Positions 1 through 64,000 of a stretch of DNA of 64,000 bases are shown here, in pieces. The DNA lies in NCBI RefSeq assembly GCF_009834535.1, contig NC_045696.1, positions 10,418,001 through 10,482,000 on the forward strand. The letters are read 5' to 3'. The DNA comes from Camelus ferus (Eukaryota). Within the stretch, counting starts at the first letter, position 1. Each line of letters opens with the position of its first letter. The notes under the pieces were generated by a model. That model was not told the origin of the DNA. It made no database searches and saw only the letters and a list, made by a program, of their open reading frames with translations. The position numbers were made by a program, and so were the translations under genes.

Positions 1-1215
1 AGCCATCTGGTTCACATAATACTTGCTGCTATGTGGTTAACGTGAGAAGAAACTTTTACCAGTGGTTAAAGCCCTTCGGATTTTTCGCCGTTGATGGAGA
101 AGACAAAGCGACATGTGGTTATTATGTTATAACCACACAGTATCAAAGGTTACTTAGCTAAGTGTGAAAGTACTGGTAAGCACTGCAGACATCAAGAAAC
201 TCAGGAAACTATTCCTCGAAGCCTTCTGACTACCTCCAGTACCGCGTAAAAATCGAATAGGTTCTTCTTAGACAGAGGTCGTATGCTCTTTGATGTGCTA
301 AAAACCCCTCTCAGAGTGTGGAGAAATCAGACCCCAGTGAGCCAGTCTCCTTGGTACATTCTAAAGTCCCATAGAAGAGCAGCTGAGAGGTTCCCGATCA
401 CGTCACTGAGAGGCAGGGTGGTTCAGAGTGGGATGGGTGGACCCTGTCTCATGCTGGAAATAAATGTACACGAACAACTCAAGTGACTTCACATCAACAA
501 ATATTGAAGCACTGATAAGGCATGAGACATTCCAAAGGGCATAAAGTGACATCATAGTCTCTGCCTCCAGGATCTTGCAATCAAATAGGACAGGGAGATG
601 GGAACACAAATAAGGCAGAGGAGGAGGAAGGCAGAGAGAGTGCTTAGAAGGAGGGGGGCTGGTCAACAGGGTCCACCTCTGCAGAGGAACAAGATGGGGG
701 AGACTGGACCAAAGCGTGGGGTGAGGTTGCTGGGGAAGCCGGTGGCTTTCAGCGAACAGCAGGCAGGGAAGCCGAATCGAGAGGGATTAACCAGTGAGTG
801 GGTGTGAGGAAGCTGAGAAAAGTGTGGCGATGAAGCCCAGCGGTGAGCCGAGGAAGTGGTAGGGCCAAAGGAAATCGGTGTCTATTTTTTTTTTAAGTAG
901 AGGGAGGCCTGGGGGTGTCTACAGGCAGGGAGAAGGTGCCTGCAGAGGAGGGACTGAAGAAGCAGACCACGTGCCGGTGACGTGCTCTCCCCACGTGCAG
1001 ACCTAGCCCTGCTTCCTAACTGTTGCAGCACATCCTGAGCACCAGTGTTCCACCGTTTGATGAGCATGGTTCTGAGTTTTGTTTTACAGTGAGAACGTTT
1101 TCACAGTTTATTGGTGAGTTAGAAAACCACAGCCAGAACAAGCATTTGCTGAGGTCTCACTAGTTTCCTGGAGGGGCTCAGGGCAAGTCTGAGCTCAGCT
1201 CAGGTCTAGTCACAC

Positions 1216-1670
1216 AATGGAATAGTACTCAGCCGTAAAATGGAACACCTGCTACCACATGGATGAACCTTGAAAACGTTCTGCTGAGTGAAAAGAGCCA
1301 GGCACAAAAGGTCACATGCTGTGTGATTCCATTTATGTGACATGGTCAGAACAGGCAAATCCATAGAAACAGAAAGTAGGTTGGTGGTTGCCAGAGATGA
1401 CGGGGAGGAGGTGTGGGGTGTGACTGCTTAATGGGGACAGGGTTTCCTTTTTGGGTGATGAAAATATTTTGGAATTAGATATGGGTGGTGGTTGTACCAC
1501 ATTGTGAAATATACTAAATGCTACTGAAACATACACTTCATTATTTTTTCTTTTTTTGTTTTTGCTTTTTTTTTTTTTTAACAAATCCTTGTGTCAAGGG
1601 CTGATTTTCAGAAACATATACTTTAAAATGGTTAATTTTCTGTTATGTGAATTTTATCTAAATTAAAAAA
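1216..1670 (+). mobile_element. Old L1 (L1M-type) 3' end
   Basis: ACAATGGAATAGTACTCAGCC...GGATGAACCTTGAAAAC...ACTTTAAAATGG. Confidence 0.75.
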
Positions 1671-2784
1671 AGAAAAACCAACAGTTCAAAATGATACCAA
1701 GCCCTGCCCATTGCTGGACTCTGCATCCTTCCTTTCAAGGGTTTGTTTCTCACTAGCTTTGCAATGCGGACAAGTCACCCCTGTCCACAGTTTGCTGATC
1801 TCTGAAATGGGGGTCTTAATATTTGTTGGGCCAACAACCGCCTGGCACTACACGACCCCCATTGATTTCCTCATTGCGTGGACAGCGTGCCTCTTCCTCT
1901 AGCTTCATCACACTTCAGTCTTTATTAGCCAAAGTTGTGGCCAAAATATACCAGGCTTTGCAGGGTGACTGTCTGCTTAGTCAGGGGTGGAGTGTCTCCC
2001 CTGATGAGGGACTTTCAGTGCTGAAACTGGGGAAGTCCCGGGTAAACTGGGATGAGTAGCTCACTCTATCTTGTGCTCTGGTTAAATGACTTTGTAGAAG
2101 TCAAGGCTATGGTCTCTCCAGTTTTGGGGACAATCCCAGTTTCTCTCACCCTGAGATGGTCTTCCCTCAAAGTCACACAGAGAAGTGTGACAGGGCAGGA
2201 GGCCAGATTTTAAGACCAGTGAATCCGAACCAGGCACTAGATGAGAGGCTGGAGCAGTTTCTCCTTCTGTAGTGGAAACTGGAATCTCCTTTGAGGTCCA
2301 TGTTGTGGTCGGGATGCAAGATACAGGGAGGCAAGGCAACCTGCCAAGGATTATGCTAATGGTAGTGGGTGGAGCCTGGCAGGACAGTCTGGATTGGACC
2401 AGAACCTGGGGCTTGGATACAGTCAGTGGGTGAAATTAGGAGATGCCGCAACCTGGGAGATGCAAATAGACTGACTAATTTACACGGATGCCAAGGAGAT
2501 TCCGAGAAAGATTGGCTGGGACTCTCTACTATTTCTCTTTAATGTTCCGTGTTTTTGGAGCATGACTGTTGGAAGAAAGAACGACAGGGGCTCTGATTCA
2601 CCCTAAGGGCCGGGTGCCTGAAGGGTTAGGACTGAGGGGACCTGACCCGTGGTCCCGGAGCCTAAGTCATTTGGGAAGAGCGCTAGTCTGGGTCAGCCTG
2701 TGAGGGACGCGACAACCAGCTCATCGTGCAGCGCCTTCCGGGAAGTGGCTGCGTGTGAATGTAAAGTGGGCAGCTAATGGACTC

Positions 2785-3080
2785 TTCATGACAGCCCCAA
2801 AGTGGGAACGACCCAAATGTCCATCAACTTATGAATGAGTAAACAAACTGTGATATATCCATATAATGGAAAGTGATCAGCAATTGAGAGAAAATACAAA
2901 GTGCTAATTAATACATGCTGCTTCAATACAGACGAGCCTCGAAAACACTGTGCTAAATGAGGGTCACATGTTGTGTGAGTCTCTTTATATGAAATGTCCA
3001 GAATAGGGAAATCTATAGACAGAAAATAGATCAATGGATGCCAGGGGCTGGCAGGTGGGGTATTGGGAGGGAAAGTAATG
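2785..3080 (+). mobile_element. Old L1 3' fragment
   Basis: ACCCAAATGTCCATCAAC...AAATCTATAGACAGAAA. Confidence 0.7.
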
Positions 3081-4724
3081 GGTTCAGAAGATCAATTTCG
3101 AGTCACATGTTCCCGCAGTGCCCCCTGGGGTCATGCCAGTTTAACCTGGTGGGCCCATTACCCGTGGGCTCTGTTTATGCAACAAGACCAGCTCTTTGTG
3201 AAGGAGTCTCCGAGGCCCGGGGAGGGTGAGGAGGGAGAAGCCAGGCAGACACAGCCAGACGGAGGACCACACGACCTGTGCTCTCAGCCCCCTTAGTCTC
3301 TTCTGCCCAAATGCGGGTTTTCTGGGTCACCGAGCTGGTTGTTGCCCTGGGGTTTTGGTTTCCTGTCTCTTGCCAAGTTCCTGTTTGCCATCCTGTTGTG
3401 TGAGTTAGAACAAGTCATAACTGCGGGTGTGGGAGGCCTGGAGGCGGCCCCTCTCAGTGTTCTCAGTTCTGGCTGCACTTCAGAAACACCTGGGTCTGTT
3501 TAAAGACTGCCACTACCCAGGCTTGTCTCCAGAGTCTCTGGGTCAGTTGGGGTGGGTGGTGGGGACACACACACACCTTTGACCATACAGCCAGGATAAG
3601 AACCCTTCTTCTGTAGAAAATATTACATAACAGATCAAAGAGCATGCAGGCAAAAACAGAGGAGCAAAGCATTACAGATGTGTGTCAGGCAGTTAATTAA
3701 TATAAATATGTTATTTTCCTGGGTTTTGTGATGTCCATACTATTTTATTCCTTTTTGAGGCTTGTAACTTGTAATTTTATCTTCTCATTCTGTACAGACA
3801 TTCATGTTTGCACCTGATTTTGTAATCTTTTTCTTAAAAAGGGATTCCCAAGATTCTGTAAGCTTTATGCCCCACAAGACTTAGGATCTATTCCTCAGCT
3901 ACAGGCTCACTTAGGTTCAAGTTAAACATTTTGGCGAGAATGTTTCATACTTAAACATCACATCAGTGCTCCAGTAATGTCTGTGTGTCTCAATTTTAGT
4001 GACCACTCAGTGCAGGTGGTGACAACTGGATGTGTCCATTGTAAAGGTCCATTTCCCCACTGCAATGAGTAAGCAATCAGTGGAGTAGTATGTGGTCGCT
4101 GGTGCAAATATTCCACTCCCCAACTGAATGGTTTTAATATCCATTGATGAGCCTTTCCTGAGTCAACTATACAGGGGGTTGCAAAATGCTAATATTATGA
4201 TTCTTTCATTAATTTTCCTTTATTGGCTGGAATTCCTCTATATAGAAAGCTTTCCTTCATTAATTTCACAGGTAATTTTAATGTCAACCAACCATGATTT
4301 AGAAGCACCGATTCGGTCCACCAGCCTCATTTACAGATGAGAAATACTGAGGTAAAGGTAGGTAAAAAGATTTGCTCAGAATCATAATAACTAGCAATCA
4401 AAAGCTACTTTTTTTTTTTAATACCAAAAGAAAATTCCTTATCCTGAAACAACTCTGAAACATCAGAGCAGTACATCCCAAACTGTTGCTCTTTTAGCAA
4501 CATTTCCTGGAACAGGACCCAGCTTTGGGACATGCTAGAAGGCTTTTTGTCTCAGCCAGGAATGACATTAGCTCCCCACTCATTCTTGGCCATTATTTAA
4601 CATGGTTCTGGAAGTTCTGGCTGATTAAGTAAGATAAAAAACTAAAAAAGAGGTAAAATTATTCGGAATGAGCGTACAAAATCACCACTATTGGTATTCA
4701 GTATAATACTTTTTCTAGAATACC

Positions 4725-5235
4725 AGTTCTCAAATACCTTTCGGCCTCAGAACCCCTTTAAATCCTCTTAAAATTTCCTAAGGACCCCAAGAGACTTTTG
4801 TTTATTTGGGTTGTATCTGTGCTGATATTTCCCATATTAGAAATTAAGACTGAGAAAAAAATGTTAAAAAATTTGCTTGCCAATTTATTCAGAAGTAACA
4901 AACCAATTACATGTTAGTGTAACATATTTTTTATGAAAGATAATTGTATTTTCCCAAACAAAAAAGCATTTGATAAGAAAAATGCTACTCTTTTGTAACT
5001 TTAGAGATCTCTTTGATCTCTGGCCGAGTGGAAGGCAGCTGGGTCCTTGTGTCTGCTCTGCACTCAGCAGGTGCACTGTCACACATAATGCAGTTGGTGG
5101 AACATTCCACTGCACGCTCTTGAAAGAATGAGAGTGAAAAAGCCAAATAACCTCTTGATTATTATTATGAAAATAGTTTTGAACTTTCAGTCCTCCTGAA
5201 AGGGTTTCTGGGATCACACTTTGACAACTGCTGCT
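4725..5235. mobile_element. hAT Charlie1-like non-autonomous DNA transposon
   Basis: GTTCTCAAA...GGACCCCAAGAGACTTTTGTTTAT...CACACTTTGACAACTGCTG; homologous to 32130-32625. Confidence 0.7.
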
Positions 5236-6776
5236 CTGGAACACTCAAGAGACTCAGCTAAAAGTTTTACTAGTATCTGTTAGCTTGCTAAAGTGGCTAG
5301 ATACTGATAAATATATGAAAACGAATTGTTTTCCCGTACACTAGCATCTTTGCAATGTCCAGGCTCCACTCAGTGTGTGTGTGTAGCCACTGTGTCACCT
5401 TTATAGCAAATCTGGAATCTCTACAATCCAGATGTCCTTTTGTCTCATGTTGCTGGGAGTCCAGGCATTTCGAGGGTTCTTTTCCTCTAGCCATTCCTTT
5501 TAGGGCTCCTGGATGCAGAAAGAAGGGAAGACAGGATGAGAAGGCAGAGACGGAGGGCTCACATGTGTCATCAGAGCTGCGTCTGTTGTGAGCAGCCCTA
5601 CTGTGTGCTGTTGGCCCTCCCTCCAAGTCCTGCCCCACACTGTGCTGCTGACATCTTGGACTCCCTGGCTGGGCCTTGGAGAGAGGACCCCACGGTTCTA
5701 TCAGTGCTGCTTTGACCTTCCCATAGCTCCTGGGTAGTGGGGGAAGCAGGTGATTGAGAAGTTGGCCCAAGGGGTGTTCAGGAAGGGCATGTTCCCAAAA
5801 TCTCTGGCATCTGCCACCCTCTCTGTCACCTGACCCACCAACCAGACCTCTACATTTCTCACGGGGCAGTGCTCTCTCCTCCTCCAGTTCATCTTCCTTC
5901 CAGGAGCTGCCATCAGGGGGTGCAGTCTGTACAGGCGGGTCTCTGAGCCTCAAGTGAGTCAGTAACTGTGACTGGCATCTGTGTCTATGTCCTCACATAG
6001 CCCAGAGCCCTTCAGAAGGGCTGTTAAGCAGGCGGTGGCATTTGCCGATTGAGTCTTATTTGACACCTGTCAAGAGACTGTGAGGAGGGCAGTCATGTCG
6101 TGAGGGTGGGAAATTTTGGTAGCAAGAAAAAAAAAAAGACCTCACTTGTCCTAAAAACAATAAGAAACACTGGCAAAGCTGGAGAAGGTGGAGAAGACAG
6201 AGGTGCCAGGTGGAAAGAAGAAGGCTAAATAAGGAAAAGGCAGGTTGAGGATGATGTGACTGTTGGGAGAAAATGAGGGACCCAGATGTGAGCAGATGGT
6301 GGCCAAGTCTTCTGGAAGTGTTGTCGAGGGGTTGTGAAGGGAGCTCCTTCCTCCAGACACCTCTGGGGGCCCAGTCTGGACGTCATTCTAGCACAAAGGG
6401 AGACCCAGCCCTTTCCAGGGGACCATGACTTCTTTGTGGCTAAATCCAAAAGATGCTTTTTAGTCCCTTTCTTCCCAAAGCAGTGGACATTTTTGGTGTC
6501 ATTCAACTTTATAACAAAAAACTTGTTTCCTTTGTAAGTAGACAAAAAGTTATTTTTTTAGAAGATGATTTTCTGTGACTGTCAGGATTTTGTCCACAGT
6601 ACTATTTTCCAAGTGTCCCCAGAGTTTATCCTACTTATGTTGAAATACTGTGGAGTCTAGTTTTGTCTCAGCCCTGGAATTCTCTCTTGTTTGGATGTTT
6701 TTCATGAAATAGAAACATGTTTTACATGATTTACAGTTGATCTATTGCCCAATTTGTTTTTTAAATAGATTTTTGA

Positions 6777-7686
6777 TCCAATCAAAAACGGGCAGGAGAC
6801 CTAAATAGACATTTCTCCATACAAATGGCCAATGGGCACATGAAAAGATGTTCAACTTCTCTAATTATTAGAGAAATGCAAATCAAAACTACAATGAGGT
6901 ATCACCTCAGACTGGTCAGAAAGGCCATCATCAAAAAGTCTACAAATAACAAATGCTGGAGAGGCTGTGGAGAAAAGGGAACCCTCCTACACCGTTGGTG
7001 GGAATGTAAATTGGTGTAGCCATTATGGAAAACAGAATGGAGGTTCCTTAAAAAACTGAAAATAGAGTTGCCATATGATCCAGCAGTCCCACTCCTGGGC
7101 ATATATCCAGAGAGAACACTAATATGAAAAGACACCTTCACCCTAGTGTTCACAGCAGCACTATTTACAATAGCCAAGACATAAGAGCAACCTAAATGTC
7201 CATTGACATATGAATGGGTAAAGAAGATGTGGTGTATATATAAACAATGGAATACTACTCAGCCATAAAAAAGAATGAAATAAGGCCATTTTCAGCAACA
7301 CAGATGGACCTAGAGATTATCATACTAAGTGAAGTAAGTCAGAAAGAGAAAGATAAATACCATATGATATCGCTTATATGTGGAATCTAAAATATGATAC
7401 AAATGAACCTTTGTTTTTATAAAACAGAGACACACAGACATAAAAAACAAACTTGTGGTTAACCAAGGGAAAAGGGAGTAGAGGAGGGATAAATTAGGAG
7501 CTTGGGACCAGCAGATACAAACTACTATATATAAAATACATGAACAACGAGGTCCTCCTGTATAACACAGGGAACTATATTCAATATCCTGTAATAAACC
7601 ATAATGGAAAAGAATATATATAAAATGGAATCACTTTGCTATATACCAGAAACTAACACATTGTAAATCAACTATATTTCAATAAA
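6777..7686 (+). mobile_element. 5'-truncated L1 (ORF2 C-terminus + 3'UTR)
   Basis: [24 protein letters not shown]; approximate TSD AAATAGATTTTTGA / AAGTAGACTTTTGA. Confidence 0.92.
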
Positions 7687-8397
7687 AGTAGACTTTTGAG
7701 GTATAATTTATATATCATAAAACATCTATCTTAAGTTATAATTCAATAATTCTTAGTAATTTTATAGAGTTGGGCAACCACTACCACAATCCAGAATATT
7801 TGCTCATTTTTGTTTCGCTCTTAAAAATACCTCAAGTACAATTAGTGTTAAAGAAAAAAATGGATGTCTATTTTTTAAAAACCATGAAATTTGAAAGTAT
7901 TTTAAAGTAGTGTGTTTTTTCTTTCAGTGACAACAGCTTAAACTAAGCCAATAACTCATTTTAATGAATCAATCAACTATGGGATAATTTAACAAGCATC
8001 TCATAATGGTTAATTTTATGTGTCAACCTGGTTTGGCCATGGTATCCAGATATTTGGTCAAACATTAGTCCAGAGGTTTCTGTGAAGGTATTTTTTTTTA
8101 GATGTTCCCTATTCTCCTCATAAAGACAGCAGTCATATCGGATTAGGCTCTACCCTAATGAGGTCATTGATTAAGGTTTTACCTTAATTAATTACCTTTT
8201 CAAAGGCTCTGTCTTCAAATACAGTAAGATTCGGGGGTACTGGGTGTTAAGAATTCAACATCTACGTTTCTAGGAGGTGAGGAGAGACCCAGTTCAGCCT
8301 GTAGCAGATGAAAAGCTGGTCTCCTTGGCTAACTTCCTTTAAACCTTTATTATTTTTCCTTTTGAGATATTCATTTGAAAAAAACAGTTTCACCTAG

Positions 8398-8775
8398 CGT
8401 CTTAGTCAGTTTGGACTGATACAGCAAAAACACCGTAGACTGGGTGTCTTTATTAACAGAAATTTATTTCTCATAGTTCTGGAGGCTGGAAGTCCAAGAT
8501 CAGGATGTAGGCAGGATTGAGTTTCGGTGAAAACTCTCTTTTGGGTTGCAGACGGCCAACTTCTCCTTGTGTCCTCACCCATATGAGAGCAAAGAGGGGA
8601 AGCAAGCTCTCCAGTGACATTTATAGGAGCACCAATCCCATTCATGAGAGCTCCAGCCTCATGACCCCATCTAATCTTAATTACCTCCCCGAAGTTCTAC
8701 CTCCTAATACCATCATATAGCAGGTAGGTTTCAACAAATGAGTTTTGGGGAGACACAAACACTCAGTCCACAACA
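8398..8775 (-). mobile_element. MaLR LTR (MLT1A/B-like)
   Basis: ATTTATTTCTCATAGTTCTGGAGGCTGGAAGTCCAAGATCAGG ... CACAAACACTCAGTCCACAACA. Confidence 0.8.
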
Positions 8776-9044
8776 CCCGGATTGGAAGGTCAAAATTTAA
8801 TTTTTAATCATGTGAGTTCATTAAGGGTTTAACTTAACCTTCTTGTCAAAGCCATGATGTCTGGAGAATGACAGTGACCATGGCTGCCTGCGTTTGCTCA
8901 GGTTTTCAAAGGCGTGGAGGAACCTGAAATCTCTGTGAAGAAGGTTTAGCTCTCCTCACTTGACTTCCCCTCCAGTATGTCACTCCGAGTAAAGTCCAGA
9001 AATAGGGCTTAACACTTTTTCTTAACACTTTGTAATTTAGTGAA

Positions 9045-9940
9045 TAAATCACTCATTTGTTCATTCATTCATTTAACCATAAAATATTACTGAGCATCTA
9101 CTGCGTGCCAGTACTTTCTAAGCATCAGGGATACTCCAGTGACTAAAAGAGATTAAAAGGAAAAAACAAAGATTCCTGTCCTTGTGGAATGTACATTCTA
9201 GTGAGGGAGACAGAAAATAATCAAGAAACATAAGAGAATTTTTTTTTCCTAAAAAGAAAAATAAATCAGGGAAGTGGGTTAGGAAATGTGTGTATGTGTG
9301 TGTGTTGGCAAGGGTAGGAATGCAATTTAAGATAGAGTGAACAGGACACAGACCTCTTGGAGAAAATAACATTTGAGTAAAAACCTGAAGGAAGTGAACC
9401 TGTATGTGAGCCATGGGGATAAGCATGGGAGAAGTGCATGCTTGGCGGAGCAATTGGCAAGTGCAAAGGCCCCGAGGCAGGAGCATGCCTAGTGTTCTTG
9501 AGCAATAGCAAGGAGAGCAGTGTGGCTGGAGAGGAGAAAGCGAGGGGGAGATGAAACCAGAGGGGTGATGAGGTGCCCTGTAGATCATTGGAAAGATTTG
9601 GGATTTTACTTTGAGAAGGAACTCACAGAAGGGTTTGGTGTCAAAGTGTAGCATGATCTAGCTTACATTGCTAGCAGTCACCTAAAATTGATTGAGGGGA
9701 AACGGCTGAAGGAGGAAGGAAGACCAGCTAGGAAGCGACTGCAATCATCTTACCAGGAGATGATGGTGGCTTAGACCAGGCGGTAGCTGCAGAGGCAGGT
9801 GAAAGTGGTCAGATACGAGATGTTTTGATGGGATTTCCCAGCAGATAGAATGGGAGACAGGAGTCAAGAGTGGCAAAAGGTTTTCGGCCTTGAAAAATGG
9901 AGGAAATCAGTTGCTATTTATTGTGATGGGGAAGACGCAG
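9045..9940 (-). mobile_element. L2 fragment
   Basis: CATTCATTCA..TACTGAGCATCTACTGCGTGCCAG (reverse of L2 3' end) and purine-rich L2 body. Confidence 0.7.
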
Positions 9941-11486
9941 GGGTGGAAATGGTGATTTGGTTTCAAATCAGCTGAAGCACCCGATTCTAGAATCTTCTAG
10001 ATAATCCTGCAACCATGAATTGTCCAGCAAACTGTACGTCCATCACTGCTTAGCTCAGTAATTGCTTATCTTAGCTCATCCATGGTGTGACCTGCCGTAT
10101 GAGGGATTTATTACCGTATGAGGGATTATATTACACCTGTGGTGTAATTAATGATCGCTCCTACTTACTGAGTACTTCTTGGGCTTCAGGCTGAGGTGAC
10201 GCTGCTTGCCCAAGCTCACACAGCCAGTAGGTGGCAGAGGTGGGATTTGAACCGATTTTGCTGGCCGTGAAGCCCCTGTCCCTTGGACACACAGTTTGGT
10301 GTCTAATTGCAAAACTGAACGAATGTTGCGTCACATCAGAAAGAAGTGTTTGCTAAGAATTCTAAATTATCCATTCCCATGCTCTCGGGTGAACTCTGTA
10401 GTTTATCTGTTCTTATGGCAGTTGAGTTTTTGCTTAAGTTCCACACTTAAAAAAATAAGCTTCCCTGCATTAGAGGAAGTGTAACTAGATAACTGCATGC
10501 TTGGTCGAGGGGAAATTTTCAAAATAAAAGACACTCTACATTTGAGGAAGTGGGTTAACAGGCCAAAGAATTAGAGAAATTCACATTTCTCCGTGACAAT
10601 TGTTTAAAACTGAATGGACAACACAAAAGCAACCTTACATCCTAAGTTTATAATCAGCCCATGTCGATGATCCTTGAACGTGGTCTGCCCCGACTACACA
10701 GTATGGGCATTTAGTAACCAATCGAGGTTTGTAGGATGGATGAATGCTCTTGGCCTCCTTTTTCTTTTGTTTGTTTTTTTCAACTTCCTTTCCCTGAAAT
10801 AACAGACAGCAACAGAACTAGGAAGACGCAGGCTTCAGTTCACATATTCATTCTTGACGGTTATTGTCATCGAGATGTGAGTTACAGGAAGTGGATACCA
10901 GTCACAGCTGCTACAGGGCCAGTTACAGAGAACAGCTTTGGGTACAACCTCAGTACAGTTTCTGAGGAAAACAAATATGCAAGACAAATGCTTCATTTTA
11001 CCAGTTCCTCTCTCTCGAAAGAAGTCAAAACTCATCTATTATTTTCTACATAGTTATGATTTTAATGAGGTCAAATGAACACTTTTTGCTCAGGGGAAAT
11101 ATGCACTCAACCCCCATAGGTAATTGGTCATTTAAGATGAACTCTCCCAATTTCTAAGCCTGCAGGTTGTTGACCATACTGTGCAGGCATGGCTAGGTGC
11201 TCTGCTCAGCATATTATAAAGTGTTGTCTGGACTGAGCGCTTGTCTGGAGACTCTGGGGAAAAACCCCCTTTGAAGCCTGTTCTTGTCGTTGGCAGAATT
11301 CTGTTCCTTGAAGCTGTAGTTCTAAGGACCTGAACTTTAGTTCCATGTTGACTGTCCACCAGTGGCGACAGGCCACCCAAATTCTTTGCGATGGGGCTCC
11401 CTCTCTCCAGAAAGGCTGAGTTGAATCTTCATGCTTTGGATTTCTGACTTCCTCTTCTGTGATGAGCCAGGGAAAACACTCCCTGT

Positions 11487-12246
11487 TGAAGTACAGTCAG
11501 CTACATTGTGTCAATTCCTGGTGTACAGCACAATGTCCCAGTCATGCATATACATACATTTGTTTTCATATTCTTTTTCATTAAAGGTTATTATAAGATA
11601 TTGAATATAAGTTCCCTGTGCTATACAGAAGAAAAAATTTTTAAATCTACTTTTATATATAGTGGGTAACATTTGCAAATCTCAAACTCCCAAATTTATC
11701 CCTTCCCACCCCCTTTCCCTCGATAACCATAAGATTGTTTACCATGTCTATGAGTCTGTTTTTGTTTTGTAGATGAGTTCATTAGTGTCCTCTTTTTTCT
11801 TTTCTCCTTTTTTAGATTCCAAATATAAGTCATATCATATGATATTTTTTTTCTCTTTCTGGCTTACTTCACTTAGAATGATGATCTCTAGTTCCATCCA
11901 CGTTGCTGCAAATGGCATTATTTTATTCTTTTTTATGGCTGAGTAGTATTCCACTGTATAAATATACCACAACTTCTTTATCCAGTCATCTGTCGATGGA
12001 CATTTAGGTTGTTTCCATGTCTTGGCTATTGTAAATAGTGCTGCTATGAACACTGGGTTACATGTATCTTTTCAAATTAGAGCTCCCTCCAGATATATAC
12101 CCATGAGTGGGATTGCTGTATCATATGGTAAATCTATTTTTAGTTTTCTGAGGAATCTCCATACTGTTTTCCATAATGGCTGCACTAAACTTCATTCCCA
12201 CCAGTCATATAGGAGGGTTCTCTTTTCTCCACAGCCTCTCCAGCCA
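11487..12246 (-). mobile_element. 5'-truncated L1 (ORF2 C-terminus + 3'UTR)
   Basis: [43 protein letters not shown]. Confidence 0.92.
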
Positions 12247-14279
12247 TCTGCTGCTTTCTATGTTCAGAAAAGTGGATGATTAGATGAGCTCTCTTTGATG
12301 CTTTACTGTACTGTCAGCCATGCTTAGACAGGATAGCAGTTCTTACGGTGAGCTCTCTGGGGACTGCCTGAATCTTAGATGTGTGATGTGGTTGGGAGAA
12401 AAGAGATGCCAGATGGTGAAAATTAAGGAACTGATTCCTTAATTCCTCTATTAGAAAGCTATTTCATGTTCCTCGAGCATGCTGTGCAGTTAGAACGTGC
12501 AGTAAACATTGTAAAAAGTCTTAACATAACTTGGAACAGATTTCAATGAGATGCAAATGGAGTAATTTTCAGTCATAAAAATTGGCCCGAAAATAAGCCC
12601 TCCAAATAAAACATATGGAGATACTCAGCTTCTTGGTTTGTTGAGAAGAAATTTTAAAGAGAATTTTAGAGTATACCTAACAAATTTGCCTACCATTTTG
12701 GAAAGTTAGTTTTGTTTTTTTCAATTTCTTATAGGGCTTGACCATTTTTCCATCTGGCTCCTGAGTTAACTAGTTGAATTAAGATGAAAGGAAAGCATTC
12801 AAGTCCCCGCAAAACTTTCCCACATGAGTCAATTGATGTGAACATGTTACACGATGCTCTGTAGTGACAGGAGATCTTTTAGGTCATTTTAAGGCTATTT
12901 ATTGGGTTCAGTAGACAAAGATGGAAGAAGTGATTCCAAACACTGTTCCACACTGCACTTTGGCCATAACCTCAATGTGGTACCCAGCATGGTCTGGCTT
13001 CTCCCTGGGGCGGATGGGCCAGGAGATGCTGCAATGTTAGTCATCTGTCTTGGATCATAGCTCTGACTGTTCTGTAACCCCCGTCTTTAGGATCTTGTTC
13101 AAAAGATGAGAGTAAGAGGATGAGTCAGAGTCAACTCAGCCAGGAGGGTTAGTGCAGTGGTCATACCTTGGGGCCAGGGCTGGGGTCAGGTCCAACTCAG
13201 CTGTGAAGCAGGGTCTACTGCTTCCCATCCTCTCCAAGGCTATTTCTATAGATGTGGGGCTTCCTTCTCAATGATTCATTCACTATAAAGTCCTACTCAT
13301 TAAAAGGCAAAAGTGGTTTTGTAGAGGAGGTGGTGGCTAAGTATTTGCTCAACTGCTTTGTTCTTGCTTAGGAAAACCAACAACCAAGTCATTTCTGGGT
13401 CAGGTCATGGTGACCTGCACAAGATTTTTACTTTTTTTTTTCTTTCCTTGTTGTTCAAGATGAGATATTTATAAGTGGAAGAACTTCAAGAAGCTACATG
13501 TATAACCATACTTTGAGTAACTATCTTCTGAGGGTAATCATGCCTAAGGATTCACTGTGGAGCTCTTTGGCACGGATTGAGGCACACCATTAAAAAAAAG
13601 TTCCAAGCCGATGTTTCCCAAATTGCAGACTTATTTGTGGGGCACACTAAGTATCTTCCAGAAATTTAAGAATTTGCTTTCATTTTGGTGGTAATCTTTA
13701 AAAAAACATATATAAGCAAATTCTGGAATCATCAGAATGAACCTATCATGTGTTTGTGCTTAGGGTTTCCTTGGGGTGTGCTAGCACTATTTTGACCATA
13801 TCCAGGTAATGGGACATAAACAGAGACAGACTTAACATGTTCTAAACTTGCCAAATATGGTTAAGTGGTATTAACTATGTACTATACAATCAGAGATTCA
13901 TCATAGTTTGATTTTTTAAAAAAGTAATTACATACTAATTTGGTTCATTATAGGGTACACGGGAGACAAGCCATGCTGAGCTCATAAGAACCTTCACTTT
14001 AGATTCATTCTGCCAGTGGCAATTTAATTTTAACAAATAACATTATTCTAAATATTGGGTTAATGTTTTTTGCCTTAATTTTATTGTTTTACAGTTTTGA
14101 TTAGAATTCACTTATAAATTTGATTTGGTTTTGTGGTTGTATGAGAGCTACAAACTGAAGATTATATTCAGTTTTAAATTCACACGTACTTAAGGAATAT
14201 TATAATTTTAAAATGGTCAGTATTGGGAAACACCAAAGAAGCCAATTACAGTCCAGCTTCTCACAATGTAAGACCAAGT

Positions 14280-14989
14280 CAGCATGGTTTCCCTGGTGAA
14301 TTCTGCAAAGCATTTAAAGAAAAATTAATACCAAATCTTCATCAGCTTTTCCAAAAAATAGAGCAGAAGGAAACCTTTTCCAACTCATTCTACGAGGCCA
14401 GTATGACTTTGATACCAAGACCAGACAATGGCATCAGAAGAAAACTGCAAGTCAACATTCCTTATGAATATAAATGCAAAAATCCTCAACAAAATACTAG
14501 CCAGTGGAATCCAGCAACATGTAAAAAGAATTATACCCCATGACCAAGTGAGATTTATCCCAGGAATGCAGGTTGGTTTAATATACAAAAACCAATCAAT
14601 GTCATATGCTATTTTAATAATATAAAGGGTTAAAAAAAAAGATGGTCTCAGTAGACACAGAAAAAGTATTTCACAAAAATCTAACACCCTATCATGATAA
14701 AAACTAAAAACACGGAACAAACTAGGAATAGACGGTAACTTCTTCCGTCTAATGAAGGGCGCCCACGAAAGTCCCACGGCGAATGGAGAAAGGCCACCAG
14801 CTTTCTCCCCAAGGTCAGGAACAGGACACTGTTCACTTCCGCTCAGCCTTGTACTGGGAGTTCTAGCTGGGGCAGTCAGGCAAGGAAAACAAACAAAAGG
14901 CATCTAGATTAGAAAGGAAGAAGTAAAACTATCTGTATTTACGGATGATAAAATCTTGTATATAGAAAATCCTAAGGAAGCCACCAAAA

Positions 14990-15020
<31 letters not shown>

Positions 15021-15175
15021 CAAACAGCGCTGTAAGAACTAACAAATTCAGTGAGGTTGCAAGATACAAGAGATAGACAGATAGATGTAATTTTGTTTCT
15101 TTACACTAGCAATGAACAATTTGATAATTAAATTAAGAAAATAATTCCATTTACAACAACATCAAAAAGAATAGA
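14280..15175 (+). mobile_element. L1 ORF2 reverse-transcriptase fragment
   Basis: [67 protein letters not shown]. Confidence 0.9.
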
Positions 15176-15430
15176 CACCAAGACCTGTCCCTTCCCTGGA
15201 CTGCTTTGTCCTGGATTTTCCAATTTCTTTCATTCCAGGCCTTTTGGTGGATTCACAGTTCCAAGTAAAGACATGTAATTCATTCATTCATCTAAAAACA
15301 TGTGTTAAGCTCTACTTTGTACCAGATAGGATGCTGAGAACTGGGATCGTTGTACTGAGCAGGCCTGTCAGGTCCCTGCCTGCGAGGAGCTGGCAGTCTA
15401 GTAGGGGAAACGTCACTATCTGAGTACTTT

Positions 15431-15864
15431 TCCTCTCTTTTAATTAATAATTATTTGTTTGTTCCTTTTCCTTCCTTCCTTCCTTTTTCTCTCTTTTTCT
15501 TTCTTTCTCTTTTCCTTCCTTTCTTTCTTTCTTTTCTCCTCTTTCTTTTTTCTTCGTTCTCTGGTTGAGGTAGGTCGTAGCGGGTTTGGAGTGTAGGTGG
15601 TGATGGAGGGGCTGCAGGTGGGCGGTCGTGACTTTATTGTTTCTGCCTTTCTTTCTTTCTCTTTCTTTTCTTTTCCTTCTTCCTTCCTCTTTCTTTTTCT
15701 TCCTTTCTTCCTTTCTATCTTTCTTTACCCTTTCCTATCCTTCCTTCCTTCCTCTTTTCCTTTCCTTTTTCTTATTCTTTTTTTAGTGGAGGTACTGGAG
15801 ATTGAAACTAGGACCTTGCACATGCCATGCCTGCGCCCTAACACTGAGCTATTACCCTCCTCAT
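15431..15864 (-). mobile_element. tRNA-derived SINE with compound tail
   Basis: SINE head ~15782-15858; 14-bp TSD TATCTGAGTACTTT at 15417-15430 and 15865-15878. Confidence 0.8.
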
Positions 15865-17042
15865 TATCTGAGTACTTTCTAGGGTGATGTGGAAGTAGGG
15901 AGTGGGGGGGTGGGGGGGCTACAGCAGGGAGACACAACCTAGAGAGTAATAGTTCAAGGAACAGGAGTAAAGCTGGGAAGGTTGGGCTGGAGAAAGGAGA
16001 CATGTTAGGATTTGGGGCTTAATCCAAGGGCAACGGAAAGACATCTAATACGTCCCAAGTATTGTCTTCAAGGGGCCACTCTCCTGTGACGAGAATGACT
16101 TGGAGAAGGACAGACAAGGAGCAGGACCAGGGAGGAGGTGGGATGGCAACATAGACCAGGGTGGGGGCAATGGGTGTAGAAGCGGAAGGAGTTAAGAGTG
16201 ATTGAGAAAATGGAGTGGACGGGACTTGAGGATGGATTGGATAAGGTGTGGAGGAAGGGAGGGTCAAAGACTCCTCGTAAGTTTCTGGTCTGAGCAAAAG
16301 GATGCACCATGGGTCCTTGTCCTCAGCTGGCAAAGAGTGCAGTGGAGGGGGGCCTGGAGGTCCATTTTTTCACCTGCATTTACTGGTCTCCTAGTAAGAG
16401 GTCCGTACATGGAGGTGCTGAGAAGAGTAAGAGTAAAAGGCTGTCCCTGCCTCAAAGGAGGGCAGTCTAGGAGGCCAGAAAGAAACACAAATACACGCAA
16501 GGCAGTAGATAGAGTTGTCAATATTCCTGCTTTTTGACCAGTAATCCTAGTCCTGGAGAGTGGTCTGAAGGAAATAACTCTAAAGAAAACAGTGAATCCA
16601 TTTCAATTCAACAGACCCTTTCTTTGAACAACTCCTCACGATATGTCAGGCACTCTTTGGCCTGAGGATCAAAGGAACAAAGCCCTTGAGCTCAAGTTGG
16701 CTCACAGTCCAGTGGGAAAGGTAAGCTTTCGAGTAACTGTGAGCAGAACCAGCTGACCAATGAGGGGAGGTTGGCAGGAGGCCAGATTCCCTTGAAAGGC
16801 CTGCACCCCCACAGCGTGGAGATGTTTCCCTCAACGCCGCCTCCTTGGGACAGAATTAGGTTGGAATTTATTTTTCTGGCTATATAATGCTTGCAATATT
16901 AACTCTCTTAACCATTGTTTGCAGTTGTAACAAGAACAGGTTCCATGTAATGGAGCTAGAATAAATTTCTGTATGAAGCATTATTTATATTGGTTTTGGG
17001 GGGTTGGGAGGGCCTAACAGTACTTTTTAAAGCTAACATTAC

Positions 17043-17460
17043 CAGGGTTGCCAGATTAAAATACAGGACATCCAGTAACATGTGAGTTTCACATAAACAG
17101 ATGGATAATGTTCTGTGTAAGTATGTCCCAAATACTGCATGGGACATACGCTAAAAAGGTTTTTGTAGTTCATCTGAGATTAGATGGGGCACAAAGATTT
17201 CTCCATGTTTACGTGGTAGAAGTCATTTAGAAGACTTCGAAGAGGGAACAATATACTTTCATATTAAAAAAAATCATAACCATTTCTTTCTTTAAGTAAA
17301 ATGCCAGACTATTCAAAGCATTATACAACAACAAAATTTTAGTGATGTCCCGTGCAATATTTGAGACACACTTATACTAAAAAATTACTGTTTACCTGAG
17401 ATTAAAATTTAATTCAAATTGAACTGGGTGTCCCGTATTTCTGTTAAATCTAGCCACTCT
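17043..17460. mobile_element. MER53-like palindromic hAT element (interrupted or duplicated)
   Basis: CAGGGTTGCCAGATT-AAAATACAGGACA ... TGTCCCGTATTT..AATCTAGCCACTCT. Confidence 0.65.
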
Positions 17461-19019
17461 AAACAGCATACACAGCCTTTGGCTACACATTAAATCTAGA
17501 CACTCTAAACGGTATACATAGTCCTTAGCTACGCGTTGTTTCCTCATGACACAGCCATTCAGGAATCTGTTTCCAAAATACCAGCTAGTTGTGAACCTAA
17601 ATAGGGCGACTTGCCTCCCTCTAGTGGCGAATCCAGTCGAAGTATGTAATTCAACGCTCGGCTTAATCACTTATTAAACACTTCCCAAGTGTCAGCTACA
17701 AAGTTAAAAAAAGAAAAGATAGTCCTTGCTTTCATGGAGCTTGCCACCTAGCAGAGGGGGATCTATGTTGGCAAATGCTATAAAATCTCTCCTCGGGAGC
17801 GAGCTGGACAGACGTATATATACATATGGGCACAAAGGCAACTTCTATGCGTGTACATGGTGGTCTTCTAGGAAGACTGCAGAGTGGATGACACACCTTT
17901 GTTCTTAAAAACTCATAACCGTATCTTTTAAAATGTTAAATTCCAGAGTATTAAAGCGTTATAAAATCTGGGAACGGACAATAGAGTTGAGTATGCAAAA
18001 AGACACGCTATATTTGTTACATATTTAAGGACTAATTCCAGTCTTTTGGAAAAATGGGCCATTTTTCTACTGGAGAGATAGGAAAATGTTTTTCTGATTC
18101 AGTCATTCACTTTCTCCTCAGCTCCCTCCTCTCTGATGGATTTAGGAAATTTGGTGGGGGAGGGTTGGGAGTCGGGGGTGGGAGTGGTGAGAGTCTCTGT
18201 GAGAAGAAATGTTCAATTTAAGTCTGCTATCACAAGATGTCATTTTTTCATTTCCTCCCTCTTCCCAAGACCTTTTTCTAAGCCAGAATATCTGCTCTGC
18301 TCACTTTTTCTTTTCTTGGTCTGTGTCAATTACTTCATCCAGAAGACATTTCCTGTTAAAACATGAATTCTAAGCAGGGACAGAACACTGAGAGGGCAGG
18401 AAACTGGTATCCCCTTTGCACGAAAAATGTATCAAATTCTCTCTTCTTGCCTTGTCTCCCTCAGGTGAAGAAACTGGATGTTAGTGGTGTCTGTTATTAC
18501 TGTTAAGTAACAGGGCATTTCTTGGGCATCAGAGATGAATTTAAAATATTTACTTCCCCGTACATTTTGGAAAAAAACATTTGAGGGAGCTTACTAAAAA
18601 CACAAACTCTTCTAGAAGGGTTCCCAGCTTGAATGTCAATGGTGTTTTAACTTCAGACTCAAATGTCTGGATGGCAGATCTACTTACACGTGCGACTGGT
18701 GAGTGTCCTTCGAAAGAGCTTATCCTGAGAAGAAATGATGGTAGAAGGAACATTTGAGAGAGCAGGGTCTGCGACACTGCCGCAAACCCATTAAGTCAAG
18801 GCTGTGCTCCAGCCAAGTCTTAAGCAGAGGTGAAAAGGCAAAGAGCCAGCAAGCGGGGTCCCTGACTGGGAGCTCCATGGGGCGGTGGCAGCAGCGGTGA
18901 GTCCTTCAGGATCCCAACCCCGGACACGGCCACACCAGGTGTGGGCAGCAGCCCTGCTATGAATACCTCGTGAAGGCATTCGTTGCAGTAGCTGTGATGC
19001 ACAGAAGTTTAATCAATTC

Positions 19020-19066
19020 AAGCACAACCACCACAAAATCCAAGGCTTCTGGCCTGAGTGTTTATT
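19020..19066 (-). terminator. Probable IFNAR1 poly(A) signal
   Basis: AATAAA on minus strand (19061-19066) followed ~20 nt later by GU-rich GGATTTTGTGGTGGTTGTGC. Confidence 0.55.
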
Positions 19067-20237
19067 GTAAAAAACTGTTTAACAAATAGCAAATTGGGTT
19101 AAGACAAAAACGCAAATGAAGTAAGATACAAAAGTTCACTGAATAAAAACATTGGAAATACGGGTATGTTCTTCTCCAGTTCAACAAGACATACAAAGTG
19201 TCAGAAACACCTACTTGGTTCAACTTTTAGATTTCGGTCATTTGAGAACTATTACTGTCTGTGTTTCTACGTGCAAGGGTGCTCGGGCTACAGAAATGAA
19301 TAAAAGGAAATCTCTGCTCTCAGGGCTTCCGGTCTCCTGGGGCGGGGAGGCGGGGCAGACACCACAAGAAACACACACAAAGATGCCAGGTAGTCCAAGG
19401 GTTACGTAAGGAGGAGGTGGGGAGGAAGGAAAAGCTGCTGTAAGTTCTCCAAATTTTTAACAGCAATCTGAGGCTGCTTTGAAGGTCACAGTTTAAGGGG
19501 AAGATACAAACTCTAAATCATATTTTAAAAATAACTTTTTTATAGGTTACAAATTTCTGGTCAGACCCTGAAGTGTTTATTTCTGGAGTAGCATTTATAA
19601 TTTTCTAATTAGAATCTATGTTAGTAAGTACTTTATGGCTGTACTCCTGGAAAACGGTCCACATCGTGTGTGTATGTGTAGGTCTAAGACCCAAGTCACC
19701 ATTTACATACATATTCATCTATATTATGTTTTAATAGTAAATGTTATTGCTGGCTGTAATAATACAAATCTTTTACATAAATTCTTAGATTATATCCAGC
19801 CTAAGGACTATCAATATTGTAACTGAGGCACTATACTATCCTTCAGGAAAAATACATACCACCTTGTAAGTGAGCATAGCCTGATTAAGCTACATGGGGA
19901 AGAGACTGAAGAATGGAATTTCAGTTTTCAGTCTAGAAGACAAGGCAAAGATGGACATCCAGTCTGACACAGCCCTTTTCCTGCAGTAAATCCTGGGCTC
20001 CGAGTGCTGACAGGCCCATCACAAGGACAGTCTGAAAAGCCAGGCGGGGCAGGGCAGGGCAGGGCCCTGGCAAGTTCCCAATGTCCTCCCTTAAGAGGAA
20101 AATTCCCACTGACGGGGCCTTTACAAGTGAAGAGCCAACCAAGATCTGCTTTAAACCGGATGCCTCTGGCCAGAAAGATCAAAGATGTGTTTGGTCCCCC
20201 AGGGATTCTCCAGCAGAGAGTAGAAATAACTTGCTTT

Positions 20238-20351
20238 TTCTTTTCTTCTCTTTTCTTTTCTTTTTTTTTAATGGAGGGACTGGGGATTGAGCCCAGGACC
20301 TCGTGCACGCTAAGCATGCACTCTACCACTGAGCTATATATATCCTCCCCC
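20238..20351 (-). mobile_element. tRNA-derived (Vic-1-like) SINE in IFNAR1 3' region
   Basis: A/B-box head TATAGCTCAGTGGTAGAG...GGCTCAATCCCC, A-rich tail, TSD TAACTTGCTTT. Confidence 0.88.
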
Positions 20352-21441
20352 TAACTTGCTTTCTCTTGAGTGCACGTGGGCTGAGCAGAAGGGATACCTG
20401 AACAGCGTCAGACAGTGTGGAGAAGCTGGCCTGGGGTTAGAAATGATACACGTAAGCCATAAACACAAACCGCCCCACAGTACGCTGATGGTCAAAAGTT
20501 GATTAGACACGACATTGTTCTAATTATACAAGTCGCTTGCTTCTTTCTTCCTGATTTACTCTGCTTCTCACTCTGTCTAGTCTGCCAGTCTTTTCTGGCC
20601 CCCAGGCCTCTTGCATACACTGTGGACTTATGTCACATACTCCATATCTTAAAAGGGATCAGTAACTTCTCTAATGAGTTTCCCATTTCTCTGTAATTTT
20701 AGTAATTATACATTCTAATCAGAAGCAATTGTGCTAATGTCCTGAATCGAGAAGTCTTTAATGTACACATAGTAAAAGACTGTTTTTTTTTAAATTTTTA
20801 ATTTTTTAAAAATACTATCTGGTTTTAATCCTAAACGGTATAAGGGATAGATAACTGTGATGTAGAAGCTAATGTTCTTGGGATAAACGGAGAGAATTCC
20901 CCTGACAAAGTTGGAAGGATCATGCTTCTGGTATCTGCAGCTGTTTTTCAGAATAAGCAACTTCTCAGGAAACCAAGTGATAGCGGTATTCAGGCTTTTG
21001 TAAAGACATTTCCAAAGGGCCTACACTTCAGTGTCCAAAGAAAAGACCCAAGGTTCTAAATAACCCCTGAAAAACACTGTGAGAGAATTAGCCGATGAGA
21101 ACACAAACCCTAAACCCTACCCTTACCCACAAAACAGCACGGGGACTTCAGATGTCATCCGGAGGACAGGGGCAGCTTCTGGGTTTAACTCATTTCATCC
21201 CAGGCAGGTCCAATGACAGGTCTCTCAAGACTTTACACAGGAAAAGACGGTAGGAAACTCTTCTCCAAATTCATTTTAAGTAGTTAAGTGCTTTCCTGTA
21301 TTTTTAGGACCTATGATCGGAAGATGATTTTCTCTTCCCCCACAAGCACATAGTCTCTTGATGGTTACTGAGAGGAGCTCGGAGCTTGGCTCCCACTACA
21401 ACTCCCACTAGACTCCCTAATATTTTAGAGTTCATTTCCGG

Positions 21442-21681
21442 TCACACAGGTTCCTCTTGGAGAAGTCCTTCACTTATTTTACTTCCACTGTTTTCATCTT
21501 CATTAGAATAGTTTCCTGAATCTCGACTAGTTTGGGAACTGTATTTTTTGTAATCTTCACCAATTTGATCAGTCTCTTCTATTGTAGTAACAGTGCTTGT
21601 ATTTTCAATTATAAAACATCTTTCCGTTTGTTCCTCAGAAGTGGAAAGGAGGAGGTTCCTCAGTGGCTTTTCAGAGAAACA
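21442..21681 (-). CDS. IFNAR1: IFNAR1 exon 11, coding part (cytoplasmic tail)
   Basis: [26 protein letters not shown]...[15 protein letters not shown]...EEPV*; TYK2-binding segment and beta-TrCP degron DSGNYS (21505-21522); TGA at 21442-21444. Confidence 0.96.
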
Positions 21682-22888
21682 CTAATTTAAAAGGGCAAAC
21701 ATATAAACAAGATTATTTAAAATAACAAAAGTCAGTCTTCTAGTTCTAATGAGCTTCAGGTTCTTACATCTACAATCTAGGAGGCCTATTTTTTTGGCAT
21801 GCATATTAAAAAGCGAGCTAAGAGCAAACTGACTGTACTATAGTGTTTAGAATAAAACCATCCTTAGGGAGTTCACATCCATCTTAATATTACGTTTTTG
21901 GTAATTATGTGAAGAGCACTGTGCTATCAGGGGCGGGGGTGGAAGAGGAGGGGTGAGGAAGGGAAGGGAGAGCACTGGGATTGGGGACATTTTATTTTGA
22001 AATGATAAAAAATTTTGTATCCAATCCATAAATGTCCAGAAGAAGCACAAGAGATAAATTAATTTTCCCTGTCCCATTAAGAATAATTAGCTAGTTTTAA
22101 GTTCTTTGCATAACAGAAGGGTAGATAAAATGATATTAAAGAAGTCAGACATAAAAGAGTAAAACAGTTCATATTTACAGAGCACTGTAAGGCTAGGCCT
22201 TTCTGGTTTACCTCCTGTGCCCTCAAAACTCCACTGGAAGGTGGGGTCAGCTCCTCTGTTCTACAGCCTAAGGGCACGTGCTCAAGTTTGCATAGGAGAT
22301 GTGCTCAAGTTCATGGAGCCAGGAAGTGCAAACACACTACAGCTCATCAACCATCCACCTTCCTGTCTGGAGCTCCAAAGCCCAGGGGAACCCAAAACAA
22401 GGCAGGTAAGTGGAACCCACACAAGTGAACGCACCCCCAGGGAGATTTCTGGGCCCTGGTCTCCACCAGTCAGGGCTGTCACTGACTGTGCCAGCCTCAC
22501 ACGAGCGCCAGCCGAAACATTGAGGCGCTGTGAGAGGAAACCCATGTTTTGTTATTTCCTTTTCTGTGATTTTTGTCCAGAATAGTTTCTGCACTGATGA
22601 CAGTGTTTGAATCTTTCTGTGAAAAAAGGCTTTCAATGATTAAAAGAAATGCCACAGCAAGCAAGCTGCCAGATACAACATGGGCGTGAGGACACATCTT
22701 ACTATTCCGTTTATATCCTATTAAATGACTTTCTAAAGTTAATTTTGTGAAACTCTGAAGAAAAAAACCCTAGTCTGTATTATTTTTTGAATATCAAGAA
22801 AACATTTATAGTCTGTCAAAATCAAATATATTTCCTGTTCTTGTAAAGAAAAATCCAGCTAATCTGTTGACAAAGAAAAGCAACATAC

Positions 22889-23034
22889 CTCATCTATAGT
22901 GGAAGGAGGTTTACTTGACGGGAAGAACACATAACTGACGCATCTCAAGAGGGCTTTCACAACGTAAATGACAACGACGATAGAAAACACTGCAGTGCAA
23001 ATTCCAGCTATGAGCCAGGCTTTGGAAGTATTTC
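22889..23034 (-). CDS. IFNAR1: IFNAR1 exon 10 (transmembrane and juxtamembrane)
   Basis: [49 protein letters not shown]; 146 nt; YVFFP motif. Confidence 0.96.
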
Positions 23035-23778
23035 CTAAAAACAAATAAATGGTGTTTAGCATCAGTATAGGTTTTGACACACAATACATTAATAGTGCTG
23101 ACAGTCTATGTGAAAGAAATACAGCCATGTGAAAGGAAATACAAAATCTATTAAATAGTACCCTTAGAAATGTTGCTGGTAGCACTGAGCAGCTGCAGGT
23201 AACCGCCCTGACATGTAAAGAGTGGCCAGGGAACTGAAATAAGAGACCCTCAGCGAAGGAAACACTATGACACGGAGCTCCAACCACATGAAGTATTCTC
23301 CAGCACCTCTTCTGTGACACACAGCCAGCACACACAATCCAAAACATTCTGTGACTCAGCGTCTACAAGTCAACACCAGACACTGTAAAATCCAAAACGG
23401 GACTATACCATTCTCACATAAAAAAATTTGCAGCTGAACTAACTGAGTGATTCCCAAGTGATAATTACATCAATGATTACATTTAACAATAAAAATAGTC
23501 TCATTAAATGCTAAGAGTAATCATAAAAGGAAAATAATTATGCAGCTATGCACGAAACACAAAGGATACAAAAAACACAACACGGTTGAGTATTAAAAAT
23601 ATTTTCTAAAACTGAAAGACTCAGCTTGAAGGTCTACTTTTGACTCACACAGTCTGAGAAAACAGTCTCTCTCTATAGCTTTGCAGTAAAAAGGAAATTA
23701 CTTTACGATTTCCAATGGATTGATTATTTTTAAGTCTTATGGCATTAAAGAAGGAAAGATACAGTAAAAGATCCTGAC

Positions 23779-23929
23779 CTGGTTTGGTTTCCTCGCACAC
23801 AGTGTCACTGAAAACACTGCTTTTGTTCCACCTGTTGCTCTCAACCAGTGCTCTGGCTTTGACACAATATACCGTCAGCGGTTTCAAGTTAGGAAAAGTA
23901 AAATCAGTTCTCTTCTCTAGAACTCTTCT
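23779..23929 (-). CDS. IFNAR1: IFNAR1 exon 9
   Basis: [50 protein letters not shown]; 151 nt. Confidence 0.95.
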
Positions 23930-25392
23930 CTATAAAAAATAAGTAAATCATTGATAAAATGCAGTTCTCTGTGGAATCATACAGGGAATATCTATTTTCT
24001 GAATTCCTTAAATATTCAATCTAAGATCGGCCTGTCCCAAACACTTAGTTGGTGTATGTTTAAGAAATATCTGTTTTGGACAACACCTTATAACCAAACT
24101 CAAAAGTTAAAACTGCTGCTGCCAAAAAAATAATATGATGTATTCCTAAGACAACTCAAAACTTTTTATAAGTACATGCTGATTTGGCTTCATTGCCATT
24201 GTATGACCTCTGCTTAGTGGCAGAATGATTAAGAGCAGGAGTTCTGGCCTCAAACCCCCTGTATCAAGATATCCCTTACAGCTATGTGGCCTTAGGCAAG
24301 TTTTTTACTTTCTCTGGGCCCTATTTCCAGATCTATAAAATGAGGACAAATTATTACTCCCACCTGTATTAGTCAGCTATTGTCACAATGATGTTGTGTA
24401 ACAAGATATTACAAGTACAACAAAATAATGCTGTGTAACAAAACAGTCTGTGGCTCCAAACCTATTAATTCTTCTCCCTGTGAGTGTCCCCACTGTCTGG
24501 GAGAGCTCTAACTGAGGCTGTGGACCAGACTTAGGTCTGCTCCACAAGTCTCTCATGCACCGTGGCCCAGACACCACATGAAGCTTGCCTTCCTCTTGGC
24601 AAACAGGAGAGGCACAAGAGCTAAGCCAAACCATGCACTTAAGGCCTCTGCTCACACCACGTCCACTCATGTTCCATTGTCTACAGCCCAGCATCAGTGA
24701 AGCAGTCACGAATACTCCATCCCAAGGATTTGCTGAATGGTAATTTAATCAGCCAAACTGGCAGGGTTGTTTTGATGAATGACTGAGACAATTCATATAA
24801 AATACTTATTCAATAAACTTTGAGTTGTTATTACCATTGTAATTATTGATGCACTACCCAGCATAGGACGGGATGGCAACTAGAAGTTACTGAATCTCTA
24901 CTGTTTGTCAAGCAATGTGGTAGGTATTTTCATATATACTGCCTCATTTTAAACCTTATAAACATCCTTTCAAAAAAATTAAGTTGCTATGACCACCAGC
25001 ACTTTACAGAAGAGGAAACAAAGTCTCAAAGGTCAAGTACCTTTGCCTAAGGTCACATGATTTGGCAGTGTGAGACACAAATTTAGGTTTTTCTTACCTA
25101 GGGACAACAGAGAACTGGCCGTAATACTCATTAGGGCTAAATTATGCTATGGTCACAGTGCGTTCAGATAAAATGAAAGCAGCCAGGTCACCGGAATTTT
25201 CTTAGATTTCCAACAGAAAATGAAGTTACAGAATTTACCAACTCAACTGCACAAGATTTTTCAAAGTTGATTCCTCGATTAGTAAGATTTTGTTGGGCAA
25301 AGTTGAACTTGGGAGGCACGTTTTCCTCCTGGAAGGTCAACCACTGTAACAGCTAAGATACTTTTGCTCCCCAAAAGCCAATCGTTGCCCTC

Positions 25393-25563
25393 TCAGTGGT
25401 TCCCCACTATCTGGAGGTATTTTTGTCTGTCACAACTGGGAGTGAGGGCTACTGGCACCCAGTGGGTGAGCCAGAGGTGTTGCTAAGCATTCTGTAATGC
25501 ACAGGGCAGCTCCCGCAACAAAGACTCATCCAACCCAAATGTCAACAGTGTTGAGAAACCCTG
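25393..25563. mobile_element. MER20-like hAT element
   Basis: TGTCACAACTGGG..GCTACTGGCACCCAGTGGGT..CCCAAATGTCAACAGTG..TTGAGAAACCCTG. Confidence 0.7.
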
Positions 25564-25858
25564 GTTCATGAATCCATGGGAATCATGCTACAAGTACAAA
25601 TTACTGAGCTCTATTCCCAGAGATTCTGAGTAGGAACGAGCTCAGGATCTGAATTTTAAAAACTAACTTGGGCCCAGATGCAGGTAATCATAACTATCAC
25701 GTGAAACTCAGAAAAACGCTCACTTCTATGGTAAATATCTGAGTTAATCACATTGTCTTGCAAGTTTAAAAATTTCCCTACAATTTTAACTTCTAGCTTT
25801 GTTTACCCAAATCACAGTTAGAACTCTAAATTACAAACTTTTATTGCAGTCTTTTTAC

Positions 25859-26016
25859 CTCAGCATTTGAAGTGTTTTCCCGAAAAACAACTTCATAAAT
25901 TAGCGGGTAAAGCTGGTACCCAGACTTGTTTTCAGACTCTTCTGGAGCCCCGATGGAGACGCGCAGTGAGTCCTCACCAATGAATTTCACGTGAATGACT
26001 GGAGGAAATATGACAG
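25859..26016 (-). CDS. IFNAR1: IFNAR1 exon 8
   Basis: [53 protein letters not shown]; 158 nt. Confidence 0.95.
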
Positions 26017-26125
26017 CTAGAAGAAATGTGTAAAGATACACAGTTCAAATCCGATTAAAAAATAATCCTAAGAATTTGCACCAAATTGGAGAATTAGAAT
26101 GTAAAAGTAAAAACTACTGGCTTAC

Positions 26126-26325
26126 TTTGCATTTCGGTATTAAATTTTTTCTCTTCAGACCACAGAGATGTAGTATTTCCATCCGCTGCTCGTACACGGA
26201 TGGAGTAAATTCCTTTTGAGAAAACACTTTGAGGAAAGACGCAACGGGTTGTTCTGACATTTTCACAGTTTGGTATTTGTTTCCATTTGTCTGAATGGTC
26301 CCCAGGAATCTTTTTTAAAAAGGCA
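26126..26325 (-). CDS. IFNAR1: IFNAR1 exon 7
   Basis: [67 protein letters not shown]; 200 nt. Confidence 0.95.
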
Positions 26326-27319
26326 CTTTTAAGACAAAAAAACTTTTTTTAAAAATTCCGAACACATTAATTCAGTAAACATTTACTGAGTACCTATAGT
26401 ACGCTAGACACTCTGTTAGGGGCTAAGGGACAGAAATAGTCCTCCCCCTCATCAGGAAACTCAATACGGTGGAAGAGACATTCACAAAAGCTCCAGAGTG
26501 TGATGAACTGGTGGTGTGCGAGAGCTGGCTCGTACCCGCTCACAAAATCCACTGCTAAATTTTCAGGAATATTGGTGGCTAGTTGTTAAATACGGCCATT
26601 ATAAAAAATTAAGTTACAGAAACTTACAAATAAGTACATTGTATTGAAAAGTAATAAATACTCAAATCTCACCTTGTCCTCATTATTTTACTGCTTTATT
26701 ATCTGTGCGCAAGGCTATTTATGTCTACTGTGTCTACACGGCAAAAAAACACCATTGATGGAGTGCTTACTGGGTGTCTTCCCAACTCCGTGTTCAGTGA
26801 CATGGTGGTTGGCAGTTGAAAGTGACCATGGTGGGAGTATTCATATTATGAAAACTGGCAAACACTACAAATAAGGCTCCTCCCTTCTGGTAAGCCAGCT
26901 GCTCAACGGGTCCCAGCACCCCAGTGGGTAAGTGCTGTAATAGACATACAGACCACAGTGTTATAAGAGCCAAGTCTACACAGAAGATGACTGAGCCTGA
27001 AGAGGTTAAGGAAGCTGCTCAGAACCAACAGCTCAAAGCATCTCAGTTCCAGCCTGGATCTACAACAGCCTCCTGACTGGCTTCCTTGTCCTCGGTGTCT
27101 CCTTAGTCCACTGCACCACACACACCACATACCTTCACCTTCCCCGAATACAGGCCTCATGGCACCCACCCCTCCACACAAAACTCCCAATGGCACCCAC
27201 CTGCCTATAGGATAGTCTGAGGCTAAGCCTAATTTATTCTGTCCTACTATTCGACTTTCTCTCTCGTTGCTCTTCCACGCCCAAATATTTTGCTGCTCTC
27301 AAAGCAGGTCTTCCTCCTT

Positions 27320-27825
27320 TGTAGGCAAAATTCCAAGATGGCCTCCAAGATTCCTATCTCTGGGACCAAGACTGACAAAATGCCTGTCCCCTCAGTGTGG
27401 GCAGAACCCATGAGTTCTTGAAAAGGTTACACTATTTGGCAAAGGTGAAGGGATTTCACAAATGAAATTAAGGCCCCAAACCAGATGACTTTGAGTTAAT
27501 CAAATGAGAGGCTATTGGGTCCTGACCCAATCCAATGAGCCCTTTAAAAGAGGGTCTGGAGGACAGAGATTCTCTCTCCTGATGGCTTCCAAGAAGCAGG
27601 CCACCATGATTTCTGCAGCTTCAAGGAATGGATTCTGCCAACCACCACATGAGCTCAGGAGACAGCAGCCCCGACTGACACCTGCAGTCACAGCCCTGTG
27701 CTGGGAGGGACCCAGCTAAGCCATGCTTGGACTCCTGACCCCAAGTCACTGAGAGATAATAAATGGTGTTTTTTAAGCTGTTAAGTTTGTGGCAGTGTGT
27801 TAGAGAGCAATGGAAAATGAATACC
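27320..27825 (+). mobile_element. MaLR LTR (MLT1D/E-like)
   Basis: AAGATGGCCTCCAAGATTCC ... GAGATAATAAATGGTGTTTTTTAAGC. Confidence 0.75.
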
Positions 27826-28014
27826 TCCTCATTACGCCCACCTAATTCTGGTCTCTCCACATCCTGAGCTCCACCTTGTGTGTAGCCCGGCCTTGGATGC
27901 CCTCTCTTGCCGTTTAAAAACATCTGACTCAACAATCATGGCCTCGTTCACATCGCATCTCCTTCCAAATGGCTCCTTCGGTCTCCCCAGCCCCCTCTAC
28001 CTTTATGCATTGCT

Positions 28015-28142
28015 TGTTTTATGAGGGGGAGGTAATTAGGTTTATTCATTTATTTCTGCTTGGAGGAGGTCCTGGGGATTGAACTCTGGGCCTCTTGCAT
28101 GCAGAGTATGTGCTCAACCACTTGAACCATACCCTTCCTCCC
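28015..28142 (-). mobile_element. tRNA-derived SINE
   Basis: Head GGGTATGGTTCAAGTGGTTGAG...GTTCAATCCCC and AAACCTAATTACCTCCCC tail. Confidence 0.8.
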
Positions 28143-28429
28143 ACCCCGTTTTTGACTTCTTATAATTTGGGTACCACTCCTCAGTCTTAAATGACATTTT
28201 GCTACGCAGAATCAGCACTGACTTCTTCGGATTTCTACAACCATGTGTTTTATTCTGCTGTCTCTCTACAATTCCTTCAGTGCTTTGTACAGTGTGCTAA
28301 GTACCCAAAAGAAACTTAGAGACCAGCCATCAGAAAGCACTATCCCTGTCTAGTTTGGGGCCCTATTATTTAATGTACTTCTGACAGTGAAGTACACATA
28401 AAACCTCCTGCACAGTTTCCTGATCGGTC

Positions 28430-28432
<3 letters not shown>

Positions 28433-28462
<30 letters not shown>
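28433..28462. repeat. (AC)n microsatellite
   Basis: Direct reading. Confidence 0.95.
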
Positions 28463-28464
<2 letters not shown>

Positions 28465-29375
28465 ACACACATATGTGTAGCGGCATGGATGCCCACAAAT
28501 GCACTTATTATACAAACTTATTAGTTCAAAACTAACATCAAAGGATGGAGAGAAATCAGTCACAGTATCGACTTCCCTTCCCCCTCGTTTTTTGTTTCTT
28601 TCTAGTCTTTCTTTTCACTCTTCCCTTCCTGCCTCACCTGTACTTGCCTTTGGTCCTTCTAGTCCTCTGCCCTCAGTGTCTCTTTCTTTCCCACCCCTTT
28701 CTCCCCATAATGCACTTCACCTTCCACATTCCTCTTCTCTTCTTCCTAGTTATCCCCTACGATTTCCAGTCAATATAAACTATATGCCGTCCTCTTCCAC
28801 CTACGTGGTGCCAAGACTTCACTCATATTTGGTTAGTCTCTACCCAGTCTACAGAGTTCTCTCCAACTTTGTTAATTCTCCACTAAAGTAATCACTAAAA
28901 AATCTGCCAAAACTTCTAAAATAATCCAGAAGATGGGAGGGCTAACTTGAATAAGACAGAGTGACTGGACTGAGGTCATTTCAAGGACCCATGGAGGAAG
29001 TGGGTTCTGAAGTAAAGATTGGGGTCACATGCCAATTATTCCAGACTGAGGAAGTAACACATGCAACTAGAATCACACCTTTGAAAAAAAGAAAAAGAGC
29101 CAGCAAGAACACTAGACGTTATTAGAAAACACTCAATTTACAACAAATGAAGCAACTGAGGCCCAAGGAGGGTAAGCGATTAGCTCGATGTCATCCAGCC
29201 AGTTACCGGCAGAGCTGGGACTAGAATTAAGCACCCCATTTCCAGTACGTCTTAACTACCTCTCCATCAGTCCTCATGTGTGCAAGGGGCTGCGGGTGGC
29301 TGAAGCAGAGTGAAAAGAAACGTAATAAACTGGGCCAAATAAACTGCAAGGGGGCGTTTATGGAATAGAACTTAC

Positions 29376-29499
29376 TGGAGCCACTGAGCTTGAAAGGTCA
29401 TGTCGGTCATGTTTTCAAATGTGTAATCCCATTTCAGAACATAGATCTGATTTTCAGCACTGATCTCTATATTTTCTGGCGAAGGCAGTTTATGCTCCA
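29376..29499 (-). CDS. IFNAR1: IFNAR1 exon 6
   Basis: [41 protein letters not shown]; 124 nt; donor gtaagt. Confidence 0.95.
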
Positions 29500-30374
29500 C
29501 TGCAAGACAAAGAATACACAGAAAAACACACACATTTACTCTAGGGAGATAACACATGGTTAGAATTCTTAACAGCCTGGACAAGAAGATAAAAAGGCTT
29601 GCATTTCATTCATTATGAGGTAACAGCTACATAAGCTACGGTGCATATATACGCACAGTAATACTAGGCAGCCATTTAACAGAACGTGACAGATCTGTAT
29701 GTACCAACATGAAAAAGGGAGCCTCCTTACATTAGGTTAAACAAGCAAGTTTCAAATAAATCTAGCAGGACCCTATTTCTTAATTTAAAAGGCACATTCC
29801 CCCCAACTGCAATTCTGCAAATACGTTTGTATAAATCCTGAAAAAAGTGTGAGACGTTGCACACAAACTACTGGCAACGCTTACCTCTGATCAATGGAAC
29901 TGGGGGTAAGAAGGCAGGAGAGGAAATCTTTACTTTAAGCCTTTCTGTACTGTTTGATTTTAAAAACAAAGCATATTAAATTTACAATTAAAATAATAAA
30001 TCCGAGCTCCCTCCCTTAACCTTAGTTGTTGGCAAGATGTCACTGATTAAATGTATCAGTATGCGTTCATATTTTAACATTTCATCTCTAAAGGTATGCT
30101 TTTTGGAAGACTAACTATTCTCTGGCAACTCCCTCCCCTTTTTGTGGATTCTGAATAAAAAGTTTTTGTCATTAGAAAATATTTTCATCACTATTAATTT
30201 GCGACAAAACCCCCCAAAACACCTTTTTGCTTATGTAAATGCTGTTAGAATGCTTGTCTTCATATCTATAAAACCATCATATAAACTTCAGCAACGATGG
30301 AAAAACTGCCAAAATTAATAGATTGCCAATCTATGTATATAGTTATTGAATCTAAAGCAAAACTCCCTCCTCAC

Positions 30375-30516
30375 CTGTGGTAGTTATACAAGACACCGGG
30401 CTATAGACACCGAATTTTCTTGATGAACGCAGTTCTGCTCTCACTTTTAAACAATAAGTAGTCTCTGGTGAGAGTCTATAAATTTTATCTCTGGAATAAA
30501 CACTTTCAGTCCTTTC
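30375..30516 (-). CDS. IFNAR1: IFNAR1 exon 5
   Basis: [47 protein letters not shown]; 142 nt; AG/GT boundaries. Confidence 0.95.
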
Positions 30517-30632
30517 CTATAATTTAAAAAAACAGAAGCCTGTTTGTTAAAAAAGTGTAAAGTCAAATTTTAGAATCAATTCACATCATTTTTTTCCCTC
30601 TCACATCAAACAAAAGTGAAAGTAACACTTAC

Positions 30633-30791
30633 TTCTAGACTGGAAGAGTTTTCCCAGATAACCAAGCTATACAGAAAGTTTGACTTGATCCATAGCCCAC
30701 ATGGTACTATCTTTTGTTCCAGGAGGAGAGATGTTTACTATTATCGCCTTATCTTCAGCTTTTAAACGTACGTCTGGAGGACCAATTTGAG
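30633..30791 (-). CDS. IFNAR1: IFNAR1 exon 4 (contains +1 frameshift)
   Basis: [36 protein letters not shown], then frame slips (VKLSV*); the next frame reads [17 protein letters not shown] up to donor gtaagt; 159 nt. Confidence 0.93.
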
Positions 30792-30849
30792 CTGTAAAAA
30801 TCAAAACATTAACTATAGAACTTCACTAACACAAGCCAAAACATTCATA

Positions 30850-32100
30850 CAGTTCTAAGCACTTATGTGCCTGGCGTATGAAAAAAAGAAAGTTCCTCAT
30901 GAAGTGAAGGACATGAAAAAAAAATTCAAAACAAATTATGTATGTCATGCATGCTATAAGAAAAACGAATTAACATAAAGGGACAGAGAATGGTAGCAAG
31001 AGCTGTTTAGCTAAGTTAGTGAGGAGAAGGCCCCCTGAGACGTTTGAGCTGAGACCTGAACAAAGCGAGGGACTCAGTCATTCACGACTTTAAGGGAGAA
31101 GTGTCCCAGGTTGAGGGGCACCAAGTGCAGAAACCCTGGGATGGGAACGGGCTCACTGTTTTCCAGAGACACTAGGGGGCGCTCGAATGGCCGAGTGGTT
31201 GAAAATGAGCTCAGAGGTAGCTGGAACCCAGCCAACGGGAAGGACTTTGAGTCCGTGATGCACTGGAGGATGCGATTGGAGGAGTGCCGAGATTTGATTC
31301 ACTTTTTGGAAGGACCACCTGGGTTAATGTGTGCAGAAGCGGGGAAGCTACCGCAGGTCTATGACAAATGGAAGTGGCTTGGCGAAGGCTGGGAGTTGGG
31401 GTGGAAGTGAGAAGGGACCCAATGCAGGTTCTACTCTGAAGGCTGATCATTCGGGACTTGCTGATGGACTGGATGGGGGATGTGAGGAAGCGATGTCAAA
31501 GGTGACACCAGGGCTCTCGGCCAGAGCGAATAAGTAGGTGATGTCATTAACAGAGATGGAAAACACTGCAAGAAGAGCAGGGCGGAGGGGGAAAATCAAG
31601 AGCTCTGCTTGGCTCTTTCAAATCTGAGCTGACTTTTAGACCTCTAAGCAGAGAGGCTGAGGAGAGCTGGTGATACAAGTCAAAGTAAGGGGAAGGGAGG
31701 GGCCTGGAGATACAATTGTGGGGAGTCCAGAGGACAGACAGTATTGAGAGCTATACGATTCCCAGGGGAGGGCGGGTAGAGAGAAGTTCCATGGCTGAGC
31801 CCTGCAGCTTCCCAACATTTAAAGGTCTGGAGGACGAGAAGAAACAGGCAAAGGAACAACCAAGGAGCAAGAGGAGAGCCAGGAAAGCACAGTGCCCTAG
31901 AGAGCAGGGTTTCAAGAGGAAGGGAGTGGTAATCACACCCATGCCACAGAGGGACTGGGCCTGAAGAGGACTGGGAATCCACCTGGCACTGTGGAGGTCT
32001 CAGTGACCCTGGCAAGAGTGGTTTCAGTGCAGTGATGGGGAACGAAGCTTGAAGCAGAAGGTGGAAGAGGGAGGGGGAGAAAGAGTACAGAGAGGGGTAC
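30850..32100 (-). mobile_element. L2 fragment in intron 3
   Basis: TTTGAGCTGAGACCTGAA, GTGCAGAAACCCTGGG, GTGACCCTGGCAAGAGTGGTTTCAGTG motifs. Confidence 0.65.
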
Positions 32101-32129
32101 AGATCACTGTTCTGTGTGTTTCGGTATAG

Positions 32130-32625
32130 GGCGGTGGTTCTCAGACTTTTTAGTTTCAAGATCCCTTAGAGAAACTGAGGGTCCGGAAGAGCTTTTGTTT
32201 ATATGGGCTATGTCTCTGAATATCTAGCATATTAAACATTGACACTGATAAAAAATTAAAATATTTATTAACTCATTAAAAAATAGTAATGATAAACCTA
32301 TTACATGATAAAAAATATTTGTGATATAAAAATGACTACATTTGCTAAAACAAACCAAAAAATTTAGTGAGAAGACTGGTGCTGTTTGAACATTTTGTTC
32401 AAGTCCCTTTAATGTCTGGCTTAATAAAGACGGATGTGTCTCATACCTACTTTTGCATTCAGTCAGTCATCAGATCACAGCAAACAGCCTCTAGAAAATG
32501 CCAGTGTGCACTCAAGAGAGAATGAAAATGAAAAAGGCAAGTAAGCCTTAGAATTATTAGGAAAAGTCTTGACCTTAGAGACCTCCTGAAAGGGTCCTGA
32601 AGACCACACTTTGAGAACCACCACT
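32130..32625. mobile_element. hAT Charlie1-like non-autonomous DNA transposon
   Basis: Terminal inverted repeats GGTGGTTCTCA / TGAGAACCACC. Confidence 0.7.
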
Positions 32626-32813
32626 CTAGGGAGAGCAGGGAAATGTGGCCATAGCAGGAGGGAAATACAGATTTTAGGGAATCTTTGTTTTTTGTTTTTT
32701 TTTTTAAAGATGGAAGATTTTATAGTATGCAAATAAACGGGCCTGGGAAGTGAGCTGTTCTGGTAATATTTAATAAAGAACACAATGTAATTCAGCTGGC
32801 AGCTTTTTCTTAC

Positions 32814-32995
32814 CTTTTTTAAATGGTACAAACGGGGGAACCTCATGCCACTGAGAAGTGCTGTTTCCTTTTTCTGCTCTTATGCGCAATTTAATATTTT
32901 CGTAAACACTTCTTAAGTGGAGTGAAGAAAAGCTGCATTCGGTACGAGTAACATACTGACACCCAAGCAGTTTTCTCCAATTACCCATCCCTGGT
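32814..32995 (-). CDS. IFNAR1: IFNAR1 exon 3
   Basis: [60 protein letters not shown]; donor gtaaga; 182 nt. Confidence 0.95.
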
Positions 32996-35302
32996 CTTTA
33001 AAATAAAAAAGTGAATGAATGAATGAACATTATAAATACAAAAAAGTGACAAACATGTTTGCTATTTACATCATTATAAAGCAAGTATAAGCAGTTATTT
33101 CTTCTACTTGAGTTAAGGTCCCGACAGCATTAAAGTGGGAAACATTCCACTCTTTTTCAATGCATATATACCAAGTTATTATTTATACAATGGAATAATT
33201 CTGACATACAGTTAACTTTTTAATACAGTTCTATAATTCTGTGGGTGGCTGCATCAGGATTTCAAAGAAGCAGAGAAACAAAGAACCCATAAGGTAAAAG
33301 TGGATTAGTGCTGCCTTTGTTAAAAACAGCTGCACAACCTCTGGCCCATTGCTTGTATTCGGGATCCTCTCTTCCTTTCTGAAAATTTCGGAACTGGATT
33401 TGATGATTCCCTTCTGACCTCCTCCTACGAATAGATTTACAAGCCCAAAGAAAGACCTCAGAATCGGCATGCTTTGAGAATTTCCTCTGCTCTCCTCAAA
33501 ACCAGACCATTCCTTCTACAAACCGTAATTCCTTCTATTACATCATTAGAGACAAAGAACTTAAAATGTTAACATAAACTAACAAACTTCTCAAAGTGGA
33601 TTTAGTCCATCAAAAAGTTTAAGTGGAAAAAAAAAAAAAGGTTTAAGTGACTGATGAGATTCTTTAACCACATGAAGAAATCCAGTCGGCATGGAGTGCC
33701 TGAAACAGAGAGGTCATGTTGCTACAGAGGGGGAAGAGGAGGCTGAAGTGAAGGTGAGGGACAGAAAACAGATAATAGGTTTCAAAATTTTTGCCTATGA
33801 TAAGCTCTGTCTGCCTTACACCAGGCAGAAAAACTATCCTCTGAGAAGGCATTTCTGTCAGGACTAATTCAAAGTTCTAGCATCAGCTAACTTTAATTTT
33901 TTTGGTAATACTGCAGACCTCATTTTAAAGATGCTACAACATCTTTAATAAAAAGGTAAGGTGCTTTTTATTAAGATATAAACTACGGATGATATCCAAA
34001 TAATTTTTATGTTGACTCCAATTCAAGTCTACCTTATTTTTCAAAAAGGAAACAATAAAAATTATTGCTAAAAAATTAGCAATAACATACACTAGCATAT
34101 GGGACACTTCAATCCTGGCCAGCTTCCCCTTCTACTCTACCTATCTGTGCTCTGAGATTAGAGTTGGCATTAATAATACCTTAATTTAAATGCAAATCTT
34201 CCTGAGAAACTCCTCCACATCACAGTCTATTTTTAAAAAGTCCAGGTTTAAAAAATCTAAGCCCAAAATTCAGATTTTGTTTTTCTCAAATGTCATTTAT
34301 TAGAAAATTTAATTCCAGAGAAATTAATAAGAGATGTAAGGAGGCCTGGGAAGTGGGTACAGTACACAAACCTCTTTAAATTAGGGGCATGGAGGGTCAA
34401 AATAAAAGGAACTACAGACAAAAAGCCAGTAATGTGTCTCTGGTCCATTTATCTGGACAGCTCCTATTATGAACAGAAAACCTTATAAAAAATTTAAAAC
34501 TAGGCCTTGATATGGATTCAGCCCATCTGCACGCTTCACATCTGCCCTTCCTGCTGCAGGAGGCACAGTGGCATGCCCCACTCCAAATGCTCTTAAAAAA
34601 AAACTTTATCATATGTAATATTTAGATTAGAGCAGAAATATAACCTGAAAATGAATATGTAACCAATATGAAATTCATTTCATAAGAGCCATCTCAGGAC
34701 AGAACTTCATGCTGTCTTTGTCTCCCCTGTTCACTAATGTATTCCCAGTACCCAGCAGAGTGTTTGGCATAAAAGGCACTCAGTATCTGCTGAATGAAAA
34801 CTACACACAGCATAATAAATTTGAGACGTAAGTCACGAACACTGATGTCTTTGACAGCGTGTGTTCGACATGCACTGGCACCCCAGCGGCTGATTTATGC
34901 GTCTGTGTATTACTTCTCACCAGTGGCGTCTGTCCTACGTTCTGAGACTACACTGCAAAGTGTCTGTCTGCTGCTGACACTAACTACACTTCAGCCGATC
35001 ACGTACTCCGCACCACTGTTCTGCACACTTATACACAACTGTGCGACGCTCACAACCTGCTGAGTTAGATGCTTCATCACTGGGGTGTCCCAGCCCAGTG
35101 TGCCTGCCACTGTCCTGGTTTAAGCTTATTGCTTCAGCTTATCTAAAATTAAGTGCTTCTTTTCACTCTCAGAAGTATCCTGGTTTGAATGATAACATAT
35201 GGTCAGATTAATTTTTATCTTCACTTAACAGATAAGGAAACTGTGATAAAGAGAAAAAGTAGCAAAGGATGGATTTACACCCAAGCAGCCTGGCTCAAGT
35301 CC

Positions 35303-35372
35303 CTGCCACACTACACCACGCTAACTGCCACACTACACCACGCTAACTGCCACACTACACCACGCTAACTGC
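35303..35372. repeat. 22-bp tandem repeat, ~3.2 perfect copies
   Basis: CTGCCACACTACACCACGCTAA at 35303, 35325 and 35347. Confidence 0.95.
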
Positions 35373-35792
35373 TACTCTGACTCCCTAAACTTGTGGCCTG
35401 GCATATTCTTACAAGGCAACCATCTATAAAGCTAGAAGTGAATAGAGTCAGAACGCATTGAAACAGTGCATCTGACACTAAAGTCAGAATGGAAGCGTAA
35501 AAGATTACTGTGCACTGGAGAGTTTAGTATAAACAATAGGACACGTGAAGGAACAAGAATACGAGAGCACGGTCTTGGCTCTGTTCTTCATTCTGAGGGT
35601 AACTTTAAATAAAGATATGTGAAATAATCTGTTATACTTAAAACAGTTGTTTAATAAGAACATTCTGAACTAAGGCAAAGAACAAAATTGGTAACAAAAC
35701 TCAAAGTTCAATTTAAAGAAAATCTCTAAAGATGAAAATTCTTCAATTATCAATTCTGAGAAAAACTGTGTGTGCGTGTACACACACACATA

Positions 35793-36008
35793 TAGTTGAC
35801 CTGTGAACAACACTGGTTTGAACTGCATGGGTCCAATGACATGCAGATTTTTTTTCAATAAATACATATTACAATACATGATCTAAGGTTGGTTGAATCC
35901 ACGGAGGCAGACCGCAGATATGGAGGGCCTACTGTAAAGTCACACTCAGATCTCCAACTGCTTGGGGGTTGGCACCCTAAGTCCTGCCATTGTTCAAGGA
36001 TCAACTGC
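35793..36008. mobile_element. MER8/Tigger2-like DNA transposon
   Basis: Inverted termini AGTTGACCTGTGAACAAC / TTGTTCAAGGATCAACTG. Confidence 0.75.
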
Positions 36009-36753
36009 ACACACACACACACACTACTAACAGTCAACTGGAGAACAACAGGGCTGTGGTTGATGCAGTGGAATCCTGGTCCTGGAAATTCTACGCCCCG
36101 TTTCGTCACTGCCTGCATCCCTAGGCTGTTTGTTGCACAGGGATCATGGTTAGCAGACAGGGCTCCAATGCCCAAAGCGAACTACTGTACTTCCTGAGCT
36201 GTATTTCCTCCTGTAAACTTTCTTCTTCAACTCCCTGTCTGCCCGTCCCCTTGGCAATCAGTAACTGGAAAGTGAGCACTAGGGAGGAGGCAGAAACTCC
36301 AGAAACACTGGGTCTGTGGGAACACAGGGCTCAATATACTGATGTTTATAACGTGTATCTAAAATGGAAATTTTGTGTATGATGGGGATACAAGAAAGCC
36401 TGGCAGCTGATACCAAAACTGCGGCTAGGCCTTGAGGGGGCACTCTCTCATATCCTCAAGGCATGCTCTAGGTCAGATCCTACTTTATGTCTGAAGAAGT
36501 TGGAGCATCCAGAACAGAGAAGGCATGGCTGTGGGCTACAGAAGTTGTCTGCTATCCTCACACTCCAAATTTCTTGCTTCAATGCCCAAAGATGACTGTG
36601 ACTAAGTCTCTGTAGAAATGAAGTTACAAATATACAAAGTAGCCATACATTTTCTTTAAAAAGTGGAAAAACTCAAGTTTCCCAAATCTGAAAAAAAAAA
36701 TCGGGTTAAAATTATAACAAGTATTCAGCAAATCAGTAAGTAAAGTGACGTAC

Positions 36754-36877
36754 ATTTGATACTCTGCTGAAAAAGTCACGTTCTTGAAATATCCACCGCT
36801 CCTGTTCCACTTCAGGGTGAAACTGTCATCAATGATGGAGACCTCTCCATTTTCAGGAGGTTTCAGATTTGTTCCTT
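36754..36877 (-). CDS. IFNAR1: IFNAR1 exon 2
   Basis: [41 protein letters not shown]; acceptor tttacag, donor gtacgt; 124 nt. Confidence 0.95.
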
Positions 36878-37559
36878 CTGTAAAGGCAACGACAAAAAAG
36901 ACAGTTATATCTACATCTGAATGCTATAGACATTTTTAAAAATGTTATTCTTTCCTTCATATCATTGACTGAAGAATGAATACATTTAAATATAACAAAG
37001 TCTATTTAAAAATCTGAAAACAAAACCCAAAAACCTAGTGATTACTCTCAGCACGGGGAGGGGGCTAATTTATTTCTAACTCTGCATTCAAGAGTTGGAA
37101 AAAGGCAGAGTTTTTTTAATCTATAAAAAGCAAACATTATATGCCAATATATCTCAATAAAGGCAGAAAAAATAGATCATAAAAAGGTAAAGATAAACAT
37201 GTGTTTTAATTAGAACAAGTCTCTGTATGAAAACAGTATTTTTCTTTGGTCTTGAAAGTGACAATGACATAAAGGATATATGGGTCAACTGTTTAACAGC
37301 CTCCATTTGGTTTCACATTCTCTGTTCAGAGAGGGATATACTCTGAGAGAGAACTGAACAGATGTGGTTTGCAAGGTGACAGACAGTCACAGGAAAAAAT
37401 ATTTACACAATAAAACCGAGAGGTAGAGGTATGAAGGTTTATCATGTCAGCCAAGCCCTACAGGAATCTGAGAAGATCCTGACTGCTGAAGATATCAAGT
37501 CTGAACCCTTCTGTATTTTTAAGGACTTCCATCTGAAGACCTATTTCTTATTTCTTTTT

Positions 37560-37790
37560 TTTTTTAACTGAAGTATAGTTGATTTATAATACTGTGTTAG
37601 TTTCAGGTGTATAGCAAAATGATTCAGATATATATATATACTTCAGATTATTTTCCACTGCAGGTTATTATAAGATTTTGAGTATAGTTTCCTGTGTTAT
37701 ACAGTATATTCTTGCTTATTTTATGTATAGTAGGTTGTATCTGTTAGTCCCATACTGCTAATGAATCTCTTTCCCCCATCCCTTTCCCCT
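37560..37790 (-). mobile_element. L1 3'UTR fragment
   Basis: Poly(T) then ACTGAAGTATAGTTGATTTA... Confidence 0.75.
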
Positions 37791-38089
37791 TTATTTCTTA
37801 TAGTTCTAGCACAAATCTTCCACCAGTTGGACGCCCTCTTTTCTGATTTTTCCCATTGGCCCCTCCAATCCGAATTTTTCTTCCTCTCTGACCACCCAAA
37901 TCCTCCAAGACCCAGCTAAAGTCCGCTCCCTAACAGAAAACCTTCCTCAAATAGTGCAGCTCATGCTGACCTTACTCTTCCTTTCCGCCGTGTCATGAAT
38001 CTGCACACTGAACTTCACATTAAGTACATGCACTCAGCCCAGTACCTGACATTGAGCAGGCTCTCAAAACTTGCGGAATGAAGTTTTTT

Positions 38090-38840
38090 TTGGCGATTTC
38101 CAGTCTAGACGGCGGAGTAGTAGGACCAAGAACTCGCCTCTCCTTGTAACTACAACAAAGCCACAACTGACTGCTAAACAACCACTGAAAAAACCAAAGA
38201 CTGGAATCTAGCAAAAAAGATCCTCTTCAACTGGAAACATAAAAAGGGGACCACAGCGGGATGATGGGAGGGGCATGCTCGGGATATAACCGGGCCCCAT
38301 ACCCCTGGGGTGGGCGACCCACAAGCTGAAGAACAGTTAAGTTGCAGAGGCCCACCCCACAGGAGTGAGAGCTCTCAGCCCCACGTCAGGCTCCCCAGCC
38401 CGGGGTTCCGGCATTGGGAGGAGACCCCAGGACACCTGGTTTTGAAGGCCAGTGGAGCTTAACTCCAGGAGTTAAGTGAAATAAGTCAGAAAAAGAAAGG
38501 CAAATACTGTAAGATATCACTTACATTTGGAATCTAAAAAAATACAGCAAACCAGTGAATATAACAGAAAAGAAACACTCGCAGATGTAGAGAAGGAACT
38601 AGTGGTTACCAGTGGGGAGAGGGAAGGGGTAGGGGCAACATGGAGGTGACAGATTAAGAGGTACAAACTACCAGGTATAAAATAAGCTTCAAGGATGTAT
38701 TGTACACCATGGGGCATATGGCCAATATCTTCTAATAACTCTAACTGGAGTATAACCTTTAAAAACTGTGAATTACTATAATGTATACTATACCTATAAC
38801 ATATAATATTGTGCATCAACTATACTTCAATTAAAAAAAT
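38090..38840 (+). mobile_element. L1 5'UTR-like segment joined to an L1 3' end
   Basis: GC-rich L1 5'UTR-like sequence to ~38470, then AAGTGAAATAAGTCAG...CAACTATACTTCAATTAAAA. Confidence 0.7.
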
Positions 38841-40015
38841 GACATTGTAAAATAAACACATATATAAATAAATAAACAAGAAAAAAATGTCTTAAAAAAT
38901 TGCTTCTTTATGTTAAACACAAACCTCCAACCAGATTTCAAGTTCCTTAAGGCAGGGTCTACATAGCTTCATACTTAATCTACGTTTTTCAGAGTCCTCA
39001 GAGTAATGCTAAGTTCACAGGAACTTTCTCAATATCACAAAAGATTGATTTTGATGAATTACAATTTTTAAAAGACCAGCTTTTAAATTTATTATTTTTT
39101 TCCTCCAGTGTTTCTAGCCTTTACTTCTGTGCAGGGCAAGCATGTTATCTTCCTGCAGACCTTCTACACCAGGGGTCCTCGTGTAGATCTTTTTTTATGG
39201 GGGCTGCTTCCTCTACTTTCCAGTTTGAGATACTACAGTATGGAGTCAACATGGGAGACATCTGAGAAAATATTTTCTAAATTATTTATTTTAATTTGGT
39301 GAGGTGCTCATTGAGCCTCCCCAGCCTTGACTTTCTGCATTGCGCTCGCATTCTCGGACTCCATCATTGACTAGAATACTTCCCCTTATGCCACTCTAAA
39401 CTTAATTCCCATCCCAGTTGTTGGAAGTTTATAGATCCCATGCAGCCAAAGAACAGTGATTGGGTTTACAGGATTAACAAAAAGGTCTGATGGCATTTGT
39501 AGTCTCTAGCCTAGAATATTCTAACTCTAGTAATTCTGGGTCTTGAGCAAGAACAAAGAAATCTGATGCCTGGGATAGAGCCAGGTAATTCCTCAGGGAC
39601 GCAATCCTTCTGCTATTAAGGTAAGGAAACTCCAGAGTTAGAAGCATCTTGGCATTTGGGAGACAAACAAATAACCAACTGATAAATGAACACATTGGAA
39701 ATAATTATTAAACAGGATCTTAGATGTCGTGGATTCTGTTCCATTAGTATTAACAATATCCCTTTGACAATAATTTAGTTCACCTTTTTAGCATGTAAAA
39801 TATATAAGTGGGTACTTAATTCAATAATTCTATTTATACAATTGGTTGCTTCCAACCTTTCACATTCATATTGATGACAAGAAATGATTTACTATATTTT
39901 TAAGTACGACATAAATCCAAAAACATACATCCATACAAATATAAATTTCCTCCTATAGTTTAGATAGTTTTCTTAGACTAGGATCCCAGAATTGCTTTAA
40001 AAGTATGAATATTTT

Positions 40016-40140
40016 AGGCGAGGTGGGTAGAGCGTACACTTGGCATCCATGAGGTCCTGGGTTCAAGCCCCAGTGCTTCCATTAAGGGGAAAATAAATAA
40101 ATAAATAAAGCATAAACACACACACACACACACATATTTA
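40016..40140 (+). mobile_element. tRNA-derived SINE
   Basis: GGTAGAGCG...GGTTCAAGCCCC, AAAT/CA tail, TSD AAAAG(T/C)ATGAATATT. Confidence 0.8.
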
Positions 40141-40311
40141 AAAAAGCATGAATATTCTGATGACTTTGAAAAACAGGGCAACATTATGATCTCAGGTTAG
40201 AGTTACCATTTCATTTAGTTTTGAATATTATTATTCCTTTGAGAAAAAAGTAGATTAGTTAATTGAAAGATACCTAAGCTTAACATATAGGATAATCAAG
40301 AACTAAATTGT

Positions 40312-40468
40312 AGGGGGAGGGTATAGCTTAGTGGTAGGGTGCATGCCTGGCATGCATAAAGTCCTGGGGTTCAATCCCCAGTACCTTACTTAAAAAACAA
40401 AACCTAAGTACCTCCCCCCCAAGAAAATAAGACACAAGTAAACAAATTATAAATTAAAAATAAAAAAA
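40312..40468 (+). mobile_element. tRNA-derived SINE
   Basis: GGGGGAGGGTATAGCTTAGTGGTAG head; TSD AAGAACTAAATTGT. Confidence 0.88.
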
Positions 40469-40957
40469 AAGAACTAAATTGTTGACCTTTAGAAAAAGTC
40501 TAGTGTTAGCCCCCAGAGCTTTGAGGCCAGATTCCCAGGGTTTGATTTCCCCCTAAACCAGTGGCTAGCTGTATGGCCTCAGTCTGCCTAACCTGCAAAG
40601 TGAGGATAATGGTGCCCAGCTTTGTTCTGAAAACTAAATGAGTTCATACCTTTAAAACATTTAGAATAGTGTGTGGCACCACGGTTAAGAAGGCAATAAA
40701 TGCCAGTTGTGTATAAAGTTTATTTCAGTTCTCCTCTAATCTAGGTTAAAATTATGATCTTAATGAACACCCTCCTGGAGTGTTAATTTTACATGAAAAT
40801 TCTGGGGAAATTCTTTTTATCCAAAAGCAAACATAGGTTTAATGCAAAATTTTCATGAACAAAAGACTCCAAAGAAATTACCAGGGGTTACACCAGGATC
40901 CTAGTACCCATATACTATACTATATACCATGTTTGTGGAAGAGTATGAGAAAACATT

Positions 40958-41410
40958 TGTGAAACAGGATAAAGGAAACGTCATTTAAAATGAAGACAGG
41001 AGGGTGTCTCCGTCGCGCAATGGATAGCGTATTGGACTCCTAAAATGAAGACAGCAGGCCAGAGGCCAGAGCCTTCACGCACTTCCACTCACCATCAATT
41101 ACAGGAAGCGCCAGCAGCTCAACAAGAAGCCTCAGTAATCCTCAATTACAGATCCGACACGAAGGATTCTATTCCAGCAACAAGCCCGGCGGACGGGAAA
41201 GGCCGGCCATCTCAACTCTTGATGTCTTTCAAAACCATCCCACCCAACTTCCTTCCTCCTTTTTCTCTATAAAGTAATGTTCTTTTTCTTCTTGTACTTG
41301 CCTATAGCTTTCTTGCCCTAAATTGCAATTCCTCTGCTACTCTGGAAGAAACCCACTATGCTGGTAAAATAACTAACTGGCTGTTTTATTTATTTATTTT
41401 TTTTTACAAG
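40958..41410 (+). mobile_element. Old LTR remnant in intron 1
   Basis: TGTGA start, CTATAAA box and LTR-like composition; interrupted by the tRNA-half insertion. Confidence 0.45.
41000..41041 (+). pseudogene. Tailless retropseudogene of tRNA-Arg(UCU) 5' half
   Basis: GTCTCCGTCGCGCAATGGATAGCGTATTGGACTCCT resembles GGCTCCGTGGCGCAATGGATAGCGCATTGGACTTCTA; flanked by direct repeat (T)AAAATGAAGACAG. Confidence 0.8.
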
Positions 41411-41849
41411 ATATTATGTACCCCAGAAAACCAGGGTATGCTTTTCTAAACAAATAGTAAAGTATTTAAGCCCACTAAGTGGCCTTACCAACCCCTGGAT
41501 TCCTGCTCATTGCATGGCCCTGTTTGTCTCTGGGTACCCCTTCTCACTGCAAAGTCAACCTTATAATAGTTGCCATTCCCCACGCACCTCTGCCAAGTTA
41601 GGAAAGCCAGCAAACTAGACTGGTGGCTCCCAGCCTCTGTATTTTGGCTGCGTATTTTTCTTTTATTACCACTTTTTATTAGACTGCACGACTCCTGAGG
41701 GCAGAGAAATCCTTGCAAACCTTATCCCGCTCCCAAGCGGGACGGAGTAACTGTCTACTAAATTGAGGAACAACAGCATAGCTTGTTTATTATCAAACAG
41801 TCCAGGCGAGCTGTCGGATTTATCGGAAACAAACTCGACACTTAAGGGT

Positions 41850-42990
41850 CTCGCACACCCAGAACCCGCGGAGGTGGGAGCCCCGGGAACAGTCACAGGG
41901 CAGGAGGGATAGCGAGGAGGGCGCCCCCAAGCAAGAGGCGTGGAAAGATCTTGAACATCACTTTCTCCCGTTTGATTTTCGAGCCCAAGTCGGTTTCAAT
42001 GTGAGCGCTGTGACCACGGACAACCAGAGAGGAAGTCTGTCCCTCCCACCCGCTTCCAGATGCCCAGGTTTCCCAAGCTGCCGCCGTTCAGCCTCGCGCC
42101 TCGCCCCCGATCCTGCGCGCGGACCCCTATCTCTGACCTGCAGCTTCGGGCAACACCCATGGCGCTCCAGCGACCAGCATCAGGGTCGCCACGCCCAGGA
42201 GCGCGAGCATAGTCCGCGGGCCGCCGTCGACCCCTCCAGTTACATCTTCGGCTGCCTCAGGTAGCGCAGCGCGGCGCTAGGGAAGCTTTGGCGCACAAAC
42301 CACTCTGGACCCCGCGCTCCACGCTCCACCGGCCCCCTCCGCGTCGCCCTGCCCCGCCCCTCGGCGCTCGTCACCCGACCCCCGCGCACGCGCCGTCCCT
42401 TCCGTGCGCGCCCCACCCCTCCTCAGTCGCCCCGCCCCCTGCCTTCGTCCCCTCCCCCTGCTCCCGTGCACGCGAGTGGGACAGCGGTGTGCCGCCCAGC
42501 CGCCGCCTCCCTTCGCCTCTTTTCGGTCAGGGACTGCCCAGTAGCCTTCCGTCCTCTCGTTCCGGGAAGACCACGCCTAGCCCGAGGCCTTGACCCTTGG
42601 AGGCACGCGGAGCTTTGCCAGTGCTCATGCGCAGCCCTTGCGGTCTGTAGTTCCCCGCACTCCTTCCGGGTAGTTGCAGCCTGAGGCACTGCCGGGCCCT
42701 CGGGGCTCTCGCCTTCCCCCGCCCGGCTCGCGGACACGGGAGCCTGGAAAAGCGGCGTTGGGGCGGCTTGGGGATTAAGGGAGGAAAGAATGAGGAAGCT
42801 CCCGGGAGAGCCAGGCCGTTTCCTTTATGCAGAGCGCGATGAACGTGGGGTAGGCTCGAGTCAAACCGGGACACATGGAGCGTTCGTTTTCGGGGCAACT
42901 TGGCCCGGGGCGTATGGGCCCCTTGGAGGGGGTCGTGAGTTTCTGGGTTGGAGGTGGTCTCCAGAACAGCGTTCTGTAACCTCTTTTGAG
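41850..42990. promoter_or_regulatory. CpG-island promoter of IFNAR1 with GC boxes
   Basis: High GC and CpG density over exon 1; GCCCCGCCCC at 42351-42360 and 42429-42438; TTCCGGGAA at 42560-42568. Confidence 0.9.
42138..42210 (-). CDS. IFNAR1: IFNAR1 exon 1 (signal peptide)
   Basis: MLALLGVATLMLVAGAPWVLPEAA, donor CAG|GTCAGA, within CpG island. Confidence 0.95.
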
Positions 42991-44015
42991 CGTCCGTTGT
43001 TACCAGTAAACAATTTGAGTCCACCATTCAAATGGTTATTTAAATATCTTTTAAAAATTGTTTTAGTTTATTTTTTACTGCAATGAATTTTTTTTAAATT
43101 GAAGTACAGTCAATTACAATGTGTCAATCTCTGATGTACTGCACAGTGTCCCAGTCATGCATATACATAAGTATATTCATTTTCATACTTTAAGTATATT
43201 AGTAATAGATTATGTACATTATGAAAACACACAAAAGGGAAAAGATAATGAAAGATGAAATAAGCAGTCAAACGCTTACTGTTAATTATAACAACTAAAC
43301 TAATTATCAATTATAAGGTATAATGAGTATTTGTAAAGACCGATGTACTTCAATGTTGCCTTATAAACAACTTTGAGGACTAATTTATATACCATGAAAT
43401 TCACCCATTTTAAGTGAACGATGATTTTTAGTAAATCTGTCCAGTTTTTAGGCCTCATTTTTAAAAACTTAAGATTATTACTTAGTGATTCATAAAATTT
43501 TAGGTTTGATTCTGAGTATGTCAGTGCTTTAACGACATCATCAATGGAAAAATAACCCCAGGAGAATGTGGATCCAAATGGAAGAAGGAAGCTCTTGGTT
43601 GCATGTGCTGAATCATACATAAAAAGCCTTTCCAACAACTCTTTGACTTACGGTTTTCATTGTAATTTTTATTTCCTACTGTCCAAAAGTTGTCTTCCAA
43701 ACTAGTTGGAATATGTTATATTTTTATATTTAGAACAGTGGGCCCAAAACATTTCATGGACTGAAATATTTCATTCAGAATATGTCTTAAGTATTTTTTC
43801 CCCCACTTTCTTAGGTGGGCAACTAGAGGCTTTTTAGATGCATATAGCATTTTTGGCAACAAAAATCAAATTCAAATGGAAATACTTCCAAATATACAAT
43901 TCCAAAAGAATTGTATATAGTTTATACCTGTATAGTGTCTTTTGATTTTCATTTGCTCACAATAAAAGCAATTTTGAGAGATATAATGCTTTGTTTTGTT
44001 TTTCAACATTGTTAC

Positions 44016-44482
44016 TGTCAACTGAAATAAAATCACACAATGTGAGAGTTGTGGGTTAAGTTTTATTGGGGGCAAAATGATGACTATAGCCCGGGAAAGA
44101 GCAACCCAGAAAGCTCTGAGAAACTGTACCAAGGAGGCAGGGGGAAAGCTCAGTATTATATGTGATTTCAGTGAAGGGGGGGACGTGCAGCCAAGCACAT
44201 GTTCAGGCAGAGGCTGCTGCTAGTCATGAGGAGCAGTCATCACCGTTAATGATTCTAGTGCTTTTCTAGATATGAGGAGACACGAGAACTGGGATCATAA
44301 AATCTTCCCCTGAAAATACCTAACTATCTGAAGGCCTGTTCAGCCAGTCTTCCCAGAGCACAGAGCGCCTCATTCCTGACTTCCATCCTGAACTCCTTTC
44401 AGGGTGTGTTGGTCAGTGGTTGCAACGGCTCATGATTTAATCTAAGCAGAGTTAGATGGCAAGTGCCAATTTTTAATTAGCA
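44016..44482 (-). mobile_element. Solo ERV1-type LTR, older relative of family B
   Basis: TG...CA termini, near-TSD TTAC/CTAC, AATAAA on minus strand near its 3' end. Confidence 0.75.
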
Positions 44483-44993
44483 CTACATCACTTGCTAATG
44501 TTATCCACTTATTAAAGAGAAGGTCAGTAAGCATCTTTTGAGAAAATACACAATTCGTTTTTAAGTTGACAGTATTTGCATGGCACAGAAGACTTTCATG
44601 GCCTTTCCCATCTTAATACAATAATTGTAAAGATTAGATTGTATTTTAATAAAATTGAATTGAATTTTAAAAATTTAATTGTGACGCCCTGTAGCACTTT
44701 ATGCACTTCACTTTCAACCTACATGCTGTAATAGTGTGTATATGGATGATGCATGAATTACTTTCCTGTGTGGTGCTAGCTCTGTCCCTTAACCCAGAAT
44801 CCCCTTCCATTCAAGTTACAATGATCCAGAGGTTACACTTGCAGTTTTTCCCTAAAGCATATTTTTTTTAAACTTTTTATTTCAAAATAATTTCAAACTT
44901 ACAGAAAAGTTGCAAAAATGTTAAGAGAACCCTTGCATACTCTTTGCCCAGATTCACCAAATTAATAATATTTTGCCATATTTTTATCTCTGT

Positions 44994-44995
<2 letters not shown>

Positions 44996-45044
<49 letters not shown>
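44996..45044. repeat. (AC)n microsatellite
   Basis: Direct reading. Confidence 0.95.
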
Positions 45045-45048
<4 letters not shown>

Positions 45049-47099
45049 AACTTCTTTTTCCCCGAACTGCTTTAGCTGTCTTTAATCTGGAGCAGTTTTG
45101 TGGCCTTGGTCTTTCACAACACCAACTTTTTTTTTTAATAGGCCAATTATTTTATAGAATGCTTCTCAATTTGGGCTTGCCTGATGTTTCCTCATGATTA
45201 GAATCAGATTATGCATTCCTGTCTGGAATACTGCATAAATTGTGTGTGTTCTCTGCTATCCCATCTGAAGGCAAACAATGTTCCTCTGTCCCTCATTGGT
45301 GATGCTAGTTTTGAATGGATGGTCAAGATGTTATTCAATGTCTCCACTCAGTTGTTCCTATTTTCCCCTTGCAACTAATCTGTGGAGAGATCCTGCAAAT
45401 ACCCAGCTCTTCATCAGACTTTTACATCTAGAATTAGCATCCATTGATCCCTGCCTGAACCAGTCTCCTATGATAGTATGAACCCTGCCTCTCCAAATGC
45501 AAATATTGGTCAGTATTGGTCCACATATTGTAGGAGAGAGCTTTCTCTTCTTTCTGTTTATTATCAGTATGGATTAATAGCTTTCTTAATTTATTCAATT
45601 ATTTATAGTTCATTAATAGCTTTATTTATTAAAAAATGTATTAATAGACTTCACTTTTTAGAGCAGTTTTAGATTTATAGAAAAAATTGGGCAGAAAGTA
45701 TAGACAGTAGTTCCCAGTTATCTATCCCCTTTCGTCTCCCCATCAAGTTCCCCTATTGTTAATATCTTGCAATGGTATGGTATACTTGTTACAATGAATG
45801 ACTTTCTGTTGATAAACATTATGATTAACTGAAGTCCATAGTTTACATTAGGGATCTCTCTTTGTGTTGTGTAATTCTATAGGATTTGCCAAATAGATAA
45901 TGTTGTTTTTCTACCACTATTCAGCATCATGCAGAATAGTTTCACTGCTCTTAAAAATCCCCTATACTCCACCTGTACACCTTCTTTATTTTATTGAATG
46001 ATTGATTGATTGAAGTATAGTCAGTTTACAATGTTGTGTCAATGTCTTGTGTAAGGCATAATGTTTCAGTCATACATAAGCATACATATATGTTTTCATA
46101 TTCTTTTTCCTTATAGGTTACTAGAAGATACACCGTCTTTTATTTTAATGCTCAAATTGTCCCAGTTTTGGCCAGTGGGAGCCATTTCAAGCTGGGGCAT
46201 GTTCCTTTGGATATATCCTGTCTTTTTTTTTTTTTTTTTTTAACCTTTAAGCACTTCTTTATCTTCAGGCATAAGATGTCCTAGGCTCATTTTATACTTT
46301 TCCTGCCCAGCCCTGAAATTAGCCATTTCTCCAACAGGACCAGGTTTCTTCCAGTGGGGAATAGTGCTTAAAAGCCAAAACTGGGACACTAAAACTTTCT
46401 GTTTTAATTAAAGAAGTAAATTGATGTTGCACATATATCTTGTCTCTTCCTTGGTGGTTAACAAAGAAAAGTAGTTCCTCCTGTATTTCACTTTTGAAGA
46501 GGGCTTGGTAGAAACAGCCATGTCTCTGGCATGTTGCTGTGTAGATGCAGGGCAAACTTCCCACCCTGTGAAATTGAACTCTTGTTTCTTCAAAGCTTCA
46601 GCTGTATTTTCTCCATCCTTGGACAGCGGAATATGCTTTATCATCATAAAGAGGCAAAAAGAAGTGTTTCCTCATGACATGTTTTTGTGTGTGTGTGTGT
46701 GTGTGTGTGATTGTTTTCATTAAGTAAGAACATCAAAAACAGCTTCTAAACATTGTCATCAAGTGTAGGAACATTTTAGAAAGAGCTGGAGTGGATAATT
46801 ATCATGTGACTTAAACACTCTTGCGAAGGTTTGCTTTCACAGTTTCCCCAGTGTGATGGCCTCCTACTGTCATTAGTCTCCCAAGGCTCAATATAATTTA
46901 GGAGGAGATGAATATTTAATGACAATGAGTGTAAAATCATTTCACAGCCTTTGTGATGATTTTCTTTCATCACTTTCTGACTTCTTGAAGGTTCTGATCA
47001 GATTGTCATTGTTTTTACATCATAACGTGGTGCCAAAAAAAAAAGTTCATACTAGCAATAGGCCAAGAGTCAATTCTGTTGTTATTCACTTGTGTTAAC

Positions 47100-47325
47100 A
47101 GTATTAAATTGTAAATACTGACAGGCATATGTAGAATAGATAAACAAGATGATACTGTATAACAGGGAAATATATACAAGATCTTGTGGTAGCTCACAGC
47201 GAAAAAAAATGTGACAATGAATATATGTATGTTCATGTATAACTGAAAAAAATTGTGCTCTACACTGGAATTTGACACAACATTGTAAAATGACTATAAC
47301 TCAATAAAAAAATGTTAAAAAAAAA
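47100..47325 (+). mobile_element. L1 3'UTR fragment
   Basis: ...ACAACATTGTAAAATGACTATAACTCAATAAAAA tail. Confidence 0.75.
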
Positions 47326-49664
47326 GAATTCAGTTAAGGACTAGAGAGCAGACAAATTTGGTTTTCTTGTAGCCACATTATAAAAGTAAATATAAATAGG
47401 TGAAATAAATGTTATTTAACTCAATGCAACCAAAAATATTATTATTTCAACATGTAATCAGTATAAAAATTATTAATGAAATACAAAATAGTATTAAAGA
47501 CAATAGTCTCTTTTAAATCTCAGTTTATTTACAAGAACCTTGTCAAATCCATTTTCTGAGCATTTGGTTAAAAACAGCAAACATAATTACTGAACACACT
47601 TCATTGGGCCAAATAAAGAGCTAGACATAGTCACATTTTCCAAAAGTGACCAAGTAGCAGCCCCACTGCACATTTCCACCTTGTGGAACGCCACTCTGTT
47701 CTCACGTGTGTCACGCAGCACTGAATGTGACGTGACCCTCTGACACTGGCAGTAAGTGAAGGTGCTGGTGTTAGATCACATATCAAATATTAGTAAAGCT
47801 TAGTTTATTTATCTAACAATGCAAGTAGAATTTTATTGACCCTTGAAATCTCTAGTTTAAGGTCGCCTGTGGGAACTGTCCCCAGTTGCCTTGAGAGTGA
47901 TGTTCTGGGTCTGTTCTGGTGTGGCTGGCATGGATCCCGGCGAGCTGACAGCACTTGCTTTCTTCTAAAGCCCTTTCTGTAAACCCGGCCTCCTGCTCAG
48001 TAGGGATGGCGGGTGTGGCAGCTGGTGGAGGCCAAGCCCCTTTTACCTGTTGCTGATACACTTCAAGCACACTAGTTAACGTGTGCATATAGAAGCCAGA
48101 GCATCACATTGTTTATTGAAGTTCCCATAATATCCACTTAATCCAGAAATGGAAAATTCAGGGATACCCAAAGGCACTGGGTGTCCAAGAACTATTTCAA
48201 AAGGGGTCAATCCATGTCTCCTATTTGGCATATTCTGGATCTTTATAGGGGTCAAGGGGCAAAGCTTCTGGCCATTTAAGTCCAGTTCTTGACAGATCTT
48301 TCCTAAAGTTCTTTTTATGTCTGGATTTTTTATGTTCCACTTGCCTTGATGATTAAGGATGAAATTTTGAGGAGTACCTCATAGTTTTTGCAAACGTGTG
48401 GTTTATCCCTGCTGTAAAGTGAATTCCTTGGTATTCAGTTCATAAAGGAATGCCAAAACAAGGAATAATCTTGGTTATTAATTTCTTTGTCACTGCTGTG
48501 GTATTGGCACACCTGGTCAGATAGCATTCAGTCCATCCTCTAAAGGTACAGACAATAACAAAGAGGGAGAGTAGCCTAAAGCTGGAGGCAAATCTATACA
48601 GGCCACTTGCTCTGCCATGAAGGGCAGTGAAAGTCTGGGAGGACTTCCTGGGGTGTATACTGATTTCTTCCGGAAGTTTGGTGAGATTTACAAGTAGTGC
48701 ACTGGGAAGTAATTTGGCCAGAAATTTTGTGAATGGTAGGATGAAACCAGTTTGTTTAGTTCCTTAACTATTCCCGCATCAACACATATATCCTGTTTGA
48801 CGGGAGGTAAGTGCAAGCCAGAAAGTGGAAAGAAAAGGATCTCCAGGAAGTCCATTTGGCCCATCTGATAACTGGCGCCATTTTGTATCCATTTGTCTTT
48901 TTCGGATTGTGGGGCTTTGGCCTGATAGTTACTAGTATCAGTCAGGGATGAAGGCACGTTTAAAAATTAGGTGGAGAAAGGGTAAGAGGTCTTGTTTTGC
49001 TCTGTCAACCCTATCATTCCCTAAAGATAGAGCATCTATTTCTTAGTATGGGCTGAGCAGTGAACAATAGCAATTTTAGAAGGGAGGTGGAGAACTTGTA
49101 ATAGGGCAACAATTACATGCCCATTCACAACAGGAGTACCTGCAGAGGTTAAGAATCCATGAGGTTTTCAGATTGAGCCAACAGCATGGCAGACTCCAAA
49201 AGAATATTTGGAATCTGTGTAAATCGTGGCAGCTTTCCCTTCTGCTAATGTGCACACTCTCGTAAGAGTTATGAGTTCAACAGCTTGGGCTGGTTGTATG
49301 GTGGGCAAAGATTATGCTTCAAGCATTTCAGGTGGGGAAACTATGGCATAGCCAGTTATTATTGGAAATTTTGAGAGCCATCACAAAATAAAAGTAAGTC
49401 AGGGATGTCCAAGAGATCTTCTTGTGGCTTTGAGACCATTTCTATAGTTTCAAGGCAATCATGTGGATGGAGTGGGGCTCTCCACCGTCAGGAGCAGGTG
49501 TAAAGTAGCTGGTTTTAGCGTATGACCGTGATGGAAGATGATGGAAGGGTTAGTGTTAAAAGCCCGCTCAGAGGTAGGTGGTTTGTTGCCCATGTAGGGA
49601 GATGCTGTATCCCGTGACCTGGTAAGACAGCAGACACAGCATGGGGAACATCAAGATGAATGCA

Positions 49665-49790
49665 GGGGAGAAGGTATAGCTCAAGTGGTAGAGCACTGCT
49701 TGGCACGCATGAGGTCCTAGGTTCAATCCCTGGTATTGCCTCTAAAAATAAATAAACAGACCGAATTACCTTCCACCATGGGAAAAAAAA
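49665..49790 (+). mobile_element. tRNA-derived SINE inserted in ERV pol
   Basis: GGGGAGAAGGTATAGCTCAAGTGGTAGAG head; TSD ATGAATGC. Confidence 0.85.
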
Positions 49791-50312
49791 ATGAATGCGG
49801 GAGCCTTTTACAGGAGTACTGGCTTTGTCAGTCAAGGTGGCAGCTGTGGCCACCACAAGTAAGCATGGGGCCATTGTACATAATGCCACAGGGTCTAATT
49901 GGCACGAGAAAATATGCTATCGGATGCATGTGAGAGGCAAAAGTCTGTCCTGTGATGCCTGCAGGAATCCCGTTATCTTCTTCGCAGTATGGATGAAAAG
50001 CTTTGTCAAAACCAGGGCTGGAGGTGTGGACAAGGCCAGTTTTAAGGCTTCAGAGGAAGCTAATGTCTTCATGGCTTCAGAGGAGTGGATACAGAGGTTT
50101 AGCAAGGACTGCAAAATTAGCAATTTATTGGTGGCCCTGGCCAGCTGCCCCTAAAAATGTACATAAGTGTTTTATCATTCTAGGGACGGGTATAGATATA
50201 ATTGCCTTGAGGCGTTTTGTGGGTGAATGTCCTAAGTAATCTCATGTCCTACATAGCTAACAGTTGTTTGCACCCATTGAAGTTTAGATCTGGGGGCTTT
50301 AGGGCCTTGTTC

Positions 50313-50739
50313 TGTGCAGGAAAAGCCGGGGTGGGCCTAACTCGTAAGTCTAAGTGTAACAAGTGTCAGATTACTGATCTGAGTTCTGCTGGGCTAACTC
50401 GTAAATCTAAGTTAATAAGTGTCAGTTTGCTGATTCCCTGCTCATGTTTTTTTTTTGCTAGTCAGCTGGATTTTCAGAGAGACCTATCTGGCTTTGGAAT
50501 ATCAGCTTGCTGCCTCCCTGCCTCTGCTTTTGTGATAATGATGCTGCTAAAGCTGTTCCCTGCCTATTGGCCGAATACCCCAAGCTTGTAATTAACCCTA
50601 TAAAACCTCATGCACACGTCTTGGAGGTGCTCAGAGCTTCAGAGCAGAAGCCCCTCTGAGCCCGCCGGCGTAATACATCTGAGTACTCCAACCCTCCGAG
50701 GGGTGCTTGTTTCTTGGCTGGCCTGTCGTTTCCATAACA
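50313..50739 (+). mobile_element. Solo LTR (family A) inserted in ERV pol
   Basis: TG...CA termini, 4-bp TSD GTTC (50309-50312 / 50740-50743), TATAAAA at ~50599. Confidence 0.88.
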
Positions 50740-51681
50740 GTTCAGCTGGTGCCTTTAGGAGAATGAGGGAGCCTGGACATTGTCTTAGCTTAGTTTGATT
50801 ATAAAGTAAAGGGTTGTCAGCATACTGAACAAATCCGTCAGCTTTAAGGACCTGGGAGACTATTGAGGGAGACTCACGATATCCCTGAGGTATGAGCCTG
50901 TGCTAATTATCTCCTTTTAAATATAAGTGCAAAAAGAAGTTGTAAGTCAGGGTACAGATGGGATTGAAAAGAAAGCCTCGCAGAGGACAATCACCGTAAA
51001 CCAGGCTGAATCAGCAGGAACTGAGGTAAGAATGATAGCCAAATTAGGGACTCCAGGGTCCTGAGGAATTACAGAAGAGTTTCTAACCCTTAGATCTTGT
51101 ACAAATCAATAGATTTGGTTCTAAGTCAAAATTTCCTTTCTTTACTGGCAAGATTGGAGTACACAGGGTGAGGAAATAAAGCCGAGTACACCCAGCTGCA
51201 AGAGAGAGTCCATTATAGGGTTAATTCCGCGCCCTGTTTTCCGGGAGGGAGGGTATGACTGATCAGACTGGCTTCTTTTTCTCCCAGGCCTTGCACACAG
51301 CCTTAATCCCACTGCATTCCCGGCTGTGGCCCAGAGACTAATTGAGATTGTTTTTTAAAGACTCATCTTTTCCAGAAGACTTTAAATCAGGATGAGTTTC
51401 TTCTAATAAGAAAAGGAGGAAATTTGGGGCTTGATCTGAGGCCAGGGAAATAAAAACACCCTTCTTATTACATTGTATAGCAGCATTAAATTTCTATAGC
51501 AAATCTCTACTCCAAAGGTTAGCTAGGGAGGAGTTTGAAAATAGAAGCATGATGGATGTTAAGAGGCCCTAAAGATACTGGGGTGGGCTGAGGGATGGAC
51601 AGTGAGGTTAGCTGCCTGAGTAGACTCAGAGGTGGCAAGGTAGTGACACATCCTCTGAGCGGGTGATGGAGAATGTTACAC

Positions 51682-52118
51682 TTTACGGAAACGACAGGCC
51701 AGCCAAGAAACAAGCACCCCTGGGAGACTTGGAGTACTCAGATGTATTATGCTGGCGGGCTCAGAGGGGCTTCTGCTCTGAAGCTCTGAGCACCTCCAAG
51801 ACGTGTGCATGAGGTTTTACAGGGTTAATTACAAGCTTGGGGTATTCGGCCATTAGGCAGGGAACAGCTTTAGCAGCATCATTATCATAAAAGTAGAGGC
51901 AGGGAGGCAGCAAACCAACATTTCAAGGCCAGATATGTCTCTTTGAAAATCCAGCTGGCTAGCAAAAAAAAACCATGAACAGGAAATCAGCAAACCAACA
52001 CTAATTAACTCAGATTTACGACTTAGCCCAGCAGAACTTAGATCAGTAATCCGACACTTGTTACACTTAGATTTGTGAGTTAGTTAGCTTGTTAGCCCAG
52101 CCCGGCTTTTCCTTCACA
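51682..52118 (-). mobile_element. Solo LTR (family A), inverted copy, inserted in ERV protease
   Basis: Reverse complement closely matches 50313-50739; 4-bp TSD ACAC (51678-51681 / 52119-52122). Confidence 0.88.
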
Positions 52119-52276
52119 ACACCAGTGTCAGTTAAGAAATCCAGTTCCCGACCTTATATTTTAAGTTTAATGGTAGGCTCTAGGGTTGGACAGAGGATTC
52201 ATTGACCCTGTGATCTGAGGGGGAATTTTCCCTCGGGAGGGGAAAAATAAACCTGTGGGTGCTGGGGCCCAGGGAG

Positions 52277-52764
52277 TGTCGACTGAAGCAACAGCCTGAA
52301 AGTTGAGAGTTGCATTTTATTTGGCAGGAGGACTCAAGCCGGGATGACAGCCTCTCAGATGGCTCTGAGGGACTGCTCCGAACAGGTAGGGGAGGAGCTA
52401 GGATATATAGAAGCTTTACAACAAAGACCAGGTAGTTGGAACAATAAAAGATTACTTGTTATCTAAAGAAAACCAGGCATCTCAAGTTAAAGAATTTAGT
52501 GCTTTTTTAGGTATGGGAGGAAGCAAACATTTGGGCTCACTGAATTCACTCCTTTGACAAGCACCTAACTCTCTAGGGCCAGTGTCTTGTCCTTTATTAT
52601 TCTGAGTCCCCTCAGGGTGCACCACTGTGAGTGGCTGCAGAGGCCGGGCTGCAGGCTTGTCTTCACTGGGGGGGGGGGGGGGGGGGGGTGTGGCAGCCGC
52701 TGATGACTTGATGGCTTCAGCGTTCTTTGCTTCCTGATAGGGTTTGCAGTATTTTTCGTTCACA
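52277..52764 (-). mobile_element. Solo LTR (family B)
   Basis: TG...CA termini, AATAAA on minus strand, highly similar to 59659-60100; contains G21 run; no clear TSD. Confidence 0.8.
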
Positions 52765-53888
52765 TGTTCAACAAAGGCTTTTGGATGTTCTCCCTTCTTC
52801 TGAGTGCATAATTCAACTTCAGACTAATTCATTTGGGGGGAAGCCCTCTGCTCTTGTTCCCATCAGGCCTTGGATATCAGCCTCCAGCTGAGCTACTTCC
52901 AGGTCATTCTCCAGAGAGGATCTGGTCACATGTCTCTCCTGGGAGGGGAGTTTTCCCGAGGGATCTGCTGGCCTGTCTCAAAACTGCAGTATAATCATGG
53001 CTGTCAACTGTGCCCCTTACAGTCAATCCAGGTCCCTGTGAGTCGGGGTGTGAATAGCCACCAGTCTTTCCAACTCCTTTCTAAACCTGGCGGGGTCTTC
53101 TGAGAGTGGATGGAAAGAGCTTTATAATTTAAAAGACCTTCTGCTGTCCAAAGGACAAGAATTATTTGCAGTGGGAGTTAGGATACACCACAAAGGACAT
53201 TGCATATGAATGCCTGAAGCTAGCAGAGTCTGATTACAGAGTCCCAGAGAGTAGGCGTCACTCTAAGGGACTATGAAGTCCCACATGTTTCTGCTAAATT
53301 CACCCCGTGACTTTAAGCACTTTACGCAAGTAACCTGTATCCCCCTCACTTGGAAGCTGGGCTGGAGTGCCCTCTGTAAGTCTTGTAAAGATATTGAAGT
53401 TAAAATAGGCAACTGGGAGTTTCAGGGGCTTTCAGGGGGAGTTGGAGGACCTTTAGGATTTAAGAGGATTGGCTAAGGGGATGGAGTTGGGTTAACTGGG
53501 TTTTGAGGGAGTGGGGTTAGACCAGGGGCCCAGAGATGCAAAAATCTTCTAGAAGGTCAGGGACAGGGAGTTGGGGACAAAGAAGAGAATAGGTGGGAGA
53601 AGTGGTGGGATTTACGTCAGATTTGGTTTAAAATTTTTGCTCTAAATCTGATTTCTATTCTTTCTGTTTATTAAGGAAAATCTCTAAGTTTAGCCGTTAT
53701 GCTTTTCTGAGTTCTCTTTTCAATTTGAACCTCCCATAAATGCCAGTAAGGCAGCTACTCGAGATGAGAGCAATTCAAACATTTTTTTCAAATATAGAGG
53801 TTTTTCCAATTCAAAAGACCCATCGTTTGGTCATTGACAAGTAGGATTTCATTAGTATATTTATTCCAATAGTGACTCAATCCAATAA

Positions 53889-53940
53889 GACTTTTTATGG
53901 AAAGACCTGGAGGTGACTTTTTATGGAAAGACCTGGAGGT
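53889..53940. repeat. 26-bp perfect tandem duplication
   Basis: GACTTTTTATGGAAAGACCTGGAGGT x2. Confidence 0.95.
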
Positions 53941-54908
53941 AACTTTCCAGGTTTAGAACAGATTCTTACTATGGACACAAGACGTGTCCCTGAAGAGGGC
54001 ACAGATGATGTAGTCCCCATGATCCAACAATCCCCTCCCAAGAATAGTCTAAGAAAGCAAAGGCCTTTGTTGCACAGGTAAGGATGGTGTAGTGAAAATG
54101 GCATCTCCAGTTTCCCATGTGTGATGGCTCCAGTTACAGACCACTAGCCTGTGACACCAGGCAGCTGCTACAGAAATGGGACTTTCCCAGCACTAACAAG
54201 CAACAAAGGTTGAGAAAATAAAGACTTCATATGGACTGGGACCTGTTATGACAAACTCCCCTGAGAGCTGGGACAGCCAGGCCAAGAGTGTACTGTTTGT
54301 GACCATCTATCTCAGAACCCCAGTCTATTTAACTGGCCACAAGATGCACTCTGGTAAATGCACCTGCTGGATGGTAGAGACAAGAGAGAATATTTTTATT
54401 GGATGCAAAGCCAGGACATAGAACAACATGGAAGGAAAAACCTCATCTGGTTTTTGCATAGAGGATCCACAGCAAGTTTGTCTAAGTAAACGCTGGTCTA
54501 GTGAGAACCGTTAACTCACCAGTTTGTGAGGCCAGCTCCAACAGCAGGCTTATCGGGTTTACGCCCGTGTTCCACCCTGTGGTTCTTCCTCCTTCTGACA
54601 GATGACACAACAGAGTAAGGAAAACCCGTGACCATCTCTGAGAGAAAAGAATCAGTAAAAACCAAGAGTATGTATTTACCAAATGCCAGTCACTATGTCA
54701 CAAGGAACTGGCTCCCAAAAATATTTTCTCCTGCTAATCTAAATTTAGACAGAGAGAGAAAAGGGGCTCTTACCACTTTCCCTTCCACCCTGTAGGCAGA
54801 GATCTGGGAGGCTGATGTGGTAAGAAATCTGACCTTCTGCTGGCCTTTGTCAGCTGTCCCAGAGGCTCTCAGCTGTGGCACCTTGGGTTGAGAAGAAGGG
54901 TTTAGCCA

Positions 54909-54925
54909 GTCCTGCTGGATTGCCA
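54909..54925 (-). other. Degenerate primer-binding site, probably tRNA-Arg
   Basis: TGGCAATCCAGCAGGAC 2 nt after the LTR end; resembles the Arg PBS TGGCGAGCCAGCCAGGAG (from memory). Confidence 0.5.
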
Positions 54926-54927
54926 AC

Positions 54928-55455
54928 TGTCAGGAAGGGGAAAATTTCCTCCTCTCCATCTCTTGAGTTCTTGTGGCTGGACTAATAATAAAATTGACAC
55001 AAGACAGATTAACAGGAGGAAAGAAACAAATTTTAATCCATACCCATGGAGTTCTCATAGAAATAGGACCTAAGAAGTGGCCAAAACTGGCAATTTTTAT
55101 ACTTTTTTTAGATAAAGAAATAGTACATTTGTGAGGAATTGACAGGACAAAGAATTTTAGGTTTTGGGTGCTTAATTAGTGAAAAATCTATACAGAGTTT
55201 GGGCTTGGGTAAATTAAAGAAGTAACAAACTTTGTTTACTCCTTGGTCCTGTATTTCCTGTCTCTGGCAATAAAGGTGTCCTTTTTCCAGATGCAGGGAG
55301 TACATCTTTCGCATGGGAGATTTATTTCCTGCTTTCAGAGAGACAGAGGAAGATCAGTTTCCTTCCTGTATCAGCTGCCTCTCAAGCAACTTCAATCCAA
55401 AATAATCAATATGCCATTGGTATATTTTGGGGGTGACCCTCCCTGAGCCCCAACA
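54928..55455 (-). mobile_element. 5' LTR of the ERV
   Basis: TG...CA termini on minus strand (TGTTGGGG...CTGACA), directly followed by a PBS-like sequence and the leader. Confidence 0.75.
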
Positions 55456-58400
55456 CCAGTATCTGGCACAAGGTGTTCAATAAAGGTCATTTTCCCCCGA
55501 CCATTGTGGTTATTGTATTTTCTGTTTCAGAAAGACTCAGTGGTGGTGGGGAAGATCTCGTTCTGCTAGATCTGAAGGATCACGTGGCCCCAGAGGGCAA
55601 CACTTCCTTGTCTAACCTCAACTGGGCAGAAACTGGAAAATTTCTGCACGCACTGCGAATCTCTGCCCCACCACTTCTCATTTTCAACAGACGCTCTTCT
55701 ACACAACTCCCATTTTCTTGGAAAATTCAAGCAATCAACAGATCACTGTGGGGTGGGGGAGAAGCAGGTAAGCACATCTCTTTCGGCTGCCCTGAGAAGT
55801 GTGGAGAATTAACTGGAACCTGACCTTGACTGCAATCACAAGCACAGCGATTTTGTGCCTCAAGTCTAGGCTAAGCCAAGACTATCAAAGCTGCGACTCT
55901 GCTGTGATCTTGACACGGTTGTTACAAAAACTCTGCAATAAATACCTGTCATGAGCACTCCCTTGTAATCCTCCAAATCCAAAGAGCTCTGAAAACCAAA
56001 AGCACTTTTCTGTCACTCCTTTGGTAGCAAAACCAGACTAGAACTCCTTTGGGTGCAAAGCCCTGCCTGCCCTTATTTGCTGCAAAATGTGACCAAACTG
56101 GATGTGAATCCGTTTATAATTTTAATTTTTCTTTCAGTGTGACTATTCATAACGTCTATTCCAGATGTTTTAATGTGCTTGATTGTATTTCATCTAAAAT
56201 ATTGTTCAATTTAAGAGCTCTTTCTTGGTCTCTGATTGCTCTTTCTACTGCGCTTTTTTGTTTCACGGATGCAGTTTCTTCTTGTATATCTCTGAGAGCA
56301 TTATAGTTAAAAAAAAACCCCATAATTTTCTAGCCTATAATGAAAAAGAATATGAAAAAGAATATATATGTGGATCTGTATAACTGAGTCTGCTGTACAC
56401 CAGAAACTAACACAACATTGTAAATCAACTAAACTTCAATTAAAAATAGATTAAAGTTAAAAAAATTTAAAACCATAATTTTCAGCTTTGTGCATCTTTT
56501 TCATTTCTTCCGACTTCTTTTGCGCCATTAGTGTTGGTCTGTCTTTCCTCCTATGTCTGGTGCCCTCACTGTCCGCTTTTAAGACGAGTAGTAAGTGGTG
56601 AGCGGCTGTTCTGTGTGTGCAGGTGCAGCTCGCTGATGGAGGAGCAGCAGGTCTGGAGGGGAACCCCCACTTCTGGTTTGGGTCTCAGCAGGCTTTCTTT
56701 CTCAGGGCATATCTGGTTTCCTAAGAGGCGAGATCCCTTGCCTGGGGCACCTTGCAGGGGTGGCTTTTGCCTGCTTGGCAGCCGCCTAGAAGAGAAGGAA
56801 AGAGGGCTGGAGTCTCCTGGATTGTAGAGTGAAGCTCAGTCCCCTCAGGGCAGTGCCTCCCCTCAACTCGCCCAGAGCCTAATGCTCCCAACCTCTCAGC
56901 TTTTTTGAAGAGAATAAACCAGTGGGATTTGAGGAAGGGAAGCTGATTATGTGCAAGCTGGGGTTGGGGGGGACCTGGAGTGAGTAAAAACTGCTTACAC
57001 ACACTACCAACTCCCCCATTTCAACTTCATCCTGTGGTCCTGCCCCCTGGGGTGCTTGGCACATCCATTTCTGGAGCCTTTCTTGAGGCTCCTCGTTGTT
57101 TATCTGCCATCTCATGGGCCAGTATTCTTTACTTAATTTCTAGGTTTCTCTACTCTGCCAAGTGCTGTTCCTTTATTGACTTTCCAGATTCCAAATATTT
57201 GTCAACATCTCTTGTCTTCTTTTTCTCTTCTCCCATTATTATACATGTGGGTTTGTGCTCTTTTATTCTGTTCCTGTGATTTAGGTTGGAGTTTTCTGTA
57301 CTTGGAAACAGACTCTTGGCACCTTAAGTCATTTCCTCAACGTAGTCAGTTGGAAAATAACGCCGCTGGGATTTGAGTTGAGGTCTGTTTGCCCTCCCAC
57401 GGGAAGAACGGAGATAAACAGATGTGTCCAATTAGCTGAGTTTTGTATGGAACTGCTGGGACTTTTCTGCTGCGTATGGAACTGCTGAGTGGAGTTTTAC
57501 ATTGTCTTTCTTGCACAAAGCACGTAACACAATAAATCACTTTCTATTTCTGGGTTTGTTTCTTTCAAATGGAGTAAAAACATAAAGACACATGCGAGGC
57601 CACTTGGCAATAAAACAATTGACTATTGTTTAAGACACAACAGAGGAAGAAAATTGAAAGTCCCCTACAGGTTGTAAGCTTCATGGCAGACGTCTGAAGT
57701 AAATTTTACGTTGGACTGGGACAGGTCAGTTAAGAGAGGCTTAAACTGAGGACAAGGAAGAGTTTCTGTGTTTATGTGTAGAAATAGCCAGGAATCTCCC
57801 TCCCCGCCTCCCCGCAGTATGCGATATAATAACTGCATGCCTCTTATCTGCAAGGCATCACAACAGGGTGTATTCAGGAGAAGCAGGGAAGGCTGATGAC
57901 TAAGACCTCAGGCTGTGGACTCAGGCTTGCCTGGTCTCAGTCCTTTACCTGCTGGACTGAGGACCTCAGTTCCTTGCTGGCTAGTGACTGGAGGCACCCT
58001 CGGGTCCTGCCATGTGGGCCTTTCCAGCCTGGCAGCTCACTTCCACAAAGTGTACATGCTGGGAAGGCCCTAGAGAGAGTGCTGGCAAGAAGGGAGCCAC
58101 GATCCTCCATAAACTAAATACAGAAGCGGCAGCCCACCCCTGCTGTCACTTTCTATTGAGTCATCGGTACTGTCCACACTCAAGACCAGGCGATTACTCA
58201 AAGGTGTGAATACCAGGGGATGGGGAGCACGGGTGGCCATCTCAGAGTCTGCCTGTCACGTGGGTAAAAGCACAGACTCTGGAGCCAAGCCACCTAGGTT
58301 CAAATGCCTGCTGTCACTTCTCCCCTGTGTGATCTGAAGTAAATTACTTAATCTCTCTGTGCCTTAGTTTCAACCTTTGAAAAATGAGGCAAATAATAGT

Positions 58401-59174
58401 CTCTGCTTCAAAGGGCTCTTGTGGGAATTCAGTAAAAATGCAAAAGTGCTTAGAACAGGGCCTGCATCCAGAGGGTGCTAAGGAAGGACTGGCTGTTACT
58501 CCAGCTCCACTGGGGCAGTTCAGCGCCCTTCAAATGAACGGAAGTCTCAGCTGCCCTGTGTTTCCTGTTTTTGTAGAATTGTTTGATCCGATCTAGAGTC
58601 GGTCTTTGCCACGATTTCTCCTGCTCAAAGGTTTTACCCCTCCTAGCTTTAACCTTTTGGGCGTATTTTTAGTCACAATCCTGGGGCTGTAATCCAGTTC
58701 ATAAAGTGCCAGCCTGTTAGTTAGTGGCTGTTGAATGAAGAGTTCTGATGGATGTAGAAACTAAGGCAGTGTTTGGCATCTGCTTGGTCCAGAGGTGAGG
58801 CAGCCAGGAGACAGAATGTGAACTTGACTCAGGAAGGAAAATCACGTACAGTCTTCGTTGCAGGAGACAGATCATTTTTTTTTTTCTGTGTTTTTCTCTT
58901 CCCAAGGAAGTGGATTGGCTTGAGCATGTCTGAACTAGAGAGTTCAGGATTCAAGATGGCAGGCAGTCAGTCTCAGTTAAGTACCCTGCTGGGGAAGAGG
59001 GTAGTATCAGGTTCACAAACAATCACCTGTTCACCCTCCTTCCCATTTTAAACATTAAAAAGAGGTTATATTACACCAGAAACTAATACAACATTGTAAA
59101 CCGACTATACTTCAATTAAAAAACAAAAAAGAAGTTATAACTGGTCAGGTTAAAACAATGGAGGCGTTCACTGC

Positions 59175-59640
59175 TTTATTAGTTTCCTGTGGCTGCCTTA
59201 ACAAATTACCACCAGCTGGGGGGTTTAAAACAGCAGAAATGTTTTGTCCCGCAGTTCCGGAGAGCAGAAGTCTGAAATCAAGATGTTGGCAAGGCTGTTT
59301 CCTCCAGAGGCTCTAACAGAGAATCTGTTCCTTGTAGTTCTGGTGGTTCCAGACATCTCCTGACTTATGGCCACAGCACTCCAGTCTCTGTCTCTGCGGT
59401 TACATGGGCTCTTCCTCTTCTGTCCACTGTCTCCGTCTGCCTCTCACACGAGGTCACTTGTAAGGGCATTTAAGGCCCACTCTGATAATCCAAGATAATG
59501 TTTTTATCTCAAGACCTTGAACTTAATCCCATCTGCAAAAAAAAAAAGTGTGTGTGTGTGTATATAATTTTATTTTATGTTATTTTTTCTCAAATAAAGT
59601 CACCTTCACAGGTTGCAGGGATTAGCACTTGGGTATCTTT
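59175..59640 (-). mobile_element. MaLR LTR (MLT1C-like)
   Basis: ACAAATTACCAC...CAGAAGTCTGAAATCAAG...CTTAATCCCATCTGCAAA. Confidence 0.75.
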
Positions 59641-59658
59641 TTTTTTTTTTTTTTTTTT

Positions 59659-60100
59659 GAGAGTTATGTTTTATGTGGCAGGAGGACTCTAGCCGGGATG
59701 ACAGCCTCTCAGATCACTCTGCGGGACTGCTCCAAAGAGCTAGGGGAGGAGCTAGGATATATAGGAGCTTTACAACAGAGACCGGGTAGTTGGAACAATA
59801 AAAGATTACTTGTTATCTAAAGAAAACCAGGCATCTCAAGTTAAAGAATTTAGTGCTTTTCTATGTATGGGATGAAGCAAACATTTGAGCTCACTGAATT
59901 CACTCCTTTGACAAGCACCTAGCTATCTAGGGCCAGTGTCTTGTCCTTTCTTTTTCTGAGTCCCCTCAGAGTGCACCACTGTGAGTGGCTGCAGAGGCCG
60001 GGCTACAGGCTTGTCTCCTCTAGGTGGGGTGGTGACTGATGACTTGATGGCTTCAGCATTCTTCGTTTACTGATATGGTTTGCAGTATTTTTCATTCACA
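59659..60100 (-). mobile_element. Solo LTR (family B), 3'-truncated
   Basis: Aligns by eye with ~52305-52764. Confidence 0.8.
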
Positions 60101-62255
60101 TGTATGACTGAAGCATTACGCTGTACACCAGAAATTGATACAACATTGTAAACTGACTCTACGTCAATAAAAATATATATACTAGAAAAAAAAGAAAAGA
60201 AAGTAAGGCTTCTCAAATCAACAACCAGAATGGGATTTAACTGGCATTGAAGAAGCCTCCAAAAGTCTTCAAGATTCCGAAACAGCTTCATTGAAAGATC
60301 CATTGCAAAAAGCTAATGAAAAGCTAAAGACATAAGAGGTACCTTGAACCAACTTTGGGATGTTCCAAAGGGCCCCTAGAATGTTTGTTCTCTATCCCTC
60401 TTTGTTCTTTATTTATTTTCTGTTTTTCTCTTTCTTGTTTCTTATTTTTTTTATCCTATGTAAGTTTCTTGCCTTCAGCTCCATTCTGCCATTCTCTGGA
60501 CCCTTGGGACAAACACTGGCCATATTTTTGCTATGGTTGCCAACATTAATCTTTAGTTGCCCCCAAGAGTTCCCGCCTCCTCTCTGGCAATGGTTTATTC
60601 CGTGCTTTTTTCGTGGTTCTTTCCCCAGGACTTGGGTATCTTTAAGGGGACTATTTTTCATTCTGCCACACCATCCCGTCGTACTGCCTGAATAAGTCCA
60701 CGACTGAATTAATGCAGGATGCCCACGTGGAAAATGTGGAGAAACAGCTTCCCTCATGGCCCAGTCATGGAAAAGCCAAGATGTGCTGAAATCATAGACT
60801 GTGGGAAGGTCATTTCCAAATGTTTTAGAACAAATTAAGGCAGCCACCAAGGCACAGCAGAGGAAGAGGCAACACATGAAGATGAAGGAGTGTAACTAAA
60901 TAACGTTTACCTATCGATGGTTTTTGAGCTCAAAGAGGATTCATTCTAAAGGTTTAAAGTGGGCACACAGCTATAGGCAAGCGTTTCAGAGCGACTTGAA
61001 TCTTCTAACAAGAGTGCCCGTGAGACTGCAGCACCAGAAAGAGCCAAGAATCCTCCAGAGGTGGGCTTCTGAGAAGCCACGCTTGCAGCAGGGAGAATAA
61101 AGAGGTGCGGGCCCTTTGCTCTGGGTAGAAGGTGTTTTGTAAATGGAGAACAAAGAGGAAGCAAAACTGTTCACCTGCTATTTTTGCTTCTGGCTTCACC
61201 ATCAAAGGGACGTGTCATCACACAGGAAAGGACAGACGGGGCGACAGCATGCTGCCAGGCAAATCAAAGCCAGAGACCAGCGTAGTTAAGGGGCCCATTG
61301 GAAGCAGCTCTTGCCCTCAAGGCAGGAAGACTTTGCAGACGTGACTGTGGACCAGCCCCTGTAATATCTGAGAAATACAGGTGGGGGCGCTGGAGAGGGG
61401 CCAGGGGAGTGAGGGAGAGGGAGGCGCCTGGAAACTCTGGAGCAGATGGGGTTCCTCACATCATGAAATTCTCCAGTTTGACTCATCATGTAGAGAATCC
61501 ATTAACCATGGTCTAGAGAATGATTTTGAGTTTCGGGAGATTTGCTGGGGATGGAGACCTTTAGTTGAAAAAGTAGTAATGAAGTTTATCTAATAGTGAT
61601 ATATAGAGCTAGCTAACTAGGCACTTCTATCTTTGAATGTTTATTCTCTGTCCTTTTCAGGGAGAATTGAGAGTGTATATCTCTTGAATCCACAGGATTC
61701 AATTCTTGAGAGTTCCCTCCCCTCTTCCCTCTCACTTATTTCCAAACCTGGACACAGGTCCTCCTTCTACACCCCCAACACCCCATCATTTTTCCCCTTG
61801 AATACAAATGAGCCAGACGAAGACATGGAGCTCATGAAAGGAAATCCTGACAGTTCCAAAGGGCTGGAAGCAGAAATTATAAGAAGGAAGAGATTCATTA
61901 AGGAAGAGGTAACACGAAGTTAGGCTTGGGGAGGGGGCAGTAAAAGCATGAGAAGCTTTACCAAGGGATATTTCTCTGTTTCACAGTGAGTGTAAAGGTT
62001 GTTACACGGACTAATAGGCTGTGAAGAATAGAGAACTTTAAATCAGCAGACATCTCAGCAACCATCCATCAGCCCCTTTGTAGTTCTAAGTGCTAAGGAG
62101 ACAAGGGTAAGACTAGAATATGGTCCCACCACTCTAATAGCTAACAGGGTGAAACTAACGCTGTGGAGAGACAATGTTAAAAAGTGCTGAAAAGCAAACA
62201 AAGAAAAAAATAAGTAAAATATTAAAAAATATAGAACTCAAACTTAAAAAAAAGG

Positions 62256-62392
62256 TGGGGGTTCAAGGGTATAGCTTAGTGGAAGAGTGCATGCTTAACA
62301 TGCACGAGGTCCTGGGTTCAATCCCCAGTACCTCCATCAAAGTAAATAAATAAATAAACCTAATTACCCCCCCACAACAAAAACAAATAAAA
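62256..62392 (+). mobile_element. tRNA-derived SINE
   Basis: GGGTATAGCTTAGTGGAAGAG...GGTTCAATCCCCAG, AAAT tail. Confidence 0.85.
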
Positions 62393-62419
62393 ATTTTTTT
62401 TAAAAACTTATGCTTTAAA

Positions 62420-63040
62420 AAAAGTGCTGAACTGCTTTGGGAAGCAGTCTGGCAGTTCATCAAAGAACAACTTAAACATAAATTTGTCATGTGTGCTGGT
62501 AATTCCAAGTCCTGTTTATATACCCAAGAGAACTGAAAACACGTCTACACAAAAACCTGCCATACACAGATGTTCGTGGCAGTATTATTCATACCGTATT
62601 CAAAAAGTGGAAAAAACCCAAGTGTCCCTCAACCGATGAATGGATAAACAAAATATGGTAAATGCACACAATGGAGTAGTATGCAGCAATAAAAACAAGT
62701 GGAATGTCCCTCCATGCTACAGGATGGATGAACCTTGAAAACACACTAGTGAAAGGAGCTAGTCACAAAGGGTCACACACTATATCATTCCACTCACATG
62801 AAATCTCAGAAGAGGCAAATCCATTGACACAGAAAGAAGCTTAGCGATTTTCTGGGGCTCGGAGGGGATAGGGAGGAATGGGGAGTGACTGCTAAGGGGA
62901 AAGGGACCTCTTTCTGGAGTGATGCAAATGTTCTGCAATGAGATAGTGATGATGGCTGTACAAATTTGTGAACATACTAAAAACTTTCAGATCCTACACT
63001 TTAAATGGGTGAATTGTTTGATATCTGAATTGCATCTGAA
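62420..63040 (+). mobile_element. Old L1M 3' end
   Basis: CTTTGGGAAGCAGTCTGGCAG...GGATGAACCTTGAAAAC...CACTTTAAATGGGTGAATT. Confidence 0.8.
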
Positions 63041-63419
63041 TTGTTTTTTTTTTTTATTTTTTGTTAAGTGCTAAAGTTGCAACACACACAGACTGCTAGG
63101 GCAGGACTAATGTAGCTTGGAGTTTGCTGTGAACTTCCTGTGTTCTTTGTACTGATGTCAATAGTGCTGCTTCTCTGCACAGCTTCCTGGAGCGCCCCAC
63201 CCCTCCCCGCTCCAGCTCTCCCGGTCATTGTGATTGGCCACAAAACTTCCTCTGGTTTTAAACAGAATCCATCCAAATGTAAACTGCATTTGTTGTATTT
63301 GGCAAATGCAATCCATTGTCACTTTTTAAAAGACCATATTGTCTAGCCCCAAGTTCTACATAGACTTTCTGGAAGGCTAGAGAAAGAAAGGGAAAATAAT
63401 AATTTATTAGAAAAAAAAG

Positions 63420-64000
63420 AAATATAATTGACCCTACAACACTGTGTTAGTTCCTGGTGCCCCACATAGTGATTTGATATTTCTATACATTTCAAAGGGA
63501 TCACCCCAAGAGATCTAGTTACCAACTGTCACCATGCAAGATTATAATATTGTTTCCTATACTGTGCATTTCATCCCTGAGACTCATTTATTTTGTAACT
63601 GGAAGTTTTTACTCCTTAAATCTCCCCCACCTATTTCATTCATCCTCACAGCCCCCTCCCCTTGGCAACCACCTGTTCGTCCTCTGTTTCGATGTTCCTG
63701 TTTTACGTTTGTTCATTTGTTAAGTTTTTAAGATTCCGCATCAAAGTGAAATCATATGATATTGTCTTTCTTTCACTCATTTCACTTAGCATAATACCCT
63801 TTGGTGCCATCGTTGTGGTCAAAAATTATAAGATTTCATTCCTTATGGATGAGTAATATTCCATTGTATATATACCACATCATCTGTATCTATTCATCTA
63901 TCTATGGGCACTTAGATTGTTTTCACATCTTGGCTATTGTAAATAATGCTGTGATGAACATAGGGGTGCATATATTTTCTCAAATTAGTGTTTTTGTTTC
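63420..64000 (-). mobile_element. L1 3' end (runs off window)
   Basis: TTTCACTTAGCATAATACCC...GGCTATTGTAAATAATGCTG. Confidence 0.85.

Follow-up and report, generated by a model that had tools for sequence, protein, structure and literature searches.

The gene for interferon alpha/beta receptor 1 (IFNAR1) in the genome assembly of the wild camel, Camelus ferus, carries one base too many in its fourth coding exon, and the sequence comparisons described below indicate that this base is very probably a sequencing-consensus error of the assembly. A single-base insertion error in the consensus would have added one base to exon 4, and the animal's own gene would be the ordinary, intact, single-copy camelid IFNAR1, with 11 coding exons and 565 codons. 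Errors of this +1 kind would occur in the coding exons of the assembly often enough to be measured, and IFNAR1 would be among the genes struck.

We re-read the exon in the window, by which we mean the whole 64,000-nucleotide stretch of DNA that was analysed. Exon 4 lies on the minus strand at 30791-30633, between an AG acceptor (30793-30792) and a GT donor (30632-30631), and corresponds to the start of the second fibronectin-type subdomain in the alignment to human IFNAR1. Its first 37 residues align with residues 105-140 of the human IFNAR1 chain 3se3_A, and the exon also aligns to the solved human and mouse IFNAR1 chains 3s98, 3se3, 8y31 and 3wcy. The exon is 159 nt long, whereas 158 nt are expected. 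Continued in the reading frame of exon 3, it meets a premature TAG at 30669-30667, after codon 167; the next frame is open through to the GT donor. The surplus base can be placed at 30686-30684, in the C-A-A-G within GATCAAGTCAAAC, a two-base run with no long homopolymer, where removal of one A or of the G restores D-Q-S-N, the camelid reading. Comparison with camelid IFNAR1 places the switch of frame precisely, as the upstream frame fits up to 30682 and the downstream frame from 30680. The preliminary description of this DNA, made from the letters alone, had reported a base too many near 30684-30686, an exon of 159 nt with its phases, the TAG and the resulting 167-aa product, and the expected IFNAR1 reading in the shifted frame; all of this stood on re-reading.

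The rest of the gene is in order. We determined the exon junctions by a splice-junction search of the window against camel IFNAR1 protein, in which every one of the ten introns had a single GT-AG solution. The gene runs along the minus strand from the ATG at 42210-42208, which opens the 73-nt coding part of exon 1 (42138-42210), through exons 2 (36754-36877, 124 nt), 3 (32814-32995, 182 nt), 4 (159 nt, as above), 5 (30375-30516, 142 nt), 6 (29376-29499, 124 nt), 7 (26126-26325, 200 nt), 8 (25859-26016, 158 nt), 9 (23779-23929, 151 nt) and 10 (22889-23034, 146 nt, with the transmembrane segment) to exon 11 (21442-21681), which has 237 coding nt (21681-21445) followed by the stop codon. The coding lengths sum to 1696, that is 3 x 565 + 1, so that exactly one base is in surplus across the whole IFNAR1 coding sequence. 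The claim that the ten other exons are open, with intact splice sites, is borne out both by this search and by the 12 exact protein segments described below. Intron 4 is just 116 nt long (30517-30632, minus strand).

The identity of the gene is clear. A protein search with the first half of exon 4 gave 44 hits among 47 candidates, nearly all of them interferon alpha/beta receptor 1, and the domains precomputed for the protein encoded in the window are PF01108, PF09294 and PF00041 (tissue-factor-like, interferon-binding and fibronectin type III). Over its full length the protein is an orthologue of camelid IFNAR1, with 99-100% identity to the dromedary and domestic Bactrian camel proteins and 97% to that of alpaca. 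Upstream of the gene, at 46-64 kb of the window, 125 open frames of the minus strand were scanned against Pfam; no receptor exon was found there (IL10RB upstream and IFNGR2 downstream are the expected neighbours), and weak RNase_H and HGWP matches alone were returned. The RNase_H match (E 2.9e-4, below the Pfam cut-off) falls in a 47-aa open frame at 49171-49311 on the minus strand and is probably a retroelement remnant. Four matches to the tRNA model, of 32-43 bits and just over the Rfam gathering score, were seen at 62265-62336, 40317-40389 and 49670-49741 on the plus strand and at 20279-20337 on the minus strand; they are probably the heads of tRNA-derived SINEs, not tRNA genes.

We compared the site with the same position in other camelids. 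DQSNF is read there in four of five aligned camelid sequences, namely two dromedary records, domestic Bactrian camel and alpaca, and in three of these four (dromedary, domestic Bactrian camel and alpaca) IFNAR1 is an intact protein of 565 aa. The fourth, a GenBank dromedary model of 563 aa, is without a 33-residue stretch of the RefSeq models (AFLKK...VFPQS) and has a 31-residue insert (CLNVSAGARV...) in the cytoplasmic part; it looks like a gene-prediction error, and nonetheless has DQSNF at the exon 4 site. Outside the break, the wild camel protein differs from that of the domestic Bactrian camel by a single amino acid. This is residue 347 in exon 8, where the wild camel has F (in HVKFIGED) in place of the L of dromedary, domestic Bactrian camel and alpaca; the species may differ here, or the F may reflect a polymorphism or a base error. 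No second Camelus ferus IFNAR1 record was present among the 44 protein-search hits. Short open frames covering exon 4 in assemblies of public runs gave five hits among six candidates, none from camel and the best with 83% identity, and a metagenome scan with a 36-nt stretch of exon 4 gave no matches.

The break has already been flagged and patched in public by the NCBI pipeline. The top protein hit, XP_014417094.2, is named by NCBI 'LOW QUALITY PROTEIN: interferon alpha/beta receptor 1 [Camelus ferus]', and of the 13 proteins in its 90% cluster it alone bears such a name. The 12 coding segments found in the window are all identical to this record and span its residues 1-565; these exact segments include its V163/N164 junction and the F in HVKFIGED that is unique to it. 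The exons of the window are therefore those of the flagged model. At the site the NCBI model reads DQVNF, changing frame by skipping one base, apparently 30681. According to a passage of the Merfin preprint, the GNOMON 'low quality' label is given where the model supported by an aligned protein contains an indel giving rise to a frameshift or a stop, and the assemblies rich in low-quality genes are almost all based on ONT or PacBio CLR reads (10.1101/2021.07.16.452324). A literature search for 'low quality protein' together with Camelus ferus found nothing, and a search on IFNAR1, camel and pseudogene showed no camel IFNAR1 defect among the matches listed. One listed preprint reports that IFNAR1 was amplified weakly from the blood cells of dromedaries.

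As a calibration, we turned to large exons expected to be open elsewhere in the assembly and counted their frame breaks; these exons were few and of our own choosing. The clearest case is exon 11 of BRCA2 (contig C14, 17332868-17337929), which is cut into open frames of 399, 657, 201 and 474 aa in frames 2>3>2>3, the result of three breaks (+1, -1 and +1). BRC repeats are found in three of these open frames, and in a 3387-aa relative the four pieces align in order to residues 657-1030, 1032-1657, 1647-1845 and 1846-2313. These breaks are almost certainly consensus errors. Three frame breaks in one BRCA2 exon cannot be biology, and single-base consensus errors therefore exist in unique coding sequence of the assembly, at sites other than long homopolymers. 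The last exon of the desmoplakin gene (contig C20, 5043117-5046354) is likewise split, into 794 and 308 aa in frames 1>2, by one +1 break. The 794-aa piece matches PDB entries 5dzz and 1lm7 and the 308-aa piece matches 1lm5, and the break falls between a piece matching plakin-repeat domains A and B and a piece matching domain C. The same type of lesion is thus found in genes that cannot be null, three times in BRCA2 and once in desmoplakin.

Six other large exons were unbroken: that of RAG1 (1056 aa) and those which, from their Pfam families and gene structure, we take to be XIRP2 (3128 aa), XIRP1 (1856 aa), MKI67 (1828 aa) and two plakin exons (2073 and 1807 aa). A plakin-repeat gene on contig C25 (859156-874308), probably epiplakin, has near-identical 1.57-kb repeats and lies in at least five open frames; this fragmentation may reflect assembly error in the repeats or spurious GC-rich frames. 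We left this region out of the tally because near-identical, GC-rich repeats yield long spurious frames.

The clustered protocadherins provided a larger sample. A PF08266 search of the assembly gave 61 matches among 78 candidates, 51 of them in the protocadherin cluster on contig C3. The open frame is 788-996 aa long for 46 of the 51 and short for four (320, 693, 422 and 399 aa), and the remaining match is a 73-aa remnant. Each of the four short ones is made up of two pieces, the second in the next frame (2>3, 1>2, 2>3 and 3>1); both pieces carry cadherin domains, and jointly they span the length of an intact paralogue, so that each is a single +1 shift. Four of 50 full-length variable exons, at 98.32-98.86 Mb of the contig, are accordingly broken by +1. 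In one of them, PCDHGA2, the surplus base is an A, in CGCACA[A]GCACGG. PCDHGA2 is also the one gene for which a further record with the label Camelus ferus, a 796-aa protein from a 3.05-Mb contig, is intact at the break site; it is 100% identical to the upstream piece over the aligned 91% of the query. This record may come from another animal, and alone it does not separate error from polymorphism. Over 91% of the same query, PCDHGA2 is intact in dromedary (about 99.5% identity) and alpaca (96%) as well. The orthologue comparison covered PCDHGA2, and the other three protocadherin breaks could be true pseudogenes.

Taken together, the large exons sampled, about 169 kb, hold eight single-base breaks, and seven of the eight are +1, as in IFNAR1. 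Four fall in about 43 kb where a null is not credible and four in about 125 kb of protocadherin exons. The rate is uneven, with three of the eight in one BRCA2 exon and six other large exons clean. It amounts to about 4.7e-5 per base, or roughly one break per 20 kb of large exon sampled, and predicts about 0.08 breaks (Poisson range 0.035-0.16) in a coding sequence of 1695 nt. We infer that the IFNAR1 break belongs to this class of assembly errors. That an assembly error was quite plausible had been suggested from the beginning, and with breaks of the same kind now known in BRCA2, desmoplakin and four protocadherin exons, it is the best supported reading. The same early description had held the AA dinucleotide to be an unlikely place for such an error; that argument fails because the PCDHGA2 break sits at a like site, CA[A]G.

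A decaying duplicate had also been proposed, and more broadly IFNAR1 could be a species-wide pseudogene in the wild camel, or the locus the decaying duplicate of a functional copy elsewhere. The frameshift itself, and nothing else, speaks for either, and both are very improbable. Exon 4 DNA has one match in the whole assembly (2.09 Gb in 2043 contigs), and the intact camel IFNAR1 protein gave 11 matches among 15 candidates, all at this one locus and one per exon; neither search revealed a second IFNAR1 copy in the assembly. Decay would be expected to leave more damage than a single lesion, yet all splice sites are intact and one residue differs from the domestic Bactrian camel, and across the whole gene we found no sign of further decay and no lesion in common with dromedary, domestic Bactrian camel or alpaca. 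With a single locus in the assembly and no second lesion, the duplicate was rejected. Still harder to credit is that the base is real and the frame is rescued, by an alternative splice site or by programmed ribosomal frameshifting. We found no point in support of such a rescue. By inspection, no GT or AG is so placed that moving the donor of exon 4 or the acceptor of exon 5 by one base would recover the frame, and skipping of exon 4 would join phase 1 to phase 0 and be out of frame. Rescue by alternative splicing or exon skipping was therefore rejected from the sequence and the exon phases.

The alternative of most interest, and the headline of the preliminary description, is a natural IFNAR1 null: the sequenced wild camel would truly have a one-base insertion in exon 4, heterozygous or homozygous, as a very young loss-of-function allele. 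Its product, a protein of 167 aa, would have lost the membrane span, the cytoplasmic tail and the greater part of the ectodomain, and the mRNA would probably be removed by nonsense-mediated decay. The base is, after all, present in the assembly, an otherwise perfect gene is the expected look of a very young allele, small and inbred populations can harbour such alleles, and complete IFNAR1 deficiency in humans is viable. Against this, the same type of lesion occurs three times in BRCA2 and once in desmoplakin, where it is not plausibly real; IFNAR1 is intact in the other three camelids; and to NCBI the site is one where the frame needs correction, in the sense that the Merfin preprint, in the passage cited above, gives to its label (10.1101/2021.07.16.452324). 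The headline is in this respect unsupported, and we regard a real insertion in the sequenced animal as unlikely. That the critically endangered, inbred wild camel carries a young frameshift allele abolishing IFNAR1 is likewise unlikely.

The two possibilities can be compared in numbers. Nucleotide diversity of wild camels in innate immune genes, counting SNPs and indels, is given as 8.4e-5 in Table 3 of PMC7468183. At this diversity, an IFNAR1 coding sequence would hold about 0.14 differences of any kind. We estimate that about 1-3% of such differences would be frameshifts. The expected number of artefacts per coding sequence, about 0.08, is thus far above that of real frameshifts, about 0.14 x 1-3%, which favours error over a real variant by roughly 20-60 to 1. 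Our confidence in a consensus error, while high, is set lower than this ratio because the exons were picked by ourselves, the errors are uneven, three of the broken protocadherins are possible pseudogenes, and because of the way in which the assembly may have been polished. Polishing with short reads of the same animal, if it was done, should have removed a homozygous error from a unique exon, which counts against error. A 2020 wild camel assembly is described, in a passage of PMC9374477, as built from high-coverage long reads and chromatin mapping. Among 24 public sequencing runs, 20 contained a 3-kb stretch, none of these 20 with all of the sampled words; the best value, 0.98, was reached in seven possible source runs, and is weak evidence for an error, as it does not tell which words are missing.

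The break can be set beside three known systems. It resembles the uncorrected indels of long-read assemblies, marked by GNOMON as 'LOW QUALITY PROTEIN', in that one surplus base interrupts an otherwise perfect conserved gene, the NCBI model of exactly this sequence has the label, and the lesion type recurs in the assembly; this class of error and its effect on predicted proteins are treated in parts of 10.1101/2021.07.16.452324 and PMC7468183. The IFNAR1 site differs, however, in being a two-base run and not a long homopolymer. As in inherited complete IFNAR1 deficiency of humans, a premature stop in the ectodomain would abolish type I interferon signalling, although the human alleles have been confirmed in patients' reads, cDNA and cells, whereas the camel allele comes from one assembly consensus. 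Finally, the break shares with the unitary pseudogenes of mammalian immune genes a frame-breaking lesion in a single-copy immune gene. In contrast to such pseudogenes, which gather several lesions and are shared among relatives, the camel gene shows a single lesion, its splice sites are intact, and so are its orthologues in three camelids.

The first reading of the sequence was thus accurate, and the feature that it described is most likely an artefact. BRCA2 and desmoplakin are among the genes hit in this assembly, and any apparent gene loss taken from it needs read-level confirmation. Were the insertion real, a natural null of the type I interferon receptor would exist in a large mammal that is a reservoir host of zoonotic viruses, a matter of relevance to antiviral immunity in such a host and to the genetic load carried by an endangered species.
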